Shown here: positions 1 to 64,000 of the stretch, piece after piece
How positions within the stretch are numbered: the stretch's first letter is position 1
Layout of the letters: every line of letters starts with the position of its first letter
IMG/VR virus record: IMGVR_UViG_3300037067_011041
Span: 53,328 to 117,327 of that record
From: a virus
Lineage: Duplodnaviria; Caudoviricetes
Reading direction: 5' to 3' (one strand)
DNA length: 64,000 nucleotides
The notes under the pieces: model-generated
Told to the model about the DNA's origin: nothing
What the model saw: the letters and a program-made list of their open reading frames with translations, nothing else
Databases searched by the model: none
Position numbers and translations under genes: made by a program

Positions 1-145
1 GCGTAGCCTTTGAAGCTGTGTTCAAAGGACGCATCGAAGGCCGGTTTGACTACTTCGATGAATGGGACGAGGAACTTATCGTAGAAGAGCACATTTCACA
101 GCCTCTTCCTGAGAAGTGGTTTGAATCACCCTTTGGAGACGGGCT

Positions 146-532
146 ATGAGCAACCTTCCGCATCCTTTCAACGCCGCTGATTACTACGGCCTTGTATTCA
201 TGGCCGAGTATTCGGTATGTTCTCAAGCGTCTCAGATTTGGATCGCTCGACGAGAGCCAGAGCCGCCTTATAGTAGCAGCGTCACTACTAGCGTCGCCAG
301 ACTGGTGTGGGATAAGGTCGACCCTGGAAATCAGTGGCCAGAGGCCACGATCGTTTGCCGGGACAGAGATAGCTACAACGGCACCAACCAGCTTCAATTC
401 CTCTTCGACGCCCTTTGGCAGTTGGGCTTTCGCCCAAAGAAGAGCGATCCGTCAGGCGAAGTGCTGGCCGCCAAGGACCAGAACCTATCCGACCTGCGCA
501 CCATCCTTTTCAATCAACTGGGTATCCAATGA
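146..532 (+). CDS. hypothetical phage protein
   Basis: 128-aa ORF with GGAG upstream; stop overlaps the next ATG (ATGA). Confidence 0.7.
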   Translation: MSNLPHPFNAADYYGLVFMAEYSVCSQASQIWIARREPEPPYSSSVTTSVARLVWDKVDPGNQWPEATIVCRDRDSYNGTNQLQFLFDALWQLGFRPKKSDPSGEVLAAKDQNLSDLRTILFNQLGIQ

Positions 533-1212
533 ACACAAACAGAGTTTTTGCCTATACGCTTTTTATGCTTGGTGTGTGGCTGCTCATCTTGGTGCTGGCC
601 CGCCTGTGCTTTTGTGCCGAGCCTCAGCCCCTGCAACAATGTGTGAAGATACACACTGAGGACAAAGGTGGCATGAGCAGCAGAGGGACAGGAACCTACG
701 TCGGTCTCAGGCTTGTGGCCTCGTGCGCTCACAATGTTCGCGACCGACTGAGCGACGACAGTGTGGAAATCGAGTTCCCAAGTGGTGAGTCGCTGGCAGG
801 TAAGGTTTTGTATTTCGATGAGACCTACGACCTGTCTCTCATTGAATTGTCCGGCACGCCGCATTGCAAGCCTCTGTACATGACGCCTGAACTAACTGAG
901 GGCGAGCCGCTGTCGATTCAAGGGTACGCGAGCGGCTACAGGAAAGTGTGGGGAACTCTCAGTGAGAAACGATACGGTAAGACCGGACAATGGCGAACCA
1001 TAGACGGGGCCGCTTCGCTTCAAGGCGAGTCTGGCGGCCCCGTGAGCAACAAGCATGGCGAATTCTGCGGCGTCCTTTGGGGATCAGACGGCGGCCAAAC
1101 TTACTTCACTCCCGGCCGCGTGGTGATTGAGAAAATCAAGGAACTTTCCTTGCCTGTCCCGCCCATCACACCCCCCGAAAATCCGCCCAACCTTTATGGA
1201 GATATCGAATGA
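529..1212 (+). CDS. secreted/membrane-anchored trypsin-like serine protease
   Basis: ATG at 529; N-terminal hydrophobic segment; triad motifs SCAH, YDLSL, GESGGP; Pro-rich tail. Confidence 0.9.
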   Translation: MNTNRVFAYTLFMLGVWLLILVLARLCFCAEPQPLQQCVKIHTEDKGGMSSRGTGTYVGLRLVASCAHNVRDRLSDDSVEIEFPSGESLAGKVLYFDETYDLSLIELSGTPHCKPLYMTPELTEGEPLSIQGYASGYRKVWGTLSEKRYGKTGQWRTIDGAASLQGESGGPVSNKHGEFCGVLWGSDGGQTYFTPGRVVIEKIKELSLPVPPITPPENPPNLYGDIE

Positions 1213-1865
1213 ATTGGAAACATTGTGACGAGCTAAGGCCAGAGTTGCCATCGCAAGGCTTCGGCCCGGTGATCGACGACTTGGAACGGCACTCCAACTC
1301 TGGGCACCCTATGAGGAATCGTCGAGATCCCGGCAACTGGGCACACGAGTTGTGCCACTGGGTGAACAGCCTGCTGCGGGTCGACGGGTACAACAGCTTC
1401 TACGTGCTGGGAGGCCGATATCTTACCCTACCAGAACCAAAGGTTACCATCGAGCAGGTGGCCGACAACGTCCCGGCAGACCAGCGAGGAAAAGGCTACA
1501 AGCTGTATCTCGTCACGATGCGGCGGTATTGGAACAACCAGCCGCTCTACATTCTGGATGAGGCAACGGCTTACACGACTGGCTTGGCGCACCACGTCGA
1601 GCTAGGACAAAAGGACAATTCGCGAATGATGAGTGCCAACGAGTTTGTAGTGTACAGTAGAGTTCTACTGGAAACTGTAAAGAGGTTGGTGCCGTCCTAC
1701 GTCGACATGCCCGACCTTGAAGAGTACATCAACTGGAACGCAGGCCGCGTCGCCAGCCTTACTCGTTGTCACAACGGGGAACGACTGGTCAAACCACCGG
1801 TAACACCCGAGATTAAACCGGCAGTCAAACCGACAGTCAAGCCAGACGACTTCAAACTCTACTAG
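1209..1865 (+). CDS. putative zinc metallopeptidase (HExxH)
   Basis: WAHELCH motif plus downstream DEATAY (possible third ligand Glu); Pro/Lys tail. Confidence 0.6.
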   Translation: MNWKHCDELRPELPSQGFGPVIDDLERHSNSGHPMRNRRDPGNWAHELCHWVNSLLRVDGYNSFYVLGGRYLTLPEPKVTIEQVADNVPADQRGKGYKLYLVTMRRYWNNQPLYILDEATAYTTGLAHHVELGQKDNSRMMSANEFVVYSRVLLETVKRLVPSYVDMPDLEEYINWNAGRVASLTRCHNGERLVKPPVTPEIKPAVKPTVKPDDFKLY

Positions 1866-1875
1866 AAAGGCCCAG

Positions 1876-2163
1876 ATGATCGAAACAATTTGCATCTCCG
1901 CTATACTGCTTGCCATCGTTTTGCTTGTGCTCGCCGCGCTCGTGCGGCTGGTTCAAAGCATGGAAGCCTGCCTGCTTTGGGCAGCCGAACCTGATCTCGA
2001 ATTCAAGGCCACTCACATCCTGGCCGTCACACCCGGAACCAAGATGGAGGTGATGGTCGTTGAAGGCCACGTCATTTATCAGTCGCCTTTCACGAATGAC
2101 ATTACCGATCTTGGCCTTGTGGAAGACTTCCCCGAGATCCTTTTTCCACTGGAGGCCAAGTGA
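1876..2163 (+). CDS. hypothetical membrane protein
   Basis: N-terminal hydrophobic helix. Confidence 0.6.
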   Translation: MIETICISAILLAIVLLVLAALVRLVQSMEACLLWAAEPDLEFKATHILAVTPGTKMEVMVVEGHVIYQSPFTNDITDLGLVEDFPEILFPLEAK

Positions 2164-2492
2164 CAACTGCTCTCATCATTTTCTTTTGTGTCATGGTGGG
2201 CGGGCCTATGATAGGCTTATGGGTGCTCGCCATGGCAGGTATCGTTCGTCTTATTTCAGATGTTTGGAGGAAGTAGCATGGGCTGGTCCGGCGGCAGCAG
2301 GGTGATGAGCGGAATCATCGAAGCATTGAACTGCGATAATGTTGGTTTGCATCCGCTTCAACGCAGTTGGCTTTACATGGAAATCATTCCGATCTTGGAA
2401 GACGAGGATTGGGACACGATCGACGAATGCATGGGCACCGACGCTGTGTTCGATCAGGTTGTCCAGGAACTTCACCCGGAGTGGTTTGAGTA

Positions 2493-2780
2493 ATGAGAGA
2501 AACTAAACCAAGCTTCCACCGACCAGTTACCCGGCGGCTCATCAACTTGACGAACGACGAGTTGTCCCTGCTATTCAAGCTGCGGGCCGACGAAGTGGCC
2601 GACAGTCTGAAGGGGCATGAATTCTGGGACGACAATCGAATTGTCTACTGGAATAAATTTATCCTCTTGCAAGACCGTCTGTTTGAGGTTATGATGGAGA
2701 TACAAAGCCGGTACCCTGCAAAGGAAGTTCGTGACTATCAGCGATTGTTGCCGGTCATGGAGCCCAACGAAGAGGTGTGA
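2493..2780 (+). CDS. hypothetical protein
   Basis: ORF coupled to its neighbours (TAATG, GTGA overlaps). Confidence 0.6.
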   Translation: MRETKPSFHRPVTRRLINLTNDELSLLFKLRADEVADSLKGHEFWDDNRIVYWNKFILLQDRLFEVMMEIQSRYPAKEVRDYQRLLPVMEPNEEV

Positions 2781-3046
2781 CTATGATCTTTCGATATTGG
2801 GACGTGGGCGAATCCCCTTCCGGCCACCTGCCTAATCTAGGTAAGGCGTCAACCGCTCGCGTTATGCAAGCCATTCTTATCACCGGGTCTCAATTGAGCG
2901 ATCACTGTGTCGACGGCGGACAGTATGATTCTGCATCTATACGCCCTGTGTCCTATCGAGTAGCTGTGCCAATAGGATCTGAGAAACAGTTCGAGAGTAT
3001 TTCCGGGTATAGGTTGGAGGAGCCATCAGTGGTGAGCGGCCAATGA
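2777..3046 (+). CDS. hypothetical protein
   Basis: coupled ORF. Confidence 0.55.
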   Translation: MTMIFRYWDVGESPSGHLPNLGKASTARVMQAILITGSQLSDHCVDGGQYDSASIRPVSYRVAVPIGSEKQFESISGYRLEEPSVVSGQ

Positions 3047-3375
3047 ACAGGAAACGTCTGATGTCGATAATGCTGCGACCTGGAACTGACTCGCGGTGTT
3101 ATGACCACAAGCACAAATACTCGCATCAAGGCAAGCGTACTGGCGCCAAGCGGGTCCGGCAAGCGATAAAAAGGGATTTGAATGAGCAAAGCTGTGAATA
3201 ATGGCCCGTCTGTGTGGCGGCCAAAGATCAAGATTTGCAACTCTTGCAAACACCTGAATCGATCAGGTTGCGCCAGGTGCAATGCGACGCCCTCGTCTTG
3301 CAACAACCTGATTGGCTACGAGTACATCAACAGCCAGTGTGTATACCTTACACCTGACTGGTGTCCGGAGGACAA

Positions 3376-5955
3376 ATGAGATTTCGCGAAGACGTCTACT
3401 ACATTGACACGGAAACCCTTGGTTTTCACGGACTCGCCACGCTCATCCAGTGGGCCTTCGAGGACGGCGACGTTCACTTGCACAATCTCTGGGACGTGCC
3501 GGTAAAGGACACGCTTGCCCTGATTGAAGAGTTCACGCAACATACATGCGTGTTCTTCAACGCTGCGTACGATTGGTTCCACTTGTGCAAGATCTACACA
3601 ATGTGGTTGTTGCTTCCTCCGGACGCAATCCCATGCAAGCTGCCTATCGACATGCTTGTCAAGGCCGAGGATGAAGCCCGTGACGGCCCTTGCTTGAAGC
3701 CAAAGAACGTGATGGATCTTATGCTCCATTCACGCAAAGGTGAATTCCAAACCCTCATGTCGCGACATGATGTGAAGGTGACAAAGGTTCCAACCCCGCT
3801 TGCCGAGCCTTTGCGAAACAAGCTGGAAGACATGATCGAATTGGATGGCATCTTGTTCGCCAAGAGGGCCAATCCAAATGCGCCGAAGTGGGGCGTGTAC
3901 GACAGGATCAAACGTGGCAAGGAAGACACGATCGATCCGAATTTCAAAGACGTGATTCTCAAGTTCAAGCCCGCTCGCGGGTTGAAATATCTAGCCCAAC
4001 ACTGCCTTGGTCTGGACCCGGAGTTCCACTCATTCAAGGATGTGTATCCGGAACGAGACGGCAAGTTGTTCGAGTTGGGATACGCCCCATTCGCCAACGC
4101 CATATCGTCGGCCGAGAAAGAGTGGAAGGTATGGGACAAGAACGGAAAGCTGAAAGGGCGGGCGTGGCCCGCATACATTTACGGAGATGTCGAACACTGG
4201 AGAACGAATGAAGAGGCACGAAGGTACGCTAGAGACGACGTCACTTACACAAGATTGCTTGACGAGTATTTCGGATTCCAGCCCGCCGGTGATACCGACT
4301 CGGTGCTCGCCTGCATGGTTGCAGCAGTCAGATGGCATGGCTTTGTCGTCGACGTTGACGCAGTCACCGAACTACTTTCAAAATCCAGGGAGGTGCTTGC
4401 GGCATCCCCTGTAAACATCAACAAGCCGCAACAAGTAAAGCGATACATTCGTGCAGTGATGGCCGAGGAAGAGGCTATCCTGATTGACAAGTCCACAAAG
4501 AAAGCCAACCTGGAGAAGATTCGATCCGATTATGTTGTCAACCCAGACGATGTTGATCCTGATCTTGGCGGCGAGCTATGCATACGCTGCTTGGGCGAGG
4601 GAGAAGAGGCTTCTGGCCCTTGTCCGCGATGTGAGGGAAGAGGTTATCTTCCTGTCGGCCCAACTCTGGCCTCAAAACGGGCAGACGAAATCCTCAAGTG
4701 CAAAGTTGCCGCAAAGGAAAACGAACTCTATGAAAAGCTTCTCAAGGCAAGGCGCTTTCACGCAGCGTTCAAAGTCATCGGCACCTTGTCTTCGCGTATG
4801 GCGGGAGGAGAAGGACTGAATGCCCAAGGCATCAAGGGCAGCAAGGAAGTTCGTGGTGCCTTCCCGCTGAAGTGGGATGGAATGGTATTGTGTGGCGGTG
4901 ACTTCGACGGATTCGAGGTTACGATCGCTGACGCTGTGTTTGGTGACGCGAAGCTTCGCGAGAACCTCCTTGCAGGTATCTCGATCCACGTCATGATGGC
5001 CGAGAAGATCTATCCGGACAAGACTCGCGAGCAAATCAAGGCCAGTAAGGGGATGGCTGATGGTGGCGACATTGACATGTACACTCGTGGTAAGCAAGCG
5101 GTGTTTGCCACGTTGTACGGCGGCGACGCCAACACGATTAACAAGAAGCTGTCCATTCCGAAGAAGATCGCTGAGGCGGCCTTCGACGCGTTCCAGGAAG
5201 AGTATCCAGGCATCAAGGAGACACGCGAGAACATCGCAAAGTCGTTTGAAGCCTTGAAGCAGCACGGTGAGATCGGCACGGGCCATATCAGCTACACCGA
5301 ACCCGCAGAGTATGTCGAGACCTTCCTTGGGTTCCGCCGATACTTCACGCTGGAAAACAAGATCGCCAAGGCCCTTTTCGATCTCGCACATGACACGCCG
5401 AAAGCTTGGCGCAAGCTTGACTGGAAAGTTGTCCGACGCGACCGAGAGCAGACGCCTGCCGGAGCGGTGTCTTCTGCCTTGTATGGGGCGGCGTTTCAGA
5501 TCCAGGCCAGCACGATTCGTGCCGCCAACAATCATCTCATCCAATCCCCTGGGGCGATGATTACAAAGGACTTGCAACGGAACATCTGGGAAGTGCAACC
5601 GTACGGCGTGAACGAGTGGCGGGTGGCCCCGATGAATATTCATGACGAAGTTCTTAGCGTAACGGCGCCAGCGTATGTCGACGCAGTTACGGGCATCACC
5701 GTCAAGACTGTCGAATCGTTCCGCGATCGCGTCCCGTTGATCGGAATGTCGTGGGTCAAGTCAATGGAGAACTGGGCTGGCAAAAAGGGCGGTGAGGAAG
5801 ACCTTGAGGTGCATATCACCCCAGAAGGTGTAACTGGATGGGTGAGTCTTCAAGACGATTGCTATGTCGAGCCCATCGACATTACTGAACTGGAAGCCCT
5901 CGACGAAGAGGACGACCCATGTCCAGACACAAGTTACTTAGACAGTCTTATTTGA
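3376..5955 (+). CDS. polA: family A DNA polymerase with 3'-5' exonuclease domain and a Zn-finger insertion
   Basis: ExoI DTET, ExoII FNAAYD, ExoIII YARDD; GTLSSR; motif A DFDGFE; motif B RGKQAVFATLYG; motif C IHDE; ATG 3376 after GGAGG. Confidence 0.95.
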   Translation: MRFREDVYYIDTETLGFHGLATLIQWAFEDGDVHLHNLWDVPVKDTLALIEEFTQHTCVFFNAAYDWFHLCKIYTMWLLLPPDAIPCKLPIDMLVKAEDEARDGPCLKPKNVMDLMLHSRKGEFQTLMSRHDVKVTKVPTPLAEPLRNKLEDMIELDGILFAKRANPNAPKWGVYDRIKRGKEDTIDPNFKDVILKFKPARGLKYLAQHCLGLDPEFHSFKDVYPERDGKLFELGYAPFANAISSAEKEWKVWDKNGKLKGRAWPAYIYGDVEHWRTNEEARRYARDDVTYTRLLDEYFGFQPAGDTDSVLACMVAAVRWHGFVVDVDAVTELLSKSREVLAASPVNINKPQQVKRYIRAVMAEEEAILIDKSTKKANLEKIRSDYVVNPDDVDPDLGGELCIRCLGEGEEASGPCPRCEGRGYLPVGPTLASKRADEILKCKVAAKENELYEKLLKARRFHAAFKVIGTLSSRMAGGEGLNAQGIKGSKEVRGAFPLKWDGMVLCGGDFDGFEVTIADAVFGDAKLRENLLAGISIHVMMAEKIYPDKTREQIKASKGMADGGDIDMYTRGKQAVFATLYGGDANTINKKLSIPKKIAEAAFDAFQEEYPGIKETRENIAKSFEALKQHGEIGTGHISYTEPAEYVETFLGFRRYFTLENKIAKALFDLAHDTPKAWRKLDWKVVRRDREQTPAGAVSSALYGAAFQIQASTIRAANNHLIQSPGAMITKDLQRNIWEVQPYGVNEWRVAPMNIHDEVLSVTAPAYVDAVTGITVKTVESFRDRVPLIGMSWVKSMENWAGKKGGEEDLEVHITPEGVTGWVSLQDDCYVEPIDITELEALDEEDDPCPDTSYLDSLI

Positions 5956-5960
5956 GGAAC

Positions 5961-6257
5961 ATGATGGACGTAGCTATACGCGATATCTGGCGACGAATGT
6001 CCAAGCCCCCTTGGGTGACGTTGCATTGGAATGCTGGCAGTCACTGTTATGACCACATAGTGTTCTACCAGATAGAGAACCAGAAGCGACGGCGGCGTCA
6101 AGTCGTCAAGTTTGAGGCGTGCCATATGTACAAGGCCGACGACTCGCACACAATCAGGTACATAGCAAGCGTGCTTCAAGACGGGTTGGAAGACGTCATG
6201 CGAAACACGGTTGACGCCGCTGTTGGCTCGATCGACGTTTATAGGGATGATGACTGA
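5961..6257 (+). CDS. hypothetical protein
   Basis: GAGG RBS, ATG at 5961. Confidence 0.55.
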   Translation: MMDVAIRDIWRRMSKPPWVTLHWNAGSHCYDHIVFYQIENQKRRRRQVVKFEACHMYKADDSHTIRYIASVLQDGLEDVMRNTVDAAVGSIDVYRDDD

Positions 6258-6471
6258 TGGACACGATTATCTACTTCCTTCGGAAGAAGAACACAACAGA
6301 CCAATACTATCTCCGAAGAGGAGGCAGAAAGAATCTCTACGGCGATAAACGCGGCACCAGGGAGCCTGTGTGGGGATCAATGAAAAAGGCGGCCTGTTGG
6401 ACTTCTCCGAACGGCCCTCGCCCGATTCGAGGTGACAACGACATCGTAGGTTTCAAACTCGGAATTGAGAT

Positions 6472-6897
6472 ATGAGTGACTCAAACACAACTACCCGGCC
6501 GCACTGGTTAATTGAACACATACTTGGAGAGAAAATGAACGACTATCACATCGCTGCTCACAAAGCCACGAATTACTTTGACATCCCTCGCACACTCGGC
6601 AGCTATGAGTGTGGCTGGTGGCTTCGCGGTCTTCCCCCGATGATGTATCAGCACTACGCCCAGTCGCTGGCGGTCGAGGCCGCCTTCGAGTGGAACGGAA
6701 ACGACATCGATGACTTGGTCGACATCATTTACGAAAAGTTCGATGCGGCCCGGCCGGATATCGTATACACCTGCGAAGGCGCCAAGCACTTGCACGAAGA
6801 GATCGCCCTGCTTCAGCAAGAGGTAGTCCTTCTGTCCGATGGCGTGAAGATCGCCACTGCATACATCAACGCCTTGCAAGAAGTTATGGAAGGCTGA
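6472..6897 (+). CDS. hypothetical protein
   Basis: coupled ORF, 141 aa. Confidence 0.6.
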   Translation: MSDSNTTTRPHWLIEHILGEKMNDYHIAAHKATNYFDIPRTLGSYECGWWLRGLPPMMYQHYAQSLAVEAAFEWNGNDIDDLVDIIYEKFDAARPDIVYTCEGAKHLHEEIALLQQEVVLLSDGVKIATAYINALQEVMEG

Positions 6898-7115
6898 ACC
6901 ATGGGTCAAGACATTCCAAGCGAATATCCAGACAACAATCATCTCTGTACCGAGTACAAGTTCTACGCCCCGCCTCCGATTCAAAGCCGACTATTCCTAT
7001 CGGGCGACGCGTACGGTCTGGTATTTGATCTGCGACACCCGGTTCCGAGTAGATGGTGTCAGTGGTGGCAACGCGTGTTTTTCGGTTTCCGCTGGGAAAA
7101 AGTTCGGAAACCTTC

Positions 7116-7143
7116 TTGACTTTTGCATATCTTGTGGTATACT
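7116..7143 (+). promoter_or_regulatory. sigma70-type promoter
   Basis: TTGACT-N16-TATACT with TGTGG extended -10. Confidence 0.85.
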
Positions 7144-7150
7144 TGTAGAT

Positions 7151-7456
7151 ATGCGTAACCCAACGGAGACGAAGACGGAGACGAACATGAACGAAAACAA
7201 CCGAAGAACACTCAGGGCTCTCTTGGATATCCTAAGCGATGCCCACTTGGCAATCACTGAGCAAGGGGCCAGCGTCAATGGTGCGTTCCTCAAGTTGGAT
7301 GAGAGTATCGAAGCTTCGATCGGCGTCGCTATTTATGCCAAGCGACCAAGCAGCCAAATCGATACCCTCATTGCTCTCCTGCAAGAGCAGGCACAGCGGT
7401 GCATCCGGATCGCCGAGGAACTGGAAACAGTGAAAAATAATGTGAAAGTCCCTTGA
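7151..7456 (+). CDS. hypothetical protein
   Basis: ORF directly after the promoter (start 7151 or 7187). Confidence 0.55.
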   Translation: MRNPTETKTETNMNENNRRTLRALLDILSDAHLAITEQGASVNGAFLKLDESIEASIGVAIYAKRPSSQIDTLIALLQEQAQRCIRIAEELETVKNNVKVP

Positions 7457-7480
7457 CTTTCTCTTTGCGTGTGGTATACT
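7453..7480 (+). promoter_or_regulatory. sigma70-type promoter upstream of tRNA-Asn
   Basis: TTGACT-N16-TATACT. Confidence 0.85.
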
Positions 7481-7570
7481 TGAGTGTATTCAGAGCATCT
7501 TCGATAAAACGCAGAACTCGAAGACAGGAGACTCAGCTATGCCACGGGCGGGCTAAAGACCTGCTGGCAC

Positions 7571-7643
7571 TGTGCGGTAGCTCAACCGGTAGAGCAACAG
7601 ATTGTTAATCTGTGGAGTGTAGGTTCAAATCCTACCCGCGCAG
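7571..7643 (+). tRNA. tRNA-Asn(GTT)
   Basis: full cloverleaf: acceptor TGTGCGG/CCGCGCA, D arm GCTC/GAGC, ACAGA-TTGTTAA-TCTGT, GTAGG-TTCAAAT-CCTAC; CCA not encoded. Confidence 0.92.
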
Positions 7644-7645
7644 CT

Positions 7646-7767
7646 TCGGGAGCGGCCAAATGGAGCCACAGTTGTTTCGCCGGGGAGTCAACCCCGTGCA
7701 GGGTGGTTGGCCGGTCGACTGCAAACGGCGAATGCTTCAGCGGTGCAGCGCTGATTAAGACTCCCGA
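7646..7767 (+). ncRNA. putative pseudoknotted structured ncRNA (RNA-A)
   Basis: TCGGGAG/CTCCCGA closing helix; TTCGCCG/CGGCGAA, TGCAG/CTGCA and TCAGCG/CGCTGA helices; CGGCCAA/TTGGCCG pseudoknot. Confidence 0.6.
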
Positions 7768-8000
7768 TAACACAAGGAGAAGAGAAATGAAGTGGGCGGC
7801 AGCCGTCATAATCGAGACATCAGAGGAGTTACTCCTTCGGGCCATGTACATACGGGCCAGCAGCCGTTATGAGGCACTTGGAAAGGCGTATGACACTGCA
7901 TGTAGACTGTGGCCCGGCAGCCTGCGTGTACACGTCAACATTTGCCCAGCCGACGAGAGGCATTTAATCAACGACCCAGAACAAGCAGAGATAGAGCCGA

Positions 8001-8228
8001 ATGAAAATCAAAGAACTTCGTGACGCACTGAATAGGGTCGATGGCGATGCCGAGTTGACGCTGTGGTTCCACGAGAGGGGCGAGAGAGTCGAACTCGCAC
8101 TCACCGAATTGGCTGTAACGGGAATGTGGCAGGCCCCAGAGAAGGGGCGGCTAACTACTGCCATATCCGATCTTCCCCTGTACGCCGAACTTACCTTCGA
8201 GATGAAATCAGATGAAGAAGAAGACTAA
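8001..8228 (+). CDS. hypothetical protein
   Basis: typical small phage ORF (MKIKEL...). Confidence 0.6.
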   Translation: MKIKELRDALNRVDGDAELTLWFHERGERVELALTELAVTGMWQAPEKGRLTTAISDLPLYAELTFEMKSDEEED

Positions 8229-8457
8229 GCGGCACGGCAGGAAGAAGCCGTACACCATTGACGGTGTAAAGAGGCTGCCGTGCGTGCGGTGTGGCAAGCC
8301 TGCCCATGCACAATGGAACACCTGCGCCGACGGTCTTCAACGGCCAATCTGCAAGGAGTGCGACGTGCTGTTGAACTTCATTGTCTTGATGTTCATGGAA
8401 GACCCGGACATCGACGAGAAGATCGAGAAGTACGCAGCGGGCATGGAGAAGGAATAA
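8212..8457 (+). CDS. small Zn-binding protein
   Basis: CxxC...CxxC motifs. Confidence 0.65.
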   Translation: MKKKTKRHGRKKPYTIDGVKRLPCVRCGKPAHAQWNTCADGLQRPICKECDVLLNFIVLMFMEDPDIDEKIEKYAAGMEKE

Positions 8458-8462
8458 TACAC

Positions 8463-8534
8463 AGTGGACGGGAGGCAAGGCGTCTTGCGGGCCTCATAAG
8501 CCCGTAGAGGTGGGTTCGATTCCCACGTCCACAA
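8463..8534 (+). tRNA. tRNA-Met(CAT), atypical, initiator-like
   Basis: A1:A72 mismatch, GTGGAC/GTCCAC, CGGGC-CTCATAA-GCCCG, GTGGG-TTCGATT-CCCAC; D loop only about 5 nt. Confidence 0.75.
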
Positions 8535-8536
8535 CT

Positions 8537-8606
8537 TGGAGGGGCATGGCGCGACCGGGTGGATGCTAGCGGCCCGGCATGGGTGGTTCAAATCCACGCC
8601 CTCCAG
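8537..8606 (+). ncRNA. D-armless tRNA-like RNA
   Basis: acceptor TGGAGGG/CCCTCCA, T arm GTGG-TTCAAAT-CCAC, central stem CCGGG/CCCGG with an 11-13 nt loop, no D stem. Confidence 0.65.
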
Positions 8607-8912
8607 TTTCACTTTTACCTTTTCACTTTTCAGGAGTCACACGTGCCAACAACTTTGAAGCCAGCGACAGACGGTGTTATGTTCGACGAACTTGACGACG
8701 GCCAGCTTGTTGTCGTCTTGAGTTCCGACCAAGATTACGATATCGGCAAGATCGCTCAGCGGCATGGCGACTGGCTGGTCATGGTCGGCGAGCCAGAGTC
8801 GGAAACTTACATGGAACCCGATGAACATGAACTGACCTTCCGAGTGCTGGCCGATGGTGAGTTGATCGCCGTAACTGACAACGGCTAAACATACCGAACA
8901 CGAGAGCAAGCC

Positions 8913-9206
8913 ATGAGTGACAATGATAGACAAACGATAATGACAATCGGCCTTGTTGCTGTGTTTCTTTGTGTGCTTGCTCTCATGTTCGGCATCACTT
9001 ACTTACAGCATTACAACGCTGTGACGGCCGACAAGCTTGAAGACATCAAGATGTGGGTTCGAGACACTCCGGAACTTCAGGAACACGTTTGTAAGGCGGG
9101 CGCCGATGGTGAGTTTGACAACTGGGATTACATCCGTCTGCAACAGCTTCACTCAGAACTCAGGTATGACAGCAACGTCAAACAACTAACCACTTCGTGT
9201 GACTGA
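8913..9206 (+). CDS. single-pass membrane protein (apparent paralog of 31528-31818)
   Basis: TM helix followed by a DI..V...P.L...V....ADG pattern shared with 31528-31818. Confidence 0.6.
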   Translation: MSDNDRQTIMTIGLVAVFLCVLALMFGITYLQHYNAVTADKLEDIKMWVRDTPELQEHVCKAGADGEFDNWDYIRLQQLHSELRYDSNVKQLTTSCD

Positions 9207-9207
9207 C

Positions 9208-9393
9208 ATGAGCCGAACACGTAAAGGCAGCAAAGGACCGGGATACGAGTATTGGTCGAGGCGGCCGGTGTCGCGTAAGTTCGGTACCTCTCCAGGGCCC
9301 TACTCGAAGAAGCGAACCCACTCGATTGAACGGGACGAGGAGAAGGAACTTCTCAGGAAAGAGGCAGAGGAACTTGACGAGGATAAGGAATGA
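9208..9393 (+). CDS. small basic phage protein
   Basis: MSRTRKGSKGPGYEYWSRRP N-terminus. Confidence 0.6.
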   Translation: MSRTRKGSKGPGYEYWSRRPVSRKFGTSPGPYSKKRTHSIERDEEKELLRKEAEELDEDKE

Positions 9394-9875
9394 GAGATCA
9401 TCACCGAGGACACAAGATTGAATGGAATGGACGCACCACATGGACGTACGCGCACTTCACCCCTTCACTGCTCAAATATGGCAAGGAGAGGCCATGCACG
9501 AAATGCGGAAAGGTGTCACGTGGGCCCGATCAATGTCTCGGGAAGCTTCCTGGTGTCAAGGCTGCATGCTGTGGACATGGCGTTGACGAAGACGCCTACA
9601 TCACATTTGATAGTGGGCTCACTGTTAGAGGCCGGGACGTTCTCAGGCTGCGAGAATGTTGGATGCACCACGCCGTCGACCCAGGAACCGCCATTGCGAT
9701 CTACCAGAGGCTGTCGTTCAATGTCGAGGCGACATACAAGCTTTGTCAGGCTGGAGACAGGGGAATACACAACCTTGTGGAAATCGCCGCCATCCTGGAG
9801 ATGCTTGTGCGAAAGTCGGTAGACGTTGCCGGAATCGGCGACGATCTTTTGTACTCTCGTAGAAATTTCACTTGA
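9390..9875 (+). CDS. Cys-rich hypothetical protein
   Basis: CxxC and DQCLGKLPGVKAACCGHG. Confidence 0.6.
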   Translation: MRDHHRGHKIEWNGRTTWTYAHFTPSLLKYGKERPCTKCGKVSRGPDQCLGKLPGVKAACCGHGVDEDAYITFDSGLTVRGRDVLRLRECWMHHAVDPGTAIAIYQRLSFNVEATYKLCQAGDRGIHNLVEIAAILEMLVRKSVDVAGIGDDLLYSRRNFT

Positions 9876-9899
9876 CAAACCCGTTTTCTGTGGTATACT
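9872..9899 (+). promoter_or_regulatory. sigma70-type promoter, leaderless gene follows
   Basis: TTGACA-N16-TATACT; ATG follows the -10 after 6 nt. Confidence 0.85.
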
Positions 9900-9905
9900 T
9901 GTAGT

Positions 9906-10454
9906 ATGAACGCATACTTAGCCATCGACATCGAGACCAGCGGACTCAGTCCCGAAAGGAATCAAATCCTTGAGATCGGGGCGGTGCTGAACGTGCTGGA
10001 TAAGCCGATAATGGAGTGTCCGACGTTCTATGCCACGGTGTGGCATGAAACTATCGTAGGTAGCTTGTATGCACTCAAGCTGAACGCAAGTCTTATTGCG
10101 CGACTAGCCGATGGTGAAGGAAAGTCGCCGGGAGACGTAGGGACCGGCTTTCGTAGCTGGTTGCATAACCTTCGGGCTGCTTTCAATATTGAACAGTTCC
10201 ATCTGCTAGGAAAGAACGTAGGAAGTTTCGACAAGCCGTTTCTTGAGGCGAGCCTTCCTTACTGGCCGTTCGAGTGGTTCTCATACCGATGTTTGGAAGT
10301 CGGCTCCATGTATGCCACGCCCGAAGGAATTCCAAGCCAGTCGGTATTGGCAAGGACTCTTACTGGATGCTTTCCAGGTGAAGAACACAACGCGTTGTAC
10401 GATGCTCGTGTGTCTCTTGCCTTGGCCCGCGACAAATGGGGGATTGCGATATGA
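9906..10454 (+). CDS. DEDDh 3'-5' exonuclease (DnaQ-like)
   Basis: IDIETSG, GKNVGSFD, HNALYD. Confidence 0.9.
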   Translation: MNAYLAIDIETSGLSPERNQILEIGAVLNVLDKPIMECPTFYATVWHETIVGSLYALKLNASLIARLADGEGKSPGDVGTGFRSWLHNLRAAFNIEQFHLLGKNVGSFDKPFLEASLPYWPFEWFSYRCLEVGSMYATPEGIPSQSVLARTLTGCFPGEEHNALYDARVSLALARDKWGIAI

Positions 10455-10876
10455 AACCTACTCAGGAACAACTTGATCGACTGCCGAAGTGGGCCAAAGA
10501 GCACTTTGCCAAGCTGCAATACGAGCGTGATTCGGCCGTCGAGCAACTGAATTCACTGCACGACGAGCAAACGCCGACAGACATCTGGGTGGCGCATATC
10601 GAATACTCTACAGGGGAGTTCAAGGAGCGAAAGCAGTACATTGGCGGCACCCGCATTGAAGCCGAGTGCAAAGGAGTGCACCTGAATGTCAACCTGACTG
10701 AACGTGGTTTGGAATTAGGCTGGGGTCCGGCAGGCAGCGGGTCGCCGATAGGTGACATGTGCTTTATTCCTACCTCCTACCAGCAAGCGCGAATCACCAA
10801 TTTGGCGTATGATACGGACGAATTTCAACGGCTGTCAGAACGCCGGGAAAGGATCGAGAATCGTGACAACGACTGA
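10451..10876 (+). CDS. hypothetical protein
   Basis: coupled ORF starting at ATG 10451. Confidence 0.6.
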   Translation: MKPTQEQLDRLPKWAKEHFAKLQYERDSAVEQLNSLHDEQTPTDIWVAHIEYSTGEFKERKQYIGGTRIEAECKGVHLNVNLTERGLELGWGPAGSGSPIGDMCFIPTSYQQARITNLAYDTDEFQRLSERRERIENRDND

Positions 10877-11120
10877 ACAGATCATCAAACTTGGAGAAGG
10901 AATGGCCGAGATCGAGGCCGCCGTCACCACCGCCCAAGCGGAACGCAAGGCGAATCGAAAGAAAGTCAAGGGGGCACCTTGAGTCGCTTACCCGCAAGCA
11001 ACTCATTGCGTTGGCAACACAGAAGAAGGTGTTGCCGTACCAACTCGCGGCCACAGAGACTCATGAACAGTTGGTGGCGGCTCTCATTGACGTCGAAGAC
11101 GTGTTGAGGCCGGTGAACGC

Positions 11121-11450
11121 ATGACAGCCATCTGTTTTAACTGCATCCATTGCCAAGGAAATCCCGAGCGAACTGTCGAACGCAGTGTCGAGCATTGGTG
11201 TGGTTGTTCAGAGCAACTTCGCACCTGCTATGTAGATGGCAGCCGCTATCGACCGCATTGTCACCATGTAAACACTGACGGCAAGTGCTCAAGCTTCACT
11301 ACCAGAAGGGTGACAGGCCAGCTTAAAACCCGCACCGGTGCGGTGCGTGACTTCAGTTATGCCTCGGTAGGCGACATCGCGGCGAACCGCCACGCAATCG
11401 AAACTCAGTACATGCCCGGCAGCAAGGTACTGACCATGAGGATTCAATGA
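11121..11450 (+). CDS. Cys-rich hypothetical protein
   Basis: CxxCxHC...NxDGxC. Confidence 0.6.
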   Translation: MTAICFNCIHCQGNPERTVERSVEHWCGCSEQLRTCYVDGSRYRPHCHHVNTDGKCSSFTTRRVTGQLKTRTGAVRDFSYASVGDIAANRHAIETQYMPGSKVLTMRIQ

Positions 11451-11827
11451 ACCTCGTCCACCTGTTCAACAGCGGCCTGAAGTTTCTTGACGAGAGACTT
11501 CAGGCCGCGAAGGTAAAAACTGTGCTCGATGACGCGGGCGGGTTCGACCGTCTACAGACAACGTTCTATCTGTATGACAAGGACATGGGTCTAGATGAAG
11601 CTTTCATCTGCGATCTGTTCCTTCAAGCTTTTGACGACTTGTCCGCCCAAATCGAACCCTACGGTATGCTGCTGGAATCCAGGCTGCTGTTCCTGGTGGA
11701 CGGCAGCAAGAAGGTGTTCAACTTCACTCACTGCAAATTTCCGGTGCTGTGCTCAGCTTGGTACGACATTACCAATCAGCGAGGCACCTTCAAAATCGAA
11801 CTCGACATACGAAAGGCAAAAGACTGA
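11447..11827 (+). CDS. hypothetical protein, possible capsid P-domain mimic
   Basis: pattern similarity to 19371-19766 and, by eye, to P22-type coat protein segments. Confidence 0.5.
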   Translation: MNLVHLFNSGLKFLDERLQAAKVKTVLDDAGGFDRLQTTFYLYDKDMGLDEAFICDLFLQAFDDLSAQIEPYGMLLESRLLFLVDGSKKVFNFTHCKFPVLCSAWYDITNQRGTFKIELDIRKAKD

Positions 11828-12483
11828 TGCCGTACATTGCACGACAACAACGGGCCGCTCTTGATGTGATTATCGACGGGCTTGTCAAGCGGACCAAAGG
11901 CTTGCCAAAAGATCAGATGCGCCGAGTGGTGTCCAACATCATCACCAAGTCATTTCTGACGGATGCTGACTCGTTCTTGATCGAGCCCACCATCGACAGC
12001 GTCGTGGGAGATCTTTGCCGCCGCATCCACACTCGCGGCGAAGCAAACTATGTTCTGTGCCGAGTGGTGTTGGAATCCATGAAGCCCGAAGGTGGCTGGG
12101 GCTATCATTCGCTCAGCGACACTATCATCGTCCTGGAAGGCGCCATTGAGGGCATCGATGAAAACTCAACGGGCACCAGTATGGACACCCTGTACGACTG
12201 TGTGTCTGTTTGTTACGACGCGGCCGATGAAATCAAGCGGCGTCTTCTCGGGCCGTATGAAGACACGGCCATCCGAAAGAACGGCGACATGGCATGCTTT
12301 GCCAACGAGCCGTTTGCCTACCTGCCTCCGATCGACTTCACGTTCGACGAGTTGGCTGGCGGGTGCTGTGGATGCTGCCCTCCCGTTGCCGAAGCATGCT
12401 GCGACGTGCTGCCTCCCATCGCTGAAGCCTTCACGCAGGAACAGATCGACGCGGCCGAACGGGCAGCGAGAAAAACTGGCTGA
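11827..12483 (+). CDS. conserved phage helical protein (MPYI...YED...NGD type)
   Basis: MPYI N-terminus, GEANY, EIKRRLLGPYEDTAIRKNGD. Confidence 0.65.
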   Translation: MPYIARQQRAALDVIIDGLVKRTKGLPKDQMRRVVSNIITKSFLTDADSFLIEPTIDSVVGDLCRRIHTRGEANYVLCRVVLESMKPEGGWGYHSLSDTIIVLEGAIEGIDENSTGTSMDTLYDCVSVCYDAADEIKRRLLGPYEDTAIRKNGDMACFANEPFAYLPPIDFTFDELAGGCCGCCPPVAEACCDVLPPIAEAFTQEQIDAAERAARKTG

Positions 12484-12489
12484 ATTCGC

Positions 12490-12517
12490 TTGACTTTTGC
12501 AGTTTTCATGGTATACT
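12490..12517 (+). promoter_or_regulatory. sigma70-type promoter
   Basis: TTGACT-N16-TATACT. Confidence 0.85.
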
Positions 12518-12773
12518 TGTAGTATAACCTCTTCACAAGGATAAGACCGTGAGCTACAAAAGTAAAGAGCAGAAAGAAGCCGATCAAGCCATCAGAAACT
12601 GGCGGCGGGACCACCTGTTGGGTATTGTCAGATGGAGGAACGTACCTATTCCTCTTTCGATTGTAAACTCCACTTACGACATCCCGCACACGCGGTACAT
12701 TTACCGATACAAGGACGTCTACGTTTTTGGCGTCCGCGTAGCAAGAGTTCAATACTAACCCCGGAGGATCTCA

Positions 12774-13685
12774 ATGAGATCGAATTCGTCTTCTGTGCGT
12801 CCAATCATCTTGTCTTGTGTGGCGGTCGTTGCTTTGATCGTCGGCCTCATCATGGGTTGCAGTTCCTTTGAGGCGATCCCGGCCGGTAACGTCGGCGTGC
12901 CCACACTGTTCGGAAACGTGGTAGAGAAAGCCTACTCTGACGGCATGCACTTCCCCGTGAACCCGCTGTACTCGTGGACGCTGTACGACTGCCGACAAAA
13001 GAACCTTGATTGCCCGCAGATCCAGGTGCCTACGAAGGATCAGCAAACGTCGCAAATCGACTTCAGCGTACAGTACAGGATCGCAAGCACGTTGTGCCCG
13101 AAGGCCAAGTCGGAAATTGGCAACGCCGAAGACATCGTCTCTGTCCGAGTGCTGCCCAATCTCAGGTCGTTGGTTCGATCCGAAGGCAAAGGAGTAGCCC
13201 GCTGTGAAGACCTGTTTGATGAGGCTGTGCAGGCCGCGATGGAAGTCAACTTGCAGTCACGGTTGCAGCAAAAGGTTGGCGAGTACGTTGTCATCGAAGC
13301 TGTTCTAATTCGCAACGTCGCCCTGCCCGAGCATATCAAGGAGGCCATCAAGAGCAAGAAGGTTCGCGAGCAGAAGGCCGAGGAGCAGAAGGCCGAGTTG
13401 GCGCGGTTCGAGACCGAGCAGCAACAGAAGGTGAAGACGGCCCAAGCCGAACGCGAGGCCGCCGAGGAAGAGGCCAAGAAGGTCACCGTCATGGCGGATG
13501 CAGAGGCGTATGAGATCAAGGCAATCAATGCCGCACTGGCCGACAGCCCGAACTTCATCCGTCTTCGTGCCCTCGATACGCTCAACGAATTGTCCAAGAA
13601 CCCGGCGACCCAGTTGTACTTCCTCAATGGCGACTCGCCCGACCCGCTTCCCTTGATGCACCTCGGTGCCCCTGTGACGAAATAG
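12774..13685 (+). CDS. SPFH/prohibitin (band 7) membrane protein
   Basis: TM helix, IPAGNVGV...FG, GMHF.NP, TKDQQ, AE/EA-rich coiled coil. Confidence 0.92.
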   Translation: MRSNSSSVRPIILSCVAVVALIVGLIMGCSSFEAIPAGNVGVPTLFGNVVEKAYSDGMHFPVNPLYSWTLYDCRQKNLDCPQIQVPTKDQQTSQIDFSVQYRIASTLCPKAKSEIGNAEDIVSVRVLPNLRSLVRSEGKGVARCEDLFDEAVQAAMEVNLQSRLQQKVGEYVVIEAVLIRNVALPEHIKEAIKSKKVREQKAEEQKAELARFETEQQQKVKTAQAEREAAEEEAKKVTVMADAEAYEIKAINAALADSPNFIRLRALDTLNELSKNPATQLYFLNGDSPDPLPLMHLGAPVTK

Positions 13686-13695
13686 CGTAGTCTCG

Positions 13696-13721
13696 CTGTG
13701 GGCGACAGTCGTCGCCCGCAG
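13696..13721 (+). terminator. stable hairpin (terminator or processing signal)
   Basis: CTGTGGGCGAC/GTCGCCCGCAG; no U tract. Confidence 0.45.
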
Positions 13722-13724
13722 TCT

Positions 13725-13810
13725 GGGTTGTGTCCCTCACGGCGGACTGTAAATCCGTTGTCATTAACTAGTGAGGTGGCTGACAAGAGGTTCAATTCCT
13801 TCACAACCCA
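13725..13810 (+). tRNA. non-canonical tRNA-Tyr(GTA)-like RNA, D-armless
   Basis: GGGTTGTG/CACAACCC plus A discriminator, GCGGA-CTGTAAA-TCCGT, long variable arm TTGTCA/TGACAA, GAGG-TTCAATT-CCTT. Confidence 0.7.
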
Positions 13811-13857
13811 CTAACTTACAATGAGGTAGCTGTGAGCACACTTGATATACTGGCCAT

Positions 13858-14601
13858 GTGCGGATCGTTCGTCTTAATCATGATGATTCCAATCCTGTCT
13901 CGGAGAATTCCGTGAACTTCAAGCGTAAGAAGATCCGTGGGCAGAACGCCAAGACCAAGCGAACCTGGATGGATGATGACGGCAACTACCGCATCACATG
14001 GTCTACTGATATCGCCGGTATCAAGATGGATGCCCCTGTTATCCATGCGTGCGTTTTCACGGACTGGGGCTGGGGCTTCGCTGGTAAGCGGGGCCCCTAC
14101 AAGACGGTGAAGGCGGCCAAGCAGGCTTGCGAGTTCAACAAGGAACTTTGGGATGCGTTCCTGTCTATGGAGGGCCGCGACAAGATAGCCCAGTACAATG
14201 TGCTGCGACACAAGTCGATGGTGGGCAGCGGTAAGAGCGCGGTGTCGGCCATGTCCGATATTCCATTGTGGGTGCTTGGGCTGGCCGATGAGCGGCAGTT
14301 GTCAATCATCTGCCCCAAAAGAAAAGGCGACGAATGCGATTACCAGGACGACCCTACGCCAATATCGAACATTTCAGACGCATCTACCCATGGTCAAAGT
14401 GGGGAAAGCCAATCAAGTACCCCTGTACCAGATGCTCCTGTGAAGGCTGCCCGGCGTGCAACGGCACGGGAAAAGGGACGAAAGAAGAACTCGAAGCCCT
14501 CTACAACAAAACGATCCGGGACTGGGAAGACGCGTACAAAGCGATCTACAAGTACAACCAGTTCATCGCGTCGCTCACGACAAAAGAAAGAGAAATCCTA
14601 G
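13858..14601 (+). CDS. hypothetical protein with a basic low-complexity tail
   Basis: 247-aa ORF; tail overlaps the next gene. Confidence 0.6.
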   Translation: MRIVRLNHDDSNPVSENSVNFKRKKIRGQNAKTKRTWMDDDGNYRITWSTDIAGIKMDAPVIHACVFTDWGWGFAGKRGPYKTVKAAKQACEFNKELWDAFLSMEGRDKIAQYNVLRHKSMVGSGKSAVSAMSDIPLWVLGLADERQLSIICPKRKGDECDYQDDPTPISNISDASTHGQSGESQSSTPVPDAPVKAARRATAREKGRKKNSKPSTTKRSGTGKTRTKRSTSTTSSSRRSRQKKEKS

Positions 14602-14624
14602 TCAGCAGAGGTGTGACGCCATGA
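14334..14624 (+). CDS. DnaJ-type Zn-finger protein
   Basis: CTRC...CPACNGTG; stop overlaps ATG 14621. Confidence 0.65.
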   Translation: MRLPGRPYANIEHFRRIYPWSKWGKPIKYPCTRCSCEGCPACNGTGKGTKEELEALYNKTIRDWEDAYKAIYKYNQFIASLTTKEREILVSRGVTP

Positions 14625-15016
14625 GTTTTGCCGACTTTTGCAAAGACAAGCTTGACGAACGAAACAAGACTAACGAAGACGCGAGTCTCCGTGCCGCCGA
14701 GCGTCTAAGCATACTGATGCAGGCCGTAAGCTGTGTAGAAGACATCGGTTTGAAAGCGATCAAGGGCAACAACTATTGGCAGCTTATCATTTGTACCTCG
14801 AATGTGGATTGGCGAGCCAGAATCGAACAAGGGGTGTTGAACGGCCGGGTATGGTCAGAGACATTTAATGGAGACAAGTACCGAGTGAAACTATCGAACT
14901 CAAACGACCCTGGGTATGAATTCGATAGCTTCATAACTGAAGACCAGAAGGCCCTTAACCGCTGGGTGCGGAACAAGCTGGCTGACTACGCTATCGACGC
15001 AGGGCTGATTAAGTAA
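14621..15016 (+). CDS. hypothetical protein
   Basis: GAGG RBS, coupled ORF. Confidence 0.6.
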   Translation: MSFADFCKDKLDERNKTNEDASLRAAERLSILMQAVSCVEDIGLKAIKGNNYWQLIICTSNVDWRARIEQGVLNGRVWSETFNGDKYRVKLSNSNDPGYEFDSFITEDQKALNRWVRNKLADYAIDAGLIK

Positions 15017-15435
15017 TGGACCCAAAAAAGTTCCGCAGCAAGATGGGCCCGGAGGCCATAATCCAGAGGGACTTTATTGAGTACCTGACGCTGCGTGGCT
15101 GGCATGTTGAACGAATGATCGGCAACGCCCTGCAAATGGGCATCCCAGACATCTACATCATGCACTTTCAGCATGGCAAGCGGTGGGTCGACCTGAAGAA
15201 CCCGATCGATTACGAGTTCACGAAGGCGCAGAGAATCAAGTGGCCTATCTGGGAGAAGAACGGGACTGGAATCTGGATCATAACCGGAGCCACCGACGAA
15301 GAGTACGCCAAGCTGTGGCGACCGCCGAACTGGCGAGAGTATTGGAAACCTCGATACGACGAAGAGCAGCTAGAACTGGAAGAGGACTTGCGGTGGCTGT
15401 TCGATGAATTTCACGCGGAGAACGCAAATGAATAG
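15016..15435 (+). CDS. VRR-NUC-like PD-(D/E)XK nuclease
   Basis: E..IQ, GIPD, WVDLK, FT.AQ. Confidence 0.8.
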   Translation: MDPKKFRSKMGPEAIIQRDFIEYLTLRGWHVERMIGNALQMGIPDIYIMHFQHGKRWVDLKNPIDYEFTKAQRIKWPIWEKNGTGIWIITGATDEEYAKLWRPPNWREYWKPRYDEEQLELEEDLRWLFDEFHAENANE

Positions 15436-16063
15436 ACCAGCAGTGGGTGTGGCCGTCGCCGTACGCCGCAATGACCGAGTGCTTCTCGGGCTTCGAGAAA
15501 GAGAGCCAGGGGCTGGAACCTGGATGCTTCCTGGAGGCCATCTGGAGAGCGGAGAATCATTTGAGGATTGCGGTCGCCGCGAGATTGAGGAAGAGACAAG
15601 CATCATCCTGGATGATATCCGGTTTTGGACAGTAGGCAATGTCATCTACCGTCTAGAAGATCAACATTGGGTTGTAATCTACATGGTGGCCGACCTTCCT
15701 GATGGACAAGAGGCAAAGGTAACAGAGCCTGAAGAGTGCAAAACCTGGGGCTGGTTTCTATGGGACGAGTTGCCATGGCCACTGATGCTCAGTACAGGCA
15801 ACCTGATTGTTCGCGGGTTGAATCCATTCAAAGTTGGGCGTGGGCTTACTGCTAGACCGATGACCGAAGCAATTCACGGCCGTTATGTCGGCCCCGAAGC
15901 AAGATTCTGGCATAGGACGGCCGACATTGTAGTCGACGGTCTATTCGTTCGGGCCCAGTTTGACGGTGGCGCCTTATGGGAGACCAATTCACGACTTACA
16001 TTCAGACTGGACGAATGGGAAGTCGATATCAACGGAAACTGGCAACCCCTGGTGGTTCAATGA
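15428..16063 (+). CDS. NUDIX hydrolase (MutT/NUDT15-like) with a C-terminal extension
   Basis: PGGHLESGESFEDCGRREIEEETS NUDIX box; EPEEC..WGWF. Confidence 0.92.
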   Translation: MNRPAVGVAVAVRRNDRVLLGLREREPGAGTWMLPGGHLESGESFEDCGRREIEEETSIILDDIRFWTVGNVIYRLEDQHWVVIYMVADLPDGQEAKVTEPEECKTWGWFLWDELPWPLMLSTGNLIVRGLNPFKVGRGLTARPMTEAIHGRYVGPEARFWHRTADIVVDGLFVRAQFDGGALWETNSRLTFRLDEWEVDINGNWQPLVVQ

Positions 16064-16422
16064 AGCCGCAGTATCTAGCTTGGATCGAAGAGAACGTTAC
16101 CGAGACTTACGGCACCTGCCAAGAGGTAACCGAGAGGATGCAGGCCGCGTTCCCGGAGTTGGCTCGTGTACGCGGTCACTACTACTGCTTTGCCTGGGGC
16201 GAGCGAGCCCATTGGTGGCTAAAAGACGGAGGAGAAATCATAGACCCTACCGCCGACCAGTTTCCGTCGAAGGGCGCAGGAGCGTACGTTGAATGGGTCG
16301 AAGGATCGGCGGAGCCGACTGGCATGTGCCCGAATTGCGGTGGTTATGTTTACACCGGCGGCACATGCTGCTCAGATGAGTGCGGCATCGAGTACGCTGC
16401 CTACTGTTCAAACCCCTGGTGA
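16060..16422 (+). CDS. hypothetical protein (Cys/His/Asp fold plus Zn ribbon)
   Basis: GTC, HWW, IDPT.DQF, CPNCG...CSDEC. Confidence 0.6.
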   Translation: MKPQYLAWIEENVTETYGTCQEVTERMQAAFPELARVRGHYYCFAWGERAHWWLKDGGEIIDPTADQFPSKGAGAYVEWVEGSAEPTGMCPNCGGYVYTGGTCCSDECGIEYAAYCSNPW

Positions 16423-16430
16423 TCGATCAA

Positions 16431-17044
16431 ATGAAAAAGTGGAAAGTGTTTCTCGATTTGGATGGTGTGCTCGTTGATGCACAACTCCCTTTGATGGCGT
16501 TATGGGACGCTAGGATCGGCAGCGAAGACGAGTACCCGACCGGCTTTTATTGGGACATCCAAGGGGCCATCAACTTCGTTCGTCAGAGTCGGGGCTTGTC
16601 AGCCTTGCCTCACACTCCCAACCAATTCTGGTCCACTATGTCAAGGGACTGGTGGTACCATCTACCGCTCTATCCTACTGCAATCAATTTTGTTCGCTGG
16701 TTGGAAACCGGCCCGTTTGACATCTGCCTTGCCACTGCCTCGGTGAACTCAGACTCTGCTGCCGCCAAGGTAGATTACATTCACCGTTTGCTGCCAGAAT
16801 ATGATAGGAAGTCGTTCGTCGGCTATCCCAAACACATGCTGGCAGGTCCGGATTGCATCCTGATTGACGATCGGGATAAAACTGTGAAGAGTTTGAGGCA
16901 GCCGGTGGAAAGGCCATCCTTGTTCCTCGCCCGTGGAACAAAGGCTACACACTTCCTACAAGCTTCAACAAGAGCACGGGCGATAGGCGGCCTGTGTACA
17001 ACGTCGTGGCCACTGAACTTTACTCACACTGCAAAGAGACCTAA
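16431..17044 (+). pseudogene. HAD-family 5'(3')-deoxyribonucleotidase (NT5C-like), frameshifted at about 16880
   Basis: DLDGV motif I, LIDD motif IV; the expected continuation NCEEFEAAGGKAILVPRPWN lies in the -1 frame and ends at TAA 17042-17044. Confidence 0.75.
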
Positions 17045-17215
17045 TGGAACCAATCTACCTGAACCTCGTTGTCGTTGACAATATTACGCCGGGATACTCG
17101 ATTGAGACCTGCATCTATTCGGATGCTTGGATTGAAATTGCCGCACTGTACGAAGAGGTGCGACACCTGATAGTAGCTCGTCATTTTGATTCGATTTTTA
17201 CTGAGGACACGGCCG

Positions 17216-17677
17216 ATGGGGTCTGATCCAAGCGCCACCCTGTGCTTTGGCTACGCCTTCCCAGGAGAAGACGTCGAGTTTCCGTGGTCGCGGTACGATG
17301 ACATCGAAGACTGGTGGATGGAAGTCAACGAATTTGAAAACCCGGCCGGAGACCCGTACGACGCGTATGGTAACCGTCTTCCAGGTGTTCGAGAAGAGGA
17401 CGAAGACCTCTATTGGAATACGCGAAGAGAATGGAGACGCGCCAACCCAGTACCTGTAGAGGTGGTCACCTGCTACTCGTACGACTATCCTGGAGGATAT
17501 GTTCTTACCACGAAAGCCGTAACGGCCTGCTCGCCAGACGGAGGCCCAGACAAACTAAACGAGTCGATCTTCTCGAATGCACACGAGGCCAGCTTGGTGC
17601 TGGAAGAGTTCTGTAAGAAGTACAACATCGAGACCAGCGGCGAGCCCGCTTGGTACCTCACAAGTTTTTACGGGTGA
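17216..17677 (+). CDS. acidic hypothetical protein
   Basis: GAGG RBS, ATG 17216. Confidence 0.65.
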   Translation: MGSDPSATLCFGYAFPGEDVEFPWSRYDDIEDWWMEVNEFENPAGDPYDAYGNRLPGVREEDEDLYWNTRREWRRANPVPVEVVTCYSYDYPGGYVLTTKAVTACSPDGGPDKLNESIFSNAHEASLVLEEFCKKYNIETSGEPAWYLTSFYG

Positions 17678-17682
17678 ACCGA

Positions 17683-18180
17683 ATGAATCTAGTGCATTCC
17701 TTCTCCAATGATTGCGTCGCGGCCTCGCTCGCTATGCTGTTCGGATGTGACATTGAGGCAATCAAACACGAGCTATTCAGCAACCTGATGCACCCGTTCC
17801 CGGCTCCGTGGGACTGCTTGCCAAAAGTACCGGACATGAATGTAATCTGTGACTGGGCCTGGGGGCACAGGCGGACGGCCTTGGTGCCATTTGAATACGA
17901 TCCTTACTGCTCACCGGATGTCAATTGTCCGACAGTTCCTGTGTGGCCTATTTCGCCCAACAAGCCTGGAAGCGCAGAGTTTGCGTTTTCTCGTGCTCTC
18001 GGATATGGGTCGGGGCTTCTTGAAGGGGTAGTAGTCGACGGAGAGCGAGGACATATGTGTGCGTGGGATGGCAACGTAGTGTATGACCCGCGTGGCTACA
18101 TCTATTCCAGAAACATCGCCCTGGACAAGTTTGACTATCGCATTCGTCGATTCTGGCTTGCCGTTCGGGCAGTCGCTTGA
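17683..18180 (+). CDS. putative papain-like (C39-type) cysteine peptidase fold
   Basis: NDCVAASLAM...GH...YDP, Cys-His-Asp order. Confidence 0.55.
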   Translation: MNLVHSFSNDCVAASLAMLFGCDIEAIKHELFSNLMHPFPAPWDCLPKVPDMNVICDWAWGHRRTALVPFEYDPYCSPDVNCPTVPVWPISPNKPGSAEFAFSRALGYGSGLLEGVVVDGERGHMCAWDGNVVYDPRGYIYSRNIALDKFDYRIRRFWLAVRAVA

Positions 18181-18207
18181 AGTCAGCGTCTGAAAGGAAT
18201 CTCTACT

Positions 18208-18894
18208 GTGAACTACATCCATCTGAAGCATTACCATTCCGACGTGAAACGATTTGACCATCCTCTTTTGAACGGGTGCCAAACCGTTTCGGAAGATGAT
18301 TTGAATGCAGAGGCGGCCCAAGTCCTGGAAGGCAAGCCTCCAGGCGATCTTATCATGTCGCTTCGAGGGTGTGTGAGCATGCTGGTGGGCAGGTATTTGG
18401 CGAATTGGCCGGTGACCACCCCTTATTTGGATGAGATGGTAAGCGAAGGGCTGATCCAAATAGTTCAGCTTTGCAACAAAATCCCACTTGACAAATTCCA
18501 TGAGCGTGGTATACTTAAATTAGCTACCTCGCGTGCTCAAAATGGAATCGAGGACATGCTTAACAGCATTCGATCGATAACGGCTCCGGGAAAGACTACG
18601 CAAAAGACGCGAATGCACAACGGTGATGATCCGCTCTATCTTACTTCAGAAAGGGCCGTAGACACCGGCAGCGAGATTGATAATCCATCGGACGATGGCG
18701 ACGAGAAAATCAGAGATATCTTGGATGCCTTCTGCAAGATCTGCCCGGAAGATGAAGTGGATGAGTACATCATGGACGAGTATAACTGGGGAAGGACGAA
18801 CGAAGAATTGGCCGAAGAGTTAGGGGTAGGAAAATCGACGATTCACAGACGGCGACAACGCCTCTATCAAAAGTACCTTGAGATAACGGAGTAA
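18208..18894 (+). CDS. sigma-factor-like protein (region 2-like plus region 4 HTH)
   Basis: DEMVSEGLIQI and TNEELAEELGVGKSTIHRRRQR. Confidence 0.7.
   Translation: MNYIHLKHYHSDVKRFDHPLLNGCQTVSEDDLNAEAAQVLEGKPPGDLIMSLRGCVSMLVGRYLANWPVTTPYLDEMVSEGLIQIVQLCNKIPLDKFHERGILKLATSRAQNGIEDMLNSIRSITAPGKTTQKTRMHNGDDPLYLTSERAVDTGSEIDNPSDDGDEKIRDILDAFCKICPEDEVDEYIMDEYNWGRTNEELAEELGVGKSTIHRRRQRLYQKYLEITE
18488..18515 (+). promoter_or_regulatory. promoter embedded in the sigma-like CDS
   Basis: TTGACA-N16-TATACT with GTGG, the same format as the intergenic promoters. Confidence 0.75.
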
Positions 18895-18898
18895 CCCG

Positions 18899-19363
18899 AT
18901 GCGTTTGTGGTTTGCATGCTTGTTGCTTGTTGCGTTGAACTTTGGCACGTGGTTTTGTCTGGCCAACAATGAAGCCAGTGTACAGCGATGGCAACGCCGC
19001 GTAGCGACGGCTGACGCCGTTATCGCATGGAACGAGGAGATCGCCTTTGCCAACGAGTACGCACAGAACTGCTACGAAGCGGTCCGCATGCTGGCCACAG
19101 AGAATGGCCTTCTGTGCGAACGGGAAGCGGCGACGGTTAAGACCATCGCAGCTTTCGAGGAAGAAAGCCTGAAGTTGAAGTCTTCGCTCGACGATGCCGT
19201 CGACCGGCTACAGAAGCAGGAAAAGACCATCAACGATCTGATTGAAGAGAACGAAAATCTCACCTGGAAGATTGAAGTTCTTGAATCAAACAAGAAAGCG
19301 TCCATCGGCCTGAACACTCGTGCGGCCGGTGCTGCTGTGACCCTCTTGCATTTCCTTTTTTGA
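18899..19363 (+). CDS. signal/TM-anchored coiled-coil protein
   Basis: hydrophobic N-terminus, heptad-like central region. Confidence 0.65.
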   Translation: MRLWFACLLLVALNFGTWFCLANNEASVQRWQRRVATADAVIAWNEEIAFANEYAQNCYEAVRMLATENGLLCEREAATVKTIAAFEEESLKLKSSLDDAVDRLQKQEKTINDLIEENENLTWKIEVLESNKKASIGLNTRAAGAAVTLLHFLF

Positions 19364-19370
19364 GGCCCCA

Positions 19371-19766
19371 ATGAATCTGACAGAAATTCCCTCACTGGCC
19401 CCGGCACTTGATAAGAAGCTGAAGAAAGCTGACATCAAAATCAAGGCAGGCAAAATCACATCGTTGGACGGGAGGTTCTTCGCGAATTTCTCTATCCCCT
19501 CGGTGGCCTTAGCCAGCATGTCGGCAGACGAGGTGTTCCTCAACTACCTGAGGCCCGCTGTTGAAGAAATCGGCAATCGAATCATTTCGTACGCCGATGG
19601 CAGCCCGCTTTGCACGAAGGCTCTTGCCCTGCCAGGAAAAGACTCGGCCGTGGTGGGCTTCAGATGTTTCAAGGGCATGGTCCCGGTAAACGTCTACATC
19701 GCGAGGCGAGTCGATCCGGATCGGCATCAATTCATCATCGATACAATTGTTCAAAAGGTGGCCTAA
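19371..19766 (+). CDS. hypothetical protein, possible capsid P-domain mimic
   Basis: SMSADEVFLNYLRPAVEEIGNRI...LALPG...ID pattern. Confidence 0.5.
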   Translation: MNLTEIPSLAPALDKKLKKADIKIKAGKITSLDGRFFANFSIPSVALASMSADEVFLNYLRPAVEEIGNRIISYADGSPLCTKALALPGKDSAVVGFRCFKGMVPVNVYIARRVDPDRHQFIIDTIVQKVA

Positions 19767-20857
19767 TGGCACGACGAGAATTTCTTCAACTCGCTGACAA
19801 ATTCAATCCGGAAAAGCACAATCCGGCTGGCATGTTCATCTCGGAGAAACTCGACGGCACACGAGTGTTCTGGGACGGCGGCATTTCTCGGGGGCTTATG
19901 ACCGACGCTGTGCCGTGGGCTAGCGTAACCAACCCGAAGACCGGCCTGCGAAAAGACAAGATCAAGACCTATTCCACTGGCCTGTGGTCCCGGTACGGCA
20001 ACCCGATCATCGCGCCTGATTGGTGGATCAACCGACTGCCCACCATGTTTCTTGATGGTGAGTTGTTTGCAGGTCGAGGGAACTTCCAGACTCTCCGGTC
20101 GATCGTCGCCAAAGACGTTGCTGACGAGGAGGAATGGCGAGAGGTTCAGTTCGCCGTGTTCGGCGCCCCTTCTACTGGATGTGTCTTCCAGGAGGGAGAA
20201 ATCAAGAACGCGAACTTCCACTGCAATATCGACGGCACGAAGATCGAAGAGTTCATGGAGTGGCGGCACGCGGCCGGTTTCATGGATGAGTTCTTTTGTG
20301 CCCCGAACGGGTGCACGTTTGCAGATGAATTGTCGCTGCTGCAAGCGTCTCTTCCACAAGACGACATTGTCTACTTGCACCAGCATCATTTGCTGCCAAA
20401 CAACCGTGGCGAGGCCCTCACATTCCTGGATCTCTTCATGGACCACGTTCTGAATGAGGGCGGCGAAGGCATCATGCTTCGCGACGCTAAGTCTATCTGG
20501 ACGCCGAAGCGAGTCAAGACGCTCCTGAAGTTCAAGCCGTTCACAGATGACGAGGGCGTCATCACTGGATTTGTGTCTGGTCGGCAGACCGACAAGGGCA
20601 GTAAGCTGCGCGGCCTGATCGGGGCTGTGATTCTTGACTATCACGGCAAGCGACTCGAATTGAGTGGCTTCACCGACGAAGAGCGGCGATTCAATACCGA
20701 AGAGTCGGCTGCTTACGCCTGGAACAATCCGGGGGTGGACATGCCTGCAAGCACTCAAGGCAAACACTTTAAGGTCGGCGACACGATCGAATTTCGCTAT
20801 CGCGAGTTGAGCGACGACGGAATTCCGAAGGAAGCCCGGTATAGCCGAAACGTTTAA
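19766..20857 (+). CDS. ATP-dependent DNA ligase
   Basis: SEKLDG.R, LDGELF, EGIML, LLKFK, OB domain ending ...G.P..ARY. Confidence 0.95.
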   Translation: MARREFLQLADKFNPEKHNPAGMFISEKLDGTRVFWDGGISRGLMTDAVPWASVTNPKTGLRKDKIKTYSTGLWSRYGNPIIAPDWWINRLPTMFLDGELFAGRGNFQTLRSIVAKDVADEEEWREVQFAVFGAPSTGCVFQEGEIKNANFHCNIDGTKIEEFMEWRHAAGFMDEFFCAPNGCTFADELSLLQASLPQDDIVYLHQHHLLPNNRGEALTFLDLFMDHVLNEGGEGIMLRDAKSIWTPKRVKTLLKFKPFTDDEGVITGFVSGRQTDKGSKLRGLIGAVILDYHGKRLELSGFTDEERRFNTEESAAYAWNNPGVDMPASTQGKHFKVGDTIEFRYRELSDDGIPKEARYSRNV

Positions 20858-21627
20858 GGAAGAAGCACACATGGAATCCACAGAGAAAAGGTTTGAGCCG
20901 GTAAAGTACGATGTCTCCATCCACGCTGTGTGCGGTGGGTTCAACGTGGTCGTGACGGAAGACGACGATGAAACGATCTTCATGCACCCTTCTTTACAAT
21001 CGGCCCAGCAGCTAGTTGATTGCCTGAAGCCCGATGTGTGGGCTGGCGATCCAGTCCCATGGTCAGTATTCTACCCAAGAAAGATGTCTGATGCGGCATG
21101 ACAAGAAAGTCAAAGATAAACGCATCTTGCTGAAAGGCGGTGAGTTTCTTGCCGTGGTGGAATACTATCGAGACACCCCGGCGAGAGACGAAGACCGGCC
21201 GGTCGAGCAGGCATGCGAATCTATCCCGGAGGCCCAGAAGTTCCTAGCCAAGTATCCCAGAGACATGTGGGTTGGCTACACGTTCACTGAAAGAAGCTAC
21301 CGAGAAATTGACGAAAGGCGACCAAGTGGACCGAGAAAAACTGCAAGAAAACCTTCTGAGGATTTGCAAAACCCACTTCCCAGAAATCACACTGTGCCAA
21401 TCTTTGGTCGCACGTTTGCTAGACCTGATCGAAGCGACGGTGGAGACGGCGACTGATGATGCCGTGAGTGAAGCCTACTCGGAAGGCTATGACTCTGCAC
21501 TAAGTCAAGTGGAATCAAACGCAGACTATGCCAACCAAGGAGGCTATGATGAGGGATATCAGGTTGGCTATGAGGATGGACATCAAGACGGTCTCGACGA
21601 TCGCGACTTTGAAGACGAGAGCTACTG

Positions 21628-22047
21628 ATGACTGTAGTCAAGTGTTACGGCGGGCCATATCACGGGCGCGAAGCGACTGTGACGGATGGCAAAGGGCGAT
21701 TTGAAGCCTTCTTTAGAATAGGGCCTCCACCTGTCATACGTACTTGTGAAGACTTCTTCATGGCCTATGCGCCGAGGCTTGATAAACCGGACGTCTACAC
21801 TTACTTCATCAGCGAATACAGGCAAGTAGGGTTCACTGCCGCCGGGTCCGAAGTACGCCGCAAAATGTGTATTGCTCTTCTCGATGGTTGCGATTTGACA
21901 TCAAGAGAATTTTGCGACATCGAAAGAGACATGGAGAAAGTGCCATGGAAATGGCTGAAGAAACCCAGTTTCCTTACTCAGTTCGATCAGTGGTTTGAAT
22001 ACACCCTTAATGAGATCGGCTGGGAACAACCCACAGTGAGGTATTGA
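21628..22047 (+). CDS. hypothetical protein
   Basis: GGPYHG N-terminal motif. Confidence 0.6.
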   Translation: MTVVKCYGGPYHGREATVTDGKGRFEAFFRIGPPPVIRTCEDFFMAYAPRLDKPDVYTYFISEYRQVGFTAAGSEVRRKMCIALLDGCDLTSREFCDIERDMEKVPWKWLKKPSFLTQFDQWFEYTLNEIGWEQPTVRY

Positions 22048-22898
22048 TGTTCATGTCGTTGATGTTGTTCATTATGTTGGCTCTCGCGGCCGTTACGCCA
22101 TCGTCTGGGGCCGAGATCCAGCTTGGTGAAGGCCAGCCCGATGACACCCTGGCCATACGAACGTTGGTCGAGAAGTTCGACTCACCTGACGTTGTCATTC
22201 GTACTGAGCCGACTTTGGTGGTTCAACCCGCCTTCGTGAACTACGCCCTGGCATGTGCGAAGCTGGACGGGGCCGCTCCGATTCTGGCTGAGGTGCTCGC
22301 TGGAGGGGACTACTCGCAGCAAGCCCGAGTGGCCGCCGCTGTTGCTCTGGAGGCTATTGGTCCTGACGCCATAGTCGCTGAACCCGCACTCCGAGGTATG
22401 TTATCCTCCCCAGAAGAGGGGGAAAACAATCTTGCTTGTGGCATCATCCGTGGCATCGGACCCGACGCCGTACCGCTCCTGCCGCTCGTGCGTGCCCTCC
22501 TGAACGCTGACAGCTTCCACACTCAATACTGGGCCTGTCGAGCTATCGCGGCCATGGGCGAGGACGCCAGCGACGCCACAGGCGATCTGTGCCAGTTACT
22601 GACCAACCAACCAGCCTCCGTCCGCAGAAACGCCTGCATCGCCCTTGGTGAGGTGGCCGTGGCCAGCCCTATGGTACCGGAAGTTGTCGAACTGCTTGCG
22701 AAGGTGGCGAAGGAAGACCCGGTCGCACCGGTACGCGAAGCCGCCGAAGGGGCTATCAAGACGATCATTGGTTACTACCCATTTGGAGTTGAGGCGCCTG
22801 CTGATCCTACTTGTTCAACTGGATTGGATCGACAGATCGCCGGACGCTACCACCTTCGCAGCAGAACAACCCGGTTCTACCGCCGATCAATTGGCTGA
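22047..22898 (+). CDS. secreted HEAT-repeat protein
   Basis: signal peptide; repeated R..AA.AL..IG..A..A.P.L units. Confidence 0.8.
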   Translation: MFMSLMLFIMLALAAVTPSSGAEIQLGEGQPDDTLAIRTLVEKFDSPDVVIRTEPTLVVQPAFVNYALACAKLDGAAPILAEVLAGGDYSQQARVAAAVALEAIGPDAIVAEPALRGMLSSPEEGENNLACGIIRGIGPDAVPLLPLVRALLNADSFHTQYWACRAIAAMGEDASDATGDLCQLLTNQPASVRRNACIALGEVAVASPMVPEVVELLAKVAKEDPVAPVREAAEGAIKTIIGYYPFGVEAPADPTCSTGLDRQIAGRYHLRSRTTRFYRRSIG

Positions 22899-22925
22899 TT
22901 TCTGGCTCAGTTTGTCGTTTTCTGC

Positions 22926-22953
22926 TTGACTTTTTCTCTGGGTGTGGTATACT
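22926..22953 (+). promoter_or_regulatory. sigma70-type promoter, leaderless gene follows
   Basis: TTGACT-N16-TATACT; ATG at 22960. Confidence 0.85.
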
Positions 22954-22959
22954 TGATAT

Positions 22960-23226
22960 ATGAGAACAGCTTTGATTGGATTCATCTGGGCAGTCACCGC
23001 GATAGACATTTGGTGCTGCCAGTGGCTCACACCCGACGCTGAGATGAATCCGATCGCCCTCTGGTTGCTTGTTCACTACGGTGTGTGGACCTTGGTAGCC
23101 GTGAAGGTGTTTGGCACATGGATTGTCACTGAGTGGTTGCGTCACCTTCGTTTCTTCTACACACTAGTGGTGGCCGGTGTGATGGCCACGCTGCTCATGA
23201 TCCTGACGGGAGTCCTTCCGATATGA
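22960..23226 (+). CDS. small integral membrane protein (E.NP motif)
   Basis: three hydrophobic segments, AEMNP. Confidence 0.65.
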   Translation: MRTALIGFIWAVTAIDIWCCQWLTPDAEMNPIALWLLVHYGVWTLVAVKVFGTWIVTEWLRHLRFFYTLVVAGVMATLLMILTGVLPI

Positions 23227-24221
23227 GAGTTGTCGAACGGCTGTCACCCACCTTCCTGCATCTCTGGGAATCAGACCGGGAAGAGTGCTACAAGAAGTAC
23301 ATGTCTGAGAATCGGCCAGAGCGAGAGCCCCAGTCGCCTCCAATGGCGGCCGGTAGTTCTTTTGATGCTCACGTTAAGTGTGCTCTCTATCAGCACCTGT
23401 ACGGCAATGACGGAGACGGCGTATACAACCTACAAGCCTTGTTTGAATCTCAGGTATCCAATCCAGAGATTCGCCCTTGGGCATGGGAAGCTGGCAAGTA
23501 CGCGTTCGACGTCTACCGCACCTGGGGTTGTTACGACGAACTGCTGCACGAGCTAGAAAAGAGCGAGAAGCCGCCGAAGTTTGAATTTGAGTTGGCTGGC
23601 TCAGTGTGTGGCGTACCGATGGTTGGGCGGCCTGACCTTTGGTACGAGCGCGGCGTGCAAGTCGTCTACGACTGGAAGTTGACTGGCTATTGCTCGAACA
23701 GCGCAACGTCACCGAAGAAGTTCTACAAGACTTGCCGAGATTGCTGGGGCATGGACCGGGCCAAGCCCACTCGGGGCGGAGGAGAAGCAAAGGCGCACCC
23801 TGGATATTCTGAAATCGATCACTTCGGCCACAAGATTGGTGGCCACTGGATGGAGGAAGTCGACGGCAAGTGGGCGGATCAGATCGCTATCTACTCGTGG
23901 CTTCTTGGTGTGCCGATTGGCGACGCCAATATGGTGACAGGCATCGACCAACTGGCCTGCAAGCCTGCCCCTGACCCGGAGAAGTGTCGGCACCCTCTCA
24001 TTCGAGTGGCCCAACATCGCTGCCGGATCTCTGAGGCATGGCAGAACAGTCTTCGCGATCGTCTTGTGCACTGCTGGGGACAGATCCAGTCCGGGCATAT
24101 CTTCGACGATATGACTCGTGAAGACAGCGACGCACGTTGTGAGGTTTTGGACATGGAACAGCCGGACACCGGAGACGATGAATTCTGGGCGGCGGTTAAT
24201 GCAAAGGAATACAGAGGATGA
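23223..24221 (+). CDS. PD-(D/E)XK exonuclease-like protein (RecB/Cas4-like)
   Basis: LSPT, G.PD, VYDWK, Q..IY. Confidence 0.8.
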   Translation: MRVVERLSPTFLHLWESDREECYKKYMSENRPEREPQSPPMAAGSSFDAHVKCALYQHLYGNDGDGVYNLQALFESQVSNPEIRPWAWEAGKYAFDVYRTWGCYDELLHELEKSEKPPKFEFELAGSVCGVPMVGRPDLWYERGVQVVYDWKLTGYCSNSATSPKKFYKTCRDCWGMDRAKPTRGGGEAKAHPGYSEIDHFGHKIGGHWMEEVDGKWADQIAIYSWLLGVPIGDANMVTGIDQLACKPAPDPEKCRHPLIRVAQHRCRISEAWQNSLRDRLVHCWGQIQSGHIFDDMTREDSDARCEVLDMEQPDTGDDEFWAAVNAKEYRG

Positions 24222-24673
24222 TTCAAGTTTTTGTAGCCCAAATCAAGGACATGGGATCGGTTACAAGCCTCAATTTTCAAACACAGGAGTTTCCTTTAGA
24301 CGTCGAGGAACTGAGGCCCTATTTCTTCGACTCAACTAAGCGAGCTATCCTGGCAAAGATCAGTACGAAACACATTGCCTTTGCCTGTGTGAGCATGAAG
24401 GATGGCATCACAACTATCGATGCCATTGGAACACATCCGCAATTTCGCAAACACGGCGTCGCCACGTTGATTGTCAACAAAGCCGAGCTAATTGTGAAAG
24501 GCAACAGGGTGCGCATCCTGGTCCCTGACTATCAAGTAGACGACAGGACCGATCCCTGGAACATTGAGCAATGGCTATGGAAAGCAGGCTTCAAAGCTGT
24601 CGGCTCCAAACCAGGATGCATTCGGTACAACCACGACTACGATTACTACATCTTTGAGAGGTTGCCTTCGTGA
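24218..24673 (+). CDS. GNAT acetyltransferase
   Basis: HPQFRKHGVAT motif A, K.GF. Confidence 0.8.
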   Translation: MIQVFVAQIKDMGSVTSLNFQTQEFPLDVEELRPYFFDSTKRAILAKISTKHIAFACVSMKDGITTIDAIGTHPQFRKHGVATLIVNKAELIVKGNRVRILVPDYQVDDRTDPWNIEQWLWKAGFKAVGSKPGCIRYNHDYDYYIFERLPS

Positions 24674-25263
24674 GCCTGCATGAGCCAGCAATCGAGAGAA
24701 TCAAGAAATCGGTCGACGGCGACGGCTTCCTAAGCGTCTTCGAGGCCCTCGTGAATGAGGCAGAGACCATGGGAACGGAAGTCGGTCAAGTGTGTATGCC
24801 TTACATTGAAGAGGGCGACGAGTTTGTCGAAGGCACGTGGGTGCCTGAGTTGTGGATCGTTGTTCGGAAAGTCCTTCCTCAGTGAGGTTACCGTGTTCGA
24901 TATTGAAGAGACAATACTCGTTGGCGTCGTCATGGTTCTCAAGCTTTTTGTGTACCTGTTCGCGGTCATGTTTGTCGTGGTTCTGGTGCCGCTTTGGCTT
25001 CCATTCTGGTTGCTAGGAATGATTGTCGCTGTCAGGTCTGGCGGCTGCCCAATCGATAACGATGCAAGTCTTGGAGGATAGGGTATGCGACTCTTCAACG
25101 CGTTACTGTGCGGTTTTGTAACCGGTGCTACCTTCTTCCTGGTCACCACAATGCCAAAGGAAGCAGGCGAGGATAACGATGATCTCCAAGTAAGCTTTAC
25201 ACTGGGCTTCATTGCTGGTGTGGCATCAATCATGTCGCTGCTGACCTGTTCAGGAGGCGTCCG

Positions 25264-25998
25264 GTGAAAAAAGAACTCATCTGCACGAACTCGATCGAGT
25301 GGCTGACGAACCAATACACCCATTACCGTATGCTGTTCGGCGACCCGCCAGATGGCATCGGCTTGAAGTACAACGGGTTCAAGGACAAGATCAGTCCGAA
25401 AGCCTACGAGATAATGTTGCACAACATTCTTATGGCCGGGCACGCGTGCTTCGACGTCATTTGGCTAAGTGTAAACACTCGCTGGTCCGCGTTGCTTGGA
25501 TATGTTACCCACCAGTTTTTGAAGCAGGCAACCGGCTGGGAATTCAAAGCGTGCGTGCAGACATTCACGTTCGGGCAGCACTGCGAGACCGATTTCGGCA
25601 ACAACCATCGACTGCTATACCGCTACAGACTAGTGACTGAAAACACATACTCTGACGCCATCCGAGTTCCATCGTGGAGACAATTGAACGGTGACAAGAG
25701 AGCCAATCCCAATGGTCGAGTGCCGGGCGACGTATTCGATTTTCCCAGGGTCACGGGAAACAGTAAGCAGAGACGTAAGTTCTCTCCGACTCAGTTACAC
25801 GAGGGCCTGTATGAACGCTGTATCAAGTCTTGTTGCGTTCCGGGAGATACTGTTGTCGATTTGTTCGCCGGAAGCGGAACACTTGGACGAGTGGCCGACC
25901 GATGCGGAGTGAATGCCCTGATGCTGGAAGTGAGCCGCGAGACCTGCGACGAAATCCTGAAAGATCAACCTGAAACCATCGAGGTGCGTAATGGCTGA
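25264..25998 (+). CDS. N4/N6 DNA methyltransferase (beta order), DPPD variant
   Basis: DPPD motif IV, PTQ, DLFAGSGT motif I. Confidence 0.85.
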   Translation: MKKELICTNSIEWLTNQYTHYRMLFGDPPDGIGLKYNGFKDKISPKAYEIMLHNILMAGHACFDVIWLSVNTRWSALLGYVTHQFLKQATGWEFKACVQTFTFGQHCETDFGNNHRLLYRYRLVTENTYSDAIRVPSWRQLNGDKRANPNGRVPGDVFDFPRVTGNSKQRRKFSPTQLHEGLYERCIKSCCVPGDTVVDLFAGSGTLGRVADRCGVNALMLEVSRETCDEILKDQPETIEVRNG

Positions 25999-26455
25999 AG
26001 CACCTTATGACACCTGGGGCTATCATCTTGGCGGGTATGATCCGAGACCCGTTCCGTTACGACGTTATCTGTGCTTTCAGAACGAAGTGATCGTTGGCTG
26101 GCACGAAGATGAGTTAGTGCGGTTTGTGATGGAAAAACACCCCGAAGCAAGCCGTCTGCCTGCCAGCGGAAAGCACACTGCCCTTCCATGGGATATCGTA
26201 AGTGTGTTTGTTATCGATAATCCGGAAGCTATCGACGGCGTTACGACGGTGGCATACTTGTGGAGGGAGCGACTCTGATGTGCGTTCTAACTAACGTCGG
26301 TTACTTCGGCTGCGAATTGCCTACACTCGAATGTAGCGAGTGCGACACGCGATTCTCAATAACCTGGAATCGCAACCCGATATACGACCAACCAAGGTAC
26401 TGTCCGTTCTGCGGAGAAGAGATCGAAGTAATCGTTTGGGAAGTTGAGGACGACG

Positions 26456-26812
26456 ATGGCCAGTAAAACCTGCCCGGCGTGCCAGAAGGTCCACGGCCCT
26501 CGCAAGAAAGTGTGCGAGTGTGGCCACGACTTCGGCGTGAAGACCGCCAACCATCCTGGTGGCACATACCCGGAGCCCGGCTCTCGGGTGCTCGAACACA
26601 TGAAGGGCATGCCAGAAGTAGAACTAGGAACAGTCGTCACTGAGATGACCCCCACCGAGGAAGTGAAGCAACAGGTGTCGATTGAAGGTCTTGGGTACTG
26701 CATCTACACACTAATTCCTGCCAACAAGATCGAAGATCCGACGCTACGGTCCCTGTGGAAAGTGGCGCGAAAAGCCATGCAAGACATCGTTGTCTGGCTG
26801 AATCAACCTTGA
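26456..26812 (+). CDS. Zn-ribbon protein
   Basis: CPAC...CECGHDF. Confidence 0.6.
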   Translation: MASKTCPACQKVHGPRKKVCECGHDFGVKTANHPGGTYPEPGSRVLEHMKGMPEVELGTVVTEMTPTEEVKQQVSIEGLGYCIYTLIPANKIEDPTLRSLWKVARKAMQDIVVWLNQP

Positions 26813-26819
26813 GGAACAA

Positions 26820-27209
26820 ATGAAAATCGAAGAACTGGAATTGCTGTTGTCCAACTATCCGCCAGAGACGAACGTGCTGTTCACTCTTGGCGATCATATC
26901 TCAATGAATTACGTGCTTGCTTTCCCTGTGCCAAGGGAGACGATCATGTTGGAGTTGTGCAACTTAGATGACACCGGGGTGTCGCAAGGTCTGCCTGACA
27001 ACCTTACCGTCGTGGACAAGGATGAACTGGAAACGGCCCGCAAGGTGCTGGCCTTGGTCATTAAATGCCGCCGACAAGACTTGCTGGCAACCAAGCTTGA
27101 AACTGAGGGCGACCCGGACGGCAAGTTGAAGGCTACCCTAGACCAATTGGACTATGAGTCAGACGAACTCATGGCCGTGATTGACAAACATATCGAGAGC
27201 ACCCGATGA
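26820..27209 (+). CDS. hypothetical protein
   Basis: GAGG RBS. Confidence 0.6.
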   Translation: MKIEELELLLSNYPPETNVLFTLGDHISMNYVLAFPVPRETIMLELCNLDDTGVSQGLPDNLTVVDKDELETARKVLALVIKCRRQDLLATKLETEGDPDGKLKATLDQLDYESDELMAVIDKHIESTR

Positions 27210-27466
27210 GCGAATACCTTGATTGCCGGGGCGTGCGAATCACAATCGGGGACGTAATCGTCTACCCGGTCCGACGCAAATCAACCATGGTGCTGAAGGA
27301 AGCCACCGTATGCGACATTCCAGGGAAGGGTTGTACCGTCAAGAAGGGCCTCGTGGCCCTGAGTCCCGAAGGCAAGCGGGTTATCGTGTCACGTACCGAT
27401 CGCTGTGCCGTCGTGTCCGATTTCAGCAAGAGGAGAAAGAATGGCGACGTACCAGTATCAGTGTGA
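27206..27466 (+). CDS. hypothetical SH3-like protein
   Basis: D..G..I.IGD.I.Y pattern. Confidence 0.55.
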   Translation: MSEYLDCRGVRITIGDVIVYPVRRKSTMVLKEATVCDIPGKGCTVKKGLVALSPEGKRVIVSRTDRCAVVSDFSKRRKNGDVPVSV

Positions 27467-27650
27467 GTGTGGCGAAGTGATCGAGCGGGACTTCCCGATT
27501 GCCGAGAGAAAGCAGCGGGTGAAATGCCCGGTGTGTGGGAAAATGGCCGACCGGGCTATTCTCTCGTGCCCGGCCGCGATATGCCGTTACAGCCTCATTG
27601 AAAGGAATCTCGGAAACCCGCGAGTAAACCGGGGAAAGGGTCGCCGATAA
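27441..27650 (+). CDS. FmdB-family Zn-ribbon protein
   Basis: YQYQCECG...CPVCG. Confidence 0.75.
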   Translation: MATYQYQCECGEVIERDFPIAERKQRVKCPVCGKMADRAILSCPAAICRYSLIERNLGNPRVNRGKGRR

Positions 27651-28456
27651 TGCTCAATCGACTTCGCAACACCAGATGCTATTTGTGCGGCGCGATGGAC
27701 CGGGTACGCGATGGCGGCGTCGAATGGCGAGCCCGGATTCAATCCTCGCTCTCGCACCTCGGAATCAATTGGCTTGACCCCTGCAACAAGCCGATTGATA
27801 TTGGGATCGAGGACATGGAAAACAGGGCCCTTCGTCGCGAATACAAACAGAAGGGCCTGTGGGACAAAGTCTACGATCTGATGCACCCTGTGCGTTGCGT
27901 AGATCTCCGTATGGTCGATGTATGTGACTTCGTCGTCGTGCTTATCGACGTCAGCATACACGCCTGTGGAACGTACGAGGAAATCTTCTGGGCCAATCGA
28001 CAGAAGAAGCCAGTGTTCGTCATGGTGGCTGATGACAAGGTGAACATCCCTGACTGGCTGGTGGCCACCCTTCCTCATGAGTATTTCCACGACTCATGGG
28101 AAGAGCTATTCGCGCACATTGAGAAAGTGGACCACGACCCCGCATTTGTTGACAATTACCGCCGTTGGTATTTCTTCAACTGGACAGGGGACACCGACAC
28201 CAAGCTTGAGTTCAAGGACTCGTATCGGTCTCCGGTATTTCATCCGGACCCGAGCCGCCGTCTACGAACGTTGGTTAAGTCTGTCGGCTGGGAGACGTTC
28301 TCCATGCTGCTAACATTTCTCATTTCGTACCTTGTTGTAGGTGACACCCGAGAGGCAAGCGAATTGACAGGCATCTTGTTCGGACTGAAAGTGTTCTGCC
28401 TTTACGGTTACGAACGCCTGTGGCACAAAATCAGATGGGGTAAATATGCTGTATAG
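27650..28456 (+). CDS. nucleoside 2-deoxyribosyltransferase-like domain fused to a small DUF2061-like membrane domain
   Basis: YLCGAM, WR, DL.MVD.CD, GT.EE, KPV; C-terminal R.LVKS..W...YER.W.KI.WG. Confidence 0.75.
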   Translation: MLNRLRNTRCYLCGAMDRVRDGGVEWRARIQSSLSHLGINWLDPCNKPIDIGIEDMENRALRREYKQKGLWDKVYDLMHPVRCVDLRMVDVCDFVVVLIDVSIHACGTYEEIFWANRQKKPVFVMVADDKVNIPDWLVATLPHEYFHDSWEELFAHIEKVDHDPAFVDNYRRWYFFNWTGDTDTKLEFKDSYRSPVFHPDPSRRLRTLVKSVGWETFSMLLTFLISYLVVGDTREASELTGILFGLKVFCLYGYERLWHKIRWGKYAV

Positions 28457-28943
28457 CAATGAAATCCGCATGTTGATGCGTTCAGCCTATGGGGCGGCCA
28501 TAAACTCTGATGACAGGGTCACCAAAAACGGAGCCGCCATCATCAACAGTGGAGGAGACGTCCTGGTTCGCGGTTGGAACCATTTTGTCGACGGCTGGGG
28601 CGACGATGAAGCCCACCATGAGAGGCCGTTCAAATACAGTGTGACAGAGCACGCTGAAAGGGACGTGATCTATAAAGCTGCCAACGTTGGCGTTGCATGT
28701 CAAGGAAAAACCATGATAGCCAACTGGGTTGCTTGCCCTGAATGTGCAAGAGCCATCAAATTGGCCGGTATCAAGCTTGTGATCTGTCACAAGGAATGCA
28801 TGGATAGGACGCCCGATAGATGGGCCGAGATGGTAGCCCTTGGATTGTCGATACTAAAGAAGGGCGGCGTGGAACTCGTTCAATGGAGCGGCAAGGTTGA
28901 CCGAGTACAGAACCTTAACAACGGAGAGATCTGGGAACCATGA
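28446..28943 (+). CDS. dCMP deaminase
   Basis: GWN, HAE, CPECARAI..AGI. Confidence 0.9.
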   Translation: MLYSNEIRMLMRSAYGAAINSDDRVTKNGAAIINSGGDVLVRGWNHFVDGWGDDEAHHERPFKYSVTEHAERDVIYKAANVGVACQGKTMIANWVACPECARAIKLAGIKLVICHKECMDRTPDRWAEMVALGLSILKKGGVELVQWSGKVDRVQNLNNGEIWEP

Positions 28944-29488
28944 TCGGAGCAATCATTTACTCTGTGCTGGTGATTTTGGTATTGGCGTGGTCGCGGGCAT
29001 CGGCGATCAGCGCCGATTCAAAATGGCAGAAAAAGCTTCGGCTCGTTGAGGAGCAGCTAAAGAAGGCCAACACGCCTGTACTGTACAACAAGTACCCTGA
29101 GTTTGATGAGCAAGTGCCGCTGGGCCTTGTAAGCGGTCACATCACACGCCAACTTGATGAGCCAAGCGATCATGGCTTGAAGAAGTTGTATGAGTCATTG
29201 TTGGAAGACAACGACAATGTCAGCAAGCTGACAGTTTTCCTTGACACAGAGTATGGCACCTTTGTACGTACACTTGAGAAAGATGCCTTCAGGGATGTCA
29301 AGGTAGACGACTCGTCCGCGCACGTGCACACTAAATGGGCTCCTATACACTGCGGTAAAGCATGCACAGTAAATGGATACATTGTGTTCCAAGACTCAAT
29401 CTTGAAATACTTTGCCAGCGACATTGACATGCATCCTGGGGACGTTCTAAACTTATCGTATACGTTGAATCCAAAGGACGTTGAATGA
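28940..29488 (+). CDS. membrane-anchored hypothetical protein
   Basis: N-terminal TM, beta-rich C-terminus. Confidence 0.6.
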   Translation: MIGAIIYSVLVILVLAWSRASAISADSKWQKKLRLVEEQLKKANTPVLYNKYPEFDEQVPLGLVSGHITRQLDEPSDHGLKKLYESLLEDNDNVSKLTVFLDTEYGTFVRTLEKDAFRDVKVDDSSAHVHTKWAPIHCGKACTVNGYIVFQDSILKYFASDIDMHPGDVLNLSYTLNPKDVE

Positions 29489-30060
29489 CCCTGGACGAAT
29501 ATCAACAACACTCTCGACACAACGGAGACAACATGCTTCTCAACGAATATCAGACTGGCGCAGTCAGCACGGCGATCTACACCGGCAAACTGGTCTACCC
29601 TACTCTCGGACTGTGCGGCGAACTGGGCGAGCTACTGGAGGCCATGCAAAGTCGACCCGCCAGTCGAGATCGAATCATGAAAGAGGCAGGAGATGTCCTT
29701 TGGTATGCAGCGAATGTAGCGGCTGACATTGATATGCAACTATCTGATATCATGGGCCGCGATGTTTTCGTGGACGACGATGAATGGTACGTTGCAGACA
29801 TTGTTGTGGAACTCCCTCTGTGGACTGGACAGGTAGCAGAAAACGCCAAGAAAATTCTTCGAGACAACGGCGGCGAGGTAACTGCCGACAGGTCAAAGAA
29901 GATCGCAGAGGCGTTGAAAAACATCATCCTTCTTCTGGAGCGGCTATGCGGCTCTTGCTTTTTTGGCTTCACTCTGGAAGAGTGTGCCCAACTTAACTAT
30001 GAGAAGCTAACCTCGCGGCAGGAACGCGGGGTGCTTCGTGGCGATGGAGACAATCGATGA
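29485..30060 (+). CDS. MazG-like NTP pyrophosphohydrolase (duplicated domain)
   Basis: LGLCGELGE, EAGDVLWY, N.EKL.SR..RG...GDGDNR. Confidence 0.9.
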   Translation: MTLDEYQQHSRHNGDNMLLNEYQTGAVSTAIYTGKLVYPTLGLCGELGELLEAMQSRPASRDRIMKEAGDVLWYAANVAADIDMQLSDIMGRDVFVDDDEWYVADIVVELPLWTGQVAENAKKILRDNGGEVTADRSKKIAEALKNIILLLERLCGSCFFGFTLEECAQLNYEKLTSRQERGVLRGDGDNR

Positions 30061-30515
30061 GACAACTTGTTTCGGCTTTGCTGTTCTACTATCTCGGAGG
30101 AGTTACTCTGGCGACGGCATTCGCGGTCGGCTTTGGTAACAGTGGCCTGGATGCCCTTGTTTCGGCTGCTCAGTGGCCGTACTATGTTGGCCTGTTCCTT
30201 GTCGAACTGTACTCGGCATGAAACTCAACCTGAAAATCGTCAGCATAAATCCAGAAGGTGATGGAGTAACTTGCCTGTATATCAACAATATGTTGCACAT
30301 GTACGGCGATTACTACCATAACAAAATCGATGACTGGATAGCTGGCTTCGTAGCCGGTCTTAACTTCGATCGGCCATCTACCGACAATATCGAGCCCGAG
30401 AACTGGTATGTCCTTGGAGAAAGCTATGAAGATCCAGATCAACTAGAAGATCTCATGCTAAACCCACCAAGCGTTTTTGCCGCTCTTCCAGCCCTAACAC
30501 AGGAGTATTGACGCA

Positions 30516-31400
30516 ATGCGGTGTTTGTTCCTCGTTTGTTTGCTTTCTGTGTCGGCGTTCGGTCAAACCGCATCCGAACTCCGTTCGCATGTCGAGTATC
30601 TCGCTTCCGATGAACTCGGAGGCAGGTACCCGGCAAGCGATGGCATGCAGAAGGCCAAGGACTATGTCCGGGCCGAATGCAAGAAACTTGGCTTGCAGAC
30701 GTACACGCAGGACGTGGCAGTCAAGGGCGGCACCTGCCAGAACGTTATTGCTGTGCTTGAAGGACAAGACCCCAGCAAGCGAATTGTCATTGGCGCCCAT
30801 CTGGACCACATCGGCCAGCGAGGCAACAACAGCCGCGACGCCTTGTACACGGGCCCTACGGTTTACAACGGGGCAGACGACAACGCTTCTGGGTCGGCGG
30901 CCGTACTGGCTCTTGCCAAGCGACTGGCCAATACCAAGCCTGGATGCACCTTGGAATTCCACTGGTACACTGGTGAAGAGCAGAATCTGCTTGGCTCCAA
31001 ATACTGCACACAGAGCCCGGTCGGAAAGATTGACGAGTACAAACTGATGGTCAATCTCGACATGGTCGGCAGGCTACAGGATGGGCTATCCGGGGACGCC
31101 CCATTCCCCTTCGACTTGACGCCTCTGTATGCCAAGTACCCGTTTGCCGAAGGCATAACCATTGCTCGTGACACCAGAGACAGCGATCACTCGTCCTGGT
31201 GGCAGGCAGGTGTCCCGGCCGTGTTGCTTCACACTGGCTTGCATCCGGACTACCACAAGCCCGGAGACGACGCGAACAAGATCAACTACGACGGGCTGGT
31301 AAAGGTGTGTCAGTACGCCTGCGATCTGGTGTGCATGATGGATCAGGAACTGGTGCCACACCAGCCGGTGGTGAAGCCGAACCGGCCGATCCTGTACTGA
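30516..31400 (+). CDS. secreted M28 aminopeptidase
   Basis: signal peptide; GAHLDH, GADDNASG, GEE, NLDM, SDH, YH..D. Confidence 0.92.
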   Translation: MRCLFLVCLLSVSAFGQTASELRSHVEYLASDELGGRYPASDGMQKAKDYVRAECKKLGLQTYTQDVAVKGGTCQNVIAVLEGQDPSKRIVIGAHLDHIGQRGNNSRDALYTGPTVYNGADDNASGSAAVLALAKRLANTKPGCTLEFHWYTGEEQNLLGSKYCTQSPVGKIDEYKLMVNLDMVGRLQDGLSGDAPFPFDLTPLYAKYPFAEGITIARDTRDSDHSSWWQAGVPAVLLHTGLHPDYHKPGDDANKINYDGLVKVCQYACDLVCMMDQELVPHQPVVKPNRPILY

Positions 31401-31527
31401 CCATGAGAATACGCCCGATTATTGCTTGGTACGACGTGTGGATCGGCGCCTACTGGGACCGATCCACACGTCGTCTTTATCTGATGGTGCCAATGGTTGG
31501 CATCGTCCTTGACTTTGGAGACCGCGA

Positions 31528-31818
31528 ATGAGATTTGGCTTGTTCATCTATTGTTTGTCCTTGGCGGTTTTGATTGCGTTATCATTGGTTATATTCAATG
31601 ACCTTGAAAGTCCTATTGGACTTAGCCAGACACAAGACATTATCCAGATGGTCGAAGAGGAGCCGACTCTTTCTTCAACCGTTCGAGAGTACAACGCTGA
31701 CGGCGTGATTACTCAACTGGAGTTTATCTACATCCGGAATCAGTTCTACTCTCTGCAAGAAGCAAGGGTGAAGGAAGAACTGGAAAGAAAGATCAACCCC
31801 AGACGGAGGCCATGTTGA
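31528..31818 (+). CDS. single-pass membrane protein
   Basis: TM helix; similar to 8913-9206. Confidence 0.6.
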   Translation: MRFGLFIYCLSLAVLIALSLVIFNDLESPIGLSQTQDIIQMVEEEPTLSSTVREYNADGVITQLEFIYIRNQFYSLQEARVKEELERKINPRRRPC

Positions 31819-32025
31819 CATGTCACGAAGTAGCTACATCTACTTGGCCGTCGACCGAGAAACCGACAAGACGCTCGCCGGGTTCACCGTGAAGTACGAG
31901 ATGTTCGACTGGCTGAAGTGGCACAAGAGAACACCGGCTGACACCCGCCTCTATCGCCTATGCGGGGTTAGATGGACCAAGACACTGGAAGAGAAGGCCC
32001 CGATCGAATTTGAATGGGAATAACA

Positions 32026-32187
32026 ATGGCCGATAGATTGATTGTGATGCTGCCTGGAATGACGTTGGGCTTGTACGCGTTGACGGCCGTCGCCTTCGCC
32101 ACGAAGAAGGAGTATGGCTGGTGCCTAGCCTACGCGGCCTACGCCTTAGCCAACGTAGGGCTTATCCTGGCATCACTTGGAAAGTAG
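32026..32187 (+). CDS. small two-TM membrane protein, last gene of the + block
   Basis: 53 aa MADRLIVMLPG...YALANVGLILASLGK; converges on the - block. Confidence 0.55.
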   Translation: MADRLIVMLPGMTLGLYALTAVAFATKKEYGWCLAYAAYALANVGLILASLGK

Positions 32188-32671
32188 GCTACTGCCTCAG
32201 CTTCTTCAGTTCGCCGAGGATCTCGCTGCGTCTTTGCTCAAGGTCTTTCCGGTCGACAGTGAACATTACGTTGTCGATAGCGGCCTCGACGCCAGCGAGT
32301 TCAATCTCCAAGGCTGAAATAGCTACCTGTGCCTGATAGGCAAACATCTGTTTTCGCAGGTTGCCCTTTGGGTTTACGCCCCTGCCGATTCGTTTTCGTC
32401 TCATTGGTCAGATTCCATAGTTGCGGCTGTTCAGACACTGATCGTACCACGCTTGACGGTTTTTACGCCTTTCTTCTGGCGTGTCCACGTTGTCAATTAC
32501 CATGTGCACATCGCACAACTCTCCATCAACATAGAACCGGGTGGTAAGCCGATTTCCTTGAAGCGTGGCGCCCATGCCAGTGCTAGATATTGCTAGCCGC
32601 AATTGCTCAAGCACTTTTTTCTCTTCGCTTGTGTACTCACAACGATACAGGTGTCCCATGATGCCTCCTGG

Positions 32672-33238
32672 TTACTTTACTCGAAAGACGACTTCGCCGT
32701 CTTCCCCGGCCCCCGTGTAAAGTTCTTCGAGTTTTGATCTTGGCAAATCGATCTCAAGATTCTTATCCAGACCGATGTAGATCAGTTCCGAATCTGGGTG
32801 AATCATATATGTCAAGTCTGAAACCCAGCCGCTGTGATCCGGTCGCGCTACCACGATAAGCTTGTCTGGTTCGCGCAAAAGGCTAACACGCTGGGCTGGC
32901 ATCGGCAGAAGGAAGTTGACACATTCCCTATGCACCTCTTCATTCGGCCGTGGCTCAACGGCCACTAGCTTGACTCCTCGTTTCACCAACGCTTTGGAAA
33001 ACACACACTGACCGGCCCCGACTTCGATCGTGACCCGCTCACCTGCATAGTCAGCAAACCAATCGCAGAATTGCGGGTACGGCTCAAAGTGAGTGACAAC
33101 GTTTGGTGGCAGCAGGTTGAACATATTGAGATCAAGCATCACAGTCTCCAGATCCAAATGGTCCCTATCTTCACGACGCGGCCGTCGACGATTTTTATAC
33201 TGGTCCAACCGGCGATGGCGTCTTCGTATTTCATGCAA
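32672..33238 (-). CDS. class I SAM-dependent methyltransferase-like protein
   Basis: IEVGAGQ motif I, AVEP. Confidence 0.6.
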   Translation of the reverse strand: MHEIRRRHRRLDQYKNRRRPRREDRDHLDLETVMLDLNMFNLLPPNVVTHFEPYPQFCDWFADYAGERVTIEVGAGQCVFSKALVKRGVKLVAVEPRPNEEVHRECVNFLLPMPAQRVSLLREPDKLIVVARPDHSGWVSDLTYMIHPDSELIYIGLDKNLEIDLPRSKLEELYTGAGEDGEVVFRVK

Positions 33239-33851
33239 ACGCTTTTGCTTCGTCAGGGGTCAGGTAGCCGGAGCCACCACATAGGCCGCACACTTGCCCC
33301 GTGAATTTGCTGATTTTCGTTGTTTCGCAGTCTGGGCAGTCGACTCGAACTTCGCAAGCGAAACGTTCGTCGCAGCATGTGTGGCGAAATTCTTGATCGT
33401 CACAGCGTTGCCACGGCAACTCGGTAACCACCGTCAGCAGTCTCCGTGCGTTTCGTCCGTCAAGATGAATGAAGCCTACAGGAATACCGGGGAAGTCTCC
33501 TCCGTCCCACCAGATGCCGCTGGTGACGCCGCGATAAACCATTGCCCCTTCGAGATCCGCTACACCCCGATCGATGCTTCCGACTATCACAAGGCCGCTG
33601 CCAAGTTCCTTGTACTGCTCGAAAGCGCTTTCAGCGTGCTTCTCAAGGCTGCCGATCAGTCCTTTGTTCCGGTCGCACCACCATGTGCTGCTGGGCTTGT
33701 ATGCGTAAGAGTAAAGATGCGCCTGGATCGATTTGCCATCTAGCCGTACTAGTTGACGCCTCTTCCGCATTGTATAGACATACACGCCCATTTGTTTTGT
33801 ATCCCTGTCCTTGAAAGTAGTCTTCGATAAGTAGGTAAAGAAGGTCTTCAC
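33231..33851 (-). CDS. hypothetical protein with a C-terminal DnaJ-type Zn finger
   Basis: CPDC...CGLCGGSG; true start probably MGVYVY. Confidence 0.55.
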   Translation of the reverse strand: MKTFFTYLSKTTFKDRDTKQMGVYVYTMRKRRQLVRLDGKSIQAHLYSYAYKPSSTWWCDRNKGLIGSLEKHAESAFEQYKELGSGLVIVGSIDRGVADLEGAMVYRGVTSGIWWDGGDFPGIPVGFIHLDGRNARRLLTVVTELPWQRCDDQEFRHTCCDERFACEVRVDCPDCETTKISKFTGQVCGLCGGSGYLTPDEAKAFA

Positions 33852-34544
33852 GTAAAGAGCGTTGAAAATTGCTACATCGCTGAAGGTCTACGCACACCCA
33901 GAACATGAGGGAGTCGCTCAAAACCTTCGTATCGGCCCCTTGTTGTTTCAGTTGCCAGACAACCGGGGCCAGCTTGCTCATAAGCGATTGCCACCGATCG
34001 TGTTCTTGCTCCTCGACATCCATGAGATGCCACGCCACGCCGCAGTACGGGTCGCATTCAACATATTGACGCTCATCAAACCAGTCGCTGATGATTGTGC
34101 GAAACGTAGTCAGGTCAACGTGGCTCATTGGTGCCCTACAGTTTGAACGAGGTTATAGCATACTCGGTTTTGCAACACACGCAATAGACGAGTACGCGGG
34201 TCTCACCGACGCCTGGGGTCGCGAGTATCTCTCTAAACCGGTCTCTCAGTCCGTCACCTTCTTCGTCCAAAACGGCCTCGAATTTGCTGTGTGCGCCGCA
34301 GTAAGGACAGGAGACGTAAAATGCAAGGCTGACGTGGGCGGCTACTTCTTTCATCGCCGCTCTCTCAACTCGGCCATTACGCCAGAAACCAGTGTGCACA
34401 CCCCGTTCCAAATACAGAAGCCTGCTGATGCCCCCACGGCCCCTGACCAACCGCATTGTGCTCCAACAATGGTGACGGCAAGAAGATGAAAAGGGGAAAT
34501 CTTCCAGTAGAACAGTTCGTTGTTACCCAGGCGTTCTTTCATAG

Positions 34545-34841
34545 TTACCACTCGTTTATCTCGGGTCCGTAAGCAGTGAACCGCATTGGTTCACCAGTCA
34601 ACTTCAGTTCGTCGTCCCACACTTCAAGGAACTCATCTAGCGGACGCAGGTAGGCCCGCTCGTCAGTTCCAAGACTTTCAACTTCTCCTTTCACAGAGAA
34701 GGTAGCCATCCCCATTGCCATGATGAACTCATCGAGGCACGCGTGCTCTTGCAAAATCTTGCGGGCAAGTCGCCTGACTTCCGCCAAGGCCAACTCTGTT
34801 GCCTTGTTGAAGTGAAATTCGATCTGCTTGTTGATTCGCAT
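34545..34841 (-). CDS. hypothetical protein
   Basis: GGAG RBS; follows the mini-tmRNA. Confidence 0.6.
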   Translation of the reverse strand: MRINKQIEFHFNKATELALAEVRRLARKILQEHACLDEFIMAMGMATFSVKGEVESLGTDERAYLRPLDEFLEVWDDELKLTGEPMRFTAYGPEINEW

Positions 34842-34852
34842 CTTCTCTCCAG

Positions 34853-34950
34853 TGGAGGTGTCCGGAGTCGAACCGGAATCCTAGCCGTACTCGCTACTTA
34901 CACATGGGCCTTTTCGCTCAAACGCACGGTAGTCGAAACCTGTCACCCCC
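34853..34950 (-). ncRNA. minimal tmRNA-like RNA (tRNA-like domain only, 98 nt)
   Basis: 5' GGGGGTG-ACAGGTTTCGAC and 3' GAT-TCCGG-TTCGACT-CCGGA-CACCTCC-A; G3:U70 Ala identity; stemless D loop; about 50-nt insert. Confidence 0.82.
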
Positions 34951-35362
34951 GGCTACTCTCTGATTCGTTATTTTCGTCCCAGTTGACGTCTTCCCAGAGA
35001 CAGACATCATCTTTGCTGCCTGATTGGCACATGTCTTCGAGCAACTTGTGCTTGAAGATAGTGATGTAGATCGTGTACCTGCTGCATTCTGAGGCTACAC
35101 AGTTATCCTTGAAGTCTTCTGGCAGGCTTAGTTGAATCTCGTTGAATCCAATCCAGATCGATTGGACGCCCTCATCAGTTGCTCCGCCGTAAGCCGACAC
35201 CGGCTTGTTCTTCGTTCGCATGTTCACGTGAAGCACGATGACGTTTTCGTCCCGGCACAGAAGACAGATGTCTTCAATGTGCCGCCGCTCGTCATGGTAC
35301 TTCACGTTGATACCGACACTATTGATGGTGTATCCTCGGTATGTTACGGGCTCGTTGTACAT
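34943..35362 (-). CDS. hypothetical protein
   Basis: 139-aa ORF; stop lies inside the tmRNA-like 5' end. Confidence 0.6.
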   Translation of the reverse strand: MYNEPVTYRGYTINSVGINVKYHDERRHIEDICLLCRDENVIVLHVNMRTKNKPVSAYGGATDEGVQSIWIGFNEIQLSLPEDFKDNCVASECSRYTIYITIFKHKLLEDMCQSGSKDDVCLWEDVNWDENNESESSRG

Positions 35363-35875
35363 CAGTCTTTCCTGCCGCTCTTAATCAGCTTCTCTGCGAA
35401 GTCGGACAGGTCCAAAAGGCAGTTGTACACTTCGTGGTAACCGCCAGAGTGCCCTTGTTCCCATGCATAACACTGGAGAGTAAGGATGCCCTCCGCATCG
35501 AGAAACTCGTCATAGCCGATGTCTTCGCGACAATCTGCCCAAAACTTGGCCTCCAGCCTGTGTTCTTCCTCATTGTAAGGCTTGACGGCTTCTTTGAACC
35601 AGTCGCGTACACGGGCCGGCACCGCCGCCAGCAGATCTTCACGCTCTTGGCCGGTAAGCCGCTGACTGTTGATATAGTCTATCAAACCGGCTTTGTACGC
35701 GACGCGGTCCGGATATGGAACGTTGTTTTTGTAGTCGTCGAAGTTCATTTCGTTTTCCTGTTCACTCGCTCTCTGATAGGCCGCATTGCCTCGTGCAGGC
35801 ATGCCATGTGATACACCTTGGCATTCCCGCTGGCTTTGATTGGCTTCTTACAGATGGGACACTTGGTCATTTTCA

Positions 35876-36544
35876 TCACAGTAGAATCGTGGTGCTGATT
35901 CCGATGGCGGCCAACATCTCCGCTTCTTCTTTAAGTGTAGCACACGGTTTGCATTTGTCAAGCCAATCCGGCCCGATTTCTTTACAAAGCATGTCATACC
36001 AAGTTGAACCGGCATCAAACCGTTCGCCGTCAGATGGCCGGAACATTGCATGGTGTCCATCGCCGTCGGCCGGGTTCCACCCAGTCAGAAGCACCTTCCT
36101 GCCATCTTCCCTGGTGTACAAACGGCACAAAGTGACAAGGGTCCGATGCCGCCTGTACTTGTCATCCTCATTGTGGATGGCGGTGACGACGAAGTACGGG
36201 ATGGCGTTGTCCACGTGGTCGAAGTGACTTGACGACTTGCTGTTGGCTCTCTGGACGAATGCCAACCACGGGTCACCGGGCTGGATGTCGTAGCTGTATC
36301 GCTCCCCAGGCACAACGACGATGTCGCCAACCTTGATGCGAGTCTCATACGGCTGGTCTCGGCAAGCCTCAGCCTCTTCCAGCGTGTCATACGACTTACC
36401 ACAAACAGGGCAGGAATATCTGATAGGCTGATCTTGGCTGATGAGTTTCGCCGCGTCTTTGCCGTATGCGTACCTCTTGGTCTTCCAGCTTCCTTCCTTG
36501 TAGATCTGGCATTCTTTGACGATTTTGGCGATATTGATGTCCAT
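35876..36544 (-). CDS. hypothetical protein with a C2H2/C2C-like motif
   Basis: CPVCGKSYDTLEEAEAC; GGAGG RBS. Confidence 0.65.
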   Translation of the reverse strand: MDINIAKIVKECQIYKEGSWKTKRYAYGKDAAKLISQDQPIRYSCPVCGKSYDTLEEAEACRDQPYETRIKVGDIVVVPGERYSYDIQPGDPWLAFVQRANSKSSSHFDHVDNAIPYFVVTAIHNEDDKYRRHRTLVTLCRLYTREDGRKVLLTGWNPADGDGHHAMFRPSDGERFDAGSTWYDMLCKEIGPDWLDKCKPCATLKEEAEMLAAIGISTTILL

Positions 36545-37229
36545 CAGTTTCCTCCCTTGAGGGCGTCGCGTTCACGCCGGGTGGCTTCAAGGTCGAACAC
36601 GAGGTAGCTCACGTCTAGCCGAAGCTGACTGAGCGTTTCTTTGACGAGATTCAGTATACGAAGACGTTCCTGGTCGGTGTCCCGGATGACTTCCGCAGCG
36701 AACCGCACATTCGGGTCGCTGTGTCGCAGAAGCATTTCCATAGCTTGGTCTTTGTTCATTCCCATCCTTTCCCTCTTGTCCAGCAGCAAACGATTCCACC
36801 GTCATGAATGTTGTCGCAGTAGAGACGTTCCAGTTCATCCAGTTGCTTTGACTCCACGTCCTTGCCGTCTCGCATGTAGTAGTTTTTGTAGCATCCCCAC
36901 ATGACTTCGTCCAAGCCCATTCTCTCAGCGATCTCCACGGCTCTGGCTAGGATCGCTTTTTCTGCTTCGTCCTTTGCCTGTTCGATCTTATCGACGATCG
37001 CTTGCAGTTCTTTCGTAATCATTTCAACCTTTCGTTCACCAATGAGATGAAAGCGTCCCGCTCGCTGTCGTCCAGGAATATCTTCCAGGCCATTGTCAGC
37101 CGCAAGTCGCACATCAAGTCGAGATCCTTGCACACGGTGCCGACCGCTAACTTCAGATCGGTAATCCCACGCCTGTGAGGAATGGTAAAGTGTCTTGGGC
37201 CTAGAATCATCGTTGTCTCCCGATACTAA

Positions 37230-37257
37230 AACATACCACACTTTTCGACGAAGTCAA
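37230..37257 (-). promoter_or_regulatory. sigma70-type promoter
   Basis: TTGACT-N16-TATGTT. Confidence 0.75.
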
Positions 37258-37258
37258 G

Positions 37259-37840
37259 TCAAATCGACAACAATTTCAGAATAGGCTCCAGGTGAGCGCT
37301 GTCGGCGTCAAGTTCAAGATCAACGAAGGCGAGGCCAGTTCCTCTGCACCACTCGACGTCATTGTCAATCAGATAGTCGATCACTGGTCGGATGGCGCGT
37401 AGGCAGAGGAACTCGATAAAAACTGTGTCGGAGTCATTAGTGACCTTCACGCCCGCAACAAAATCGAAGACATCCAGTCGCTGGGATAGCTCGTGCCGGG
37501 CCTTTTCCTCGTTTTCCTTACGGACGTCTGCTTTCCACATGCTGTCGGCTACTTGACGAAACTTGTCGGCCAAGTCAATGATGTCCGGCTTCTTGCTGTC
37601 GTCAAACACGGGGCGGAAGCGAAGCTTCTTGAAGTAGTTGCTGCCCCTTCCACCATTGATCTGCAACTCACAACGGCTGCCCGAGAGGCTGTGCCACAGG
37701 TACGATATGCTGTAGACCCGATCGACATAGCCAATCTTCATACGCCCGGCCCGCTTGGCGTCACATACAACAGTGAATCCCTCTTTCCGTAGCTGGTCGG
37801 CGACGGCGAGGATCGTTTCGATTTGTTTTGTTGTGTCCAT
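37259..37840 (-). CDS. hypothetical protein (leaderless)
   Basis: ATG at 37840, 6 nt after the -10. Confidence 0.65.
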   Translation of the reverse strand: MDTTKQIETILAVADQLRKEGFTVVCDAKRAGRMKIGYVDRVYSISYLWHSLSGSRCELQINGGRGSNYFKKLRFRPVFDDSKKPDIIDLADKFRQVADSMWKADVRKENEEKARHELSQRLDVFDFVAGVKVTNDSDTVFIEFLCLRAIRPVIDYLIDNDVEWCRGTGLAFVDLELDADSAHLEPILKLLSI

Positions 37841-37846
37841 ACTTAA

Positions 37847-37874
37847 AGCATACCACACTTTTCTGCAAAGTCAA
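37847..37874 (-). promoter_or_regulatory. sigma70-type promoter
   Basis: TTGACT-N16-TATGCT. Confidence 0.8.
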
Positions 37875-37885
37875 GTAAAGCGCAT

Positions 37886-37924
37886 AAAAATACCCCGCAG
37901 AGGGTTAGCTACCCCTCTGCGGGG
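37886..37924 (-). terminator. rho-independent terminator
   Basis: 12-bp stem CCCCGCAGAGGG followed by TATTTTT on the minus strand. Confidence 0.8.
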
Positions 37925-38050
37925 CGGAGACGGCGGGCACTCCATTCTCCCGATACAACCGCTTCATCGGCTCCACTGACTGGCTACGATCGATAGCTGG
38001 TCAGCTTCAACACCTCCGCGATTGCACAGTGCAAACGAATGACTGGCCCT

Positions 38051-38533
38051 TCAACCGGCTCCCATCCTTGATTCGATGATCTTTCTTGCCTCTTCCACCC
38101 CGATATCCTGGACGGCTTCAATCAGCCTCGACTCTGCATTGGCCTTGTCTTTCTGATTGAAATGTGCATCTCGGGCCTCTTTGTACTTCGTGTACAGTTC
38201 TAGCGGCAAGATGCCATACTTGTGAGCGTTCTCGATGCTTACCGTGTCATGTGTGTCTAGCTCGATGCTTCCATAAGATTCGCAGGCGCAGATATAGATG
38301 AATTTGCCGTCATCCGTTTTGATAAGCACGTCTTCTATTTCCAGGCCACGGGCTATCGATGCAATCGTCTTGCCTACGAGTCCGGTGATAGGGATCTGCT
38401 TCGCGTTGATAGCGTCCTGGCACTCTTTCTGGGCCTCGCGATAGTTCACTTCAAACGAGTGTTTCCTTGCCTTCTCGTTGACGACACCGAGTATCTGGAG
38501 CAACTTATCATCAACCATCAAAATGCCTTCCAA
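38051..38533 (-). CDS. hypothetical protein
   Basis: 160-aa ORF. Confidence 0.6.
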   Translation of the reverse strand: MEGILMVDDKLLQILGVVNEKARKHSFEVNYREAQKECQDAINAKQIPITGLVGKTIASIARGLEIEDVLIKTDDGKFIYICACESYGSIELDTHDTVSIENAHKYGILPLELYTKYKEARDAHFNQKDKANAESRLIEAVQDIGVEEARKIIESRMGAG

Positions 38534-39278
38534 CCGTCTTGAACCATCTTGAACATAGGTACGAGGGTAGCCACTTCAATGGTGGCTGGATTGTAATACC
38601 ACGGCCATGCCTTCCATGTTTTTCTGACTTTATCTGCTTCTGCAAATGTGTCGAAGACACAGATATGCTTTGGGATCTTGCCGTCGTGCTCTTCTTCGCT
38701 GGACCAGAACCAATCACTCTCCGACGCCCATGCAATCGTGCCCGCCTTCGTCATGACAGTCCCGTCGAAGGCTTTGGCTTCTTTGCACGTGATACGCAAA
38801 GCGTATACAATGGCCCCTGGTTGTCTGTCTTTGTTCATCGTGTCCTCAGATCGGCATTACTTCGACAGCGATATCGGTGTCGAATAGAGCGGCCTTGATT
38901 TCCTCAAGGATGAGCCCGTAATCGGCCGGATCATGCTCTTTCAGGAAGTCTTCCAGCCAAGGATCATCGCCCTCGAATCCGGACAACTCTCGCACGCCGT
39001 TCACAAGGGCAGCGACCGGGTTCGACGCCTCGACAATCATCATCTTCAGTTCGTTGTCGAAGTAATTCAAGTAGGCTACAGCGTAACGCATATTGTTTCT
39101 CCTGGTTTCTTTTCTCGGCATGTCTTGCACTTCCTGCCGGGACGGCCGGGAGGAATGTCCGTGCCGCACTCGATGCAATGCTTTGCATCGAGTTTGCGAA
39201 CGACCCGCCTGAAACGACCATCAAGATTAAAGAAGTCTGGATTCATTCCAAGCATCGCGGCCACCAACTCTGCGCGTC

Positions 39279-40133
39279 TCATAGGATTCTCGCTCCTGGG
39301 TATTTCCAATCATAGGTGATACGCCCATCTGGAAAGAAGATGATCTGACGAATATCGTTCGGGTCAGTAGTGTCCGTAAGACAGTTGCCGACGCACACGT
39401 TCTGACCATAATAGTCAAACACGCTGGCCCCATGTGGAAGCCGTAGAAGTTCCGTCCCCAGTGAGTCTAGGTGATCGTACAGTTCGCTCACCTTTAGGAT
39501 CGGTCGGTGGGAATCTACCCACTTGGCTACTTCGCTGTCAAGGGCCCTTTCTGGCCGATCCACCGGTCTAATGGTGCACTGCTCTACCTGAAAGTTCTTG
39601 CAGTGTGTCAGCAGTCGATCAACGTTGTCGAGACTGTCCACGCCGCCCTTTACCATAGTGCAGTTGATGCGAACTGCCATTCCGGCTTCATGCCCTCTGT
39701 CAACGGCCTGCCAGAAATTGTAGCTACTCGGCAGGCCCATAATATCGTCGCTGATGGCCGGGTCGTAGTGAGCCACCGAAATGCACACCAAGGTAAGCCC
39801 AGCGTCGGCCCACTCCTTCAACTCTTGGAAGGGCATCCTGAGTATGCCAACACCGTTGGTTTGAAGGTCGACCAACGGAAACTGGTGATCCATGCGCCAG
39901 AGGTAAGAGTTGATCGAACTGTTGTACAGCATCGGCTCGCCCTTGCCTGTCAGCAGCACGCTGATAAGGCCGTCACCGGCTGCCTTGGCTATTCGACAAG
40001 CTGTATCAAAACGATCCCAGCGGATGTCGGCCTTATCGCACGCCTCCGTCTGTGTCATCTTGCTGACACAATAAGGGCAACGAGCGTTGCACGCTGCGGT
40101 GCCAACCACAATTGAAAATGTGTGGGTCTTCAT
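39279..40133 (-). CDS. radical SAM protein
   Basis: CNARCPYC, TGKGEP, QTNG. Confidence 0.9.
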   Translation of the reverse strand: MKTHTFSIVVGTAACNARCPYCVSKMTQTEACDKADIRWDRFDTACRIAKAAGDGLISVLLTGKGEPMLYNSSINSYLWRMDHQFPLVDLQTNGVGILRMPFQELKEWADAGLTLVCISVAHYDPAISDDIMGLPSSYNFWQAVDRGHEAGMAVRINCTMVKGGVDSLDNVDRLLTHCKNFQVEQCTIRPVDRPERALDSEVAKWVDSHRPILKVSELYDHLDSLGTELLRLPHGASVFDYYGQNVCVGNCLTDTTDPNDIRQIIFFPDGRITYDWKYPGARIL

Positions 40134-40524
40134 GTGATGATATCTCGGCAGCAGTCGGTCAATTTGTGGATCTCAGAATGGGGTGTGCCAAGTTCACCAG
40201 TGATCTCGTATCTGTCGTCGCCGCCTAAAACGACGGCCGTAAGTTTCCACGTTCCAGAAAACGGATCGGCCTCAATTTCGATTGGGACCACTACGACTGG
40301 ATGATGCCCAACGGTCATCTTATCGATCGTTACCGGGGCCATGTACAATAAGCCTGCCTCAAGATCGAAAGGGCATCCATGGATATCCACGAACGGGCTA
40401 GCAGGCGTCTTAGGAGCCGTCAGATCGCGAACGAATTCGATCGCCTTTCCGATATTGTCCAGACCATCGGAATGTACTTCCAGTTTTTGCCCGCCTGGAA
40501 GCATCGTCATGTAAGTGTAGGTTG

Positions 40525-41079
40525 TCACTGAAGCGGAGTCCTTTCGACTTTGGTATACCGGAACGGCTGAAGAAGCTGCTCGTACAAAGCTTCTTTCGGG
40601 ATCGGGACCATCAATGTCCTGGCGACGTCGTTCACGCTCTTGATCTCGCCATTGTAGATGCAGAACAGATTGTCCCAATCCGGTGCGGCCTCCCCGGAGG
40701 GGGCCTTGCAGAAGGGGTTGTAAACGACGGCGGCCTTCGTCAGGTGGGGTGCCTCGACTTGGAACGGCACCGTCAATTGCGACATGTTGAAGCCATTGTA
40801 TCGCCTGCCAGCGGCACGCAGGCTCGTTCCGTTGGTGGTCGTGCTCCAGCCCTTGTAGTAGCGGGCTTCTTGACCGTTGAACTGGGCCACGTATTTCTGG
40901 GCAAGGGTGTTGTTCCACGCGGCCCAAGCCGCATACTCGTCGGCGTCCATGCTCTGGATCACCTTGGGAAGCACTCGGGCGGCCGGGCCCTCGGAAGTGC
41001 TGGCAATGATCTGTGCCTCGGCCACCAGGGGAAGGCACATCAGCAGGAAAGCAACAAACCTCATTGAACTTGTCTCCAT
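40525..41079 (-). CDS. secreted hypothetical protein
   Basis: signal peptide MRFVAFLLMCLPLVAEA. Confidence 0.65.
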   Translation of the reverse strand: METSSMRFVAFLLMCLPLVAEAQIIASTSEGPAARVLPKVIQSMDADEYAAWAAWNNTLAQKYVAQFNGQEARYYKGWSTTTNGTSLRAAGRRYNGFNMSQLTVPFQVEAPHLTKAAVVYNPFCKAPSGEAAPDWDNLFCIYNGEIKSVNDVARTLMVPIPKEALYEQLLQPFRYTKVERTPLQ

Positions 41080-41424
41080 TTCTTTTCTTGAATGGCGGCC
41101 TGGATTACTTGCAGGTCGCGTTCTCGTGATCGTAAAATATGCTCAGCGCGTCTGATTTCTCTCTTTTGATTCTCAAGGAACTTGTTGACCGCCTCTTCCT
41201 CGGTGTCGCTAAGTAACCACATAAGCATAGGCACGCTCTTGTCAAACTTCACGTACCTCAGGGCCAATCGCGAGAATGTCCGGTAGTTGGCGTTGTCTTC
41301 CTTTTTCAGGGTGTACGTTTTCGGGGAGTCGATGAAGGTCGCCTTGACAGCGGTCAATACGCTGACGCCGTTACTATCATCCGTGAAACCGGCCACCCAC
41401 TTCTTTACTTCTTTTCGTGCCATG

Positions 41425-41997
41425 TCAACTCCCGGTGGCGAATCGTAGTACGGTAACGTCTTCAGGTACTTCCATGTTGAGGAGCCGGGCATAGTTTTTT
41501 GGAGCGACTTTCTCCAGCCCTTCGAGGAAGCAATGGCGCCTGTCGCCGGTTACGGCAACAGACACGTCGAAAGCCCTCATGACCTTGCTCCAAGTCGGGT
41601 TCTCAAGGTTGACGCACACGTAAGTGTGCCCGCTGCCCCATGTACCGTCGTCGGTGTCGAACAAAATGCACTTGCCCTCGAAGGCGATCTCATCCGGGCC
41701 GTGTGGAATGGAGGGGATTGCGTAGTTGAGTGGTCCGTTTTCGTTCTCCCACTCACTCCATGCGTCTCGTATGCGGTCATCTTCTTCGTCTTGCCGGGCA
41801 GCCTCGTCGATCTCCTCTGGTGTAGGCGGGTCGGCCTCGACACTCTCAACGACAGACGATCGCAAGTCTCGGATATAGTTGTCAAACTCATTCCCATCGA
41901 CGCCTTCGGGTTCGGCGGCCAAACAGGCCGCATCATACGCCGATTCCAAATGAAAGAATAGGGCTTCAATGATTGCCAGTTTGACTGCTCGCTTCAT
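41425..41997 (-). CDS. acidic hypothetical protein
   Basis: GGAG RBS, ATG 41997. Confidence 0.6.
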   Translation of the reverse strand: MKRAVKLAIIEALFFHLESAYDAACLAAEPEGVDGNEFDNYIRDLRSSVVESVEADPPTPEEIDEAARQDEEDDRIRDAWSEWENENGPLNYAIPSIPHGPDEIAFEGKCILFDTDDGTWGSGHTYVCVNLENPTWSKVMRAFDVSVAVTGDRRHCFLEGLEKVAPKNYARLLNMEVPEDVTVLRFATGS

Positions 41998-42226
41998 TTC
42001 TCGTCTCCAGGTAGTGGGTCGTGCAAACGTCGCACAGTGTTTTGCCGTCAATGATGTTTTCGTTTCCAGGAACTCCGCCGTTTCGTCCGAGGCACTCCTC
42101 ACATGAGTCGCTGTTGGCTGGCGGGTCGCCCTCGTTTCCGATGAGCATCTTCGCCATCTTGATTGGGTCGCCGCCGGATAAGGTGGCCCCGAGGATCATT
42201 GCGGTATTAGGTGAATGTCTCAGCAT
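41966..42226 (-). CDS. small Zn-binding protein (leaderless)
   Basis: CEEC...GGVPGNEN...CDVC. Confidence 0.6.
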   Translation of the reverse strand: MLRHSPNTAMILGATLSGGDPIKMAKMLIGNEGDPPANSDSCEECLGRNGGVPGNENIIDGKTLCDVCTTHYLETRNEASSQTGNH

Positions 42227-42232
42227 ACTTGA

Positions 42233-42260
42233 AGTATACACCAGAATTTGAGAAAGTCAA
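42233..42260 (-). promoter_or_regulatory. sigma70-type promoter
   Basis: TTGACT-N16-TATACT. Confidence 0.85.
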
Positions 42261-42275
42261 ATGGAATCTGGAAAA

Positions 42276-42417
42276 AGTTAGGCGAGGCGACGGGATCGGT
42301 GTTTCATTGACGAGCTACAAGGTAGGTTAGATGTTGGGTACCCGGCCTATCTAGTCCAACCGCTCTCCCGACTACTCTACACACCGCCGCTTCCGGCCGC
42401 TAAGCCGTTGCCTAACT
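42276..42417 (-). ncRNA. putative structured ncRNA (RNA-C)
   Basis: intergenic; closing helix AGGCAACGG/CCGTCGCCT, GCTT-AGCGGCCGG-AAGC hairpin, CGGTGT/ACACCG, TAGAT/ATCTA; followed by a T tract. Confidence 0.55.
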
Positions 42418-43262
42418 GGTGAAGACTTCTCCTGTAACTTCAACGTCGGCTGGCCAAAGCACGGCTGTGTATGGGCCTCGCGTGTCATGTTCACCGCATT
42501 GCAAGTCCAGCTTGATGGCGTCTAACGCAGACTCACGGGACGCATAGGCTCTTGAAGCCACCAAGGGGTGTCCATAGCGATCGAAAATGTCGTAAGAAAA
42601 ACCACCACAGGTAGAAACTCGAACGCGCCTAGTTGATACAATCGGCCTTTGTTCTGGTGTAAATGGTTCTCCTTTCCAGTCACACCAGCAGCAAACTTGA
42701 CATAGTTTGCCTCCCATCTGCCAGTGTTCTGTCAGACCGCTGTTACATCTCGGGCATTCGTCGTACTTTTGTGTCATCATTGTCTCCTGAATACACGTTC
42801 CCAGCCGTCGGCGCTCATGCCGTCGTCGCACACCTCTCGTATCGTTTTGCCAAGTCGGTCCTGCCACTCTGGGAGCACCGACACCCACCGATCGCCGTCC
42901 AGGCTGAGAAGGCATGATACACAAGCCGTTTCGTCGAACTCCTGTAAAGTATCGTTGTCTTCCAGCTTCCTATGTCCACCGAATACCGGGTGGTTGCTTG
43001 AGATCTGATGTCGAAGCTTATTCATCCGGCCACTCCTCCCAAACTCTCTCAGACAGGGTAACGGCAAACTTGGCAAGAGCCTTCTTATCGTAAACCCGGT
43101 CTCTGATTTTCCACAGCACGCTGTGTGCATGCGACTTTGTAGCCGGAGGCCACTCGATGCATGCGTCGGGCGACCGCGAAAACAACGTGAACGCCCATCC
43201 AGCCTCTTCATCAAAGCCGCTGGCTTCAAGCAGCACGGACAGTAGCAAAATGTCCTTGAGCA

Positions 43263-43745
43263 TCAAATCACCTCGGTCCAGGTTAAGGCCAACTCAACAT
43301 GCCCGTCATCGAAGTTGGTCAGTCCAGGTTCGCACCCACCATCAAGCACAAACGCGAGACACCGGGCGTCTAATTCAGACTGGGCGACAACGGTGTAGTC
43401 GGTGTACTCAGTATCAAGATCTTCCAACCCCTGCCCTCCGCAAGTTACACCGGCCACATCGGATTCACGGAACACCCGAATCTTGTAGGTGATAGTGCCA
43501 GCCCGATGCATTCGATCCTCTGCTTGCCTCTGCGACCCAGATACAAAGTGCGAGGCTATTGCCAGTTCGAGGCCAGCGTAGTCGACGTTCGATTGCCGTC
43601 CGTACTGATAGCCAAAGGCCACTGACTTTGCCTTTCGACGGGTATTTTCGTTGCACACGCCCCACAAGGCGTTAGAAAGGTGAAAGTAAAAGTCTCCACC
43701 CATCTTCAAACACTCTTCAATCAGTTCGGCGGTTGTCTTTGGCAT
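43263..43745 (-). CDS. mosaic protein carrying PolA motifs B and A and SF2 helicase motifs VI and V (candidate decoy)
   Basis: RRKAKSVAFGYQYG, DYAGLELAIASH, QAEDRMHRAG and TCGGQGL within 160 aa. Confidence 0.7.
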   Translation of the reverse strand: MPKTTAELIEECLKMGGDFYFHLSNALWGVCNENTRRKAKSVAFGYQYGRQSNVDYAGLELAIASHFVSGSQRQAEDRMHRAGTITYKIRVFRESDVAGVTCGGQGLEDLDTEYTDYTVVAQSELDARCLAFVLDGGCEPGLTNFDDGHVELALTWTEVI

Positions 43746-43779
43746 GGTTATCGTTTCTGGTTAAGGATGAGTGTTTCGT

Positions 43780-45192
43780 TCATTTCAGATAGTTCACGAT
43801 CATTCGGAAGGCGAAGTTCTGGACATCACGACTGCCGTCAGCGGCTCCCGTCACAAAGTGGACACACTCCTCCAAAACGGTCTCCAGAAGGATCGGGCCC
43901 GCCAAGTCGTTCCGGATATGGATCTCCTTGCTGCCAGGGGTGTAGAAGCCGAGGCAATCGCTCTCAGCGTCGGTGGCTTCGTTGAAGCCCCGCACCAGCG
44001 GCATCTGGCACTTCTCTGTGTCAATCAGCCCGGCCCCTTCAATCCACTCCCACACAATCTTCAGGGCGTCGATGGCCTCGAACGTCGGTGCGGTGATGAC
44101 TCGACCTTTGCGCTCGTTGTCGCTGAGGACGTTGTCGACGGTCGGGATTCCAAACGACTTCACCACTTCTACCATCTCAGGCTTTTCAATCACTCCGAGA
44201 TTGTAGCCCTTCCGGCGGGCAAACTCGCCAACAACGCCGTTGTTGGATGCGCAGGCCACCTTAACACCGTTGACACGCTCCCACGCCTCTTTCCAGGTCG
44301 CCTTCTGCTTCTCCAGATCGCTTCCCCATGCCACTGGCTTCAGGTAGTAGGAATCCAGGCTGGTTTCCAAGACCTTGTCGCCACGATCGAGAGCGTTCAA
44401 GAGCGACACGACGTCGTCCACACTGCCATCTCGGTAGAGTTTGGCCACGGCCGCTCGGGCGCTGTATTCGTCCAGGTTGCGGGACTCATCGATGGTGATC
44501 TGCCCGGTGGCGAAGTTGTAGTCGTGAATCGAGTCGTCGTGCGACGCCAGTTCCCGGACAAACACCCCGTTCAGGTAGATCTGGGCCTTCCTTCTATCCC
44601 CCAGTTTGGGGAGGATTCGCTTGTTCAGGTCAACACTGGTGAAGTGAAGGAACCTGTGCGGCAGATCGTCGACGTACTCGACAAGGGCTTCATTGGCCTC
44701 AATGAAGATGCGGGTGTAGCCGTCCTGCGCCCGCTTTTGGCTCTCGTCCACAATGCGGACGATCAGGTCGCCGTCAGTGTGTGCGTCACGAACATTGTCC
44801 CCGCCTTTGGTGGTCCTGTCAATGGCGTTCGCGACAAATTCGCGAGCGGCCATGTGCTCGGCGTTCCAGTCGAGAGCCCCAAAACCGAGGGTCCAGCCAA
44901 GATCTTGCTTGCGGGTGGAGGTGCCTCCGAATTGGACGTACACCTGACGTTCCTGCCGCTCTTCGATGCCATCGTTGATGGTGATCGTCTTGGTTTTGAA
45001 TTCCATGCGGGTGAGCCCGCAGTAGATCGTGACGCCAAGCCCCTCCCGGAGGAGAGCAGTGATTGCCAACTTGGCTCCGCTGCCGAACTGACCAATGAGG
45101 CTCGCGTTGTCGCGGCTCATGCTGGCACCGAGAAGCGTGAAAGACTCGGTCGGGGCGATGCCTTTGTTCTGGATGCAGAGGTAACTGGCCAT
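43780..45192 (-). CDS. GHKL (Hsp90/MORC/rIIA-like) ATPase with a C-terminal degenerate metallopeptidase motif
   Basis: IQNKG, IGQFGSGAK, REFVANAID, GYTRI; LEECVH. Confidence 0.75.
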   Translation of the reverse strand: MASYLCIQNKGIAPTESFTLLGASMSRDNASLIGQFGSGAKLAITALLREGLGVTIYCGLTRMEFKTKTITINDGIEERQERQVYVQFGGTSTRKQDLGWTLGFGALDWNAEHMAAREFVANAIDRTTKGGDNVRDAHTDGDLIVRIVDESQKRAQDGYTRIFIEANEALVEYVDDLPHRFLHFTSVDLNKRILPKLGDRRKAQIYLNGVFVRELASHDDSIHDYNFATGQITIDESRNLDEYSARAAVAKLYRDGSVDDVVSLLNALDRGDKVLETSLDSYYLKPVAWGSDLEKQKATWKEAWERVNGVKVACASNNGVVGEFARRKGYNLGVIEKPEMVEVVKSFGIPTVDNVLSDNERKGRVITAPTFEAIDALKIVWEWIEGAGLIDTEKCQMPLVRGFNEATDAESDCLGFYTPGSKEIHIRNDLAGPILLETVLEECVHFVTGAADGSRDVQNFAFRMIVNYLK

Positions 45193-45235
45193 GTGCGTGT
45201 CTCCGGTAAGAGGTGTTGTTGCCTTCGATACTTGA

Positions 45236-45263
45236 AGTATACACCAAGAAACAGGAAAGTCAA
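45236..45263 (-). promoter_or_regulatory. sigma70-type promoter
   Basis: TTGACT-N16-TATACT. Confidence 0.85.
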
Positions 45264-45282
45264 ATGACTTTCTGAAAATACT

Positions 45283-46023
45283 TCAAAGACGTTGAAAGAC
45301 CAAGGTCTCCAACGGCATGGAATTTTCCTTACGCCGGAAGACGAACCTGTCTACCATTTCATAGTTTTCCAGTTGGTCGGAGATGCACTGAACATGTTTA
45401 TCTGTAGACCAGCAATAGGCGTCGCGAAGAAGGTCTTGAAACTCTCCTGTGTTGCGGAAGTTATCCAGCTTCAACACTGTGAGGGCGATCACCTCGGCCA
45501 TCTGCTCGCTATCAAGCTTGCGCAGAAAGTTGACAAGCTTCTTTGAAGCATACCCGCCGCCAGTGTTGGCATTGAATAGCTTGCATTTCTCTTCTGGTGC
45601 CTCGTATACTCCGATGGCCTTAACATTTGGATGCAAGGCATAAAGTTGCAAGGAGTCGATGTCTGCGGTGATAACCAACTCATCTGGTTTCACTAGCGTC
45701 AAAATGGCTTGCAGGTGGGCGACGCTCTCTTTCTCTTCTTTTGTATCTTCCCCGAACACATGAATGACTCGCGATCCTCGTAGTTCCTTGTGCCAGTTAT
45801 CCAAGTACCACGCCGCTGAATACAGTGAGCCGGGGCCGGAGCTATCTAGCGTGCCGTGCACTACACTTCGATGCTGGCCGGTGACCCGACAAACATGTGT
45901 ATGGAGATCTGTGTTGAGAATTCTCTTGCAGCCAGTTTCGATGGCTTGCTTGAAGTAGCTTTCGGCTACTTCTAAGGTGCTTTGACCTCGATAAGGTGCG
46001 CAACCGTGACAAGACTGGATCAT
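45283..46023 (-). CDS. hypothetical protein sharing an N-terminal helical motif with 46706-47449
   Basis: DL...VC..TG....V.GT. Confidence 0.6.
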   Translation of the reverse strand: MIQSCHGCAPYRGQSTLEVAESYFKQAIETGCKRILNTDLHTHVCRVTGQHRSVVHGTLDSSGPGSLYSAAWYLDNWHKELRGSRVIHVFGEDTKEEKESVAHLQAILTLVKPDELVITADIDSLQLYALHPNVKAIGVYEAPEEKCKLFNANTGGGYASKKLVNFLRKLDSEQMAEVIALTVLKLDNFRNTGEFQDLLRDAYCWSTDKHVQCISDQLENYEMVDRFVFRRKENSMPLETLVFQRL

Positions 46024-46709
46024 TGAAATTTCTCCTCATGGGTTTTGTGGACGAATAGTTTTTCTACGCGGTCGATCTTACCAGACGAGCCGTTCATGTC
46101 AGTCTTGACTTGTTTCTGCCACACCGGCACAAAAACGTCTGGCGCGGCATACTCGGACACCAGCACAATGGATTTATTGGATCGGAAGTCTACCCAATCC
46201 CAAAAGTCTTTCGAGTCAAACCTGCCCACTGTGAAACCTGTCGTGCCGTCATAAGGCGGGTCGCAATACACGACGTCGGCCGGAACATCTTGTTCAGAAT
46301 ACCCGCAATTAAAGAACGTCACTCCCTGTATAAGAGGCCGCAACTTATCAAGACTGCTGGCCGCATTCTTAGCGAAGTTTCGATTTCCCTTCTCTCTTGC
46401 GTACCCGCCAAAAAACTTGCCCGAGTTGCTACAGCCAAAACCAGCAAAGGCTCGCAAAGGAGACGGCTTGGCGGTCTTCAGTTGATTGTATTCTTCCTCG
46501 GTTATGCTGTCAGGCGGTCGCCAGCCATCTCGCACGGCAAGCAACAGAAGAATCAAGTCTAGATGCGAATCGGATGCTACTCTTGGGAGCGTTACATGGG
46601 CACCAACACTAAACATGCCGCAAAAAGGCTCCCAGTACGTTCCGGTCAGCGTGTTAATGATACCCGCAAGAGTTTTGCCGATTCGTGCTTTTCCGCCGAA
46701 GTATCTCAA
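46020..46709 (-). CDS. DNA adenine methyltransferase (Dam/D12-like)
   Basis: YFGGK, EPFCG, YCDPPY, VSEY, EKLF; TTG start overlapping the upstream TGA. Confidence 0.9.
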   Translation of the reverse strand: MRYFGGKARIGKTLAGIINTLTGTYWEPFCGMFSVGAHVTLPRVASDSHLDLILLLLAVRDGWRPPDSITEEEYNQLKTAKPSPLRAFAGFGCSNSGKFFGGYAREKGNRNFAKNAASSLDKLRPLIQGVTFFNCGYSEQDVPADVVYCDPPYDGTTGFTVGRFDSKDFWDWVDFRSNKSIVLVSEYAAPDVFVPVWQKQVKTDMNGSSGKIDRVEKLFVHKTHEEKFQ

Positions 46710-47449
46710 TTGGCTCTCCAAACTGTTGTTCGCATTTGTCGCGCACCTTTCTCGCGACGGTAGAAACGGTTGAGTAGCAAGCTGTAACCACGCATAGCGT
46801 CTTTTAGCGCCGCCAGATTCTTGTCCTTATACCTCCGGTACTTTTTCATGGCTTTGTTGACCCACTCGCCACTGTTACGGAAGCCGCCAACCTGCCCCTG
46901 TATTGTAATGACGATATACTCATGCCCGACTGATGTTGCTCGCCGGAAGTCTTCAAAGCGGGTTCCACACATGTACCCAACTAGGTCCAAGTTAAGAACC
47001 GTTGCAGGCTCGTTGTGCAGCATGATGTCCCCGTGTCGAGTGTGTACCCACGGAATGTTTCGTTTCAGTTGCCTGAGAACACGCGGATCATAATCATAGC
47101 TGATAACATCATCTGGAAGAAACACCCTAATGTCGGTGCCGTTAATTCCTCCCAGCGTTACCATAGAGGGGATCTCTTTTGGAAGATGCTCGCGAACGGC
47201 TCGCCAGTTGGCAAGCTTCTCTGGGGCCGTGTAGTCAACAACGATTGCTTCCCGACCTCCAGATCGAACGCACCCGTCTTGATAGTGCCACTCACCAGAA
47301 TCAAACAGTTTACAATCTCGTTTGATAATGGTGCCGCGAACTGACTCATAGCTGTTGCCGGTCAAATTGCACACAGCGTTAATCAAATCAGAGTGGGACA
47401 TCTCGGTTTTGCCTTCGAGAACTTCTAAGGCAACGGATACGATACTCAT
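46706..47449 (-). CDS. divergent methyltransferase-like protein with an N-terminal helical domain
   Basis: VTLGGING, SYDYD, GDI, NLDLVG, YIVIT in Rossmann-like order. Confidence 0.5.
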   Translation of the reverse strand: MSIVSVALEVLEGKTEMSHSDLINAVCNLTGNSYESVRGTIIKRDCKLFDSGEWHYQDGCVRSGGREAIVVDYTAPEKLANWRAVREHLPKEIPSMVTLGGINGTDIRVFLPDDVISYDYDPRVLRQLKRNIPWVHTRHGDIMLHNEPATVLNLDLVGYMCGTRFEDFRRATSVGHEYIVITIQGQVGGFRNSGEWVNKAMKKYRRYKDKNLAALKDAMRGYSLLLNRFYRREKGARQMRTTVWRAN

Positions 47450-47476
47450 GCTTACCTCACTGTTATTGGTATATCA

Positions 47477-47504
47477 AGTATACCACATTTTAACTGAAAG
47501 TCAA
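47477..47504 (-). promoter_or_regulatory. sigma70-type promoter
   Basis: TTGACT-N16-TATACT. Confidence 0.85.
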
Positions 47505-49238
47505 CTACAATTCCACGACGCCGTTGTCAGGAGCATTCTTCAGAAACCACGCGTGCTTGTTTGGTCGGCCCCGGTTCTCGTACTTTCCTGATTGCAAGCA
47601 GACCAACAACAGTTCGTCCCGCCGCATCATAAAGGACACATCCCTCGGGCTGCTAGCTGGAAAGTGGACGGCTACAATGATTGCGAGACGGGTGCGAGTG
47701 GCACCGGGCCTCTTTCGCAACTCCTTCTCAACAATCTCGTCTACCCATTCGGCCTTCATAGTTCCACGACGCCGTTGTCAGGGTGAATGGCAATGAGGTT
47801 GTAATCAGAGTCGACGGCGAGCACATGCTCATTTGACGGCGTATCCACGCCGCGACCACGTGACCACTCGAACATGCTGGGAAGCCAGAATTTCGGCTTG
47901 ACACGGGTGTACACAGTGTCACGATGACACAGTGTAAATCGGCCGCCCACTGGAATGTCCTTGGCTCTCATGTCTGTTGCTCTGGGTGCGCCCTGTCAGT
48001 GATGTAGTTTATCATATACCCTGCCATGCATTTGGCCTCCTCATATTCGGCCTTCAACAGTGGCAGTTCCTTTTCATATGATGCAATGTAATGGCCATCA
48101 AATGGAAGGATAGGGCCGTAACCAAGACCGAAATCCTCGTTGTTAGATTGCCATGACTCCTTAGTTCTTTCGTTGGCCCTCTTGCATGCGTAGATCTTGT
48201 TTTCACAAGCCGCATACTTTTGTCGTGCTTGCTCCTCCTGGTACAGCCAGAATTTGAGCATGGCTTTAGCAACGTCTCTCGGTTGCGTCGACTCCAGTTT
48301 AAGTGTCACAGATGTGCAAAGCATAGCTTACTCTCCCACTGGATAGACCATGGCTTCATCTGCGAAGAACTGGGCGCACCCGGCCATCGTGCCTTCAATC
48401 TCGACACAGTTCGGGCCCTCATCACATCGCATACAATGAATCTTCATGCGAAGAATTTGCGGAGCGTCAACGATAGTTCGGAACTTGTCGCCTGCTTGTA
48501 GCTCGGAGAACGGGACGGCTATCTGTTCTGCCAGCGGCTTGGCGATGAGCGGATACATCTCCTTGAAGTTTCGGAGATTGGAGACGCCGGTTCTCACCCA
48601 CTGGTAAACTAGACTCGCGGCAAGTTCGGTGCCGAGTCCTCTCAGCGTCTCAAGGCGTTCTTCGTGGTTCATAGCACTTCTTCCTCATCAGGTGGTAGCG
48701 TGAAGGTCGTATTGAATCCCTCGGTCTCGACGTGCACGGGAATCTCCATTACCCACAAGCCGTCAAACATCATGTTTCCAACGTCGTTCTTTTCCAGCTT
48801 GGACGGGTCGACAAGGAAGTATTTGTCTTGGAACACAGTGAGCATAAACTGCTCGACGATAGACTGGATGCCAGTGTCGAGAAGAAAGCCTCTCCAGCAG
48901 CGTAGGCTGCCGCGACCTTCTGGCTTTTGCAACACTGCGAGGATGTGTGTTTTCATTAGGATGCCAATTCGATGTTGGAGGGACCGCACGTCGGGCGAGC
49001 GTCAGCCTTCAGCTTTGCCTCGACTTCGGCTGCGTAGTCGACAAGGTCTTGAATACCCCGAATAATGTGGCGGCCGAGAGGAGCGATCTGACTCCAGTTT
49101 CTGGAAAAATCGTCGCTGATGACCGGCGTGTTGCAGAGTTTCTGAAGCGTCTCTGCCTTTTCGACCAAGCCGGTGAGGAAAGTTTGACGAAGCGAGTTTG
49201 CCATTTGTATGCTCCTGGTGTTGTTGCCTAACACTACA

Positions 49239-49266
49239 AGCATACCACAGATTCAGAGAAAGTCAA
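49239..49266 (-). promoter_or_regulatory. sigma70-type promoter
   Basis: TTGACT-N16-TATGCT. Confidence 0.8.
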
Positions 49267-49959
49267 ATCATTTCGTCAAGAAAGATCGCGGACGAGTCAA
49301 TATCAACGCCAGTGCGTTCGATACGATCGTCGCGAACCGCTTCCCCAGCATGTTGGAGCACCCAGTCGATGTCGTGACTTGTGAAGATCTCGACGCGCCC
49401 GTAGTCGGGGTACTTGCGGAACAGACTGTACGTCTGCTGCTCATCGTACTCATAGATGCCGAGAGCGGTGTCATCCCGTAGGAAGTAGGTATCGTCCTCG
49501 GTCTTCCATGCGAAACCGGTGTTGTCGTTGTCGTCAAACATCGGTCTCGAAATTCCCTCCAAGCGGCTGATCGACTTGGTCGCCATCAACAAATTCCCAC
49601 CCAGGGATGTTATTCCAGTCATCCAAATCATGGTCGGCATCTTGAAGAAAGCAGTGAACTGCCGGAAGGGCCGTCCTACCTCTTCCCCTGTCAATACGCC
49701 CACACTTAATCGTGTCGACAGGACGGTCTAGTTCGACGGCAAGAGTAAAAGCCATCAACTCAAATTCAGTGAACAGAAAACTATCACCGATGATGTATGC
49801 GTTATAGAAGCGGGTGTTGCCCCACCGGTGAACACGAATGATTTTCATTTGTCTAGTGTCCGTAAAAAGAGCCAAGAGAGATACCCGTACACAACAGCCG
49901 CAACGATGTACACGATTATGTATCCAGGCGTGATAGGAACAAGTATGCAGGGATACGTG

Positions 49960-50550
49960 TCAAACATTGTTCAATCCTGGCGGGTAGAAACTTTTCAAGT
50001 CGTGTCCCGGCCTGTCGTAGAACATCAGGTAGAGTTCTTCCTCACTGTGGATGTGAAAGGCGGAAGCGTCAACGCTTACGTCAGTCGATCTTCGACCCGG
50101 CATCCACGTGTCAAGAGTGCCTTCTCGCCTGCCATGACAATGGCCGTATAGGTGGGCCCAGCCGTTGTGGCTTCCTTCCCAAAATGCCATTGGATTGTGA
50201 CACAAGACGGCATGCATCGACTTGCCGCCATAGCGTAGCTTTGTGTGCCGGATGTAAGGAATCTCTCCGAACACGTTCCTCGACGCTTGCACCGGATCAT
50301 GGTTGCCGCGAATCAGATACACATGGCGACACTTAATCTTCGCGCGGTACCTCCCAGGTTTGTCCGTGCAGAAATCGCCAAGCACAAACAACTCGTCACG
50401 GGCGTTGACGTAATAGTTGATAGTCGCCAGCAAGTATTCGTCGTGCTCTTCGATCGATTCAAACGGACGTGCAAAGCCCGGATGAAGCCGAGGGAAGTTG
50501 CTAACAAGCTTCCAGTGCCCAAAATGAGTATCCGCTATGAAGTATCTCAT
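49960..50550 (-). CDS. calcineurin-like metallophosphoesterase
   Basis: DTHFGH, LGD, GNHD, CH, GHCHG. Confidence 0.9.
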   Translation of the reverse strand: MRYFIADTHFGHWKLVSNFPRLHPGFARPFESIEEHDEYLLATINYYVNARDELFVLGDFCTDKPGRYRAKIKCRHVYLIRGNHDPVQASRNVFGEIPYIRHTKLRYGGKSMHAVLCHNPMAFWEGSHNGWAHLYGHCHGRREGTLDTWMPGRRSTDVSVDASAFHIHSEEELYLMFYDRPGHDLKSFYPPGLNNV

Positions 50551-50990
50551 TCGTACAGTCCAAGCTTGAAAAACTTGCGGTGCAGTTGAGCGGCACACTT
50601 GCCAACGATGTAGGCTAAGTCTTCCTCATCACCGTTGCAGCCATCGGGATCGAGTTTGGGGAAGCATTCGATGCGGCGAAAGTATCCCATCGCCATGTGA
50701 AATGCCTCATGGCTCTGCGTCTCGGAGCCAAGTTGTGTTTTCGCAAACAGTACATAGCCAAGCGACGGATGGCTTACCCAGCTTTCATGTCCGTTGGCCG
50801 TCCATTGGAGCATCATACGCTCTTGTGGCATGACTACGGCTCCAAATCGATCGTCCTTATCGTCGGTGGCGTTCAGGACGTGGAAAGCGCGACGCATGTT
50901 TCCCTTGTTATTGAACACCAGCACAGACCAATAGTGATTAGAAAGCTTACGTTCAGGCCATAGCTTGAACTGTGCGAGTTTGCCGATCAT
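50547..50990 (-). CDS. putative HExxH metallopeptidase
   Basis: SHEAFH...EE.LAY. Confidence 0.6.
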   Translation of the reverse strand: MIGKLAQFKLWPERKLSNHYWSVLVFNNKGNMRRAFHVLNATDDKDDRFGAVVMPQERMMLQWTANGHESWVSHPSLGYVLFAKTQLGSETQSHEAFHMAMGYFRRIECFPKLDPDGCNGDEEDLAYIVGKCAAQLHRKFFKLGLYE

Positions 50991-51359
50991 GCGTCGATGT
51001 CCACCAGCAGGTAAATAGTGTCTGGCGAGTCCTCGCCTTCGTCGGCCAAGCAGCCATCAATATCTAGGATGTCCCCCGACAGCGTCAGCCGGAAGCCATC
51101 AAGATCCATGCAGCCGACTTCTGTGTTTTGATCGAACTGCCGAAGCCGTTCGATAAGTTCGCACACTTTCATTTGAACCTCGTGATCTTGTCAATTTTGT
51201 AGGATACCTGGAAAAGCTGCCCGCATACCGGGCACTCGCCGATATCGACTCCGCAGCCTGAGTAGTTTGTATCGACGAGAGCCAACTCAATACGTCGTTG
51301 CTTGCCGTTCTTTGCCACATAAGGGGCACATTCAGGGCAGTAGGCCGGTTCGATGAACA

Positions 51360-51626
51360 TCAGTCCTCGTCGTCCTCGTACTCGTCGCCGTCGAAGAATT
51401 CTTCCCAGTCTTCGTCGTCGAGTTCGTCGTCCCAGTCGTGGCCGTCCCAGTCGCCCCAGTCGTCGTCTTCGTCTTCGTCAGGTAGCGACCATTCGTCGTC
51501 GTCATCGTCCCAGCCGTCGTCGTCATCTTCCCAGTCGGCGTCTTCTTCGTCGTAGTCGTCGTCGGTGTCTCCGGCGTAAGCGTCATCGAAGTACGGGTCG
51601 AAATCGTCGTCGAAATTGTCGAGCAT
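51360..51626 (-). CDS. extremely acidic Asp/Glu/Trp protein (candidate nucleic-acid mimic)
   Basis: majority D/E, no K/R, periodic W/F/Y; GGAG RBS and upstream promoter. Confidence 0.75.
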   Translation of the reverse strand: MLDNFDDDFDPYFDDAYAGDTDDDYDEEDADWEDDDDGWDDDDDEWSLPDEDEDDDWGDWDGHDWDDELDDEDWEEFFDGDEYEDDED

Positions 51627-51659
51627 GATAATCTCCGGGTTAAGGGTTTGACTATTGGA

Positions 51660-51687
51660 AGTATAGCACGGATTTCGCGAAAGTCAA
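51660..51687 (-). promoter_or_regulatory. sigma70-type promoter
   Basis: TTGACT-N16-TATACT. Confidence 0.8.
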
Positions 51688-51899
51688 GTCAAAATCCGCG
51701 ATTCCTCAGTAGCCACTTGATGTTTTCAACTTCATCTTCCAGAACCTTCAGCCTGCCCTCAAGGGTCGGCAACTGAACAGTGGCTGGCTTCTGCTCCGGC
51801 TGGCCGATATGCCTGGGGCTATAGTCGGTGTGCTCCCAATAGCGGCCCGTCCACGTGATAGGTGTCTTGCACATTCGGCAAACGTCTTTGTCCCCAAGT

Positions 51900-52583
51900 T
51901 CAGGCATGTTTACTCCTGTCGGTTGGTCTGAATTTCCAATCTCCGCGAACATCAAAGGCGCGAGAGATAGCCTTGTCTCGTGCCTCTTCTGTCGAATACC
52001 ACTTCAGCACATGCCACCCGTAAAGACCGGCAAAGGGCAGATCAAGTAGCACCTCGATGCCGAAGTTCTTTTGCTTCGGGCCTTTCTTCGACGCTGTCCT
52101 GTGTACACTTGTGTAATAGCTTTTTGGGTCGGTGTCAAATTGTCTCATGACTAGCGTCCATTCATCGCTGAGGCAGTCCATCAAAGGTTCATCCTCTTCC
52201 CACCAGCCGTTCTCCTCGCACGCAATCACAAGTTCTTCGGCCCATTCGACGGCCCCTTCAGGGCCGTCCAAGATGGGCTGAGGCTCAATCGTGCCGCTAT
52301 CACCGTAGACCAGCAGGCTGGCCCCTGGAAACATGATCTTGTACTGGTCGATGGCCTCGCTCTTCAGTTTGTCTTCGGACAGGAAGCGAGAAGTGTCTTC
52401 CCCGGCTTTGTAAGGGAACGGATCAGTCGTGTCGGCCGATGCCAGCTTCTTGGCCTCCTCCTCGTTCATGATGTAGCGAAGATCTTCGGTTACTCCGTTG
52501 CAGTACATTCGAGCGTAGTAATGCTCAGCGTACCACACCGAATCGCTGCCTACCCACGTGGTCATTTTGCACCAGACAATCAT
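51900..52583 (-). CDS. hypothetical protein
   Basis: ATG 52583 coupled to the radical SAM stop. Confidence 0.6.
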   Translation of the reverse strand: MIVWCKMTTWVGSDSVWYAEHYYARMYCNGVTEDLRYIMNEEEAKKLASADTTDPFPYKAGEDTSRFLSEDKLKSEAIDQYKIMFPGASLLVYGDSGTIEPQPILDGPEGAVEWAEELVIACEENGWWEEDEPLMDCLSDEWTLVMRQFDTDPKSYYTSVHRTASKKGPKQKNFGIEVLLDLPFAGLYGWHVLKWYSTEEARDKAISRAFDVRGDWKFRPTDRSKHA

Positions 52584-53509
52584 AGTTTGCTCGCCACAAG
52601 GTTGTTGAAATCGACAAGCCGTTGATTGCATCCATACAGGCAATTTCCGCACTTCCTGACGCCGATTCCCTTAATACCATCCCGGTATAGATGCGAACAG
52701 GCGAATTCCTCACCACTCGGGCTGATAACCCGCTCACTCATCGATAGATAGCAAGGCTGAGAAAGGTCGTTGTCTGGAAACCTAACACCGGCGATAAGCC
52801 GAAGCTTGTTTCCGATGGTCTCCTTGAAAAGGGCAAGCGATTCCTTGTCCATGGCGGACTCCATCTTCGGCACGATGCTCTCGAAGAAATCATCGATATG
52901 CTTCGGCTGGAACACGAATCGCGGGTGTGTGCCTTTGTACACGCTGAAAAACAACGCGTACAGATGAGGAAACACCACGTTGGCAAACTGAATGAATCGC
53001 GGGGCGTCCCGATAGTTCTCGGCCGGCAAAGTGTAGGTGATGGACGTTACCGTTTGCTCGGATGCTCGCTGGATGTTTTGGCAAACACGCCTCCAGGCCG
53101 TGCGGCCGACAAGGTTGTCCCAGTAGACTTCGTTGTCCGAATCCAAAGACACCTTGAGGCGTTTGACGTGTGCCGCTGGCGGCATGATAAACGCGTTTGT
53201 GTTCAGGTGGAACCGGTACTTCTCGCTGCATGATTTGATGAGCGGGTACAGCCAAGGTACGATGGATGGCTCACCTCCGGTGATATGGATGATTGCCGTG
53301 TCACCATACTTTGCAAGCGCGTCCTCAAATCGCTTCTTGGACAAAGTGGTTGGAGTCTGCTTCACGTTGCAGTAGTCACAACGAAAGTTGCATCCCTCAG
53401 TAATGAACACCGCTACCCTGCGTACTGGCGGGTTCTTACCGGCCGCCAAACAATCGACGGTCTCCTTTGCCCTGAGTTCAAAGTCGTCCCAATACAATGA
53501 GTGTCTCAT
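52580..53509 (-). CDS. radical SAM protein with a C-terminal SPASM/twitch-like Cys cluster
   Basis: CNFRCDYC, TGGEP, NTN, SLD; C...C...CGNC.YGC. Confidence 0.9.
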   Translation of the reverse strand: MRHSLYWDDFELRAKETVDCLAAGKNPPVRRVAVFITEGCNFRCDYCNVKQTPTTLSKKRFEDALAKYGDTAIIHITGGEPSIVPWLYPLIKSCSEKYRFHLNTNAFIMPPAAHVKRLKVSLDSDNEVYWDNLVGRTAWRRVCQNIQRASEQTVTSITYTLPAENYRDAPRFIQFANVVFPHLYALFFSVYKGTHPRFVFQPKHIDDFFESIVPKMESAMDKESLALFKETIGNKLRLIAGVRFPDNDLSQPCYLSMSERVISPSGEEFACSHLYRDGIKGIGVRKCGNCLYGCNQRLVDFNNLVASKL

Positions 53510-54362
53510 TTGATTTCCTTAGTGTTGACTCGTTCGATCTTGGCCTTTACCTCGGTATCGGCGTAAGGAAAGTGGCTCGACGCCTTTATCGCTTCATACT
53601 CTTTTACTGCTTCGATATACCACCGCCCTGTCCTCATTCCTGGCCCGGTGTCAACCATCTCGTTTCCGTACTCCTCCTGTGCCCTCTTCTGACAGACTTG
53701 AAACTGGGCGTCAGCAAGGCACTTGGATAGCCCAAGGTCTATCAGTTCCTTGCAAATTGGATATCTCCCGTCGTTCCAGTCGGAAAGAACACGATTGAGG
53801 GCGAGAGCGAGTTCTAGATCGAGTGGTTTATTGAACGTGGTTATTCCGAATGTCAATGTCAAAGCATAGTTGAACACTGGCATCGGGGCATCGTCAGCGG
53901 TGATTGTTGCTTGCGACATGAGCATTACGCGTCAGCCTTTACATGCTCATTGAGAAGCGACGACATGAGTTGATGGCGAGCCTTGAGATACTCGCACGTT
54001 TTCAGCGCTTCAGTTATCTGCTCGGACAAGGGATGAGCGGGGTCAATCTCAACGCACTTGTGCAGCGTGAACCCCGTTCGACAATCTTCCTCTGCGCCTT
54101 CGTGCCCGCCGAGAACTCCGCCCACGCTCAACGTTATGAAGAACACTTGCGAGTATTCATCATACTCCAGCGTATTGACTACCGGGTAATCGAAATTGGC
54201 CTCGATCACCCGCCGAAGCTTTTTCTGATAGCGATCGAAATTCTGGTTCGCCACCGGAAAAATTACGGTCTTGCCCTGCTCATTCAATTCGCTGATTTCG
54301 TTTCGGAGTTTCACGGTGGCTGGCCTTTAGTTGTTTGATGAGTGTTGTTCGTTCGATATTGA

Positions 54363-54390
54363 AGTATACAACACAGTCCGTAAAAGTCAA
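54363..54390 (-). promoter_or_regulatory. promoter with the early-cassette-type leader
   Basis: TTGACT-N16-TATACT followed by TCAATATCGAACGAACAACAC. Confidence 0.85.
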
Positions 54391-54955
54391 ATAGTAATTC
54401 GGAATTATTCCCGGCCGACTTCGGCACCCATCGTATGCTAGTTGATCTTGAGTTGTTTGTTGATGGCTTCAAGTTGCGCTTCGATCTCTGCCTTCTCTTG
54501 CAGTAGCTTTGCGCGGGTGTTGGCATAGCCTGCCGGGATGCGTGTCGCCTTAACTTCCGACAGCTTCAGGCCATAGCCCTTGTTATCGTCGAAGAAAGCG
54601 CGAATATCGTTCTCGGCCCCGATCGCGTAGCCAAGGAGGTACGGCGGGCCGTTGCTTTGCGTACCGCTGACAGCCACGATTGTCTCTTGGGCCCTCAGCT
54701 TCATCCGTTTGATCTCGCTCACAAGGTCGTAGACAAGGCGATGAGGCTTGTCTTTCCACGTGTCGGCTTGCTCACCGATGCCAGACGGACCTAGTTTGTA
54801 GTCCTCAAGTTCTTTGTCGGTCATGAGCGGTCGCTCCTGCTCTCGCCGAAGAAATTCTGCTTCCTGCCTTTTTCGCTCTTGCATTCTGCAATCCTGTTGA
54901 TATTGGTGGAAGGCACCTGATTCTTCTGGATATGAGACCATTTCAGTTCTCCTAG

Positions 54956-55029
54956 TAGCTTGGGTGGGAGTCGAACCCACAGCATTCCTGGTTCTAAGCC
55001 AAGATGGTCTGCCTATTGCCTACCAAGCT
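54956..55029 (-). tRNA. tRNA-Leu(TAG) with a short variable loop
   Basis: AGCTTGG/CCAAGCT, CTTGG-CTTAGAA-CCAGG, GTGGG-TTCGACT-CCCAC. Confidence 0.85.
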
Positions 55030-55035
55030 TCGTAT

Positions 55036-55061
55036 GGCTCCCAGGCCGATTCCTGGGAGCC
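55036..55061 (-). terminator. perfect 10-bp hairpin upstream of tRNA-Leu
   Basis: GGCTCCCAGG/CCTGGGAGCC; no U tract. Confidence 0.45.
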
Positions 55062-55096
55062 CTCTCACACGTGGTGGCCGACGCCGGAAAATTCAA

Positions 55097-55129
55097 TTAA
55101 AGAAGCTCACGGGAGAAAATCGCACGCAT
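55097..55129 (-). CDS. 10-aa micro-ORF MRAIFSRELL
   Basis: preceded by AGAAAGGAGGTGAT, a maximal SD, and a promoter. Confidence 0.55.
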   Translation of the reverse strand: MRAIFSRELL

Positions 55130-55229
55130 ACAATCACCTCCTTTCTATACCGGGGTGCACCCGAGTTTAGACCATGTTGACCGCTACTAAACTTAGACGT
55201 CACTCAGACGTCACTCAGATGATACTTGA

Positions 55230-55257
55230 AGTGTACACCAAAAAACAAGAAAGTCAA
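55230..55257 (-). promoter_or_regulatory. sigma70-type promoter
   Basis: TTGACT-N16-TACACT. Confidence 0.8.
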
Positions 55258-55780
55258 GCGGCTTCTCTGGAAAGTCTTTCGGCCAGCCAGCCTTCGTCCA
55301 GTTCGTCGAGAACCTTATTGTAGGCCAGTTGGTCAAGTTCGCGCGATCGTGCATCGGGTTCGTCGCCTCTCTCCCACGCCTCGATGATTTCCCCGTTGTC
55401 ATTGTACCGATCGAAATGCAGCACAGTGACTTCCCATAGCTCGACGCTGCCGTCAACATAGACGTCGGGGTAGTCGCAAGCGCCGCGCTGGCATTCTGGC
55501 GGGTTGTAGCCGTACAGGATCAACACCTCGAAATAGGCATTGTGCTCTTCGCTGTCGAAGTTGTGAATGTATGTGCTCATTGGTCAGTCCGTGTAAGTGA
55601 TGCTGATTTTGTCGTTGGGCTCCTTGCCCTTCTTCAAATCTTCCTTGGCGGTCCGCCGAAAGATCCTGTTTGCGAGTCGAATGAGAAACTTGTTATAGGG
55701 GCGGTGCCGTCCGGCTCGGCAAGCCCGGCAGCCGCAAAACTTCATGTGGTTTGGCATGGTTTGCTCCTTGTGTTACCTAA

Positions 55781-55808
55781 AGCATACCACACTTTTCAAA
55801 AAAGTCAA
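55781..55808 (-). promoter_or_regulatory. sigma70-type promoter
   Basis: TTGACT-N16-TATGCT. Confidence 0.8.
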
Positions 55809-56000
55809 ATGAAATTCTTTGATTGCCGCTCGTTAAGCCAATCACTGACGCGAGCCATAATCTCTCTGCGGCGATCACTAGACAGAGACAGTTCTAGGTC
55901 ACAAAGTTCTGCGTCAAGCGCTTCAGTGCCTTTGAAAAGACTGACGCCGTCCATTCCTTTGTATATCCAGAGGACGGTGGTGCCTATCTTATCGACGATC

Positions 56001-56438
56001 TCAAATTTGCTCATTGTTGCTTCCTGGTTGTGTGTTGCAGGCTAAGGCGCCTGGCGATGCCATTACTTTCTCTACGCGATAGACACGGTGCAGGCGGCCT
56101 TTGGTCCAGTCGCAGACTTTCCCGTCCTTGATGGCCATTAAGTGGCGTCCGCCGCTCGTCCACACCAAATAATCGCCTGATCGATACTTGAACTCGCGTC
56201 CAAGAGTCCTGACGGTCTTCGATCTGACCGCTATGGGAGTGGCCACAAGTCCAAGGTCGCTAAGCACTTGACGTGTGATTGCGTTTGGCGTGCCTTTTCG
56301 CGCTTCACGGCCTTTACGAGCCATTCGTGAGTGTGTATCCGAGTACGGAAGGCCGGTAACAACTGCCACGGCCTTTACCGCGCAATCGTTAGTCTCGTTC
56401 ATGCTCCGTGAGGCGCTTAGCATATCTTCGTAGTTCAT
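56001..56438 (-). CDS. papain-like fold phage protein
   Basis: NDCAVKA...HL..IKDG...D. Confidence 0.55.
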   Translation of the reverse strand: MNYEDMLSASRSMNETNDCAVKAVAVVTGLPYSDTHSRMARKGREARKGTPNAITRQVLSDLGLVATPIAVRSKTVRTLGREFKYRSGDYLVWTSGGRHLMAIKDGKVCDWTKGRLHRVYRVEKVMASPGALACNTQPGSNNEQI

Positions 56439-56832
56439 GGCTTCTCCTGGATTTGCGCTTGACAACTGGCGCTTAGTGCTTTCGGGTCACTCAGGCCGCT
56501 CAACATTCAAGCCGATGATGCAGTACATGCTTGTTTCAGGCTCGGTAATCTCCACCTCGCTGTATTCAGGGCGAAGCACAAGCTGTGTCTGTACTTCGAT
56601 GTCCTCGCGAATTGCCCTCACTTCCAAGTCACGAAGACGTGACAGTGCGCGGGCGGCTGCCACTGCCCTGCTCTCGCCGGAGCCGATCAAGACATGGTCG
56701 AAGCCCTGGGGCTCATGATAAGTGTACTTGAACAACTCGGCCGTTTGCGGCCCCTTGAACCAGATGCCAAACTTCAGTAGTCGAGTAGCGGGCTTCACGT
56801 TGTGCGTCTCCTATGTGTAAGCTGTTTCTACA

Positions 56833-56860
56833 AGCATACAACAAAAAAGCCAAAAGTCAA
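56833..56860 (-). promoter_or_regulatory. sigma70-type promoter, first of the minus block
   Basis: TTGACT-N16-TATGCT. Confidence 0.8.
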
Positions 56861-57116
56861 GTCAATTGTCCCGAGAAAGTTGCAGGTTAGATGAAATGTC
56901 CGTTTGTTCCGCGAAGCGGCCCGGTTAAAATGTGGGAGGCGACCGGGCGGATGGCAGTCAGGCGGCGGGTGGGTCCAGTTGACCCTCAAAAATCGCAGGT
57001 TAGATATTGATGGAAACGAATTTTCCAATTGTCCCGGAAAAAGCGCAGGTTATAACGGCCGATCAGTCCTTGGGAGGGCGCGCTTATAGCGCGATCGAAC
57101 CCTCACAACCGTCAAA

Positions 57117-57149
57117 ATGCACAGTACCAAAACATTTGGTACTGTGCAT
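57117..57149. repeat. perfect 15-bp inverted repeat in the divergent intergenic region
   Basis: ATGCACAGTACCAAA-ACA-TTTGGTACTGTGCAT. Confidence 0.85.
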
Positions 57150-57193
57150 AAAAGTGATACATCCGTTCTCTTCCGAAATTTTCACTTTCCGAT

Positions 57194-57254
57194 TTGACTT
57201 TCGCAAAGTGTATTGTATGCTTCAATATCGACCGAACGAACACAACAAAGGAGG
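57194..57254 (+). promoter_or_regulatory. early promoter/leader repeat
   Basis: TTGACT-N16-TATGCT-TCAATATCGACCGAAC...AAGGAGG. Confidence 0.85.
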
Positions 57255-57259
57255 CTGAA

Positions 57260-57451
57260 ATGCCGAAGTTCCGGGTTATACTGGCTGGGTCGTTCTATTC
57301 ATTTGAGTTGTACAATTCGGCCGGTGCGGAAGTGCACGATCTTATGGAGGCTGTCGATTGTGCCGAAGAACAGTACGGTGACGAATGGCGCGAAGTGTAC
57401 AACGGGGAGGAAGGCGCTGATCGTTCTGAAGCTCCGGCCCGCGAAAATTGA
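57260..57451 (+). CDS. small acidic early protein
   Basis: AAGGAGG RBS. Confidence 0.6.
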   Translation: MPKFRVILAGSFYSFELYNSAGAEVHDLMEAVDCAEEQYGDEWREVYNGEEGADRSEAPAREN

Positions 57452-57494
57452 TTCGTTTACAACCGTGTTTACGCTTATTAGGCCGGAGGACAAC

Positions 57495-57815
57495 ATGAAA
57501 CTAACAGCCAGAAAACTCGAACTATACGACAAACCCGGCAGAGGCCACGTGGCCAACAAGATCAGTGCTGCTGTTACGGCCGCTGCAAAGCAAGCAATCG
57601 CTACAATCGGGCGTCGATACGATCGCGACAAAGCTAGCCGGGCAATATGTGATGCAATCAGCAAAATCGTGTCGCCCGTCATATTCGCTAACCCTAACTA
57701 TGGGGCCAGTGACTCGGAACCATCGCGAGCCATACGATCGGAAATGTGCAACCAAGTGGCAAAACGCTACAAACTCGAACAATGGGAGAACGAGGAATTG
57801 TACTACCAAATATAA
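57495..57815 (+). CDS. hypothetical early protein
   Basis: GGAGG RBS; YGASDSEP motif. Confidence 0.65.
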   Translation: MKLTARKLELYDKPGRGHVANKISAAVTAAAKQAIATIGRRYDRDKASRAICDAISKIVSPVIFANPNYGASDSEPSRAIRSEMCNQVAKRYKLEQWENEELYYQI

Positions 57816-57849
57816 CAATCAGAACAACCTGAATTCGAGAGAATTTGAT

Positions 57850-57877
57850 TTGACTTCGGCCTGGGCGCGAGTATACT
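57850..57877 (+). promoter_or_regulatory. promoter driving the ncRNA pair
   Basis: TTGACT-N16-TATACT. Confidence 0.85.
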
Positions 57878-57889
57878 TCAGTATCAAAC

Positions 57890-58056
57890 GACGATGCCCG
57901 CTCGGAGGGAGCGCGGGTTAGCTTAGCGGCCGGTTTCGCTACTAAACGTAAACCGGTGATATGTGGGGAAGGTCCGGACCGCCCCACTAACGGGTAGTAA
58001 AGGCCACACTATCCGGATCGGTGGTGTAAGTCCACCCCCTCCCAGCGGGCACCGTC
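57890..58056 (+). ncRNA. putative structured ncRNA with a T-arm-like hairpin (RNA-B)
   Basis: about 18-bp closing helix, GGTGG-TGTAAGT-CCACC stacked on it, internal pseudoknot and hairpins. Confidence 0.65.
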
Positions 58057-58057
58057 A

Positions 58058-58192
58058 GGTTAGAGCGATTGCAGCTATCGTGCCGAATACAGGCCCGGTA
58101 ACGATCGGCCGGGTTATGCCGGGAGTGGGGATTGTACAGTCTCCGCCGGACGAAACAAACTATTTCCCACGATAGCTGCAATCGCTCTGACC
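58058..58192 (+). ncRNA. putative ncRNA with a 25-bp terminal stem (RNA-D)
   Basis: 58058-58082 pairs with 58168-58192 (one G:U); two internal hairpins. Confidence 0.65.
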
Positions 58193-58222
58193 GCCACAAC
58201 CAGAATAGCCAGGAGAGTCCTC

Positions 58223-58687
58223 GTGACCGACACATCCTACAAAACCGCTATTGCCAGAAACAAGCTTAGCGCTCCTGCGGCTTGGTTGAATCGTGCCGGT
58301 CGTCTCAAAGGTAGGATTCTTGACTATGGGTGCGGCCGTGGCGGTGATGCCGACAGATTGGGTTGTGAGGGCTATGACCCTCACTATCGGCAGGGTGAGC
58401 CGGTTGGGCTGTTTGACACGATTATGTGCAACTTCGTGCTTAACGTGATTGAGTCGCACAGTACGCGACGATCCGTTTTGTCTGCTATTTCCGATTTGCT
58501 TACTGAGTACGGGCGTGCGTACATTACCGTTCGCACCGATCGTAGCGGGTTGTCGGGTCGTAAGAGGCACACGTGGCAAAGTCTGATTGTTCTGGATTTG
58601 CCGGTTGTGCATCGTGGGAATGGATACATCACTTACATGCTTTGCAAGGGTGATGACAATTGTGCCATGAATGTGGAGGTTTTCTAA
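58223..58687 (+). CDS. class I SAM-dependent methyltransferase
   Basis: LDYGCGRG.D, GYDP, FDTIMCNFVLNVI. Confidence 0.85.
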   Translation: MTDTSYKTAIARNKLSAPAAWLNRAGRLKGRILDYGCGRGGDADRLGCEGYDPHYRQGEPVGLFDTIMCNFVLNVIESHSTRRSVLSAISDLLTEYGRAYITVRTDRSGLSGRKRHTWQSLIVLDLPVVHRGNGYITYMLCKGDDNCAMNVEVF

Positions 58688-58871
58688 CGTGAAGCATACT
58701 ATCGAATTGACGGAAGATGACGTTCGGCAGGCCATTGTCGAACATATCAATCATTCCGATCTTGGCGTTCTTATCAGGCCGGACCAAATTTCGTTTCGCA
58801 TCGTCGATTACGGTGAAAGCTTTGAGGGCGCTTTTGTCGATCTTGACAGTTAAAAATTCCGGAATTCCGAT

Positions 58872-58899
58872 TTGACTTTGTCGGTTTTCGTGGTATGCT
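58872..58899 (+). promoter_or_regulatory. early promoter
   Basis: TTGACT-N16-TATGCT. Confidence 0.8.
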
Positions 58900-59364
58900 T
58901 TAGTATCGGAAGAACGACAACACAGAGGCAAAGCAATGATCGGTTTTCTGGAATTGCGGAATTTGCTGATGGAGCAGCATAAGTGGAACAGGCGGGTTGC
59001 GACACTGGCCGCGCGCATCTATGCGGGTGTTGACACGTTTGACGATATTGCGGCCATGGCAAACGGTGACTACGGGCGCGCTATACTTTCGCAAAGTGAA
59101 TATGCGGAAATTTGCCGCTGGCGCTGACAACAACGAAAGGTACAGTTATGCGAAGTCTGCCGGAACTGATTCTCGATCTGATGAAATCGGAATATCCGAG
59201 ATTTGCGCCCGACATCCCGCTTTCCGATTCCAACGAATTTGTGGAAAGTGAGGCCATTGAGGTGGCGATCAACGATTTGATCGACTATGCCTGCGATGCG
59301 GGTTATTCGGTCACGCATCGGAATAATCCGATCGACTGTTACGGCCTGAAAGTTGAAATTTGAT

Positions 59365-59427
59365 TTGACTTTCCCGATTCGTGGTGTATACTTCAATATC
59401 GACCGAACAACACCCCACCACAAGGAG
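59365..59427 (+). promoter_or_regulatory. early promoter/leader repeat
   Basis: TTGACT-N16-TATACT-TCAATATCGACCGAACAACACCCCACCACAAGGAG. Confidence 0.9.
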
Positions 59428-59435
59428 TCCTGATT

Positions 59436-59888
59436 ATGTCGACTTTGCTTGAAGCGCTGCAAACCCTGCTTGACAATGGCCTTTCCAAGGAGGCCGTCAA
59501 AACGGTTGTTGACGATTTGTTGGAGGGGGACAGCCTTGAGGATTCTGACGACGTCAAGGCGCTTGTGCTCTATTCCGTCTGTGAGGATTGGGAGGGCGGC
59601 GGCGACTTGGATATCGACGTGTCCACTTATGACGACTGTATTCTGTCTGTCGGCAAAAGGGACTATCTCGTCCTTGACGAAGATGAGCGTGAATCTCGTT
59701 GGGACGATGCGCTCGAATCTTACCTTGATGAGTGTGTTGAGGGTGCTAGCGGTCCTTACTTTGATAGGGAAGCGTGGAAGCGTGACGCCCGTATGGATGG
59801 TGCCGGTCACACCCTCAATGCCTACGATGGCAATGAGCACGAATTTTCCGTAGGGAAACAGTGGTACTACGTGTATCGACAAAACTGA
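59436..59888 (+). CDS. acidic early protein (candidate DNA mimic/anti-restriction)
   Basis: D/E-rich; YFD...W.RD...DG.GH.L..YDG.E. Confidence 0.7.
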   Translation: MSTLLEALQTLLDNGLSKEAVKTVVDDLLEGDSLEDSDDVKALVLYSVCEDWEGGGDLDIDVSTYDDCILSVGKRDYLVLDEDERESRWDDALESYLDECVEGASGPYFDREAWKRDARMDGAGHTLNAYDGNEHEFSVGKQWYYVYRQN

Positions 59889-59900
59889 TCGTACCCGCTA

Positions 59901-59930
59901 GGACGGTCGCGCCGGTTGGCGCGGCCGTCC
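59901..59930 (+). terminator. hairpin/terminator
   Basis: GGACGGTCGCGCC/GGCGCGGCCGTCC followed by GCTTCTTT. Confidence 0.55.
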
Positions 59931-59958
59931 GCTTCTTTCCTCTTACTCGGAGAATTCA

Positions 59959-60318
59959 GTGCGTACGGTTTTTACGATCATTGTCGAGCATGACAATCCT
60001 CTCTATCTTAACGATTATGAGAGTCCTGTTGACGCAATCGTCGACCTATACCAAGATAGGACGGTAGGTAGCTTTGTATCGGCTGTAGCGAATACCGACG
60101 ATGGTATCGATCCTTACGACGGTGACCCCTGCAACGAAGTTGCCGATCTTGCGACTGCTTTCGATATTACCAAAGTATACGAATGCAAGGGCCTGAAGGA
60201 AGATTTCGTCTGTGCGGAAATTGACTTCAATGGCGGCGGCATCGTTTCTGCGGAAGGGCCGATTAGTTGGGTGCTTCCGATTCTGCGGGCTGCACATGGA
60301 GGTGCCGATATTGGTTGA
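59959..60318 (+). CDS. acidic hypothetical protein
   Basis: GGAG RBS, GTG start. Confidence 0.6.
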   Translation: MRTVFTIIVEHDNPLYLNDYESPVDAIVDLYQDRTVGSFVSAVANTDDGIDPYDGDPCNEVADLATAFDITKVYECKGLKEDFVCAEIDFNGGGIVSAEGPISWVLPILRAAHGGADIG

Positions 60319-60465
60319 ATTTCTGTCTCTTCTCGCAGCGCTGCTTGTGCTGAAAGTGCTGGCATGTACGGATAACGAAATAAAGTGGGTGACAGTGATT
60401 GCGGCGGCCGGGGCGGTTGTGTTGTTTGTTCGGATTGGGTGGCTGCTGATTTTCCAGAATTCCAT

Positions 60466-60530
60466 TTGACTTTCGCGCCGGCGCGGGTATACTTCAATAT
60501 CGACCGAACAACACCCCACCAAACAAGGAG
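60466..60530 (+). promoter_or_regulatory. early promoter/leader repeat
   Basis: TTGACT-ttCGCGCCGGCGCGgg-TATACT plus the conserved leader. Confidence 0.9.
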
Positions 60531-60538
60531 TTACGATC

Positions 60539-61237
60539 ATGGCGATTGTTACCGCATCGTTCGAGTATAACGGCCTGCCCGATTATTGGGGAGGTAACGG
60601 CCGCCGGTGGGATGATAACGCTGGTTGCATCTTTGCCTATTATGGCGCTCACACTACTCTTCGCGAAATTATCGACGGTGCCGTCGACGACTTCAATGCC
60701 GGTGGTGACTGTGATTCCTTTCCGGAGGATGTTGACGGCGAGATGGTTCGTGAGGCTTTGCTCGATTGTCTCACAAGTCAGGGGCGGGCCGATTATGAGA
60801 ATGGGGCGATTTCTGAGTTTGCGGTTGATTATGCCGCCGTGAACGAATTTGACACTTGCCGCGAATGTGGCGCCAGACGCGGTGATGAGCATGAGCCGGA
60901 TTGTGAGTTCATTGTCGACGATCCGGATCGCGACAACGTTGTCGAAGATGAGGATTGTGAGCCCGATTACGAGTATCACGATTCTCCGTTTGTTGTCTTC
61001 CTGATCGAATGCTCCGTCTGCTCCGTCTGCGGCAAGGCTGCCGAGTATGAGGTGGACGATATCTGTGCCGAGTGTGCCGAAGAAGAGGAAAAATGGCATG
61101 TTGGCGACGATGTGTTCATTGACAACGGTGACTATTCTCCGGTCTGGGGCAAGATTGTCGAGCTTGACGATACTTCCGCCGTCATCGATTTCAACGGTGA
61201 GAAGATTCGCAAGGAGTTTGGCGAATTTACCAATTAA
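60539..61237 (+). CDS. acidic early protein with Zn-finger motifs
   Basis: D/E-rich, CRECG, CSVC...CAEC. Confidence 0.7.
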   Translation: MAIVTASFEYNGLPDYWGGNGRRWDDNAGCIFAYYGAHTTLREIIDGAVDDFNAGGDCDSFPEDVDGEMVREALLDCLTSQGRADYENGAISEFAVDYAAVNEFDTCRECGARRGDEHEPDCEFIVDDPDRDNVVEDEDCEPDYEYHDSPFVVFLIECSVCSVCGKAAEYEVDDICAECAEEEEKWHVGDDVFIDNGDYSPVWGKIVELDDTSAVIDFNGEKIRKEFGEFTN

Positions 61238-61267
61238 CCTGTCTGTGCCTCCTGTTACGTGTGAGGA

Positions 61268-61319
61268 CAGCGGGCCGGAGGCCAGCGGGCCGGAGGCCAG
61301 CGGGCCGGAGGCCAGCGGG
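61268..61319 (+). repeat. tandem 15-bp repeat CAGCGGGCCGGAGGC, about 3.5 copies
   Basis: direct reading. Confidence 0.9.
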
Positions 61320-61341
61320 GAAAATATTTCCGGAATTCCAT

Positions 61342-61406
61342 TTGACTTTCGCGCCGGCGCGGGTATACTTCAATATCGACCGAACAACGCCCCACCAAAC
61401 AAGGAG
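61342..61406 (+). promoter_or_regulatory. early promoter/leader repeat
   Basis: near-identical to the 60466 copy. Confidence 0.9.
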
Positions 61407-61414
61407 TTCTGGTT

Positions 61415-62062
61415 ATGCCGACTACTACTGCCAAACGGGTCGTGACGTCTGACACCATCGTAACAGTTGAAACGACTGTGACCGAAGAGTCCAGATTTGT
61501 CGAGTATTCCGATTTGCTCGATGCTGTCAAGATTGAGGCTGACAATTGGGGCGACGCCCCTTGGGACAATTGCAGCGGTTTTGAGCATACTGCCAGCAGA
61601 CTCGGCTATTACGACTATGCCGAACAAGCGAATGGCGCCAACAATATCGCTCGCACCGGTCGTGACACCTACGTACTTGAGTTCGATTGTTCCGTCGAAA
61701 AGGAATTTGACGACTTGTACCGGTGGTATCGATTGTATGGCGCAAGCAAGGGTGTAGCGGCTGAACTGGTTGCGCATGATCGTAAGGCCAGAATGGAATT
61801 GCTGGTTGGATGGTACGAGAACGGATGGGAGTATTGGTACGTTTGTGCCGAGTACAACGGCTATGAGGCCGATGGGTGCGGCGGTATCGATGATTACGAA
61901 TACGCCGACACTGAGTATCGTACCGAATTGGCCAATGATTTGGCCGCGCAGCTTGAGGCTGACGGATTCATCGTGACCGGCAAACCCGATCCAACCGATG
62001 CATACCGGGAAGGGCGCAGGTCCAATTTCACCCGCAAAATTCACATGTTCGACTGGCGCTGA
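61415..62062 (+). CDS. acidic, aromatic-rich early protein
   Basis: AAGGAG RBS; D/E/Y/W-rich. Confidence 0.7.
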   Translation: MPTTTAKRVVTSDTIVTVETTVTEESRFVEYSDLLDAVKIEADNWGDAPWDNCSGFEHTASRLGYYDYAEQANGANNIARTGRDTYVLEFDCSVEKEFDDLYRWYRLYGASKGVAAELVAHDRKARMELLVGWYENGWEYWYVCAEYNGYEADGCGGIDDYEYADTEYRTELANDLAAQLEADGFIVTGKPDPTDAYREGRRSNFTRKIHMFDWR

Positions 62063-62111
62063 TTGCCAGCGGGTGGGCCGGATGCCAGCGGGAAATATTT
62101 CGGAATTCCAT

Positions 62112-62176
62112 TTGACTTTCCCGCTGGCGCGGGTATACTTCAATATCGACCGAACAACACCCCACCAAACAAGGAG
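62112..62176 (+). promoter_or_regulatory. early promoter/leader repeat
   Basis: TTGACT-N16-TATACT plus the conserved leader. Confidence 0.9.
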
Positions 62177-62184
62177 TTCCGGTT

Positions 62185-62991
62185 ATGTCGGAAAAGCAAG
62201 CTACCATCTTCGGAACAGTCGAACCGGTTGTAGCACACGTTGACGACATTGTCGAATGTTCCGATGGTTCCAGTTGTCGGCGTGGCGACGCCCTTGCCGA
62301 TTGTCGCGGTAATTACCATCGCACCGCCGAAGAGCGGCACGACGCGGACGTAGCGATTGTGACGGAGATTCTGGATGGCCGGGCAAAGTGGGCAGAAGAG
62401 TATTGCACCGAAGATGAGACATACGCCAGCGCTTACGACTGTATCGTTAGCGAGAATTCGCACCGTTGGGACGATGAAGTCAAGGAGTGGGTCCGCGACA
62501 ATTGGGACGAATTGACCGGCGACGCGCATCTTGACGAATGCATCGAAGGGGAGATTACTGCAATCATTTGTGATAATCTCGACGTGTCCGATTGTGAAGT
62601 CAAGCCCAATCATTCCGATTACTCCGGCTACAGCGGTCCGGGCTGTTGTCTGGATGGATTCAAGATTGAGGAATATGAGGATCAAGTCGACGTGAACGGT
62701 TGTGACGAACTTAGCGTTCTTCACGAAGAGGGCCGACTTGACGATATTCTGGATGACGTCAATTGTGACGCCTACGTATGTCGTTCACAACGTCGCGAAA
62801 AGAACGAAAAGACCGGCTATTACGAGAATGTCGGCCGTAATACTTACATGCCTTATGAGCATAGTAGGAACAATCCCTACTTTTACATCCATATCGGAAT
62901 TTCCGGTGGATGGGACTATGTCGTTCCGCAAGAGCGTATGGAAGAGTTGTTCTGTGAGGCGCTTGTTGACTGGGCCGGTTACAACGATTAA
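62185..62991 (+). CDS. acidic early protein
   Basis: AAGGAG RBS; D/E-rich, 268 aa. Confidence 0.7.
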   Translation: MSEKQATIFGTVEPVVAHVDDIVECSDGSSCRRGDALADCRGNYHRTAEERHDADVAIVTEILDGRAKWAEEYCTEDETYASAYDCIVSENSHRWDDEVKEWVRDNWDELTGDAHLDECIEGEITAIICDNLDVSDCEVKPNHSDYSGYSGPGCCLDGFKIEEYEDQVDVNGCDELSVLHEEGRLDDILDDVNCDAYVCRSQRREKNEKTGYYENVGRNTYMPYEHSRNNPYFYIHIGISGGWDYVVPQERMEELFCEALVDWAGYND

Positions 62992-63007
62992 CTCCGTGGT
63001 GGGAGTC

Positions 63008-63044
63008 TAGCGGGGATGGCGATTGACGCATCCCCGCTATTTTT
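63008..63044 (+). terminator. rho-independent terminator
   Basis: TAGCGGGGATG/CATCCCCGCTA plus T tract. Confidence 0.85.
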
Positions 63045-63046
63045 AT

Positions 63047-63074
63047 TTGACTTTCCCGATTCGTGGTGTATACT
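63047..63074 (+). promoter_or_regulatory. early promoter
   Basis: TTGACT-N16-TATACT, spacer identical to the 59365 copy. Confidence 0.85.
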
Positions 63075-63114
63075 TCAATATCAAGGAAACATTTCACCCC
63101 CGGAGCAAACCACA

Positions 63115-63276
63115 ATGTCGCGCAAGGATTTTCAACTCATCGCCGATGCGATTGCCACAATTCAAGACGAAACCGCGCGAAAGCTTGCAGCGACGGCGCT
63201 TGCCGATGCGCTTCCTGCCAGTAACACAAATTTCAAGCGTAGCCGATTCCTGAAAGCTTGCAACGTTGACGACTGA
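63115..63276 (+). CDS. small conserved early phage protein
   Basis: MSRKDFQLIA...N.NF...RFLKAC. Confidence 0.65.
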   Translation: MSRKDFQLIADAIATIQDETARKLAATALADALPASNTNFKRSRFLKACNVDD

Positions 63277-63309
63277 ACCGACGGCCCGATTTAACAAGGG
63301 ATTCCGATT

Positions 63310-63789
63310 ATGTCGATTGAAGTGAACGGTGTGGAACTGTCGGATGTGACGGTTAGGTATCTTGAGACGATCCTATGGGCTGAAACGGTAAGTCTGTCGG
63401 AAGCAGAGGATATGCTTTCCGACGGTTTTATGGATGTTGCCGAAGATCATCCCCTTTACAATGTTCAGGAATGTTCGCCCCTTGACGATCATTTCGGCCT
63501 TGGCGATTTTTCCGTTGAATCGCTCAAGCGGGCCGAGAACGATTGCAACGAATTTTTCTATCGGTTGGATAGAATAGGGCTGCTCGAACGTGCCAATTGT
63601 TTCGCCGATGACGAACATATCGCTTATGACTTCTGGTTGACTCGCCAGGGCCATGGCGCTGGTTTCTGGGATGGCGATTATGCCGACGAAACCGAAGATA
63701 TCGGGGATGCGCTTACTGGCGTCGCCAGGGAATTTGGCGAATGTTGGGTCATTGTCGATGATGCCGGTTGTCTGCATATTGAGGGTTGA
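63310..63789 (+). CDS. acidic early protein
   Basis: DFWLTRQGHGAGFWD motif. Confidence 0.7.
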   Translation: MSIEVNGVELSDVTVRYLETILWAETVSLSEAEDMLSDGFMDVAEDHPLYNVQECSPLDDHFGLGDFSVESLKRAENDCNEFFYRLDRIGLLERANCFADDEHIAYDFWLTRQGHGAGFWDGDYADETEDIGDALTGVAREFGECWVIVDDAGCLHIEG

Positions 63790-63822
63790 ATCAATCCGTC
63801 AATGCTCCACGTTACGCTAGGC

Positions 63823-64000
63823 CAGCGGGCCAGCGGGCCGGAGGCCAGCGGGTGACGTCGTCAGCGGGCCGGAGGCCAGCGGGTGACGTCGTCAGCGGGT
63901 GACGTCGTCAGCGGGCCGGAGGCCAGCGGGTGACGTCGTCAGCGGGCCGGAGGCCAGCGGGTGACGTCGTCAGCGGGCCGGAGGCCAGCGGGTGACGTCG
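63823..64000 (+). repeat. tandem repeat of about 31 bp (CAGCGGGCCGGAGGC + CAGCGGGTGACGTCGT), runs off the window end
   Basis: direct reading; no unique spacers. Confidence 0.9.

Follow-up and report, generated by a model that had tools for sequence, protein, structure and literature searches.

A tyrosine tRNA-like gene of phages and bacteria with a putative pseudoknot in place of the D hairpin

We describe a tRNA-Tyr-like gene of 86 nt that occupies positions 13725-13810 on the + strand of the window, by which we mean the whole stretch of 64,000 nucleotides that was analysed, which makes up the second half of an IMG/VR phage record of 117 kb. We put at roughly 0.8 the probability that it encodes a working tyrosine tRNA (GUA) with a re-wired, pseudoknotted core, an RNA that would be charged by TyrRS, adopt the L-shape and decode UAY codons. 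The D hairpin is missing, and the strand that follows the acceptor stem is instead predicted to pair with the loop of the variable arm, across the stem of that arm. An earlier note on this DNA had proposed that such a pseudoknot replaces the D stem. We assembled a set of 107 distinct relatives, from uncultured phages, from genomes of Planctomycetota and from four cultured Pseudomonas phages, and found that both the helix between the D strand and the variable loop and the variable stem that crosses it covary; the pairing of CCTCAC with GTGAGG, which the note had wanted checked by covariation in homologs, passed that check.

Structure of the gene in the window

The sequence of the window copy was read directly, and all of its helices are intact (Table 1). 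Only 9 nt (TC, CCTCAC and G, 13733-13741) separate the acceptor stem from the anticodon stem, as in all 107 relatives, and because of this short gap a D hairpin is impossible, so that the note was right in finding no D stem. The DNA strand CCTCAC (13735-13740) is exactly complementary to GTGAGG (13771-13776), which had also been noticed from the letters. The 8/4 acceptor/T arrangement proposed there was read again here, with an 8-bp acceptor stem and a 4-bp T stem (12 bp in total in this copy), and it is conserved in the family. The variable stem had been drawn as TTGTCA/TGACAA, and this needs correction in part. A stem exists, and covariation backs TGTC/GACA (13759-13762 with 13782-13785), to which the window copy adds one extra pair, A13763-T13781, but the first T of the proposed stem (13758) is taken up by a G-U pair of the anticodon stem. 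A single A lies between GACA and the T arm.

Table 1. Elements of the tRNA-Tyr-like gene in the window.
Element	Positions	Strand	Sequence and remarks
Acceptor stem, 5' strand	13725-13732	+	GGGTTGTG / GGGUUGUG; 8 bp with 13802-13809
Linker, 2 nt	13733-13734	+	UC; counterpart of U8-N9
Replacement D helix, 5' strand	13735-13740	+	CCUCAC; runs directly into G13741 and the anticodon stem
Single purine, position-26-like	13741	+	G; joins the replacement helix to the anticodon stem
Anticodon arm	13742-13758	+	Stem GCGGA/UCCGU, loop CUGUAAA; A36-A37-A38 retained
Anticodon	13749-13751	+	GUA (DNA GTA)
Variable stem, 5' strand	13759-13762	+	UGUC; pairs with 13782-13785
Connecting loop, A/U-rich	13763-13770	+	AUUAACUA; connects the variable stem with the relocated D strand
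Replacement D helix, 3' strand	13771-13776	+	GUGAGG; inside the variable-arm loop
Segment after the relocated strand	13777-13781	+	UGGCU; GG at 13778-13779 is a candidate G18-G19 counterpart
Variable stem, 3' strand	13782-13785	+	GACA; crosses the replacement D helix (putative pseudoknot)
T arm	13787-13801	+	4-bp stem GAGG/CCUU (one G-U), loop UUCAAUU
Acceptor stem, 3' strand	13802-13809	+	CACAACCC; pairs with 13725-13732
Discriminator	13810	+	A73; CUA comes after; no encoded CCA

We then compared the gene with the models of known tRNAs. ARAGORN called none of the 107 relatives and left the window copy uncalled too; its mitochondrial mode and relaxed thresholds, applied to the window copy, gave no call or nonsense folds only. 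The window copy had no match to Rfam RF00005 at the gathering score, and its best Rfam match was tRNA-Sec (RF01852), at 29.8 bits against a gathering score of 47. Membership in tRNA-Sec failed on this score and also on the anticodon, which is GUA and not UCA. Among the features of a canonical tRNA, the acceptor stem and discriminator stacked on the T arm and the 5-bp anticodon stem with its 7-nt loop and U33 are all present, and the D hairpin and detection at the gathering threshold or by a tRNA finder are lacking. The features of a bacterial tRNA-Tyr, namely GUA, A73 and a variable stem that is present and covaries, were found. The minimum-energy fold of the window copy (-28.4 kcal/mol, z = -2.2) is a nested one without the pseudoknot, and pairs GUC (13732-13734) with GGC (13778-13780).

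Covariation in the family and the proposed architecture

Many relatives came from two pattern scans of viral contigs, one of which required an anticodon arm of the tyrosine type together with a T loop and an over-long gap, and the other of which left the anticodon stem free. Both scans left the D-like strand, the strand that it pairs with and the variable stem unconstrained, and the viral search pattern made no demand for the GG. When one genome was scanned for each prokaryote species, 10 matches appeared, 8 of them in Planctomycetota, and a covariance model built from the first alignment was then used to find further copies. The RNAs of the family are 82-93 nt long. Other routes gave less: blastn of the 801-nt region and of one relative (L018) against 50,697 GenBank phage records returned no match at strict E-values, an exact 23-nt pattern had no match, and the upstream SPFH protein as query had no relatives among viral contigs. 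The Pseudomonas phage copies surfaced only by a relaxed search, followed by the covariance model. Pairs were counted for the pseudoknot-containing structure in alignment A1, a structure-blind MAFFT alignment of 70 distinct relatives, and counts for the set of 107 come from a script parse of the sequences, the model-based alignment A2 being one that mis-registers the 3' strand in some rows.

In A1, 100% of the cells of the replacement helix were paired, and five of its six pairs changed on both sides; one of them, for example, appears as UA in 39 sequences, CG in 19, AU in 5 and GC in 5. Among the 107 relatives the helix is complete (6/6) in 98, with 36 different sequences of the 5' strand. The pairing between the D strand and the variable loop is well above chance: a 6/6 complement followed by YGG occurs in 94 of 107 relatives, compared with 0.3% when the variable region is shuffled. 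The variable stem was paired in 98.9% of cells with three of its four pairs compensated (A1), and all four pairs form in 98/107 relatives, the third of them as CG (66), UA (18), GC (18) or AU (4). The covariation score of the whole structure was 0.474, against 0.140 for shuffles (0 of 500 reached the observed value) and 0.109 or less for slid partners, and in the 107-set none of 1000 shuffles attained the observed pairing, either for the replacement helix or for the variable stem. Because these two covarying helices cross, a pseudoknot that takes the place of the D hairpin is supported. Covariation indicates that each helix forms, which is not in itself proof that they form simultaneously.

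The remaining elements were conserved to different degrees. All eight pairs of the acceptor stem covary, with 99.8% of cells paired in A1. There are 31 distinct anticodon stems in the 107-set, with covariation at all five pairs, two-sided compensation at pair 30-40 being seen in one sequence only. In the T stem, two of four pairs covary and 84.3% of cells are paired (A1). The linker is UU in 88/107 relatives, and the purine equivalent to 13741 is G in 83 and A in 19. In A1 the GG just past the relocated strand never varies, and YGG stands there in 102/107. Loop lengths keep within narrow ranges, mostly 7-9 nt (87% A+U) for the loop that leads into the relocated strand, 4-6 nt past that strand and 1-2 nt before the T stem.

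From these features we propose the following architecture. The 6-nt strand after the 2-nt linker would pair with a strand in the loop of the variable arm, and the variable stem would close round it to give an H-type pseudoknot, with the A/U-rich loop lying along the groove of the new helix. This helix would stack on the anticodon stem and stand in the place of the D stem. Its 5' strand, continuous with the anticodon stem, would occupy canonical positions 21-25, and the partner strand would run in the direction of positions 10-15, with the GG one nt later, near G18-G19. The relocated strand and the GG would then act as positions 10-19, the GG probably touching the T loop; what is normally the first half of the D arm would now lie in the variable loop. 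One limb, of near-normal length, would consist of the 5-bp anticodon stem, a single purine and the 6-bp replacement helix, and the other limb of the 8/4 branch; together they would restore an L-shape of normal size. The GG could instead pair with the U-rich linker, as it does in the minimum-energy fold of the window copy; a UU linker could form G-U pairs with it.

Tyrosine identity and alternative readings

The anticodon is GUA in all 107 relatives and A73 is kept in 105, which upholds the assignment of the GTA anticodon loop and A73 to the tyrosine type. The anticodon loop is CUGUAAA in 104/107, A36-A37-A38 is retained in 105/107, and the T loop is canonical. The phage loci are large tRNA arrays. 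ARAGORN called 16 or more tRNAs in 41 of them, and in 38 of these 41 it called none for Tyr. By its calls, ten arrays have tRNAs for 19 amino acids with Tyr as the sole gap, a slot that the present gene fills; these loci were selected for carrying the gene, and a canonical Tyr gene could lie beyond the fetched stretch. Two arrays (L068 and L090) hold both a canonical Tyr gene and one of the present kind. The nearest tRNA gene was co-oriented in 96/96 cases, at a median gap of 10 nt, and the presence or absence of an encoded CCA agreed with the neighbouring tRNA genes in 75 of 80. We infer that in phages with large tRNA arrays this gene serves as the tyrosine tRNA. Because tRNA gene finders miss the present Tyr gene, phage tRNA sets seem to lack tyrosine, which skews studies of tRNA complement and codon use. 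In the 117-kb genome of the present phage we found no other tRNA-Tyr or tRNA-like element with a tyrosine anticodon and no TyrRS. Because the phage encodes no TyrRS, we assign the charging to the TyrRS of the host, which would load an RNA that decodes UAY codons.

The same conservation bears on what else the gene could be. It might be a tRNA-shaped decoy, regulator or sensor, which binds or soaks up a protein acting on tRNA-Tyr (a defence nuclease or a modification enzyme) and delivers no tyrosine to the ribosome. In support of this, the same phage has other cut-down tRNA-shaped RNAs (a mini-tmRNA and the odd Met and Ser-like genes described below), cells with the gene also hold a canonical tRNA-Tyr, and tRNA-Tyr is a known target of defence, since it is destroyed by retron-Eco7 PtuAB and infection can be rescued by tRNA-Tyr genes of phages (PMC11555353). 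We nevertheless consider such a role unlikely, because filling the only empty slot in ten arrays of 19 amino acids fits a working isoacceptor, and because A73, A36-A37-A38, the 12-bp acceptor/T branch used by EF-Tu and the neighbour-like handling of CCA are all conserved. It is also quite improbable, in our view, that the RNA is a switch whose two helices belong to alternative folds, one with the anticodon stem extended by CCUCAC/GUGAGG and the other with an ordinary variable hairpin. Covariation is blind to whether the two helices coexist, and the nested fold alone is the predicted minimum-energy structure. Against this, the narrow loop lengths suit an H-type pseudoknot, and with the variable stem open 12-16 nt would be loose at the core of an otherwise tRNA-sized molecule. 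Decay can be given almost no credence. A tRNA-Tyr pseudogene with a deleted D arm and a chance complementarity would explain why ARAGORN and Rfam give no call and why close relatives of the phage are without the gene, but every helix has been maintained by compensatory changes in a set of 107 distinct sequences, whose phage and bacterial sources are very diverse.

A working tyrosine tRNA with a pseudoknotted core is the reading that we prefer, and its fold may have a further purpose. Because tRNA-Tyr is a documented target of bacterial defence, a defence-evading fold is an attractive idea. The RNA could be a hardened tyrosine tRNA that escapes nucleases or defences that act on tRNA-Tyr and read the D arm or the elbow (host systems similar to retron-Eco7 PtuAB, or the host shut-off of a phage itself), and that is still accepted by TyrRS, EF-Tu and the ribosome. 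It might then be part of a larger group of class II tRNAs that were re-built in phage and mobile arrays, beside the short Leu and odd Ser genes. We offer this suggestion as tentative and rather doubtful; a counter-defence design would suggest that bacterial immunity often targets tRNA-Tyr.

Relation to known tRNAs and distribution

The gene shares with canonical class II tRNA-Tyr of bacteria and phages (RF00005; for example the ordinary genes L138, L163, L165 and L166 of Planctomycetota genomes that also carry the odd one) the GUA in CUGUAAA, A73, G1-C72, a variable arm that forms a stem, a canonical T loop and a 12-bp acceptor/T branch, and it too is found within tRNA arrays. It differs in having no D hairpin, in carrying the partner of the D helix and the GG in the variable loop, and in an 8/4 rather than a 7/5 branch. 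A tRNA shape with non-cloverleaf connectivity is also generally known from two other systems. In plant-virus tRNA-like structures of the TYMV type, the acceptor arm, which lies at the viral genome's 3' end, is made by a pseudoknot, and the permuted tRNA genes of Cyanidioschyzon yield a normal cloverleaf after processing; in the present family, in contrast, the re-wired D region would persist in the mature RNA.

The (8/4) allo-tRNAs have a long D stem with a tetraloop (Mukai et al., PMC5389517), and the statement in the earlier note that they keep their D arms agrees with that description. Together with 8/4 tRNA-Ser and tRNA-His they share with the present family the 8/4 split, the long variable arm, the location in phage tRNA clusters and the resemblance to tRNA-Sec, whereas here the D hairpin is gone, a long-range helix takes its place, and the identity is tyrosine and not serine or histidine. 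The D-armless mitochondrial tRNAs (metazoan mt-tRNA-Ser(AGY) and those of nematodes) likewise have no D hairpin and a short connector between acceptor and anticodon stems; they are shrunken and flexible, with an unpaired replacement loop and adapted partner proteins (PMC7609411, PMC9427863). The RNAs described here are, in contrast, of full length (82-93 nt), have a connector paired to the variable loop, and occur in phages and bacteria, whereas all D-armless tRNAs found in the searched literature were mitochondrial. The earlier note had called the topology undescribed, and we likewise found no description of it in the literature searched, which included PMC5389517 and the review of non-canonical tRNAs PMC7609411 and had most subscription journals outside its coverage. 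According to a 2024 paper (PMC11551756), every known bacterial tRNA is a cloverleaf, and the present fold, if true, would be an exception to that statement. A connectivity of another kind would then also be acceptable to TyrRS, RNase P, EF-Tu and the ribosome, and the fold may offer a new scaffold for orthogonal tRNAs.

In the window the gene sits in a gap of 172 nt, between an SPFH-domain gene on one side and a gene of unknown function on the other. A promoter and terminator scan of 13500-14000 found none. A G+C-rich hairpin without a U tract (GGGCGAC-AGUC-GUCGCCC, 13700-13717, +) lies 7 nt 5' of the tRNA and 15 nt past the SPFH stop; it may mark a site of processing or the 3' end of the mRNA, and the SPFH gene and the tRNA would then seem to be co-transcribed. 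Just 3' of the tRNA, a possible hydrophobic ORF of 27 codons with a GTG start and GAGG ahead of it was read by eye at 13843-13926 (+). The three phages closest by PolA (L002-L004) are without the gene and without the SPFH locus, and because these close relatives lack it, the gene is dispensable in this phage lineage. The window copy is nearest to copies from Phycisphaerae, with 83-84% identity and, in both, no encoded CCA, which would fit a planctomycete host.

Several other tRNA-like genes of this phage are unusual. In an odd tRNA-Met at 8463-8535 (+), the first pair is A-A, the D stem has 3 bp and the anticodon stem 6 bp. It is directly abutted by a Ser-like gene of 72 nt at 8536-8607 (+), which ARAGORN detects at a relaxed threshold only; the anticodon of this gene is GCU, its acceptor stem has 8 bp, its D arm is tiny, and it lacks a long variable arm. 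A short tRNA-Leu without a long variable arm lies at 54955-55029 (-), and a tmRNA match of about 100 nt at 34850-34950 (-) covers the tRNA-like domain only (Rfam RF00023, 49.3 bits).

The distribution in Planctomycetota is sporadic, with copies in 6 of 151 sampled genomes. Four of the carriers (G004, G006, G007 and G008) each also have a canonical tRNA-Tyr, and because of this no examined genome depends on the odd gene; the idea that it is the sole tRNA-Tyr of Planctomycetota was rejected on these grounds and on the small number of carriers. In the complete Planctomycetaceae chromosome CP030884.1 the gene lies between a C92 amidase gene and cheW-mcp-cheR, and a second Planctomycetota species has the same arrangement (loci L122 and L123), with protein identities of 72-97%. 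The upstream non-coding sequences of these two loci are alike too. We rejected the view that the cellular copies are prophage cargo only, since two species share this chromosomal locus among chemotaxis genes. Other Planctomycetota copies are in arrays ordered Leu(cag)-Tyr-Leu(gag)-Ser-Cys-Ser. The tRNA-Leu genes that flank the odd Tyr gene (L116, L117, L168, L172 and L173) are 73-79 nt long and have no long variable arm. The present phage has a short Leu gene as well. All three class II tRNA types thus appear to be re-built in these arrays.

The covariance model also identified unannotated copies in cultured Pseudomonas phages, so that the design is directly testable. In Lyrsu03 (L198, PP179314.1, 463-547) the copy lies 7 nt before an annotated tRNA-Pro, and Lyrsu01 and Lyrsu02 gave the same match as Lyrsu03 by blastn only. 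In SCYZ1 (L199, MH518298.3) the copy occupies 582-667 of the locus. An ordinary unannotated tRNA (Rfam, 61 bits) follows directly at 675-747 in this phage.

A second subfamily with the same topology and a 7/5 branch was noticed in large phage contigs of 29-441 kb; it comprises six loci (L041, L050, L066, L086, L094 and L112), too few sequences for firm covariation. In it, the partner of UA-ACGGC is GUCGU, or GCCGU in one copy, and AUUGG comes after this partner within the variable loop. Four of the six loci (L041, L050, L086 and L112) lie within about 2 kb of a canonical tRNA-Tyr gene.

Follow-up and report, generated by a model that had tools for sequence, protein, structure and literature searches.

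A tag-less tmRNA of the DS6A class, with an enlarged and apparently constrained centre, in a 117-kb phage genome

Nearly all bacteria use trans-translation, and the pathway is a drug target. The closest described relative of the RNA studied here is the 80-nt 'TLD only' tmRNA (TLD, tRNA-like domain) of mycobacteriophage DS6A (JN698994 28478-28557, tmID 11587; Mao et al. 2009, as cited in PMC4131195 and PMC11915505). As these two papers relate, a TLD-only RNA of the DS6A kind is a strong inhibitor of tmRNA in E. coli, chargeable or not, and may act by titrating SmpB. For TLD-only tmRNAs as a class, the literature already offers both a decoy role and tag-free rescue. A truncated, TLD-only tmRNA also accepts peptidyl transfer in vitro (Shimizu and Ueda 2006, as cited in PMC3895274).

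The window analysed here is a stretch of 64,000 nt, positions 53,328 to 117,327 of the IMG/VR virus record IMGVR_UViG_3300037067_011041. This record is 117,327 bp long and 100% complete by CheckV, and the genes around the RNA belong to PHROG families, which bears out the first-pass annotation, made from the letters alone, in calling the RNA phage-borne. The RNA, 98 nt on the minus strand, matches the Rfam tmRNA model RF00023 at 34850-34950(-) with 49.3 bits, against a gathering score of 47 (E 1e-17). The match spans model positions 1-374, with 46 nt replacing 318 model positions, and only the tRNA-like domain contributes to its score. A tmRNA-specific pattern has one match in the window and none in 100 shuffles, and no other sequence in the 117,327-bp record is tmRNA-like. 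ARAGORN called no tmRNA at 34853-34950, because that tool expects a tag frame and the 98-nt RNA has none. The first-pass annotation had described a tmRNA homologue cut down to the tRNA-like domain and a helix-2 stub, and had named Infernal and ARAGORN as ways of checking it; Infernal agrees with the description, whereas ARAGORN is silent.

Every part of the tRNA-like domain quoted in that description is present (Table 1): a 7-bp acceptor stem with G3:U70, the A discriminator, the stemless D loop and the T arm. The D-loop analogue reads A-CAGGUUUCGAC / GGUUUCGAC, without a stem, and is aligned by cmscan to the tmRNA consensus GAucuGGaUUCGAC. The P2-like helix has 9 bp and one bulged C and closes 33 nt, rather than the ~25 nt first estimated for this loop. 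Only these 33 nt lie inside P2, and there is no resume codon, tag ORF or PK1-PK4 pseudoknot ring. Within this centre, GCGAAAAGG and CCCAUGUG align with the helix 2 and PK1 entry motifs of tmRNA. CCA is not encoded; ACUG comes after the acceptor stem. On paper, the centre could form an irregular helix with tandem G.A pairs (G32.A60 and A33.G59). The central fold is ambiguous, a two-hairpin alternative being equally stable (-29.8 vs -29.7 kcal/mol), and the MFE of the whole molecule, whose fold breaks the T arm, is no better than that of shuffles (z -0.39); thermodynamics alone is uninformative for this RNA.

Table 1. Features of the mini-tmRNA locus in the window, and of related loci named in the text.
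Feature	Coordinates	Strand	Details
Mini-tmRNA gene	34853..34950	-	98 nt, from G1 = 34950 to discriminator A = 34853
Acceptor stem, 5' strand GGGGGUG	34944..34950	-	RNA 1-7; G3 pairs with the U70-equivalent U95 (34856)
Stemless D-loop analogue ACAGGUUUCGA	34933..34943	-	RNA 8-18; SmpB/T-loop contact region of tmRNA
P2-like helix, 5' strand CUACCGUGC	34924..34932	-	RNA 19-27; pairs with RNA 61-70
Expanded central region	34891..34923	-	RNA 28-60; holds GCGAAAAGG, CCCAUGUG and the claimed micro-tag
P2-like helix, 3' strand GUACGG-C-UAG	34881..34890	-	RNA 61-70; C67 bulged
Linker GAU (with G70: GGAU)	34878..34880	-	U73 is C in the wastewater strain and L240 (family consensus GGAC)
T arm UCCGG-UUCGACU-CCGGA	34861..34877	-	RNA 74-90; from sequence and cmscan alignment
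Acceptor stem, 3' strand CACCUCC, and discriminator A	34853..34860	-	7-bp stem, G3:U70; from sequence
Upstream 139-aa ORF, function unknown	34943..35362	-	UGA stop = RNA positions 6-8
Downstream 98-aa gene, phrog_15407, function unknown	34545..34841	-	SD GGAGAG at 34845-34850, 3 nt past the discriminator
WhiB gene	L138:2908-3294		homologues in L003, L012, L014, L026, L066, L084, L132, L142, L143, L145, L155
Poribacteria mini-tmRNAs	G001:C1:4004650-4004735; G003:C1:846310-846395, 1999836-1999921		RF00023
Poribacteria full-length tmRNAs	G001:C1:1088239-1088595; G003:C1:1461776-1462134		RF00023

We are nearly certain that the 98-nt RNA is a functional tmRNA without a tag, encoded by the phage and belonging to the DS6A 'TLD-only' class. 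Like the DS6A RNA, it is phage-borne and intergenic and has a G3:U70 acceptor, A73, a stemless D-loop analogue, a P2 helix, an A-rich junction (CGAAAA), a four-base linker and a T arm, with neither tag frame nor pseudoknots. It differs in length (98 nt vs 80 nt), in its centre (a 9-bp helix plus 33 nt, vs a 5-bp helix and a 4-bp hairpin in DS6A) and in its loop motif, which is CAUGU where DS6A has the actinobacterial-type GCACG. The phages themselves are unrelated, that of the window having 117 kb, no integrase and no nucleotide match to GenBank phages. The first-pass annotation knew of no such RNA in a phage; with DS6A already in the literature (PMC4131195, PMC11915505), the tag-less phage mini-tmRNA is not a new kind, and the kind is common in phages.

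Other systems are alike in part. Standard one-piece tmRNA (SsrA, RF00023) has a homologous tRNA-like domain, and its helix-2 start and AAGG..CAUG align with those of the window RNA, which is without its PK1-PK4, resume codon, tag ORF and stop. The mitochondrial tmRNAs of jakobids and oomycetes (RF02544) resemble the window RNA in having an Ala-type tRNA-like domain and no mRNA-like region, with SmpB encoded elsewhere; unlike it, they are usually circularly permuted two-piece genes, of alphaproteobacterial descent. The likeness to jakobids drawn in the first-pass annotation holds by analogy and goes no further, as a search of the whole phage genome with RF02544 gives nothing at E<=10. The engineered TLD-only fragments of SmpB/EF-Tu biochemistry have an identical parts list, and with them the TLD alone is deliverable to stalled ribosomes and accepts peptide; unlike the window RNA, they are laboratory constructs, known in vitro only and not in infection.

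To define the family, public collections were searched for tmRNA-type 5' and T-arm sequences only 30-60 nt apart. This pattern matched 33 IMG/VR contigs, at least 119 metagenome contigs and 27 species-representative genome contigs, which together contain at least 112 distinct mini-tmRNAs, most of them 73-99 nt long and, with the longest and shortest relatives counted in, 71-115 nt. A covariance model, R1, was built on the first 27 mini-tmRNAs. It gives the window RNA 53.3 bits (E 1e-10), the lowest score among family members, and the DS6A RNA (28478-28557), which the pattern did not match, 55.6 bits. Among 94 distinct family sequences, paired cells make up 91.6%, whereas shuffles reach 65.9% and slid controls 45-57%; compensatory changes occur at 16 of 22 pairs, and the covariation score is 0.589, compared with 0.124 for shuffles and 0.07-0.11 for slid controls. 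P2 covaries at six of its six pairs and the T stem, paired in 100% of cells, at four of five, while the 3' acceptor strand pairs throughout; these helix figures belong to the wider family, as P2 and the expanded centre of the window's own lineage are without the sequence variation that gives covariation. The homologs with covarying helices that the first-pass annotation had proposed to look for in phage metagenomes are thus there, and the covariation is strong.

GG.UUCGAC was fixed by the pattern, and the invariance of the 5' half and T loop is largely a matter of ascertainment. The identity elements for alanine stand differently. The partner of G3 is U in 94/94 sequences and was not fixed by the database pattern, although parsing required a CTCC acceptor end; the pattern matches that failed parsing are false positives or still have G:U at the G3 pair. 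The discriminator, likewise free in the database pattern, is A in 94/94, as is the third linker base. A change of U70 to C would strengthen its pair, yet the U is invariant, which argues that alanylation itself is under selection. Taken together, the conserved Ala identity elements argue that charging, and hence ribosome delivery, may be selected, beyond any titration of SmpB. The junction after P2 is A-rich (NAAR), with A in 69/86, 63/85 and 50/83 at its successive positions. A stop codon after P2 as a built-in terminator was considered and rejected, as NAAR has U first in 30/86 only.

No conserved protein partner was found beside the RNA: the largest neighbour family, WhiB, which marks actinophage clades, occurs at 10 of ~79 distinct RNAs. 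In ~10 distinct marine-metagenome variants, the WhiB-family gene lies ~0.5 kb upstream of the mini-tmRNA. The WhiB neighbours suggest that many mini-tmRNA carriers are actinophages, like DS6A. The actinophage-type minis (DS6A and the WhiB-linked group) and the 3' region of the mycobacteriophage Kumao tmRNA have the GCACG loop, and the window RNA is of the CAUGU type.

The window RNA is a size outlier among mini-tmRNAs, and most family members have only 15-20 nt where it has its expanded centre. Other longer minis are found at L235:6873-6987 (115 nt), L238:8937-9043 (107 nt) and L239:761-863 (103 nt). The first two have the GCGAAAGGCCCAUGC core in common with the window RNA; the third is an 80-nt-type mini with a 24-nt extension of the inner hairpin. 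Weaker R1 matches lie near the first two, at 4560-4670 of L235 (27 bits) and at 9440-9513 of L238 (26.5 bits).

Mini-tmRNAs also occur in cells. Candidatus Poribacteria have chromosomal minis of ~83 nt that share with the window RNA the plan of TLD and P2, followed in their case by CGAAAG and a hairpin, and that score 58-70 bits with RF00023. Unlike the window RNA, they are cellular, lie beside ordinary chromosomal genes and coexist with a full-length tmRNA (177-198 bits). Poribacteria account for 22 of the 27 genome matches (L039-L065); their normal tmRNA is ~355 nt long, and one genome has two minis. Among the neighbours of these minis are genes for a PLP decarboxylase, found close to a mini in two genomes, and for a Na/Ca exchanger. 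The available part of the tmRNA database paper contains no mention of a mini-tmRNA for Poribacteria.

Aligning the centre of the window RNA with L235, L238, an 80-nt mini, L061 and the full-length Poribacteria tmRNAs reveals an invariant A.GG...CAUG block, which in the full-length tmRNAs lies at the helix-2/PK1 entry. A comparable motif, GCAUGUAG, is found at the 3' return of helix 2. The centre of the window RNA would accordingly be a fused helix-2 stub, and the RNA is most likely a one-piece tmRNA minus everything from the start of PK1 to the 3' strand of helix 2. A 99-nt sequence on a Pseudescherichia MAG contig (L061:4791-4889, DAMBQR010000027.1) is an E. coli-type ssrA from which all that lies between two CCGAGG repeats has been deleted. 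It could be a natural example of the one-step origin of a mini-tmRNA, or an assembly artefact. From this repeat-bounded deletion we infer that minis come about when the pseudoknot ring is lost through recombination-like deletion between short repeats on either side of it.

The window stretch recurs in groundwater, landfill and wastewater runs from several studies. The groundwater contig has the entire 98-nt RNA identical, and the landfill contig is identical over 34744-34920. The wastewater contig, from a strain ~97% identical, covers 34711-35060 and spans both gene junctions with no indel; the wastewater runs are labelled 'RNA-Seq' and probably hold DNA. The short form, recurring without indels in independent assemblies, is therefore not a misassembly, and the concern raised in the first-pass annotation, that a full-length tmRNA had been shortened here by deletion or misassembly, is not borne out. 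In the wastewater strain, one change falls inside the RNA (U73>C, in the linker), compared with 13 in the adjacent 297-nt ORF, and the RNA is well below the neutral expectation (Poisson P 5e-4 to 2e-5). Ten of the 13 ORF changes are at codon position 3, and the downstream 98-aa gene is therefore real.

A more distant relative (L240/L241) carries the same 98-nt RNA in the same place, although the downstream protein is 68% and its DNA 69% identical. The downstream ORF of L240 has 91 differences in 297 nt, 54 of them at third positions, whereas the RNA has three differences in 98 nt, at positions 9 (D-loop analogue), 73 (linker) and 84 (T loop). At ORF-like divergence, the chance of three or fewer changes in 98 nt is ~4e-12. 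All changes in the L240 and wastewater RNAs fall at family-variable positions. RNA 20-72 is identical in L240, so that 51 of 51 central nucleotides are kept (chance ~8e-9 at ORF-like divergence), and the centre is common letter for letter to the window, the wastewater strain and L240. High identity between the window and L240 starts and stops at the borders of the RNA, which favours selection over recent patch transfer; the 98-nt RNA would thus be under purifying selection in its lineage. Relatives of the downstream gene at 53-61% amino acid identity have no mini-tmRNA within 2.5-4 kb, and the RNA is therefore a lineage-specific accessory gene, dispensable for the phage lineage overall.

The enlarged centre (a 9-bp P2 plus 33 nt), which appears unusually constrained, is what is particular to the window. 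This sequence-invariant part probably folds into an irregular stub, like helix 2, that has its own role. No stretch of 12 nt or longer elsewhere in the phage genome is complementary to it; the only matches are two 11-mers, as expected by chance, and antisense targets in the phage genome were rejected. A 15-mer from the centre (42 IMG/VR matches) and the pattern TTCGAC...CGAAARGGCCCATG (2 matches) turned up nothing tmRNA-like, only chance matches.

The RNA occupies the gap between two minus-strand phage genes in a tightly packed operon. Its downstream neighbour, the 98-aa protein, has 46 homologues; its upstream neighbour ends inside the RNA itself. In 13 of 79 distinct loci (among L002-L184), the window included, a same-strand upstream ORF of at least 50 aa stops at the UGA inside GGGGNUGA, by far the commonest end point of upstream ORFs. 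Maturation of the 5' end by RNase P would leave the upstream mRNA non-stop in such cases. A comparable overlap of an ORF with tmRNA has been noted for Carsonella (PMC4131195). L240 lacks the overlap seen in the window, which is therefore read as following from the tight packing of the genes, perhaps with a side effect. On the strand of the RNA, the nearest consensus-like sigma-70 promoter lies ~1 kb upstream, at 35934-35961 (-); it reads TTGACA-16-TACACT and has an extended TG. No terminator-like site separates this promoter from the RNA, as would fit co-transcription followed by processing.

The complete phage genome encodes no SmpB, RF-1/ArfB, Pth, CCA-adding enzyme, RtcB or full-length tmRNA, and therefore the RNA must use host factors for maturation, charging and binding. 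Nor does the complete genome encode a tyrosine integrase (PF00589). None of its tRNA genes, which ARAGORN places at 7571-7644 (Asn-GTT), 8463-8535 (Met-CAT) and 54955-55029 (Leu-TAG), encodes CCA; the Rfam tRNA model scores the Asn and Leu genes above threshold and the Met-CAT gene below it. The surroundings are unlike those of known phages: window 33000-37000 has no nucleotide similarity to GenBank phages, the 98-nt RNA alone matches only T-arm/acceptor stretches of tRNAs and the full-length Kumao tmRNA, and the phage PolA is at most ~25% identical to that of isolates. Peptide patterns from the flanking proteins found no relatives in IMG/VR.

From the anatomy of the RNA and the published work on DS6A, we think it probable that the RNA acts as an Ala-charged, SmpB-dependent competitor of host tmRNA that prevents ssrA tagging. 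It would be transcribed within the minus-strand, early-type operon, excised by host RNase P and 3' trimming, and given its CCA by the host enzyme. Host AlaRS would then charge it with alanine by way of G3:U70 and A73, and host SmpB and EF-Tu would bind it, the phage having no SmpB of its own. So equipped, it could compete with host tmRNA for SmpB and stalled ribosomes. Lacking both a tag frame and a resume codon, it would leave the products of truncated messages without the ssrA degron, and the net effect would be to inhibit or bypass host trans-translation tagging during infection. Several observations count against a competitor. If SmpB titration alone were the function, the Ala identity elements need not persist; a 51-nt centre kept letter-perfect between diverged phages is more than a decoy needs; and the ambiguous central fold, the shuffle-like MFE (z -0.39) and the missing RNA beside more distant relatives of the flanking gene point the same way. 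Some phages, moreover, need host trans-translation rather than block it.

A different use of the same parts would be productive, tag-free rescue, in which the Ala-charged RNA would move into stalled ribosomes together with host SmpB and EF-Tu and accept the nascent chain, the resulting peptidyl-Ala-RNA then being freed by drop-off and Pth, by ArfB or in another round. Ribosomes would be freed and phage proteins spared proteolysis, under massive mRNA decay or an mRNA-cleaving defence. We regard this as the main rival, possible but doubtful. The invariance of G3:U70 and A73 in 94/94 sequences suggests that charging matters, TLD-only RNA accepts peptidyl transfer in vitro by the account in PMC3895274, and the mitochondrial tmRNAs that have no CDS are found together with imported SmpB and are believed to assist where mRNAs are incomplete (PMC11915505). 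Besides, the upstream mRNA would become non-stop on maturation of the RNA in the 13 of 79 loci with an overlap, the window's among them; that overlap, however, is lost in L240. The phage has no gene for a release factor, ArfB or Pth, there is no known route from peptidyl-TLD to release, and DS6A-like RNA inhibited tmRNA even when unchargeable, as related in PMC4131195. It is improbable that the tRNA-like domain is a mere scaffold, providing stability, processing or EF-Tu/SmpB delivery for an effector function of the invariant centre, for instance as the binding site of a phage or host protein or as a decoy for a nuclease. A centre kept at 51/51 positions between diverged phages, yet unlike that of other family members, would fit such a function, and tmRNA fragments are bound by a phage anti-CRISPR protein and by RNase R (PMC11662646); against it, the phage genome has no complement to the centre of 12 nt or longer, and no neighbouring protein is conserved across the family.

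Readings in which the RNA is something other than a working tag-less tmRNA fare worse than the competitor that we favour. A once full-length phage tmRNA now in decay, or an artefact of assembly or deletion, in either case with no present function, is very unlikely: the window RNA does have the lowest R1 score in the family (53.3 bits), its usual small inner hairpin is disrupted, and L061 shows that simple ssrA deletions occur, but the short form is found without indels in contigs from three other studies and in L240/L241, has three changes in 98 nt where the neighbouring ORF of L240 has diverged by 31%, and keeps all TLD helices and identity elements intact. The first-pass annotation had also seen a possible micro-tag, AKRPMCK, which would make the RNA a very small complete tmRNA on whose central loop the ribosome resumes after alanine transfer. 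The string GCG AAA AGG CCC AUG UGU AAG UAG is indeed present (RNA 34-57), in a region that is invariant in the window, the wastewater strain and L240, but its translation is without support, and we give this reading very little credence. The GCGAAA start is a conserved structural motif, shared with other minis and present untranslated at the helix-2 junction of an E. coli-type ssrA, and the frame begins 5' to the PK1-entry homologue, whereas canonical tags are found 3' of PK1, itself absent here. Most family members, with 15-20 nt at this place, have no possible frame, and stop codons after P2 are a by-product of NAAR, U being first in just 30/86. A 33-nt loop closed by 9 bp would not be threadable through the mRNA channel like the ~300-nt ring of tmRNA (judging from PMC8363625), and the invariance extends to all third positions, which indicates constraint on the RNA rather than on a peptide. 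Hardly credible, finally, is the idea that the RNA is an attP-type piece of host ssrA by which the phage integrates at the host's tmRNA gene. Integration at tmRNA genes is frequent, and 3' fragments of ssrA may be present in phages (PMC9004378, PMC11915505), but here the 5' acceptor strand and D-loop analogue are present as well as the 3' end, both strands covary across the family, the complete genome has no tyrosine integrase, and the RNA is located inside a tightly packed operon.

Widespread phage RNAs that keep just the AlaRS-, SmpB- and EF-Tu-binding part of tmRNA would be ready-made inhibitors or hijackers of trans-translation, and the mini-tmRNA family would be a natural experiment on the smallest RNA able to engage a stalled ribosome. 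The window RNA leaves the picture set by DS6A unchanged; as a larger variant with a strongly constrained centre, it hints that the class does more than titrate SmpB. A wider scheme, speculative and on balance unlikely, is that minis actively enter stalled ribosomes Ala-charged, for tag-free rescue or dead-end capture, rather than acting as passive SmpB sponges, that this lineage adds a sequence-specific helix-2-stub module, and that in some genomes excision of the RNA makes the upstream message non-stop, coupling the RNA to expression of its neighbour.

A further site of interest lies in the tRNA array of Streptomyces phages of ~125-131 kb. Phage Annadreamy (NC_048719 66147-66168) and its sisters have an unannotated, T-arm-like sequence between tRNA-Ile and tRNA-Ser (L036:1502-1522), which matches R1 only in part, with 15.7 bits.

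Follow-up and report, generated by a model that had tools for sequence, protein, structure and literature searches.

We describe a small phage protein that, judging from profile comparisons, carries genuine, non-chance fragments of two enzymes in a single chain, namely, part of the fingers subdomain of a family A DNA polymerase and motif VI of an SNF2 helicase, both of which had been suspected in a first-pass annotation of the same DNA. It cannot work as either enzyme and is non-catalytic. Its family, which is unannotated, comprises about 42 protein clusters, encoded by uncultured phages only, and no described family matches it. We consider the anatomy and the selection laid out below to be very probably correct. 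As to the mode of action, we tentatively propose, with somewhat less than even confidence, that the protein acts by binding rather than by catalysis, the candidate partners being a protein factor or a triphosphate-bearing nucleotide.

The gene and its setting

The DNA analysed (hereafter, the window) covers 64 kb at the right-hand end of an IMG/VR virus record of 117,327 bp; the phage occurs in groundwater and landfill metagenomes. The open reading frame (ORF) of interest spans 43263..43745 on the minus strand and comprises 160 codons plus a stop codon, the ORF list and the first-pass annotation being in exact agreement on this point. Neither Pfam nor PHROGs provides a family label: a PHROGs v4 profile search with the 160-aa protein returned 0 families at E<=10, and the only Pfam signal is a sub-threshold match to DNA_pol_A.

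The ORF is preceded by a 470-aa gene with no assigned function (43780..45192, minus strand), a 90% identical counterpart of which, also 470 aa long (L002:2138-3547), lies upstream of the homologue P0002. This gene has 0 Pfam matches, and its PHROG matches are all to families of unknown function; the label 'GHKL ATPase' given to it in the first-pass annotation found no backing in these searches. A putative sigma-70-like promoter, TTGACT and TATACT separated by 16 nt (45236..45263, minus strand), is located upstream of both genes; the site had already been placed at 45263, and our consensus scan found it again with 10/12 matching positions, which is no proof of function. On the other side, the start of an 82-aa ORF (43018..43266, minus strand) overlaps the stop codon of the 160-aa ORF, and the same operon-like packing of the two is seen in the variant contig L091. 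Across the family, the surroundings consist of arrays of small unknown genes, a setting that, together with the acidity of the family, is typical of phage accessory regions.

Distribution and selection

Searching 1.84 billion representatives exhaustively with HMMER, we recovered 42 clusters at E<=1e-3, all of them metagenomic. Clustering was performed at 50% identity, and the reading frames are unbroken in all 42 clusters, which are mutually <50% identical. No family members were found among GenBank phages, and thus none in cultured phages, and pattern scans of IMG/VR and of GTDB species genomes added none. Longer fused forms were sought among proteins of 483-2000 aa and none was found, which is weak evidence; other N- or C-terminal extensions of family members contain no recognisable enzyme fragments. 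Two wastewater runs labelled 'RNA-Seq' are probably DNA and contain only related variants, so that they carry no information on expression.

The closest variant, P0163 (contig L091), is 92% identical and differs by 18 synonymous and 16 non-synonymous changes (dN/dS 0.25). These are unevenly spread: 20 of the 34 nucleotide differences fall within residues 93-113, residues 114-160 have accumulated 4 synonymous and 0 non-synonymous changes, and residues 1-52 differ between the close variants by 1 change of each kind. Substitution patterns of this kind indicate that the ORF is a real gene under purifying selection, taken over the whole gene.

Modular architecture

Among the 43 sequences that were compared, 23 combine an N-terminal module (N-module), a middle segment and a core, 6 have the middle segment and the core, and 14 consist of the core only; the latter range from 44 to 182 aa, several being 63-71 aa long. 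In 4 of the 23 (P0014, P0015, P0016 and P0032), the N-module is reduced to a stub of 12-32 residues. The linkers vary in sequence and extend from 0 to ~140 residues, and the overall identity of the members is ~30-50%. Two phages related through their SNF2 helicases, G001 and G002, encode core-only genes, and in G002 the N-module also occurs on its own, in a separate intact ORF of 60 aa (L090:1468-1650). Given the existence of both core-only genes and a stand-alone N-module gene, the protein is a fusion of separable modules.

One test had been set beforehand, namely, that motif residues should be conserved and linkers should vary among homologues, and this is what we see in the alignment of 26 members (A2) and across 19 N-modules. 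The accompanying picture of four shuffled 'epitopes' has to be abandoned: only two of the segments are solid, the helicase motif V match is due to chance, and the principal conserved unit is a distinct domain at the C-terminus. Neither did we observe any shuffling of the motif set between phages beyond the presence or absence of the three modules. Two linker sequences present in some homologues, EFKQEYMCEW and CPFMDIP, were considered as pieces of a terminase or of the resident helicase and rejected, as their profiles gave nothing significant against the six-frame genome or the helicase family (E >1, hhalign P 0.22-0.24).

Relationship to family A polymerases

The N-module, residues 1-52 (43590..43745, minus strand), is homologous to helices N and O of the polymerase fingers, as indicated by Pfam, hhalign and a PDB profile search; three helices are predicted in it by the structure model, with pLDDT 90-96. 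In Pfam, residues 11-51 align with positions 178-222 of the DNA_pol_A profile (PF00476; E 0.05, 13 bits), the alignment ending at position 222 of 381. By the whole-domain standard of the DNA_pol_A gathering threshold, 34.3 bits, both this match and that of the best family member, at 23.2 bits, fall short. Nevertheless, DNA_pol_A matches recur in 13 of the 26 members, always around profile positions 175-263, with a best E of 3.9e-5, and nearly all matches of family profiles to PDB sequences are to family A polymerases, at the N and O helices. Comparison of the N-module with phage PolAs by hhalign gives P 3.7e-5.

The longer members extend the relationship. P0007, the longest one, matches a PHROG DNA polymerase family with E 1.3e-7, and the PHROG matches of the longer members are to DNA polymerase PHROGs only, via the N-module. 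By tblastn, residues 37-125 of P0007 retrieve 243 phage DNA polymerase genes, the best of these from T7-like phages, and its alignment with 7 phage PolAs (hhalign P 1.4e-8) takes in the T7-type insertion after motif B.

Motif B itself, the O-helix, corresponds to residues 36-49, RRKAKSVAFGYQYG (43599..43640, minus strand; shuffle p <5e-5), in which the pattern R-x-x-x-K-x-x-x-F-x-x-x-Y-G is found in full. The least variable columns among the 19 N-modules are A39, G29, K40, F44, R36, Y48, T35 and G49. Six of these we take to be the equivalents of Klenow residues, with R36 matching R754, A39 matching A757, K40 matching K758, F44 matching F762, Y48 matching Y766 and G49 matching G767. In real polymerases, the motif B residues of the O-helix contact the incoming dNTP. 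Position 20, which aligns with the histidine of the PolA DIH motif, is H in 8 members and Y in 9. The motif B assignment of the first-pass annotation is therefore upheld by Pfam, PHROG, tblastn and hhalign results and by the conserved columns R36, A39, K40, F44, Y48 and G49, and the match reaches beyond the extent originally claimed for it. On this sequence evidence, residues 5-52 are a true fragment of the family A polymerase fingers subdomain.

The resident PolA of the phage (window positions 3361..5955; Pfam score 57.6 bits) indeed has the motifs DFDGFE and RGKQAVFATLYG that had been ascribed to it. Its divergence at motif B, in contrast to the canonical fragment, is likewise confirmed: it scores 6.7 bits with the N-module profile, compared with 13-23 bits on Pfam DNA_pol_A. 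The N-module profile detected none of the PolAs of 23 related phages. The fragment, then, is of the canonical PolA type, with a resemblance to T7-like enzymes, and not a copy of the resident gene.

The evidence is different for residues 55-66, DYAGLELAIASH (43548..43583, minus strand), a lineage-specific segment in a linker that is modelled with low confidence (pLDDT 45-58) and that had been read as polymerase motif A. In favour of that reading, the 12-mer matches canonical motif A with shuffle p 2.5e-4, only 0.025% of the protein shuffles scoring as well, and in an hhalign comparison of the three sequences that carry the segment with PolA, motif A is the best site (P 0.0055), its score being reached by 0 of 200 shuffles. 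However, the segment is limited to the closest relatives (P0001, its 92% variant P0163, and P0002), it follows motif B instead of preceding it, and an unbiased PDB search with it retrieved no polymerase. The identification as motif A is accordingly weak, or marginal, as far as the sequence goes, and residues 55-66 could just as well be what remains of the fingers helix located after motif B.

Motif C (HDE) has no match in the 160-aa protein (best window score 11, p 0.55), and motif scans and the structure model concur in the absence of Walker motifs and of a RecA fold. The earlier statement that the protein has neither motif C nor a RecA fold is thus borne out by Pfam, the motif scans and the structure model.

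Relationship to SNF2 helicases

The second enzyme-derived segment, QAEDRMHRAG at residues 74-83 (43497..43526, minus strand), immediately precedes the first strand of the core, fits the motif VI pattern Q-x-x-D/G-R-x-x-R-x-G and was assigned to SNF2 motif VI by hhalign and a PDB profile search. Compared with 92 homologues of the phage's own SNF2 helicase, it yields hhalign P 3.6e-6, with a score of 34.5 against 11.3 +/- 2.3 (maximum 18.3) for 200 column shuffles, i.e., z ~10. When a 32-column profile of 4 members was run against 177,635 distinct PDB sequences, 11 matches were obtained (best E 0.0021), and all 11 are SNF2-family helicases aligned at motif VI, among them Fft3, Fun30, SMARCAD1, Sulfolobus SNF2, SMARCA5, RAD5, HELLS and one entry named as a DEAD/DEAH-box helicase; the alignment takes in the F-x-P ahead of the motif. 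Control comparisons gave P 0.45 for the motif VI segment against PolA, 0.02 for the N-module against the helicase and 0.26 for the core against the helicase. With column shuffles surpassed and every unbiased PDB match being an SNF2 protein at motif VI, the proposal of an SNF2 motif VI stands, and residues 73-83 are a true segment of this kind.

Motif VI is the arginine-finger motif, whose arginines contact the triphosphate. D77, R78 and R81 are invariant in the four closest members, and R81 is retained in >=90% of the 26. The motif is tandemly duplicated in P0013, as detected by profile search, and also in P0020, as seen by eye in the alignment. The structure model places it in a linker with pLDDT 45-58. 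Helicase_C or SNF2 Pfam matches are found in 0 of 26 members, and neither motif I (p 0.93) nor motif II (p 0.17) of the phage's own helicase has a match in the 160-aa protein.

That helicase, an SNF2-related protein of 639 aa with the Pfam domains SNF2-rel_dom and Helicase_C, carries QAEDRIHRPG at motif VI. The DNA encoding it and the DNA encoding QAEDRMHRAG differ at most synonymous positions, so that the ORF did not acquire its motif VI by recent copying of the resident helicase gene. We also considered an origin of the fragments from intein flanks and rejected it: the intein with an HNH endonuclease that members of the resident helicase family often carry is inserted at motif I, not motif VI.

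The conserved core and its hairpin

Residues 84-160 (43266..43496, minus strand) make up a core domain that is present in all 43 members and, from the alignments, is the conserved unit of the family. The core has a beta-beta-alpha-alpha-beta layout of ~60-75 aa, with a strand hairpin, two helices and a final strand, and the signature Y-x-V-x-A-x-S-x-L-D-A-R-x-x-A-F-x-L-D-G-G ... G-H-I-E-L-A-x-T-x-T-E-V. It is strongly acidic (pI 4.05), and when modelled alone it reaches pLDDT 94.9 and pTM 0.81. This region, the most conserved part of the protein, is absent from the first-pass annotation.

Fold searches with both models produced no match at Foldseek E <=0.001 and no convincing VIA-align match at Z >=5; the best VIA-align values of the core are Z 5.0 for the eL20 N-domain and Z 4.6 for PurS, and E values against viral models are >=0.03 with Foldseek. 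The second strand and first helix of the core are aligned with the strand-helix of PolA motif A by both HMMER (-1.4 bits) and hhalign (P 0.19), at insignificant scores. The core has no significant match to the helicase C-terminus either (hhalign P 0.26). An Lrp/AsnC-like reading of the protein, as a three-helix N-domain plus a small alpha/beta C-domain, was rejected (rmsd >12 A or Foldseek probability ~0.06).

Between core strands 1 and 2 lies a hypervariable hairpin insertion, residues 93-113 (43407..43469, minus strand), which is present in 3 of the 26 aligned members, plus the near-identical variant P0163; in a wastewater variant, 58 nt of the hairpin are exchanged for 19 nt, in frame. The hairpin contains TCGGQGL, which had been likened to helicase motif V. 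Compared with motif V of the phage's own helicase, ESGGMGLTLTEA, the likeness is at chance level (shuffle p 0.23), the segment comes after motif VI, and it has no Pfam match. Located as it is in a hypervariable insertion with such a narrow distribution, the 'motif V' match is chance.

Possible modes of action

The best-conserved positions of both enzyme-derived segments are those that, in family A polymerases and SF2 helicases, face the nucleotide. The two segments might display those faces of a polymerase and a helicase that are turned to the nucleotide, and the protein would then compete for whatever normally engages these surfaces. One candidate target is a factor of the host or of a rival phage that either detects canonical PolA or SNF2 proteins or needs them to function, and that could be countered as a sensor, by a decoy, or by dominant-negative inhibition; the alternative candidate is a triphosphate-bearing nucleotide. 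The acidic core and the hypervariable hairpin may add a further binding activity specific to the lineage. Mimicry of a protein surface in all its forms, the dominant-negative and decoy ones included, we regard as possible, if short of probable; the probability left over by mimicry, nucleotide binding and debris together goes to something else. More specifically, the nucleotide-facing helices of polymerase and SNF2 could be kept by selection to serve as bait, with a variable acidic domain attached as effector or adaptor. Their readers, be they host sensors that recognise patterns in replication proteins or the machinery with which rival phages replicate, would thereby be blinded or poisoned; in this full form, the proposal is somewhat doubtful. 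Against mimicry, the N-module is dispensable in many lineages (14 core-only members and 4 stubs), so that some of the family may carry it as decaying baggage. The conserved R, K, F and Y residues could also serve the packing of a small helical bundle rather than contact with a ligand. Because the family has no members in cultured phages, there is nothing to tie the protein to a known host or defence system.

Conservation of the motif residues between variable linkers, the existence of the N-module as a stand-alone gene and the accessory-gene setting are what would be expected of an immune decoy, whose segments titrate host sensors of replication proteins, for instance, of the Avs19 type, without activating them. 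In phage family A polymerases, it is the core polymerase domain that activates Avs19 (PMC12803255), and such sensing makes a target conceivable, although it is not evidence for this protein. However, the study describes recognition of core folds and conserved structural patterns, which its discussion contrasts with the detection of short motifs (PMC12803255), and in this ORF only ~50 aa of the fingers are kept. Moreover, the resident PolA departs from the canonical motif, which the fragment has preserved, so that a canonical-looking decoy would not be obviously protective of the phage's own enzyme, and we consider this explanation very unlikely. The same divergence is an argument for dominant-negative inhibition of a canonical host or rival-phage PolA and/or SNF2, from which the resident PolA would be spared: the fragment is canonical and T7-like, and P0007 keeps ~115 aa of T7-like fingers. 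This region of P0007 presumably includes the T7 basic patch to which the tails of the helicase and SSB bind. The core also weakly resembles two small phage inhibitors of acidic character, T7 Gp2 (Z 3.1) and AcrIE2 (Z 3.5), values in the noise range. Inhibition of this type is quite unlikely all the same, motif VI being as close to that of the resident helicase (QAEDRIHRPG) as to any other.

A target of a different nature, a dNTP, an NTP or a nucleotide-derived immune signal, would be involved if both elements together formed a nucleotide binder or sponge. The R/K/aromatic face of the O-helix and the arginines of motif VI are triphosphate-contacting elements, and among the family the exposed basic residues R36 and K40, the aromatic F44 and Y48 and the motif VI arginines are conserved, with H in 8 members and Y in 9 at position 20. 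Yet the model does not predict packing of the two elements against each other (pTM 0.46, with a low-confidence linker), the modules are found separately, and fold searches detected no likeness to known sponge families, all of which makes nucleotide binding by the pair unlikely. Finally, the core alone might be functional and the polymerase and helicase pieces might be the remnants of old fusions that are slowly being deleted. Such debris would account for the 14 core-only members of 43, for the core-only genes in close relatives of this phage, for the 4 members that keep only the first 12-32 residues of the N-module, and for the enormous variation in linker length. It is harder to reconcile with motif residues that are the most conserved columns despite ~30-50% overall identity, with an intact N-module in a separate gene, or with motif VI that is tandemly duplicated in P0013 and, by eye, in P0020; the 1 non-synonymous change in residues 1-52 also counts against debris, although it is accompanied by 1 synonymous change. 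We regard debris as a doubtful explanation.

Whichever reading applies, functions in anti-defence and inter-phage competition that await discovery reside mainly in small phage accessory genes, most of which offer no clue in their sequence. This family does supply one: two enzyme fragments that are selected outside their enzymes, with the ligand-contacting residues conserved best, and that are variably fused to a domain capable of standing alone. If the fragments are mimics, phages would be reusing parts of their own conserved replication proteins for competitive binding, and the family would help to trace what it is in infected cells that recognises family A polymerases and SNF2 helicases. If they are inert, the family would be a well-documented case of gene debris that persists in phage genomes.

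Comparison with known systems

With the family A polymerases (PF00476; T7 gp5- or Pol I-like), the ORF shares the stretch from just after motif A through motif B, in residues 5-52, and the longer members P0007 and P0018 retain 85-115 aa of the fingers. Unlike these enzymes, it has no thumb, exonuclease domain, motif C or ordered palm, and the fragment is fused to unrelated sequence and, therefore, cannot polymerise. With SNF2 helicases such as Fft3, Fun30, SMARCAD1, Sulfolobus SNF2 and the phage's own enzyme, the ORF has in common Q-A-E-D-R-x-H-R-x-G, and its homologues also the preceding F/W-x-P. The likeness is limited to ~20-30 residues, whereas motifs I-V, the RecA lobes and Helicase_C have no match, and the region that follows motif VI in the ORF bears no detectable relation to the SNF2 helicase C-terminus (hhalign P 0.26). 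The core invites comparison with the phage inhibitor proteins T7 Gp2, AcrIE2 and Dmd and with PurS and the eL20 N-terminal domain, all being small, acidic, two-layer alpha/beta domains of ~60-75 aa; the corresponding Z values of 3.0-5.0 are within the range of chance arrangements, and there is no sequence relation.

By analogy, the nearest concept is the truncated-homologue mimic of eukaryotic viruses. In vaccinia virus, K3L is a mimic of this class, a pseudosubstrate copy of part of eIF2-alpha. Like mimics of the K3L type, the protein described here is small and viral and retains a conserved fragment of a larger protein, the original function of which has been lost. Unlike them, it combines fragments of two enzymes with a third domain, and the sources of these fragments are of phage type, not host. 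Should the bait reading prove true, the family would represent a prokaryotic counterpart of viral pseudosubstrate mimicry, drawn from two enzymes at once.

Resident replication enzymes

The family A polymerase of the phage itself (864 aa; window 3361-5955, + strand) is far from canonical, scoring just 57.6 bits against Pfam and carrying DFDGFE as motif A and RGKQAVFATLYG as motif B. A profile built on the canonical-type N-module, the PolA-fingers-like part of the 160-aa protein, detected none of the PolAs of 23 related phages, as was the case for the resident enzyme. The phage's own SNF2-like helicase, a 639-aa protein encoded outside the window (genome C1:45357-47273, equivalent to L003:85-2001), contains two Zn-ribbon-like CxxC pairs and has numerous relatives in metagenomes, forming a large family. 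In many of these proteins, which are 750-1076 aa long, an intein, often including an HNH_3 endonuclease, is inserted at motif I between ...AAEMG and VGKS.

Genomic neighborhood and variation of the core

The 470-aa gene upstream of the ORF (window 43780-45192, - strand) had been labeled a GHKL ATPase in the first-pass annotation; searches of Pfam and PDB sequences returned no match, and all PHROGs that it hits are of unknown function. The homolog P0002 likewise has a 470-aa gene upstream, with 90% identity to this one, and there a NUMOD4/HNH homing endonuclease gene precedes the 470-aa gene. Also on the minus strand are genes for a QueE-like radical SAM protein (window 39279-40133), a D12-class N6-adenine DNA methyltransferase (46020-46721), a metallophosphoesterase (49960-50598), and a second radical SAM protein (52580-53509), and the neighborhood may represent a DNA-modification or anti-restriction region.

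Within the core domain, a hairpin (window 43407-43469, - strand) is hypervariable: among 92%-identical variants, its local dS reaches ~1.4, compared with 0.03-0.2 in the rest of the gene, and in a wastewater variant, 58 nt are replaced by 19 nt with the frame kept. Together, these sequence comparisons suggest recombination or diversifying selection acting on the hairpin loop.

Stand-alone modules and a larger relative

In the virus G002 (101.6 kb), related through its helicase, the PolA-fingers-like module stands alone as a 60-aa ORF (L090:1468-1650) that includes ...TRHEVKNLFFAQLYGG and weakly matches phrog_9565, a PHROG of unknown function (E 0.0036); a core-only gene of 63 aa (L088:1498-1689) lies 10 kb away. 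The longest family member, P0007 (275 aa; L006:6764-7591), combines a P-x-Q-G-x-A-A-D-like stretch, a candidate degenerate motif C (…VFSEPIQF…), and ~115 aa colinear with the fingers of T7-like gp5, suggesting that its N-terminal part derives from a larger PolA fragment; past residue 125, alignment confidence is low.

Follow-up and report, generated by a model that had tools for sequence, protein, structure and literature searches.

A folded non-coding element of six helices, RNA-B, lies directly behind a predicted promoter in the genome of an uncultured phage (G000), the record of which spans 117,327 bp; the whole stretch of DNA analyzed here, referred to as the window, covers the 64 kb at the right-hand end of that record. 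Weighing the evidence presented below, RNA-B could well be a real orphan non-coding RNA that acts in trans and occupies the cargo slot of a stereotyped promoter cassette, a reading that is preferred here but held tentatively, and under which we infer that the element is transcribed, processed and active in trans. The coordinates of the element, of its helices and of the neighboring features are collected in Table 1.

Table 1. Features of the RNA-B locus and of related loci. Positions are those of the window unless a locus handle is given.
Feature	Position	Strand	Length	Remarks
Left-flank ORF	ATG 57261 to 57815		184 aa	Reading of the ORF map
Non-coding gap	57816-58222		407 nt	Contains promoter, RNA-B and RNA-D
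Predicted promoter TTGACTT-N-GTATACTTCA	57850-57880	+		9 copies in the window vs 0 expected; upstream AT-rich element common to the copies
Extended-promoter copies (nine)	42230, 45233, 54360	-
	57850, 59365, 60466, 61342, 62112, 63047	+
RNA-B, six-helix folded non-coding element	57890-58056	+	167 nt	Sequence features, fold, RNALfold z, pair probabilities
Closing helix, 5' strand GACGATGCCCGCTCGGAGGG	57890-57909	+		Partner 58037-58056; mean pair probability 0.99
Weak hairpin CGC/GCG	57912-57928	+		3 bp, 11-nt loop; probability 0.67; "D-like" by position only
Hairpin with loop CUACUAAA	57929-57957	+		10 bp, one bulge; nested probability 0.93; alternatively pseudoknot stem 2
Hairpin GUGGGG..CCCCAC	57963-57987	+		Inner GGU/ACC stem; probability 1.00 and 0.94
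Hairpin CGGGUAGU/ACUAUCCG	57991-58015	+		9-nt loop AAAGGCCAC; probability 0.99
T-like hairpin GGUGG-UGUAAGU-CCACC	58020-58036	+		Probability 0.99; no linker to the closing-helix 3' strand
Closing helix, 3' strand CCCTCCCAGCGGGCACCGTC	58037-58056	+		Partner 57890-57909
RNA-D, conserved structured RNA	58056-58205	+		25-bp closing stem; separate family from RNA-B
RNA-D homologue in G002	L011:705-850	-
RNA-D homologue in G004	L052:2352-2495	+
Class I SAM methyltransferase gene	58223-58687	+	154 aa	First ORF of the predicted transcript; RBS AGGAGAG at 58210-58216

Promoter and genomic context of RNA-B

The promoter ahead of RNA-B is of the predicted sigma-70 phage type and is repeated across the window. 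Its core hexamers (TTGACT-16-TATACT, 57850-57877) match the consensus at 10 of 12 positions, and its predicted start site falls at about 57883-57886, with the closing helix of RNA-B beginning 4-7 nt later. Both the position of RNA-B directly behind a promoter and its beginning a few nucleotides past the predicted start site, as proposed in a preliminary description of this DNA, are therefore supported. In eight of the nine copies of the promoter a ribosome-binding site (RBS) and an ATG follow within about 45 nt, and most copies are followed by a shared leader (ATATCGACCGAACAAC..AAGGAG) and then the ATG. The copy at 57850 is the only one of the nine without an adjacent RBS and ATG, and it enters instead 343 nt that contain no ORF start. 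The type of promoter suggests transcription by the host polymerase, early or middle. A promoter scan of the RNA-B locus returned no promoter on the minus strand.

No ORF endowed with an RBS overlaps RNA-B, in line with the earlier statement that no credible ORF covers it, and GC content at the locus is 62%, compared with roughly 53% for the window. The entire 57880-58222 segment folds with z = -8.0. A scan of the same segment for terminator-like sites found none, and RNA-B, RNA-D and the methyltransferase gene thus constitute one predicted transcription unit. For the 184-aa ORF on the left flank, a family match was sought and none was obtained. The most likely start of that gene is ATG 57261, which is preceded by a promoter at 57194, the shared leader and an AAGGAGG (57194-57263); the start assigned by the ORF finder, TTG 57213, is unlikely.

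Fold, stability and strand of RNA-B

The closing helix of RNA-B pairs at 18 of its 20 positions by Watson-Crick pairing, the two mismatches being one A.C and one C.C, and it encloses five hairpins. The pairing of the CGGGTAGT/ACTATCCG hairpin was confirmed in the RNA-B sequence. All the sequence features named in the preliminary description are recovered: a terminal helix of about 18 bp, a hairpin of 5 bp and 7 nt (GGTGG-TGTAAGT-CCACC) set flush against the 3' strand, and the GTGGGG/CCCCAC and GGGTAG/CTATCC hairpins are found in both sequence and fold, and the TAGCG/CGCTA stem with its loop complementarity is present in the sequence. The minimum free energy of the element is -83 kcal/mol (z = -4.8), a value equaled by none of 200 shuffled sequences, and pairing probability exceeds 0.9 in all helices except the 3-bp CGC/GCG hairpin.

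In a z-score scan with RNALfold, RNA-B scored -5.16 on the plus strand and -5.97 on the minus strand. To calibrate the chance level, the 64-kb strand was dinucleotide-shuffled block-wise five times and a threshold of z <= -5.16 was applied; the shuffled strands yielded 0, 1, 0, 1 and 1 local structures, or 0.6 per 64-kb strand, against about seven on the real plus strand, among which RNA-B is the weakest. Stability alone thus carries a false-discovery risk of about 10% and is not significant window-wide; it becomes significant because of the a-priori position of the element in a non-coding gap behind a promoter, and the case for non-randomness rests mainly on this position. The reverse complement of RNA-B folds equally well or better, so that the call of strand depends on the promoter, the orientation of the genes and RNA-D, from which we infer the plus strand. 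On folding alone, a role at the DNA level or of the minus strand would also be compatible.

A putative H-type pseudoknot can be drawn within the element, combining a 5-bp stem 1 (TAGCG/CGCTA, 57924-57941) with a 7-bp stem 2 (CCGGTTT/AAACCGG). In the nested ensemble, stem 1 has a probability of 0.005. For the nested hairpin the computed energy is -15.3 kcal/mol and for the pseudoknot -12 to -15 kcal/mol, the latter a rough estimate obtained from stack sums of -22 plus a penalty of 7-10 kcal/mol; the two forms are about iso-energetic, and an H-type pseudoknot is hence possible in this energy model.

Search for relatives of RNA-B

Relatives of RNA-B were sought at the level of RNA families, related genomes and large sequence collections. 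A cmscan search of 57400-58700 against Rfam 15 gave zero matches to any family even at E <= 10, and no family match to RNA-B was obtained at gathering scores, in agreement with the initial proposal that the RNA is novel with respect to described Rfam families. The entire intergenic gap, compared by blastn with 50,697 GenBank phages, returned no RNA-B homologue. Four related genomes, three found via the DNA polymerase (G001-G003) and one via the methyltransferase (G004), lack RNA-B by both blastn and a single-sequence covariance model of the element (R1). A structure scan of G004 did detect other very stable, gene-poor stretches, none of which resembles RNA-B. From 240 methyltransferase-family loci that were fetched, 160 were searched (80 from IMG/VR and 80 from JGI metagenomes, the remaining 80 being GTDB-genome loci, mostly Bacteroidales), and none yielded RNA-B by R1, nhmmer or blastn. 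The exact 17-mer of the T-like arm occurs three times in IMG/VR, twice within coding sequence and once as the T arm of a phage tRNA, and none of these matches is related to RNA-B. Neither a pattern scan of IMG/VR for the pseudoknot core nor single queries with the flanking proteins in the same collection reached a relative. Within its own genome RNA-B is single-copy, and none of the collections searched supplied a homologue in which compensatory changes could be read. On these sequence comparisons, RNA-B appears to be an orphan restricted to its lineage, and is best treated as a candidate from one genome.

RNA-D and the methyltransferase gene

RNA-D, which starts 1-3 nt downstream of RNA-B, provides the comparative evidence for this transcript. 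It is found once per genome, in G000, G002 and G004, and scans with its core patterns, aimed at finding further clade members, returned only G002 and G004. The core GGTTATGNCGGGAGNGGGGNTTGTACAG is kept in all three genomes, while the closing stems of 23-25 bp are completely different in sequence, and RNAalifold applied to the three sequences identified 13 compensatory pairs, together with three G:U pairs in all three on the plus strand. No Rfam family matches RNA-D. This covariation indicates that the predicted shared transcript carries selected RNA structure. RNA-D resembles RNA-B in belonging to the same predicted transcript and strand and in enclosing its internal hairpins within a long closing helix, but differs from it in possessing homologues with covariation, and the two are unrelated in sequence; a covariance model of RNA-D misses RNA-B and the model of RNA-B misses the RNA-D loci, and the possibility that RNA-B is a paralogue of RNA-D was accordingly discarded. 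Judged by comparative sequence evidence, RNA-D is a better-supported candidate for a new RNA family than RNA-B.

The two relatives that bear RNA-D, G002 and G004, do so without RNA-B. In G004 the order is promoter, an ORF of 147 aa, RNA-D and methyltransferase gene, and in G002 RNA-D lies behind a small ORF and ahead of the next promoter cassette. Since the 147-aa ORF of G004 occupies the slot taken by RNA-B in G000, RNA-B behaves as exchangeable cargo and not as a regulator of the methyltransferase.

The methyltransferase itself carries a conserved HKTAxxRxxxSxP motif at its N-terminus, and its residues 6-88 give a partial match to TIGR04096, a DNA phosphorothioation-associated methyltransferase family (2.7e-17). 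Its family is widespread, occurring in phage contigs and Bacteroidales genomes, and its closest relatives, P0002 and P0003, are 76% and 71% identical to it. Apart from the partial dnd-related match, fold and family searches identified it only as a class I SAM methyltransferase of generic type, and they revealed no link with RNA.

Other structured elements and repeats

Several further structures and repeats were observed in the window and in G004. At 57040-57206 the sequence folds locally with very high stability (z = -6.8), in a structure that includes a perfect 15-bp hairpin, ATGCACAGTACCAAA-ACA-TTTGGTACTGTGCAT. This structure falls within the ORF-poor 56820-57190 segment, where GC skew suggests a switch from leftward to rightward transcription; it may serve as an operator or a terminator, or represent one more RNA. 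On the minus strand at 42389-42405, a region designated RNA-C contains GCUU-AGCGGCCGG-AAGC, which could form a textbook D-arm-like hairpin with a stem of 4 bp and AGC.GG at the start of its loop; taken over its full 161 nt, the RNA-C region shows no unusual stability (z = +0.3). A 13-nt sequence common to RNA-B and RNA-C, GCTTAGCGGCCGG, was dismissed as a link between them, since by an arithmetic estimate chance would produce about 0.5 matches of this kind in each genome. Units of 15/16 nt (CAGCGGGCCGGAGGC and CAGCGGGTGACGTCGT) are tandemly repeated in arrays at 61268-61319 and 63823-64000, placed just upstream of promoters and at the end of the record. The heptamer CAGCGGG is seen 29 times in the window versus 9 expected, an excess that lies entirely inside these arrays. 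In G004, a gene-poor region (G004:60195-61057, L263:195-1057) contains two local structures, each with z of about -7, along with pyrimidine-rich repeats and a run of (GAT)n, and could correspond to an origin or an end region, or encode additional RNAs.

Alternative explanations

The alternative that fares best next to a trans-acting RNA is a cis-acting 5' leader, whereby RNA-B, as a structure at the 5' terminus, would shield the early transcript from decay that depends on the 5' end, or serve as a processing or regulatory domain of the RNA-D/methyltransferase operon. Stem-loops at the 5' end stabilize bacterial mRNAs, and both the closeness of the closing helix to the predicted 5' end (4-7 nt) and the lack of a terminator between RNA-B and the methyltransferase gene are consistent with such a role. 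It is nonetheless considered unlikely, though far from negligible, because G004 has RNA-D and the methyltransferase without RNA-B, because 0 of the 160 searched methyltransferase-family loci carry anything like it, because a six-helix domain of 167 nt far exceeds the needs of 5' protection, and because the predicted fold shows no pairing between RNA-B and the methyltransferase RBS, which is 150 nt away. The absence of RNA-B from the other methyltransferase-family loci searched also led us to reject a riboswitch-like regulator tied to the methyltransferase.

It is rather unlikely that the element encodes no functional RNA and is instead a DNA-level site such as an inverted repeat bound by a protein, a MITE-like palindrome with terminal inverted repeats of 20 bp, or a remnant of cassette shuffling. 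The equal folding of both strands, the chance rate of 0.6 structures per 64-kb strand, the absence of RNA-B from all relatives and the mosaic of exchangeable cassettes that makes up the early region would all be compatible with such an origin, as would the presence in the 3' strand of the closing helix of CAGCGGG, the core of the tandem arrays near promoters. Outside the arrays, however, this heptamer is at chance level (10 observed versus 9.2 expected), and its occurrence in RNA-B was rejected as a meaningful link. The element is moreover present in a single genomic copy with no visible target-site duplication, it consists of five separate GC-rich local hairpins and not of one long palindrome, and its exact position between promoter and RNA-D is hard to credit to chance.

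The preliminary description interpreted RNA-B as a tRNA mimic, and this claim did not withstand the specific tests applied to it: neither ARAGORN nor Rfam recognizes a tRNA, T-loop positions 55 and 56 are absent and the arm sizes are wrong. In the decoy version of this idea, the inner helix and T-like arm would imitate an acceptor/T minihelix, matured by RNase P or RNase III, and would sequester either a host enzyme that binds tRNA or a defence nuclease directed at tRNA. The resemblance lies in the cloverleaf order of the arms (after the closing helix and 2 nt come a weak D-like hairpin, then a long arm, a pair of extra ones and last a flush T-like arm), in the inner part of the closing helix, where 6 bp and the C.C mismatch give 7 positions counted from the T-like stem, and in the loop CUACUAAA, which fits Y-U-NNN-R-N plus one extra base. 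The T-loop of tRNA comprises U54, Psi55, C56, R57 and A58 and makes elbow contacts with G18/G19 (PMC4810234). Compared with the generalized T-loop, the UGUAAGU loop of RNA-B keeps U1 and A5, but has G and U at positions 2 and 3 in place of the Psi55 and C56 required for the elbow contacts (PMC4810234). An identical arm, GGTGG-TGTAAGT-CCACC, forms the T arm of a tRNA-Arg(TCT) called by ARAGORN in an AT-rich IMG/VR phage (L006:1759-1830), from which it follows that UGUAAGU T-loops do occur among predicted phage tRNAs.

Against these points, ARAGORN called no tRNA at RNA-B (it called three elsewhere in the window), and the tRNA (RF00005) and tmRNA (RF00023) models did not match the RNA-B locus at E <= 10; the sole Rfam tmRNA match of the window is at 34850-34950. 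The acceptor-like end is followed by AGCG and not by NCCA, with no discriminator-CCA. The closing helix spans 20 positions compared with the 7 bp of a tRNA acceptor, the "anticodon-like" arm has 10 bp and an 8-nt loop compared with 5 bp and 7 nt, which makes it twice the normal length, two arms are extra, and the D-like hairpin is marginal. A cloverleaf-like arm order with a flush acceptor/T-like stack is generic in multi-branch RNAs, and each of the resemblances has a chance of about 1 in 10 to 1 in 16 of arising at random, all of them having been picked post hoc. A tRNA-mimic decoy is thus regarded as quite improbable. Very improbable is the further proposal of a new kind of effector RNA with tRNA topology, in which an acceptor-like inner helix of 7 positions would stack on the T-like arm and two arms would be added. 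Once excised from an early transcript by RNase III or RNase P, it would titrate a host tRNA-recognizing factor at the onset of infection, for instance a defence nuclease that attacks tRNAs or an enzyme that modifies or processes them.

Comparison with known structured RNAs

RNA-B was compared with three kinds of known structured RNAs, and is a member of none of them. T4 rnaC and rnaD and the "stable RNAs" of T5 are phage-encoded, promoter-driven, non-coding and highly structured, with tRNA-like arms and no assigned function; they reside within tRNA gene clusters and are conserved inside their phage groups. RNA-B is likewise phage-encoded, non-coding, highly structured and, by prediction, promoter-driven, but it sits in an array of early-gene cassettes beside a methyltransferase gene and no relative of it was found. 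In T7 early mRNA, each RNase III site consists of one hairpin, roughly 50-60 nt in size and interrupted by an internal loop. These sites share with RNA-B a long near-perfect duplex in a non-coding part of an early polycistronic transcript, which for RNA-B is predicted, but the closing helix of RNA-B encloses five further hairpins, and for that reason it is more likely to be a release device than the whole function of the element.

The Y RNAs of the YrlA type, some of which are phage-encoded, are 100-170 nt long and have a long stem formed by their 5' and 3' ends, and this terminal stem encloses a multi-hairpin module with a T-arm-like hairpin, all features in which they resemble RNA-B (Chen et al. 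2014, PMC4201824). YrlA is encoded within about 4 kb of rsr (Ro60) on the same strand (PMC4201824). In contrast, G000 lacks a Ro60/TROVE gene, the T-loop of RNA-B lacks the tRNA consensus, and Rfam yields nothing for RNA-B at E <= 10. A search of the complete 117-kb genome for the TROVE family (PF05731) gave nothing at E <= 1, with positive controls detected, and the 5' end of RNA-B, GACGAUGCC, misses the YrlA 5' motif GNCGAAN0-1G (PMC4201824) by one base (GACGAUG). Two other candidates were rejected on gene content: a retron msr-msd, with no reverse transcriptase (PF00078) matched in the genome and a methyltransferase as the downstream gene, and an RNA partnered with a CCA enzyme, there being no PolyA_pol gene in the genome. 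What remains is a plausible instance of a phage-encoded structured RNA of unassigned role, represented by one genome.

Proposed expression of RNA-B and its implications

For the preferred reading, that of a trans-acting RNA in a cargo slot, a course of expression can be outlined. Host sigma-70 RNA polymerase would initiate some 5 nt before the closing helix, and the nascent RNA-B would fold co-transcriptionally into a compact domain of six helices, the closing helix and its five hairpins. Transcription would run on, meeting no terminator, through RNA-D and into the methyltransferase gene. RNA-B might then remain attached as a 5' domain, although its release by the double-strand-specific endonuclease RNase III is more likely. 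Both closing helices contain the stretch of about two turns of near-perfect dsRNA characteristic of RNase III substrates, and cleavage within them (18 of 20 positions paired in RNA-B, 25 bp in RNA-D) would separate both RNAs from the methyltransferase mRNA; on the modeled folds, release by RNase III is probable. As RNA-B has no terminator of its own, its existence as a discrete RNA species depends on this putative processing. The freed, very stable RNA-B would bind a protein of the host or of the phage and thereby act in trans.

Phages carry many structured RNAs of unassigned role, and several recent ones are decoys or sponges against bacterial defences. The value of RNA-B lies in being a lead, from one genome. 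Should it prove to be expressed and stable, RNA-B would offer an example that is compact and tractable by experiment, 167 nt long, with its own strong promoter and placed in an exchangeable early cassette, and it would imply that the early "cargo" slots of these phages hold RNAs as well as small proteins.
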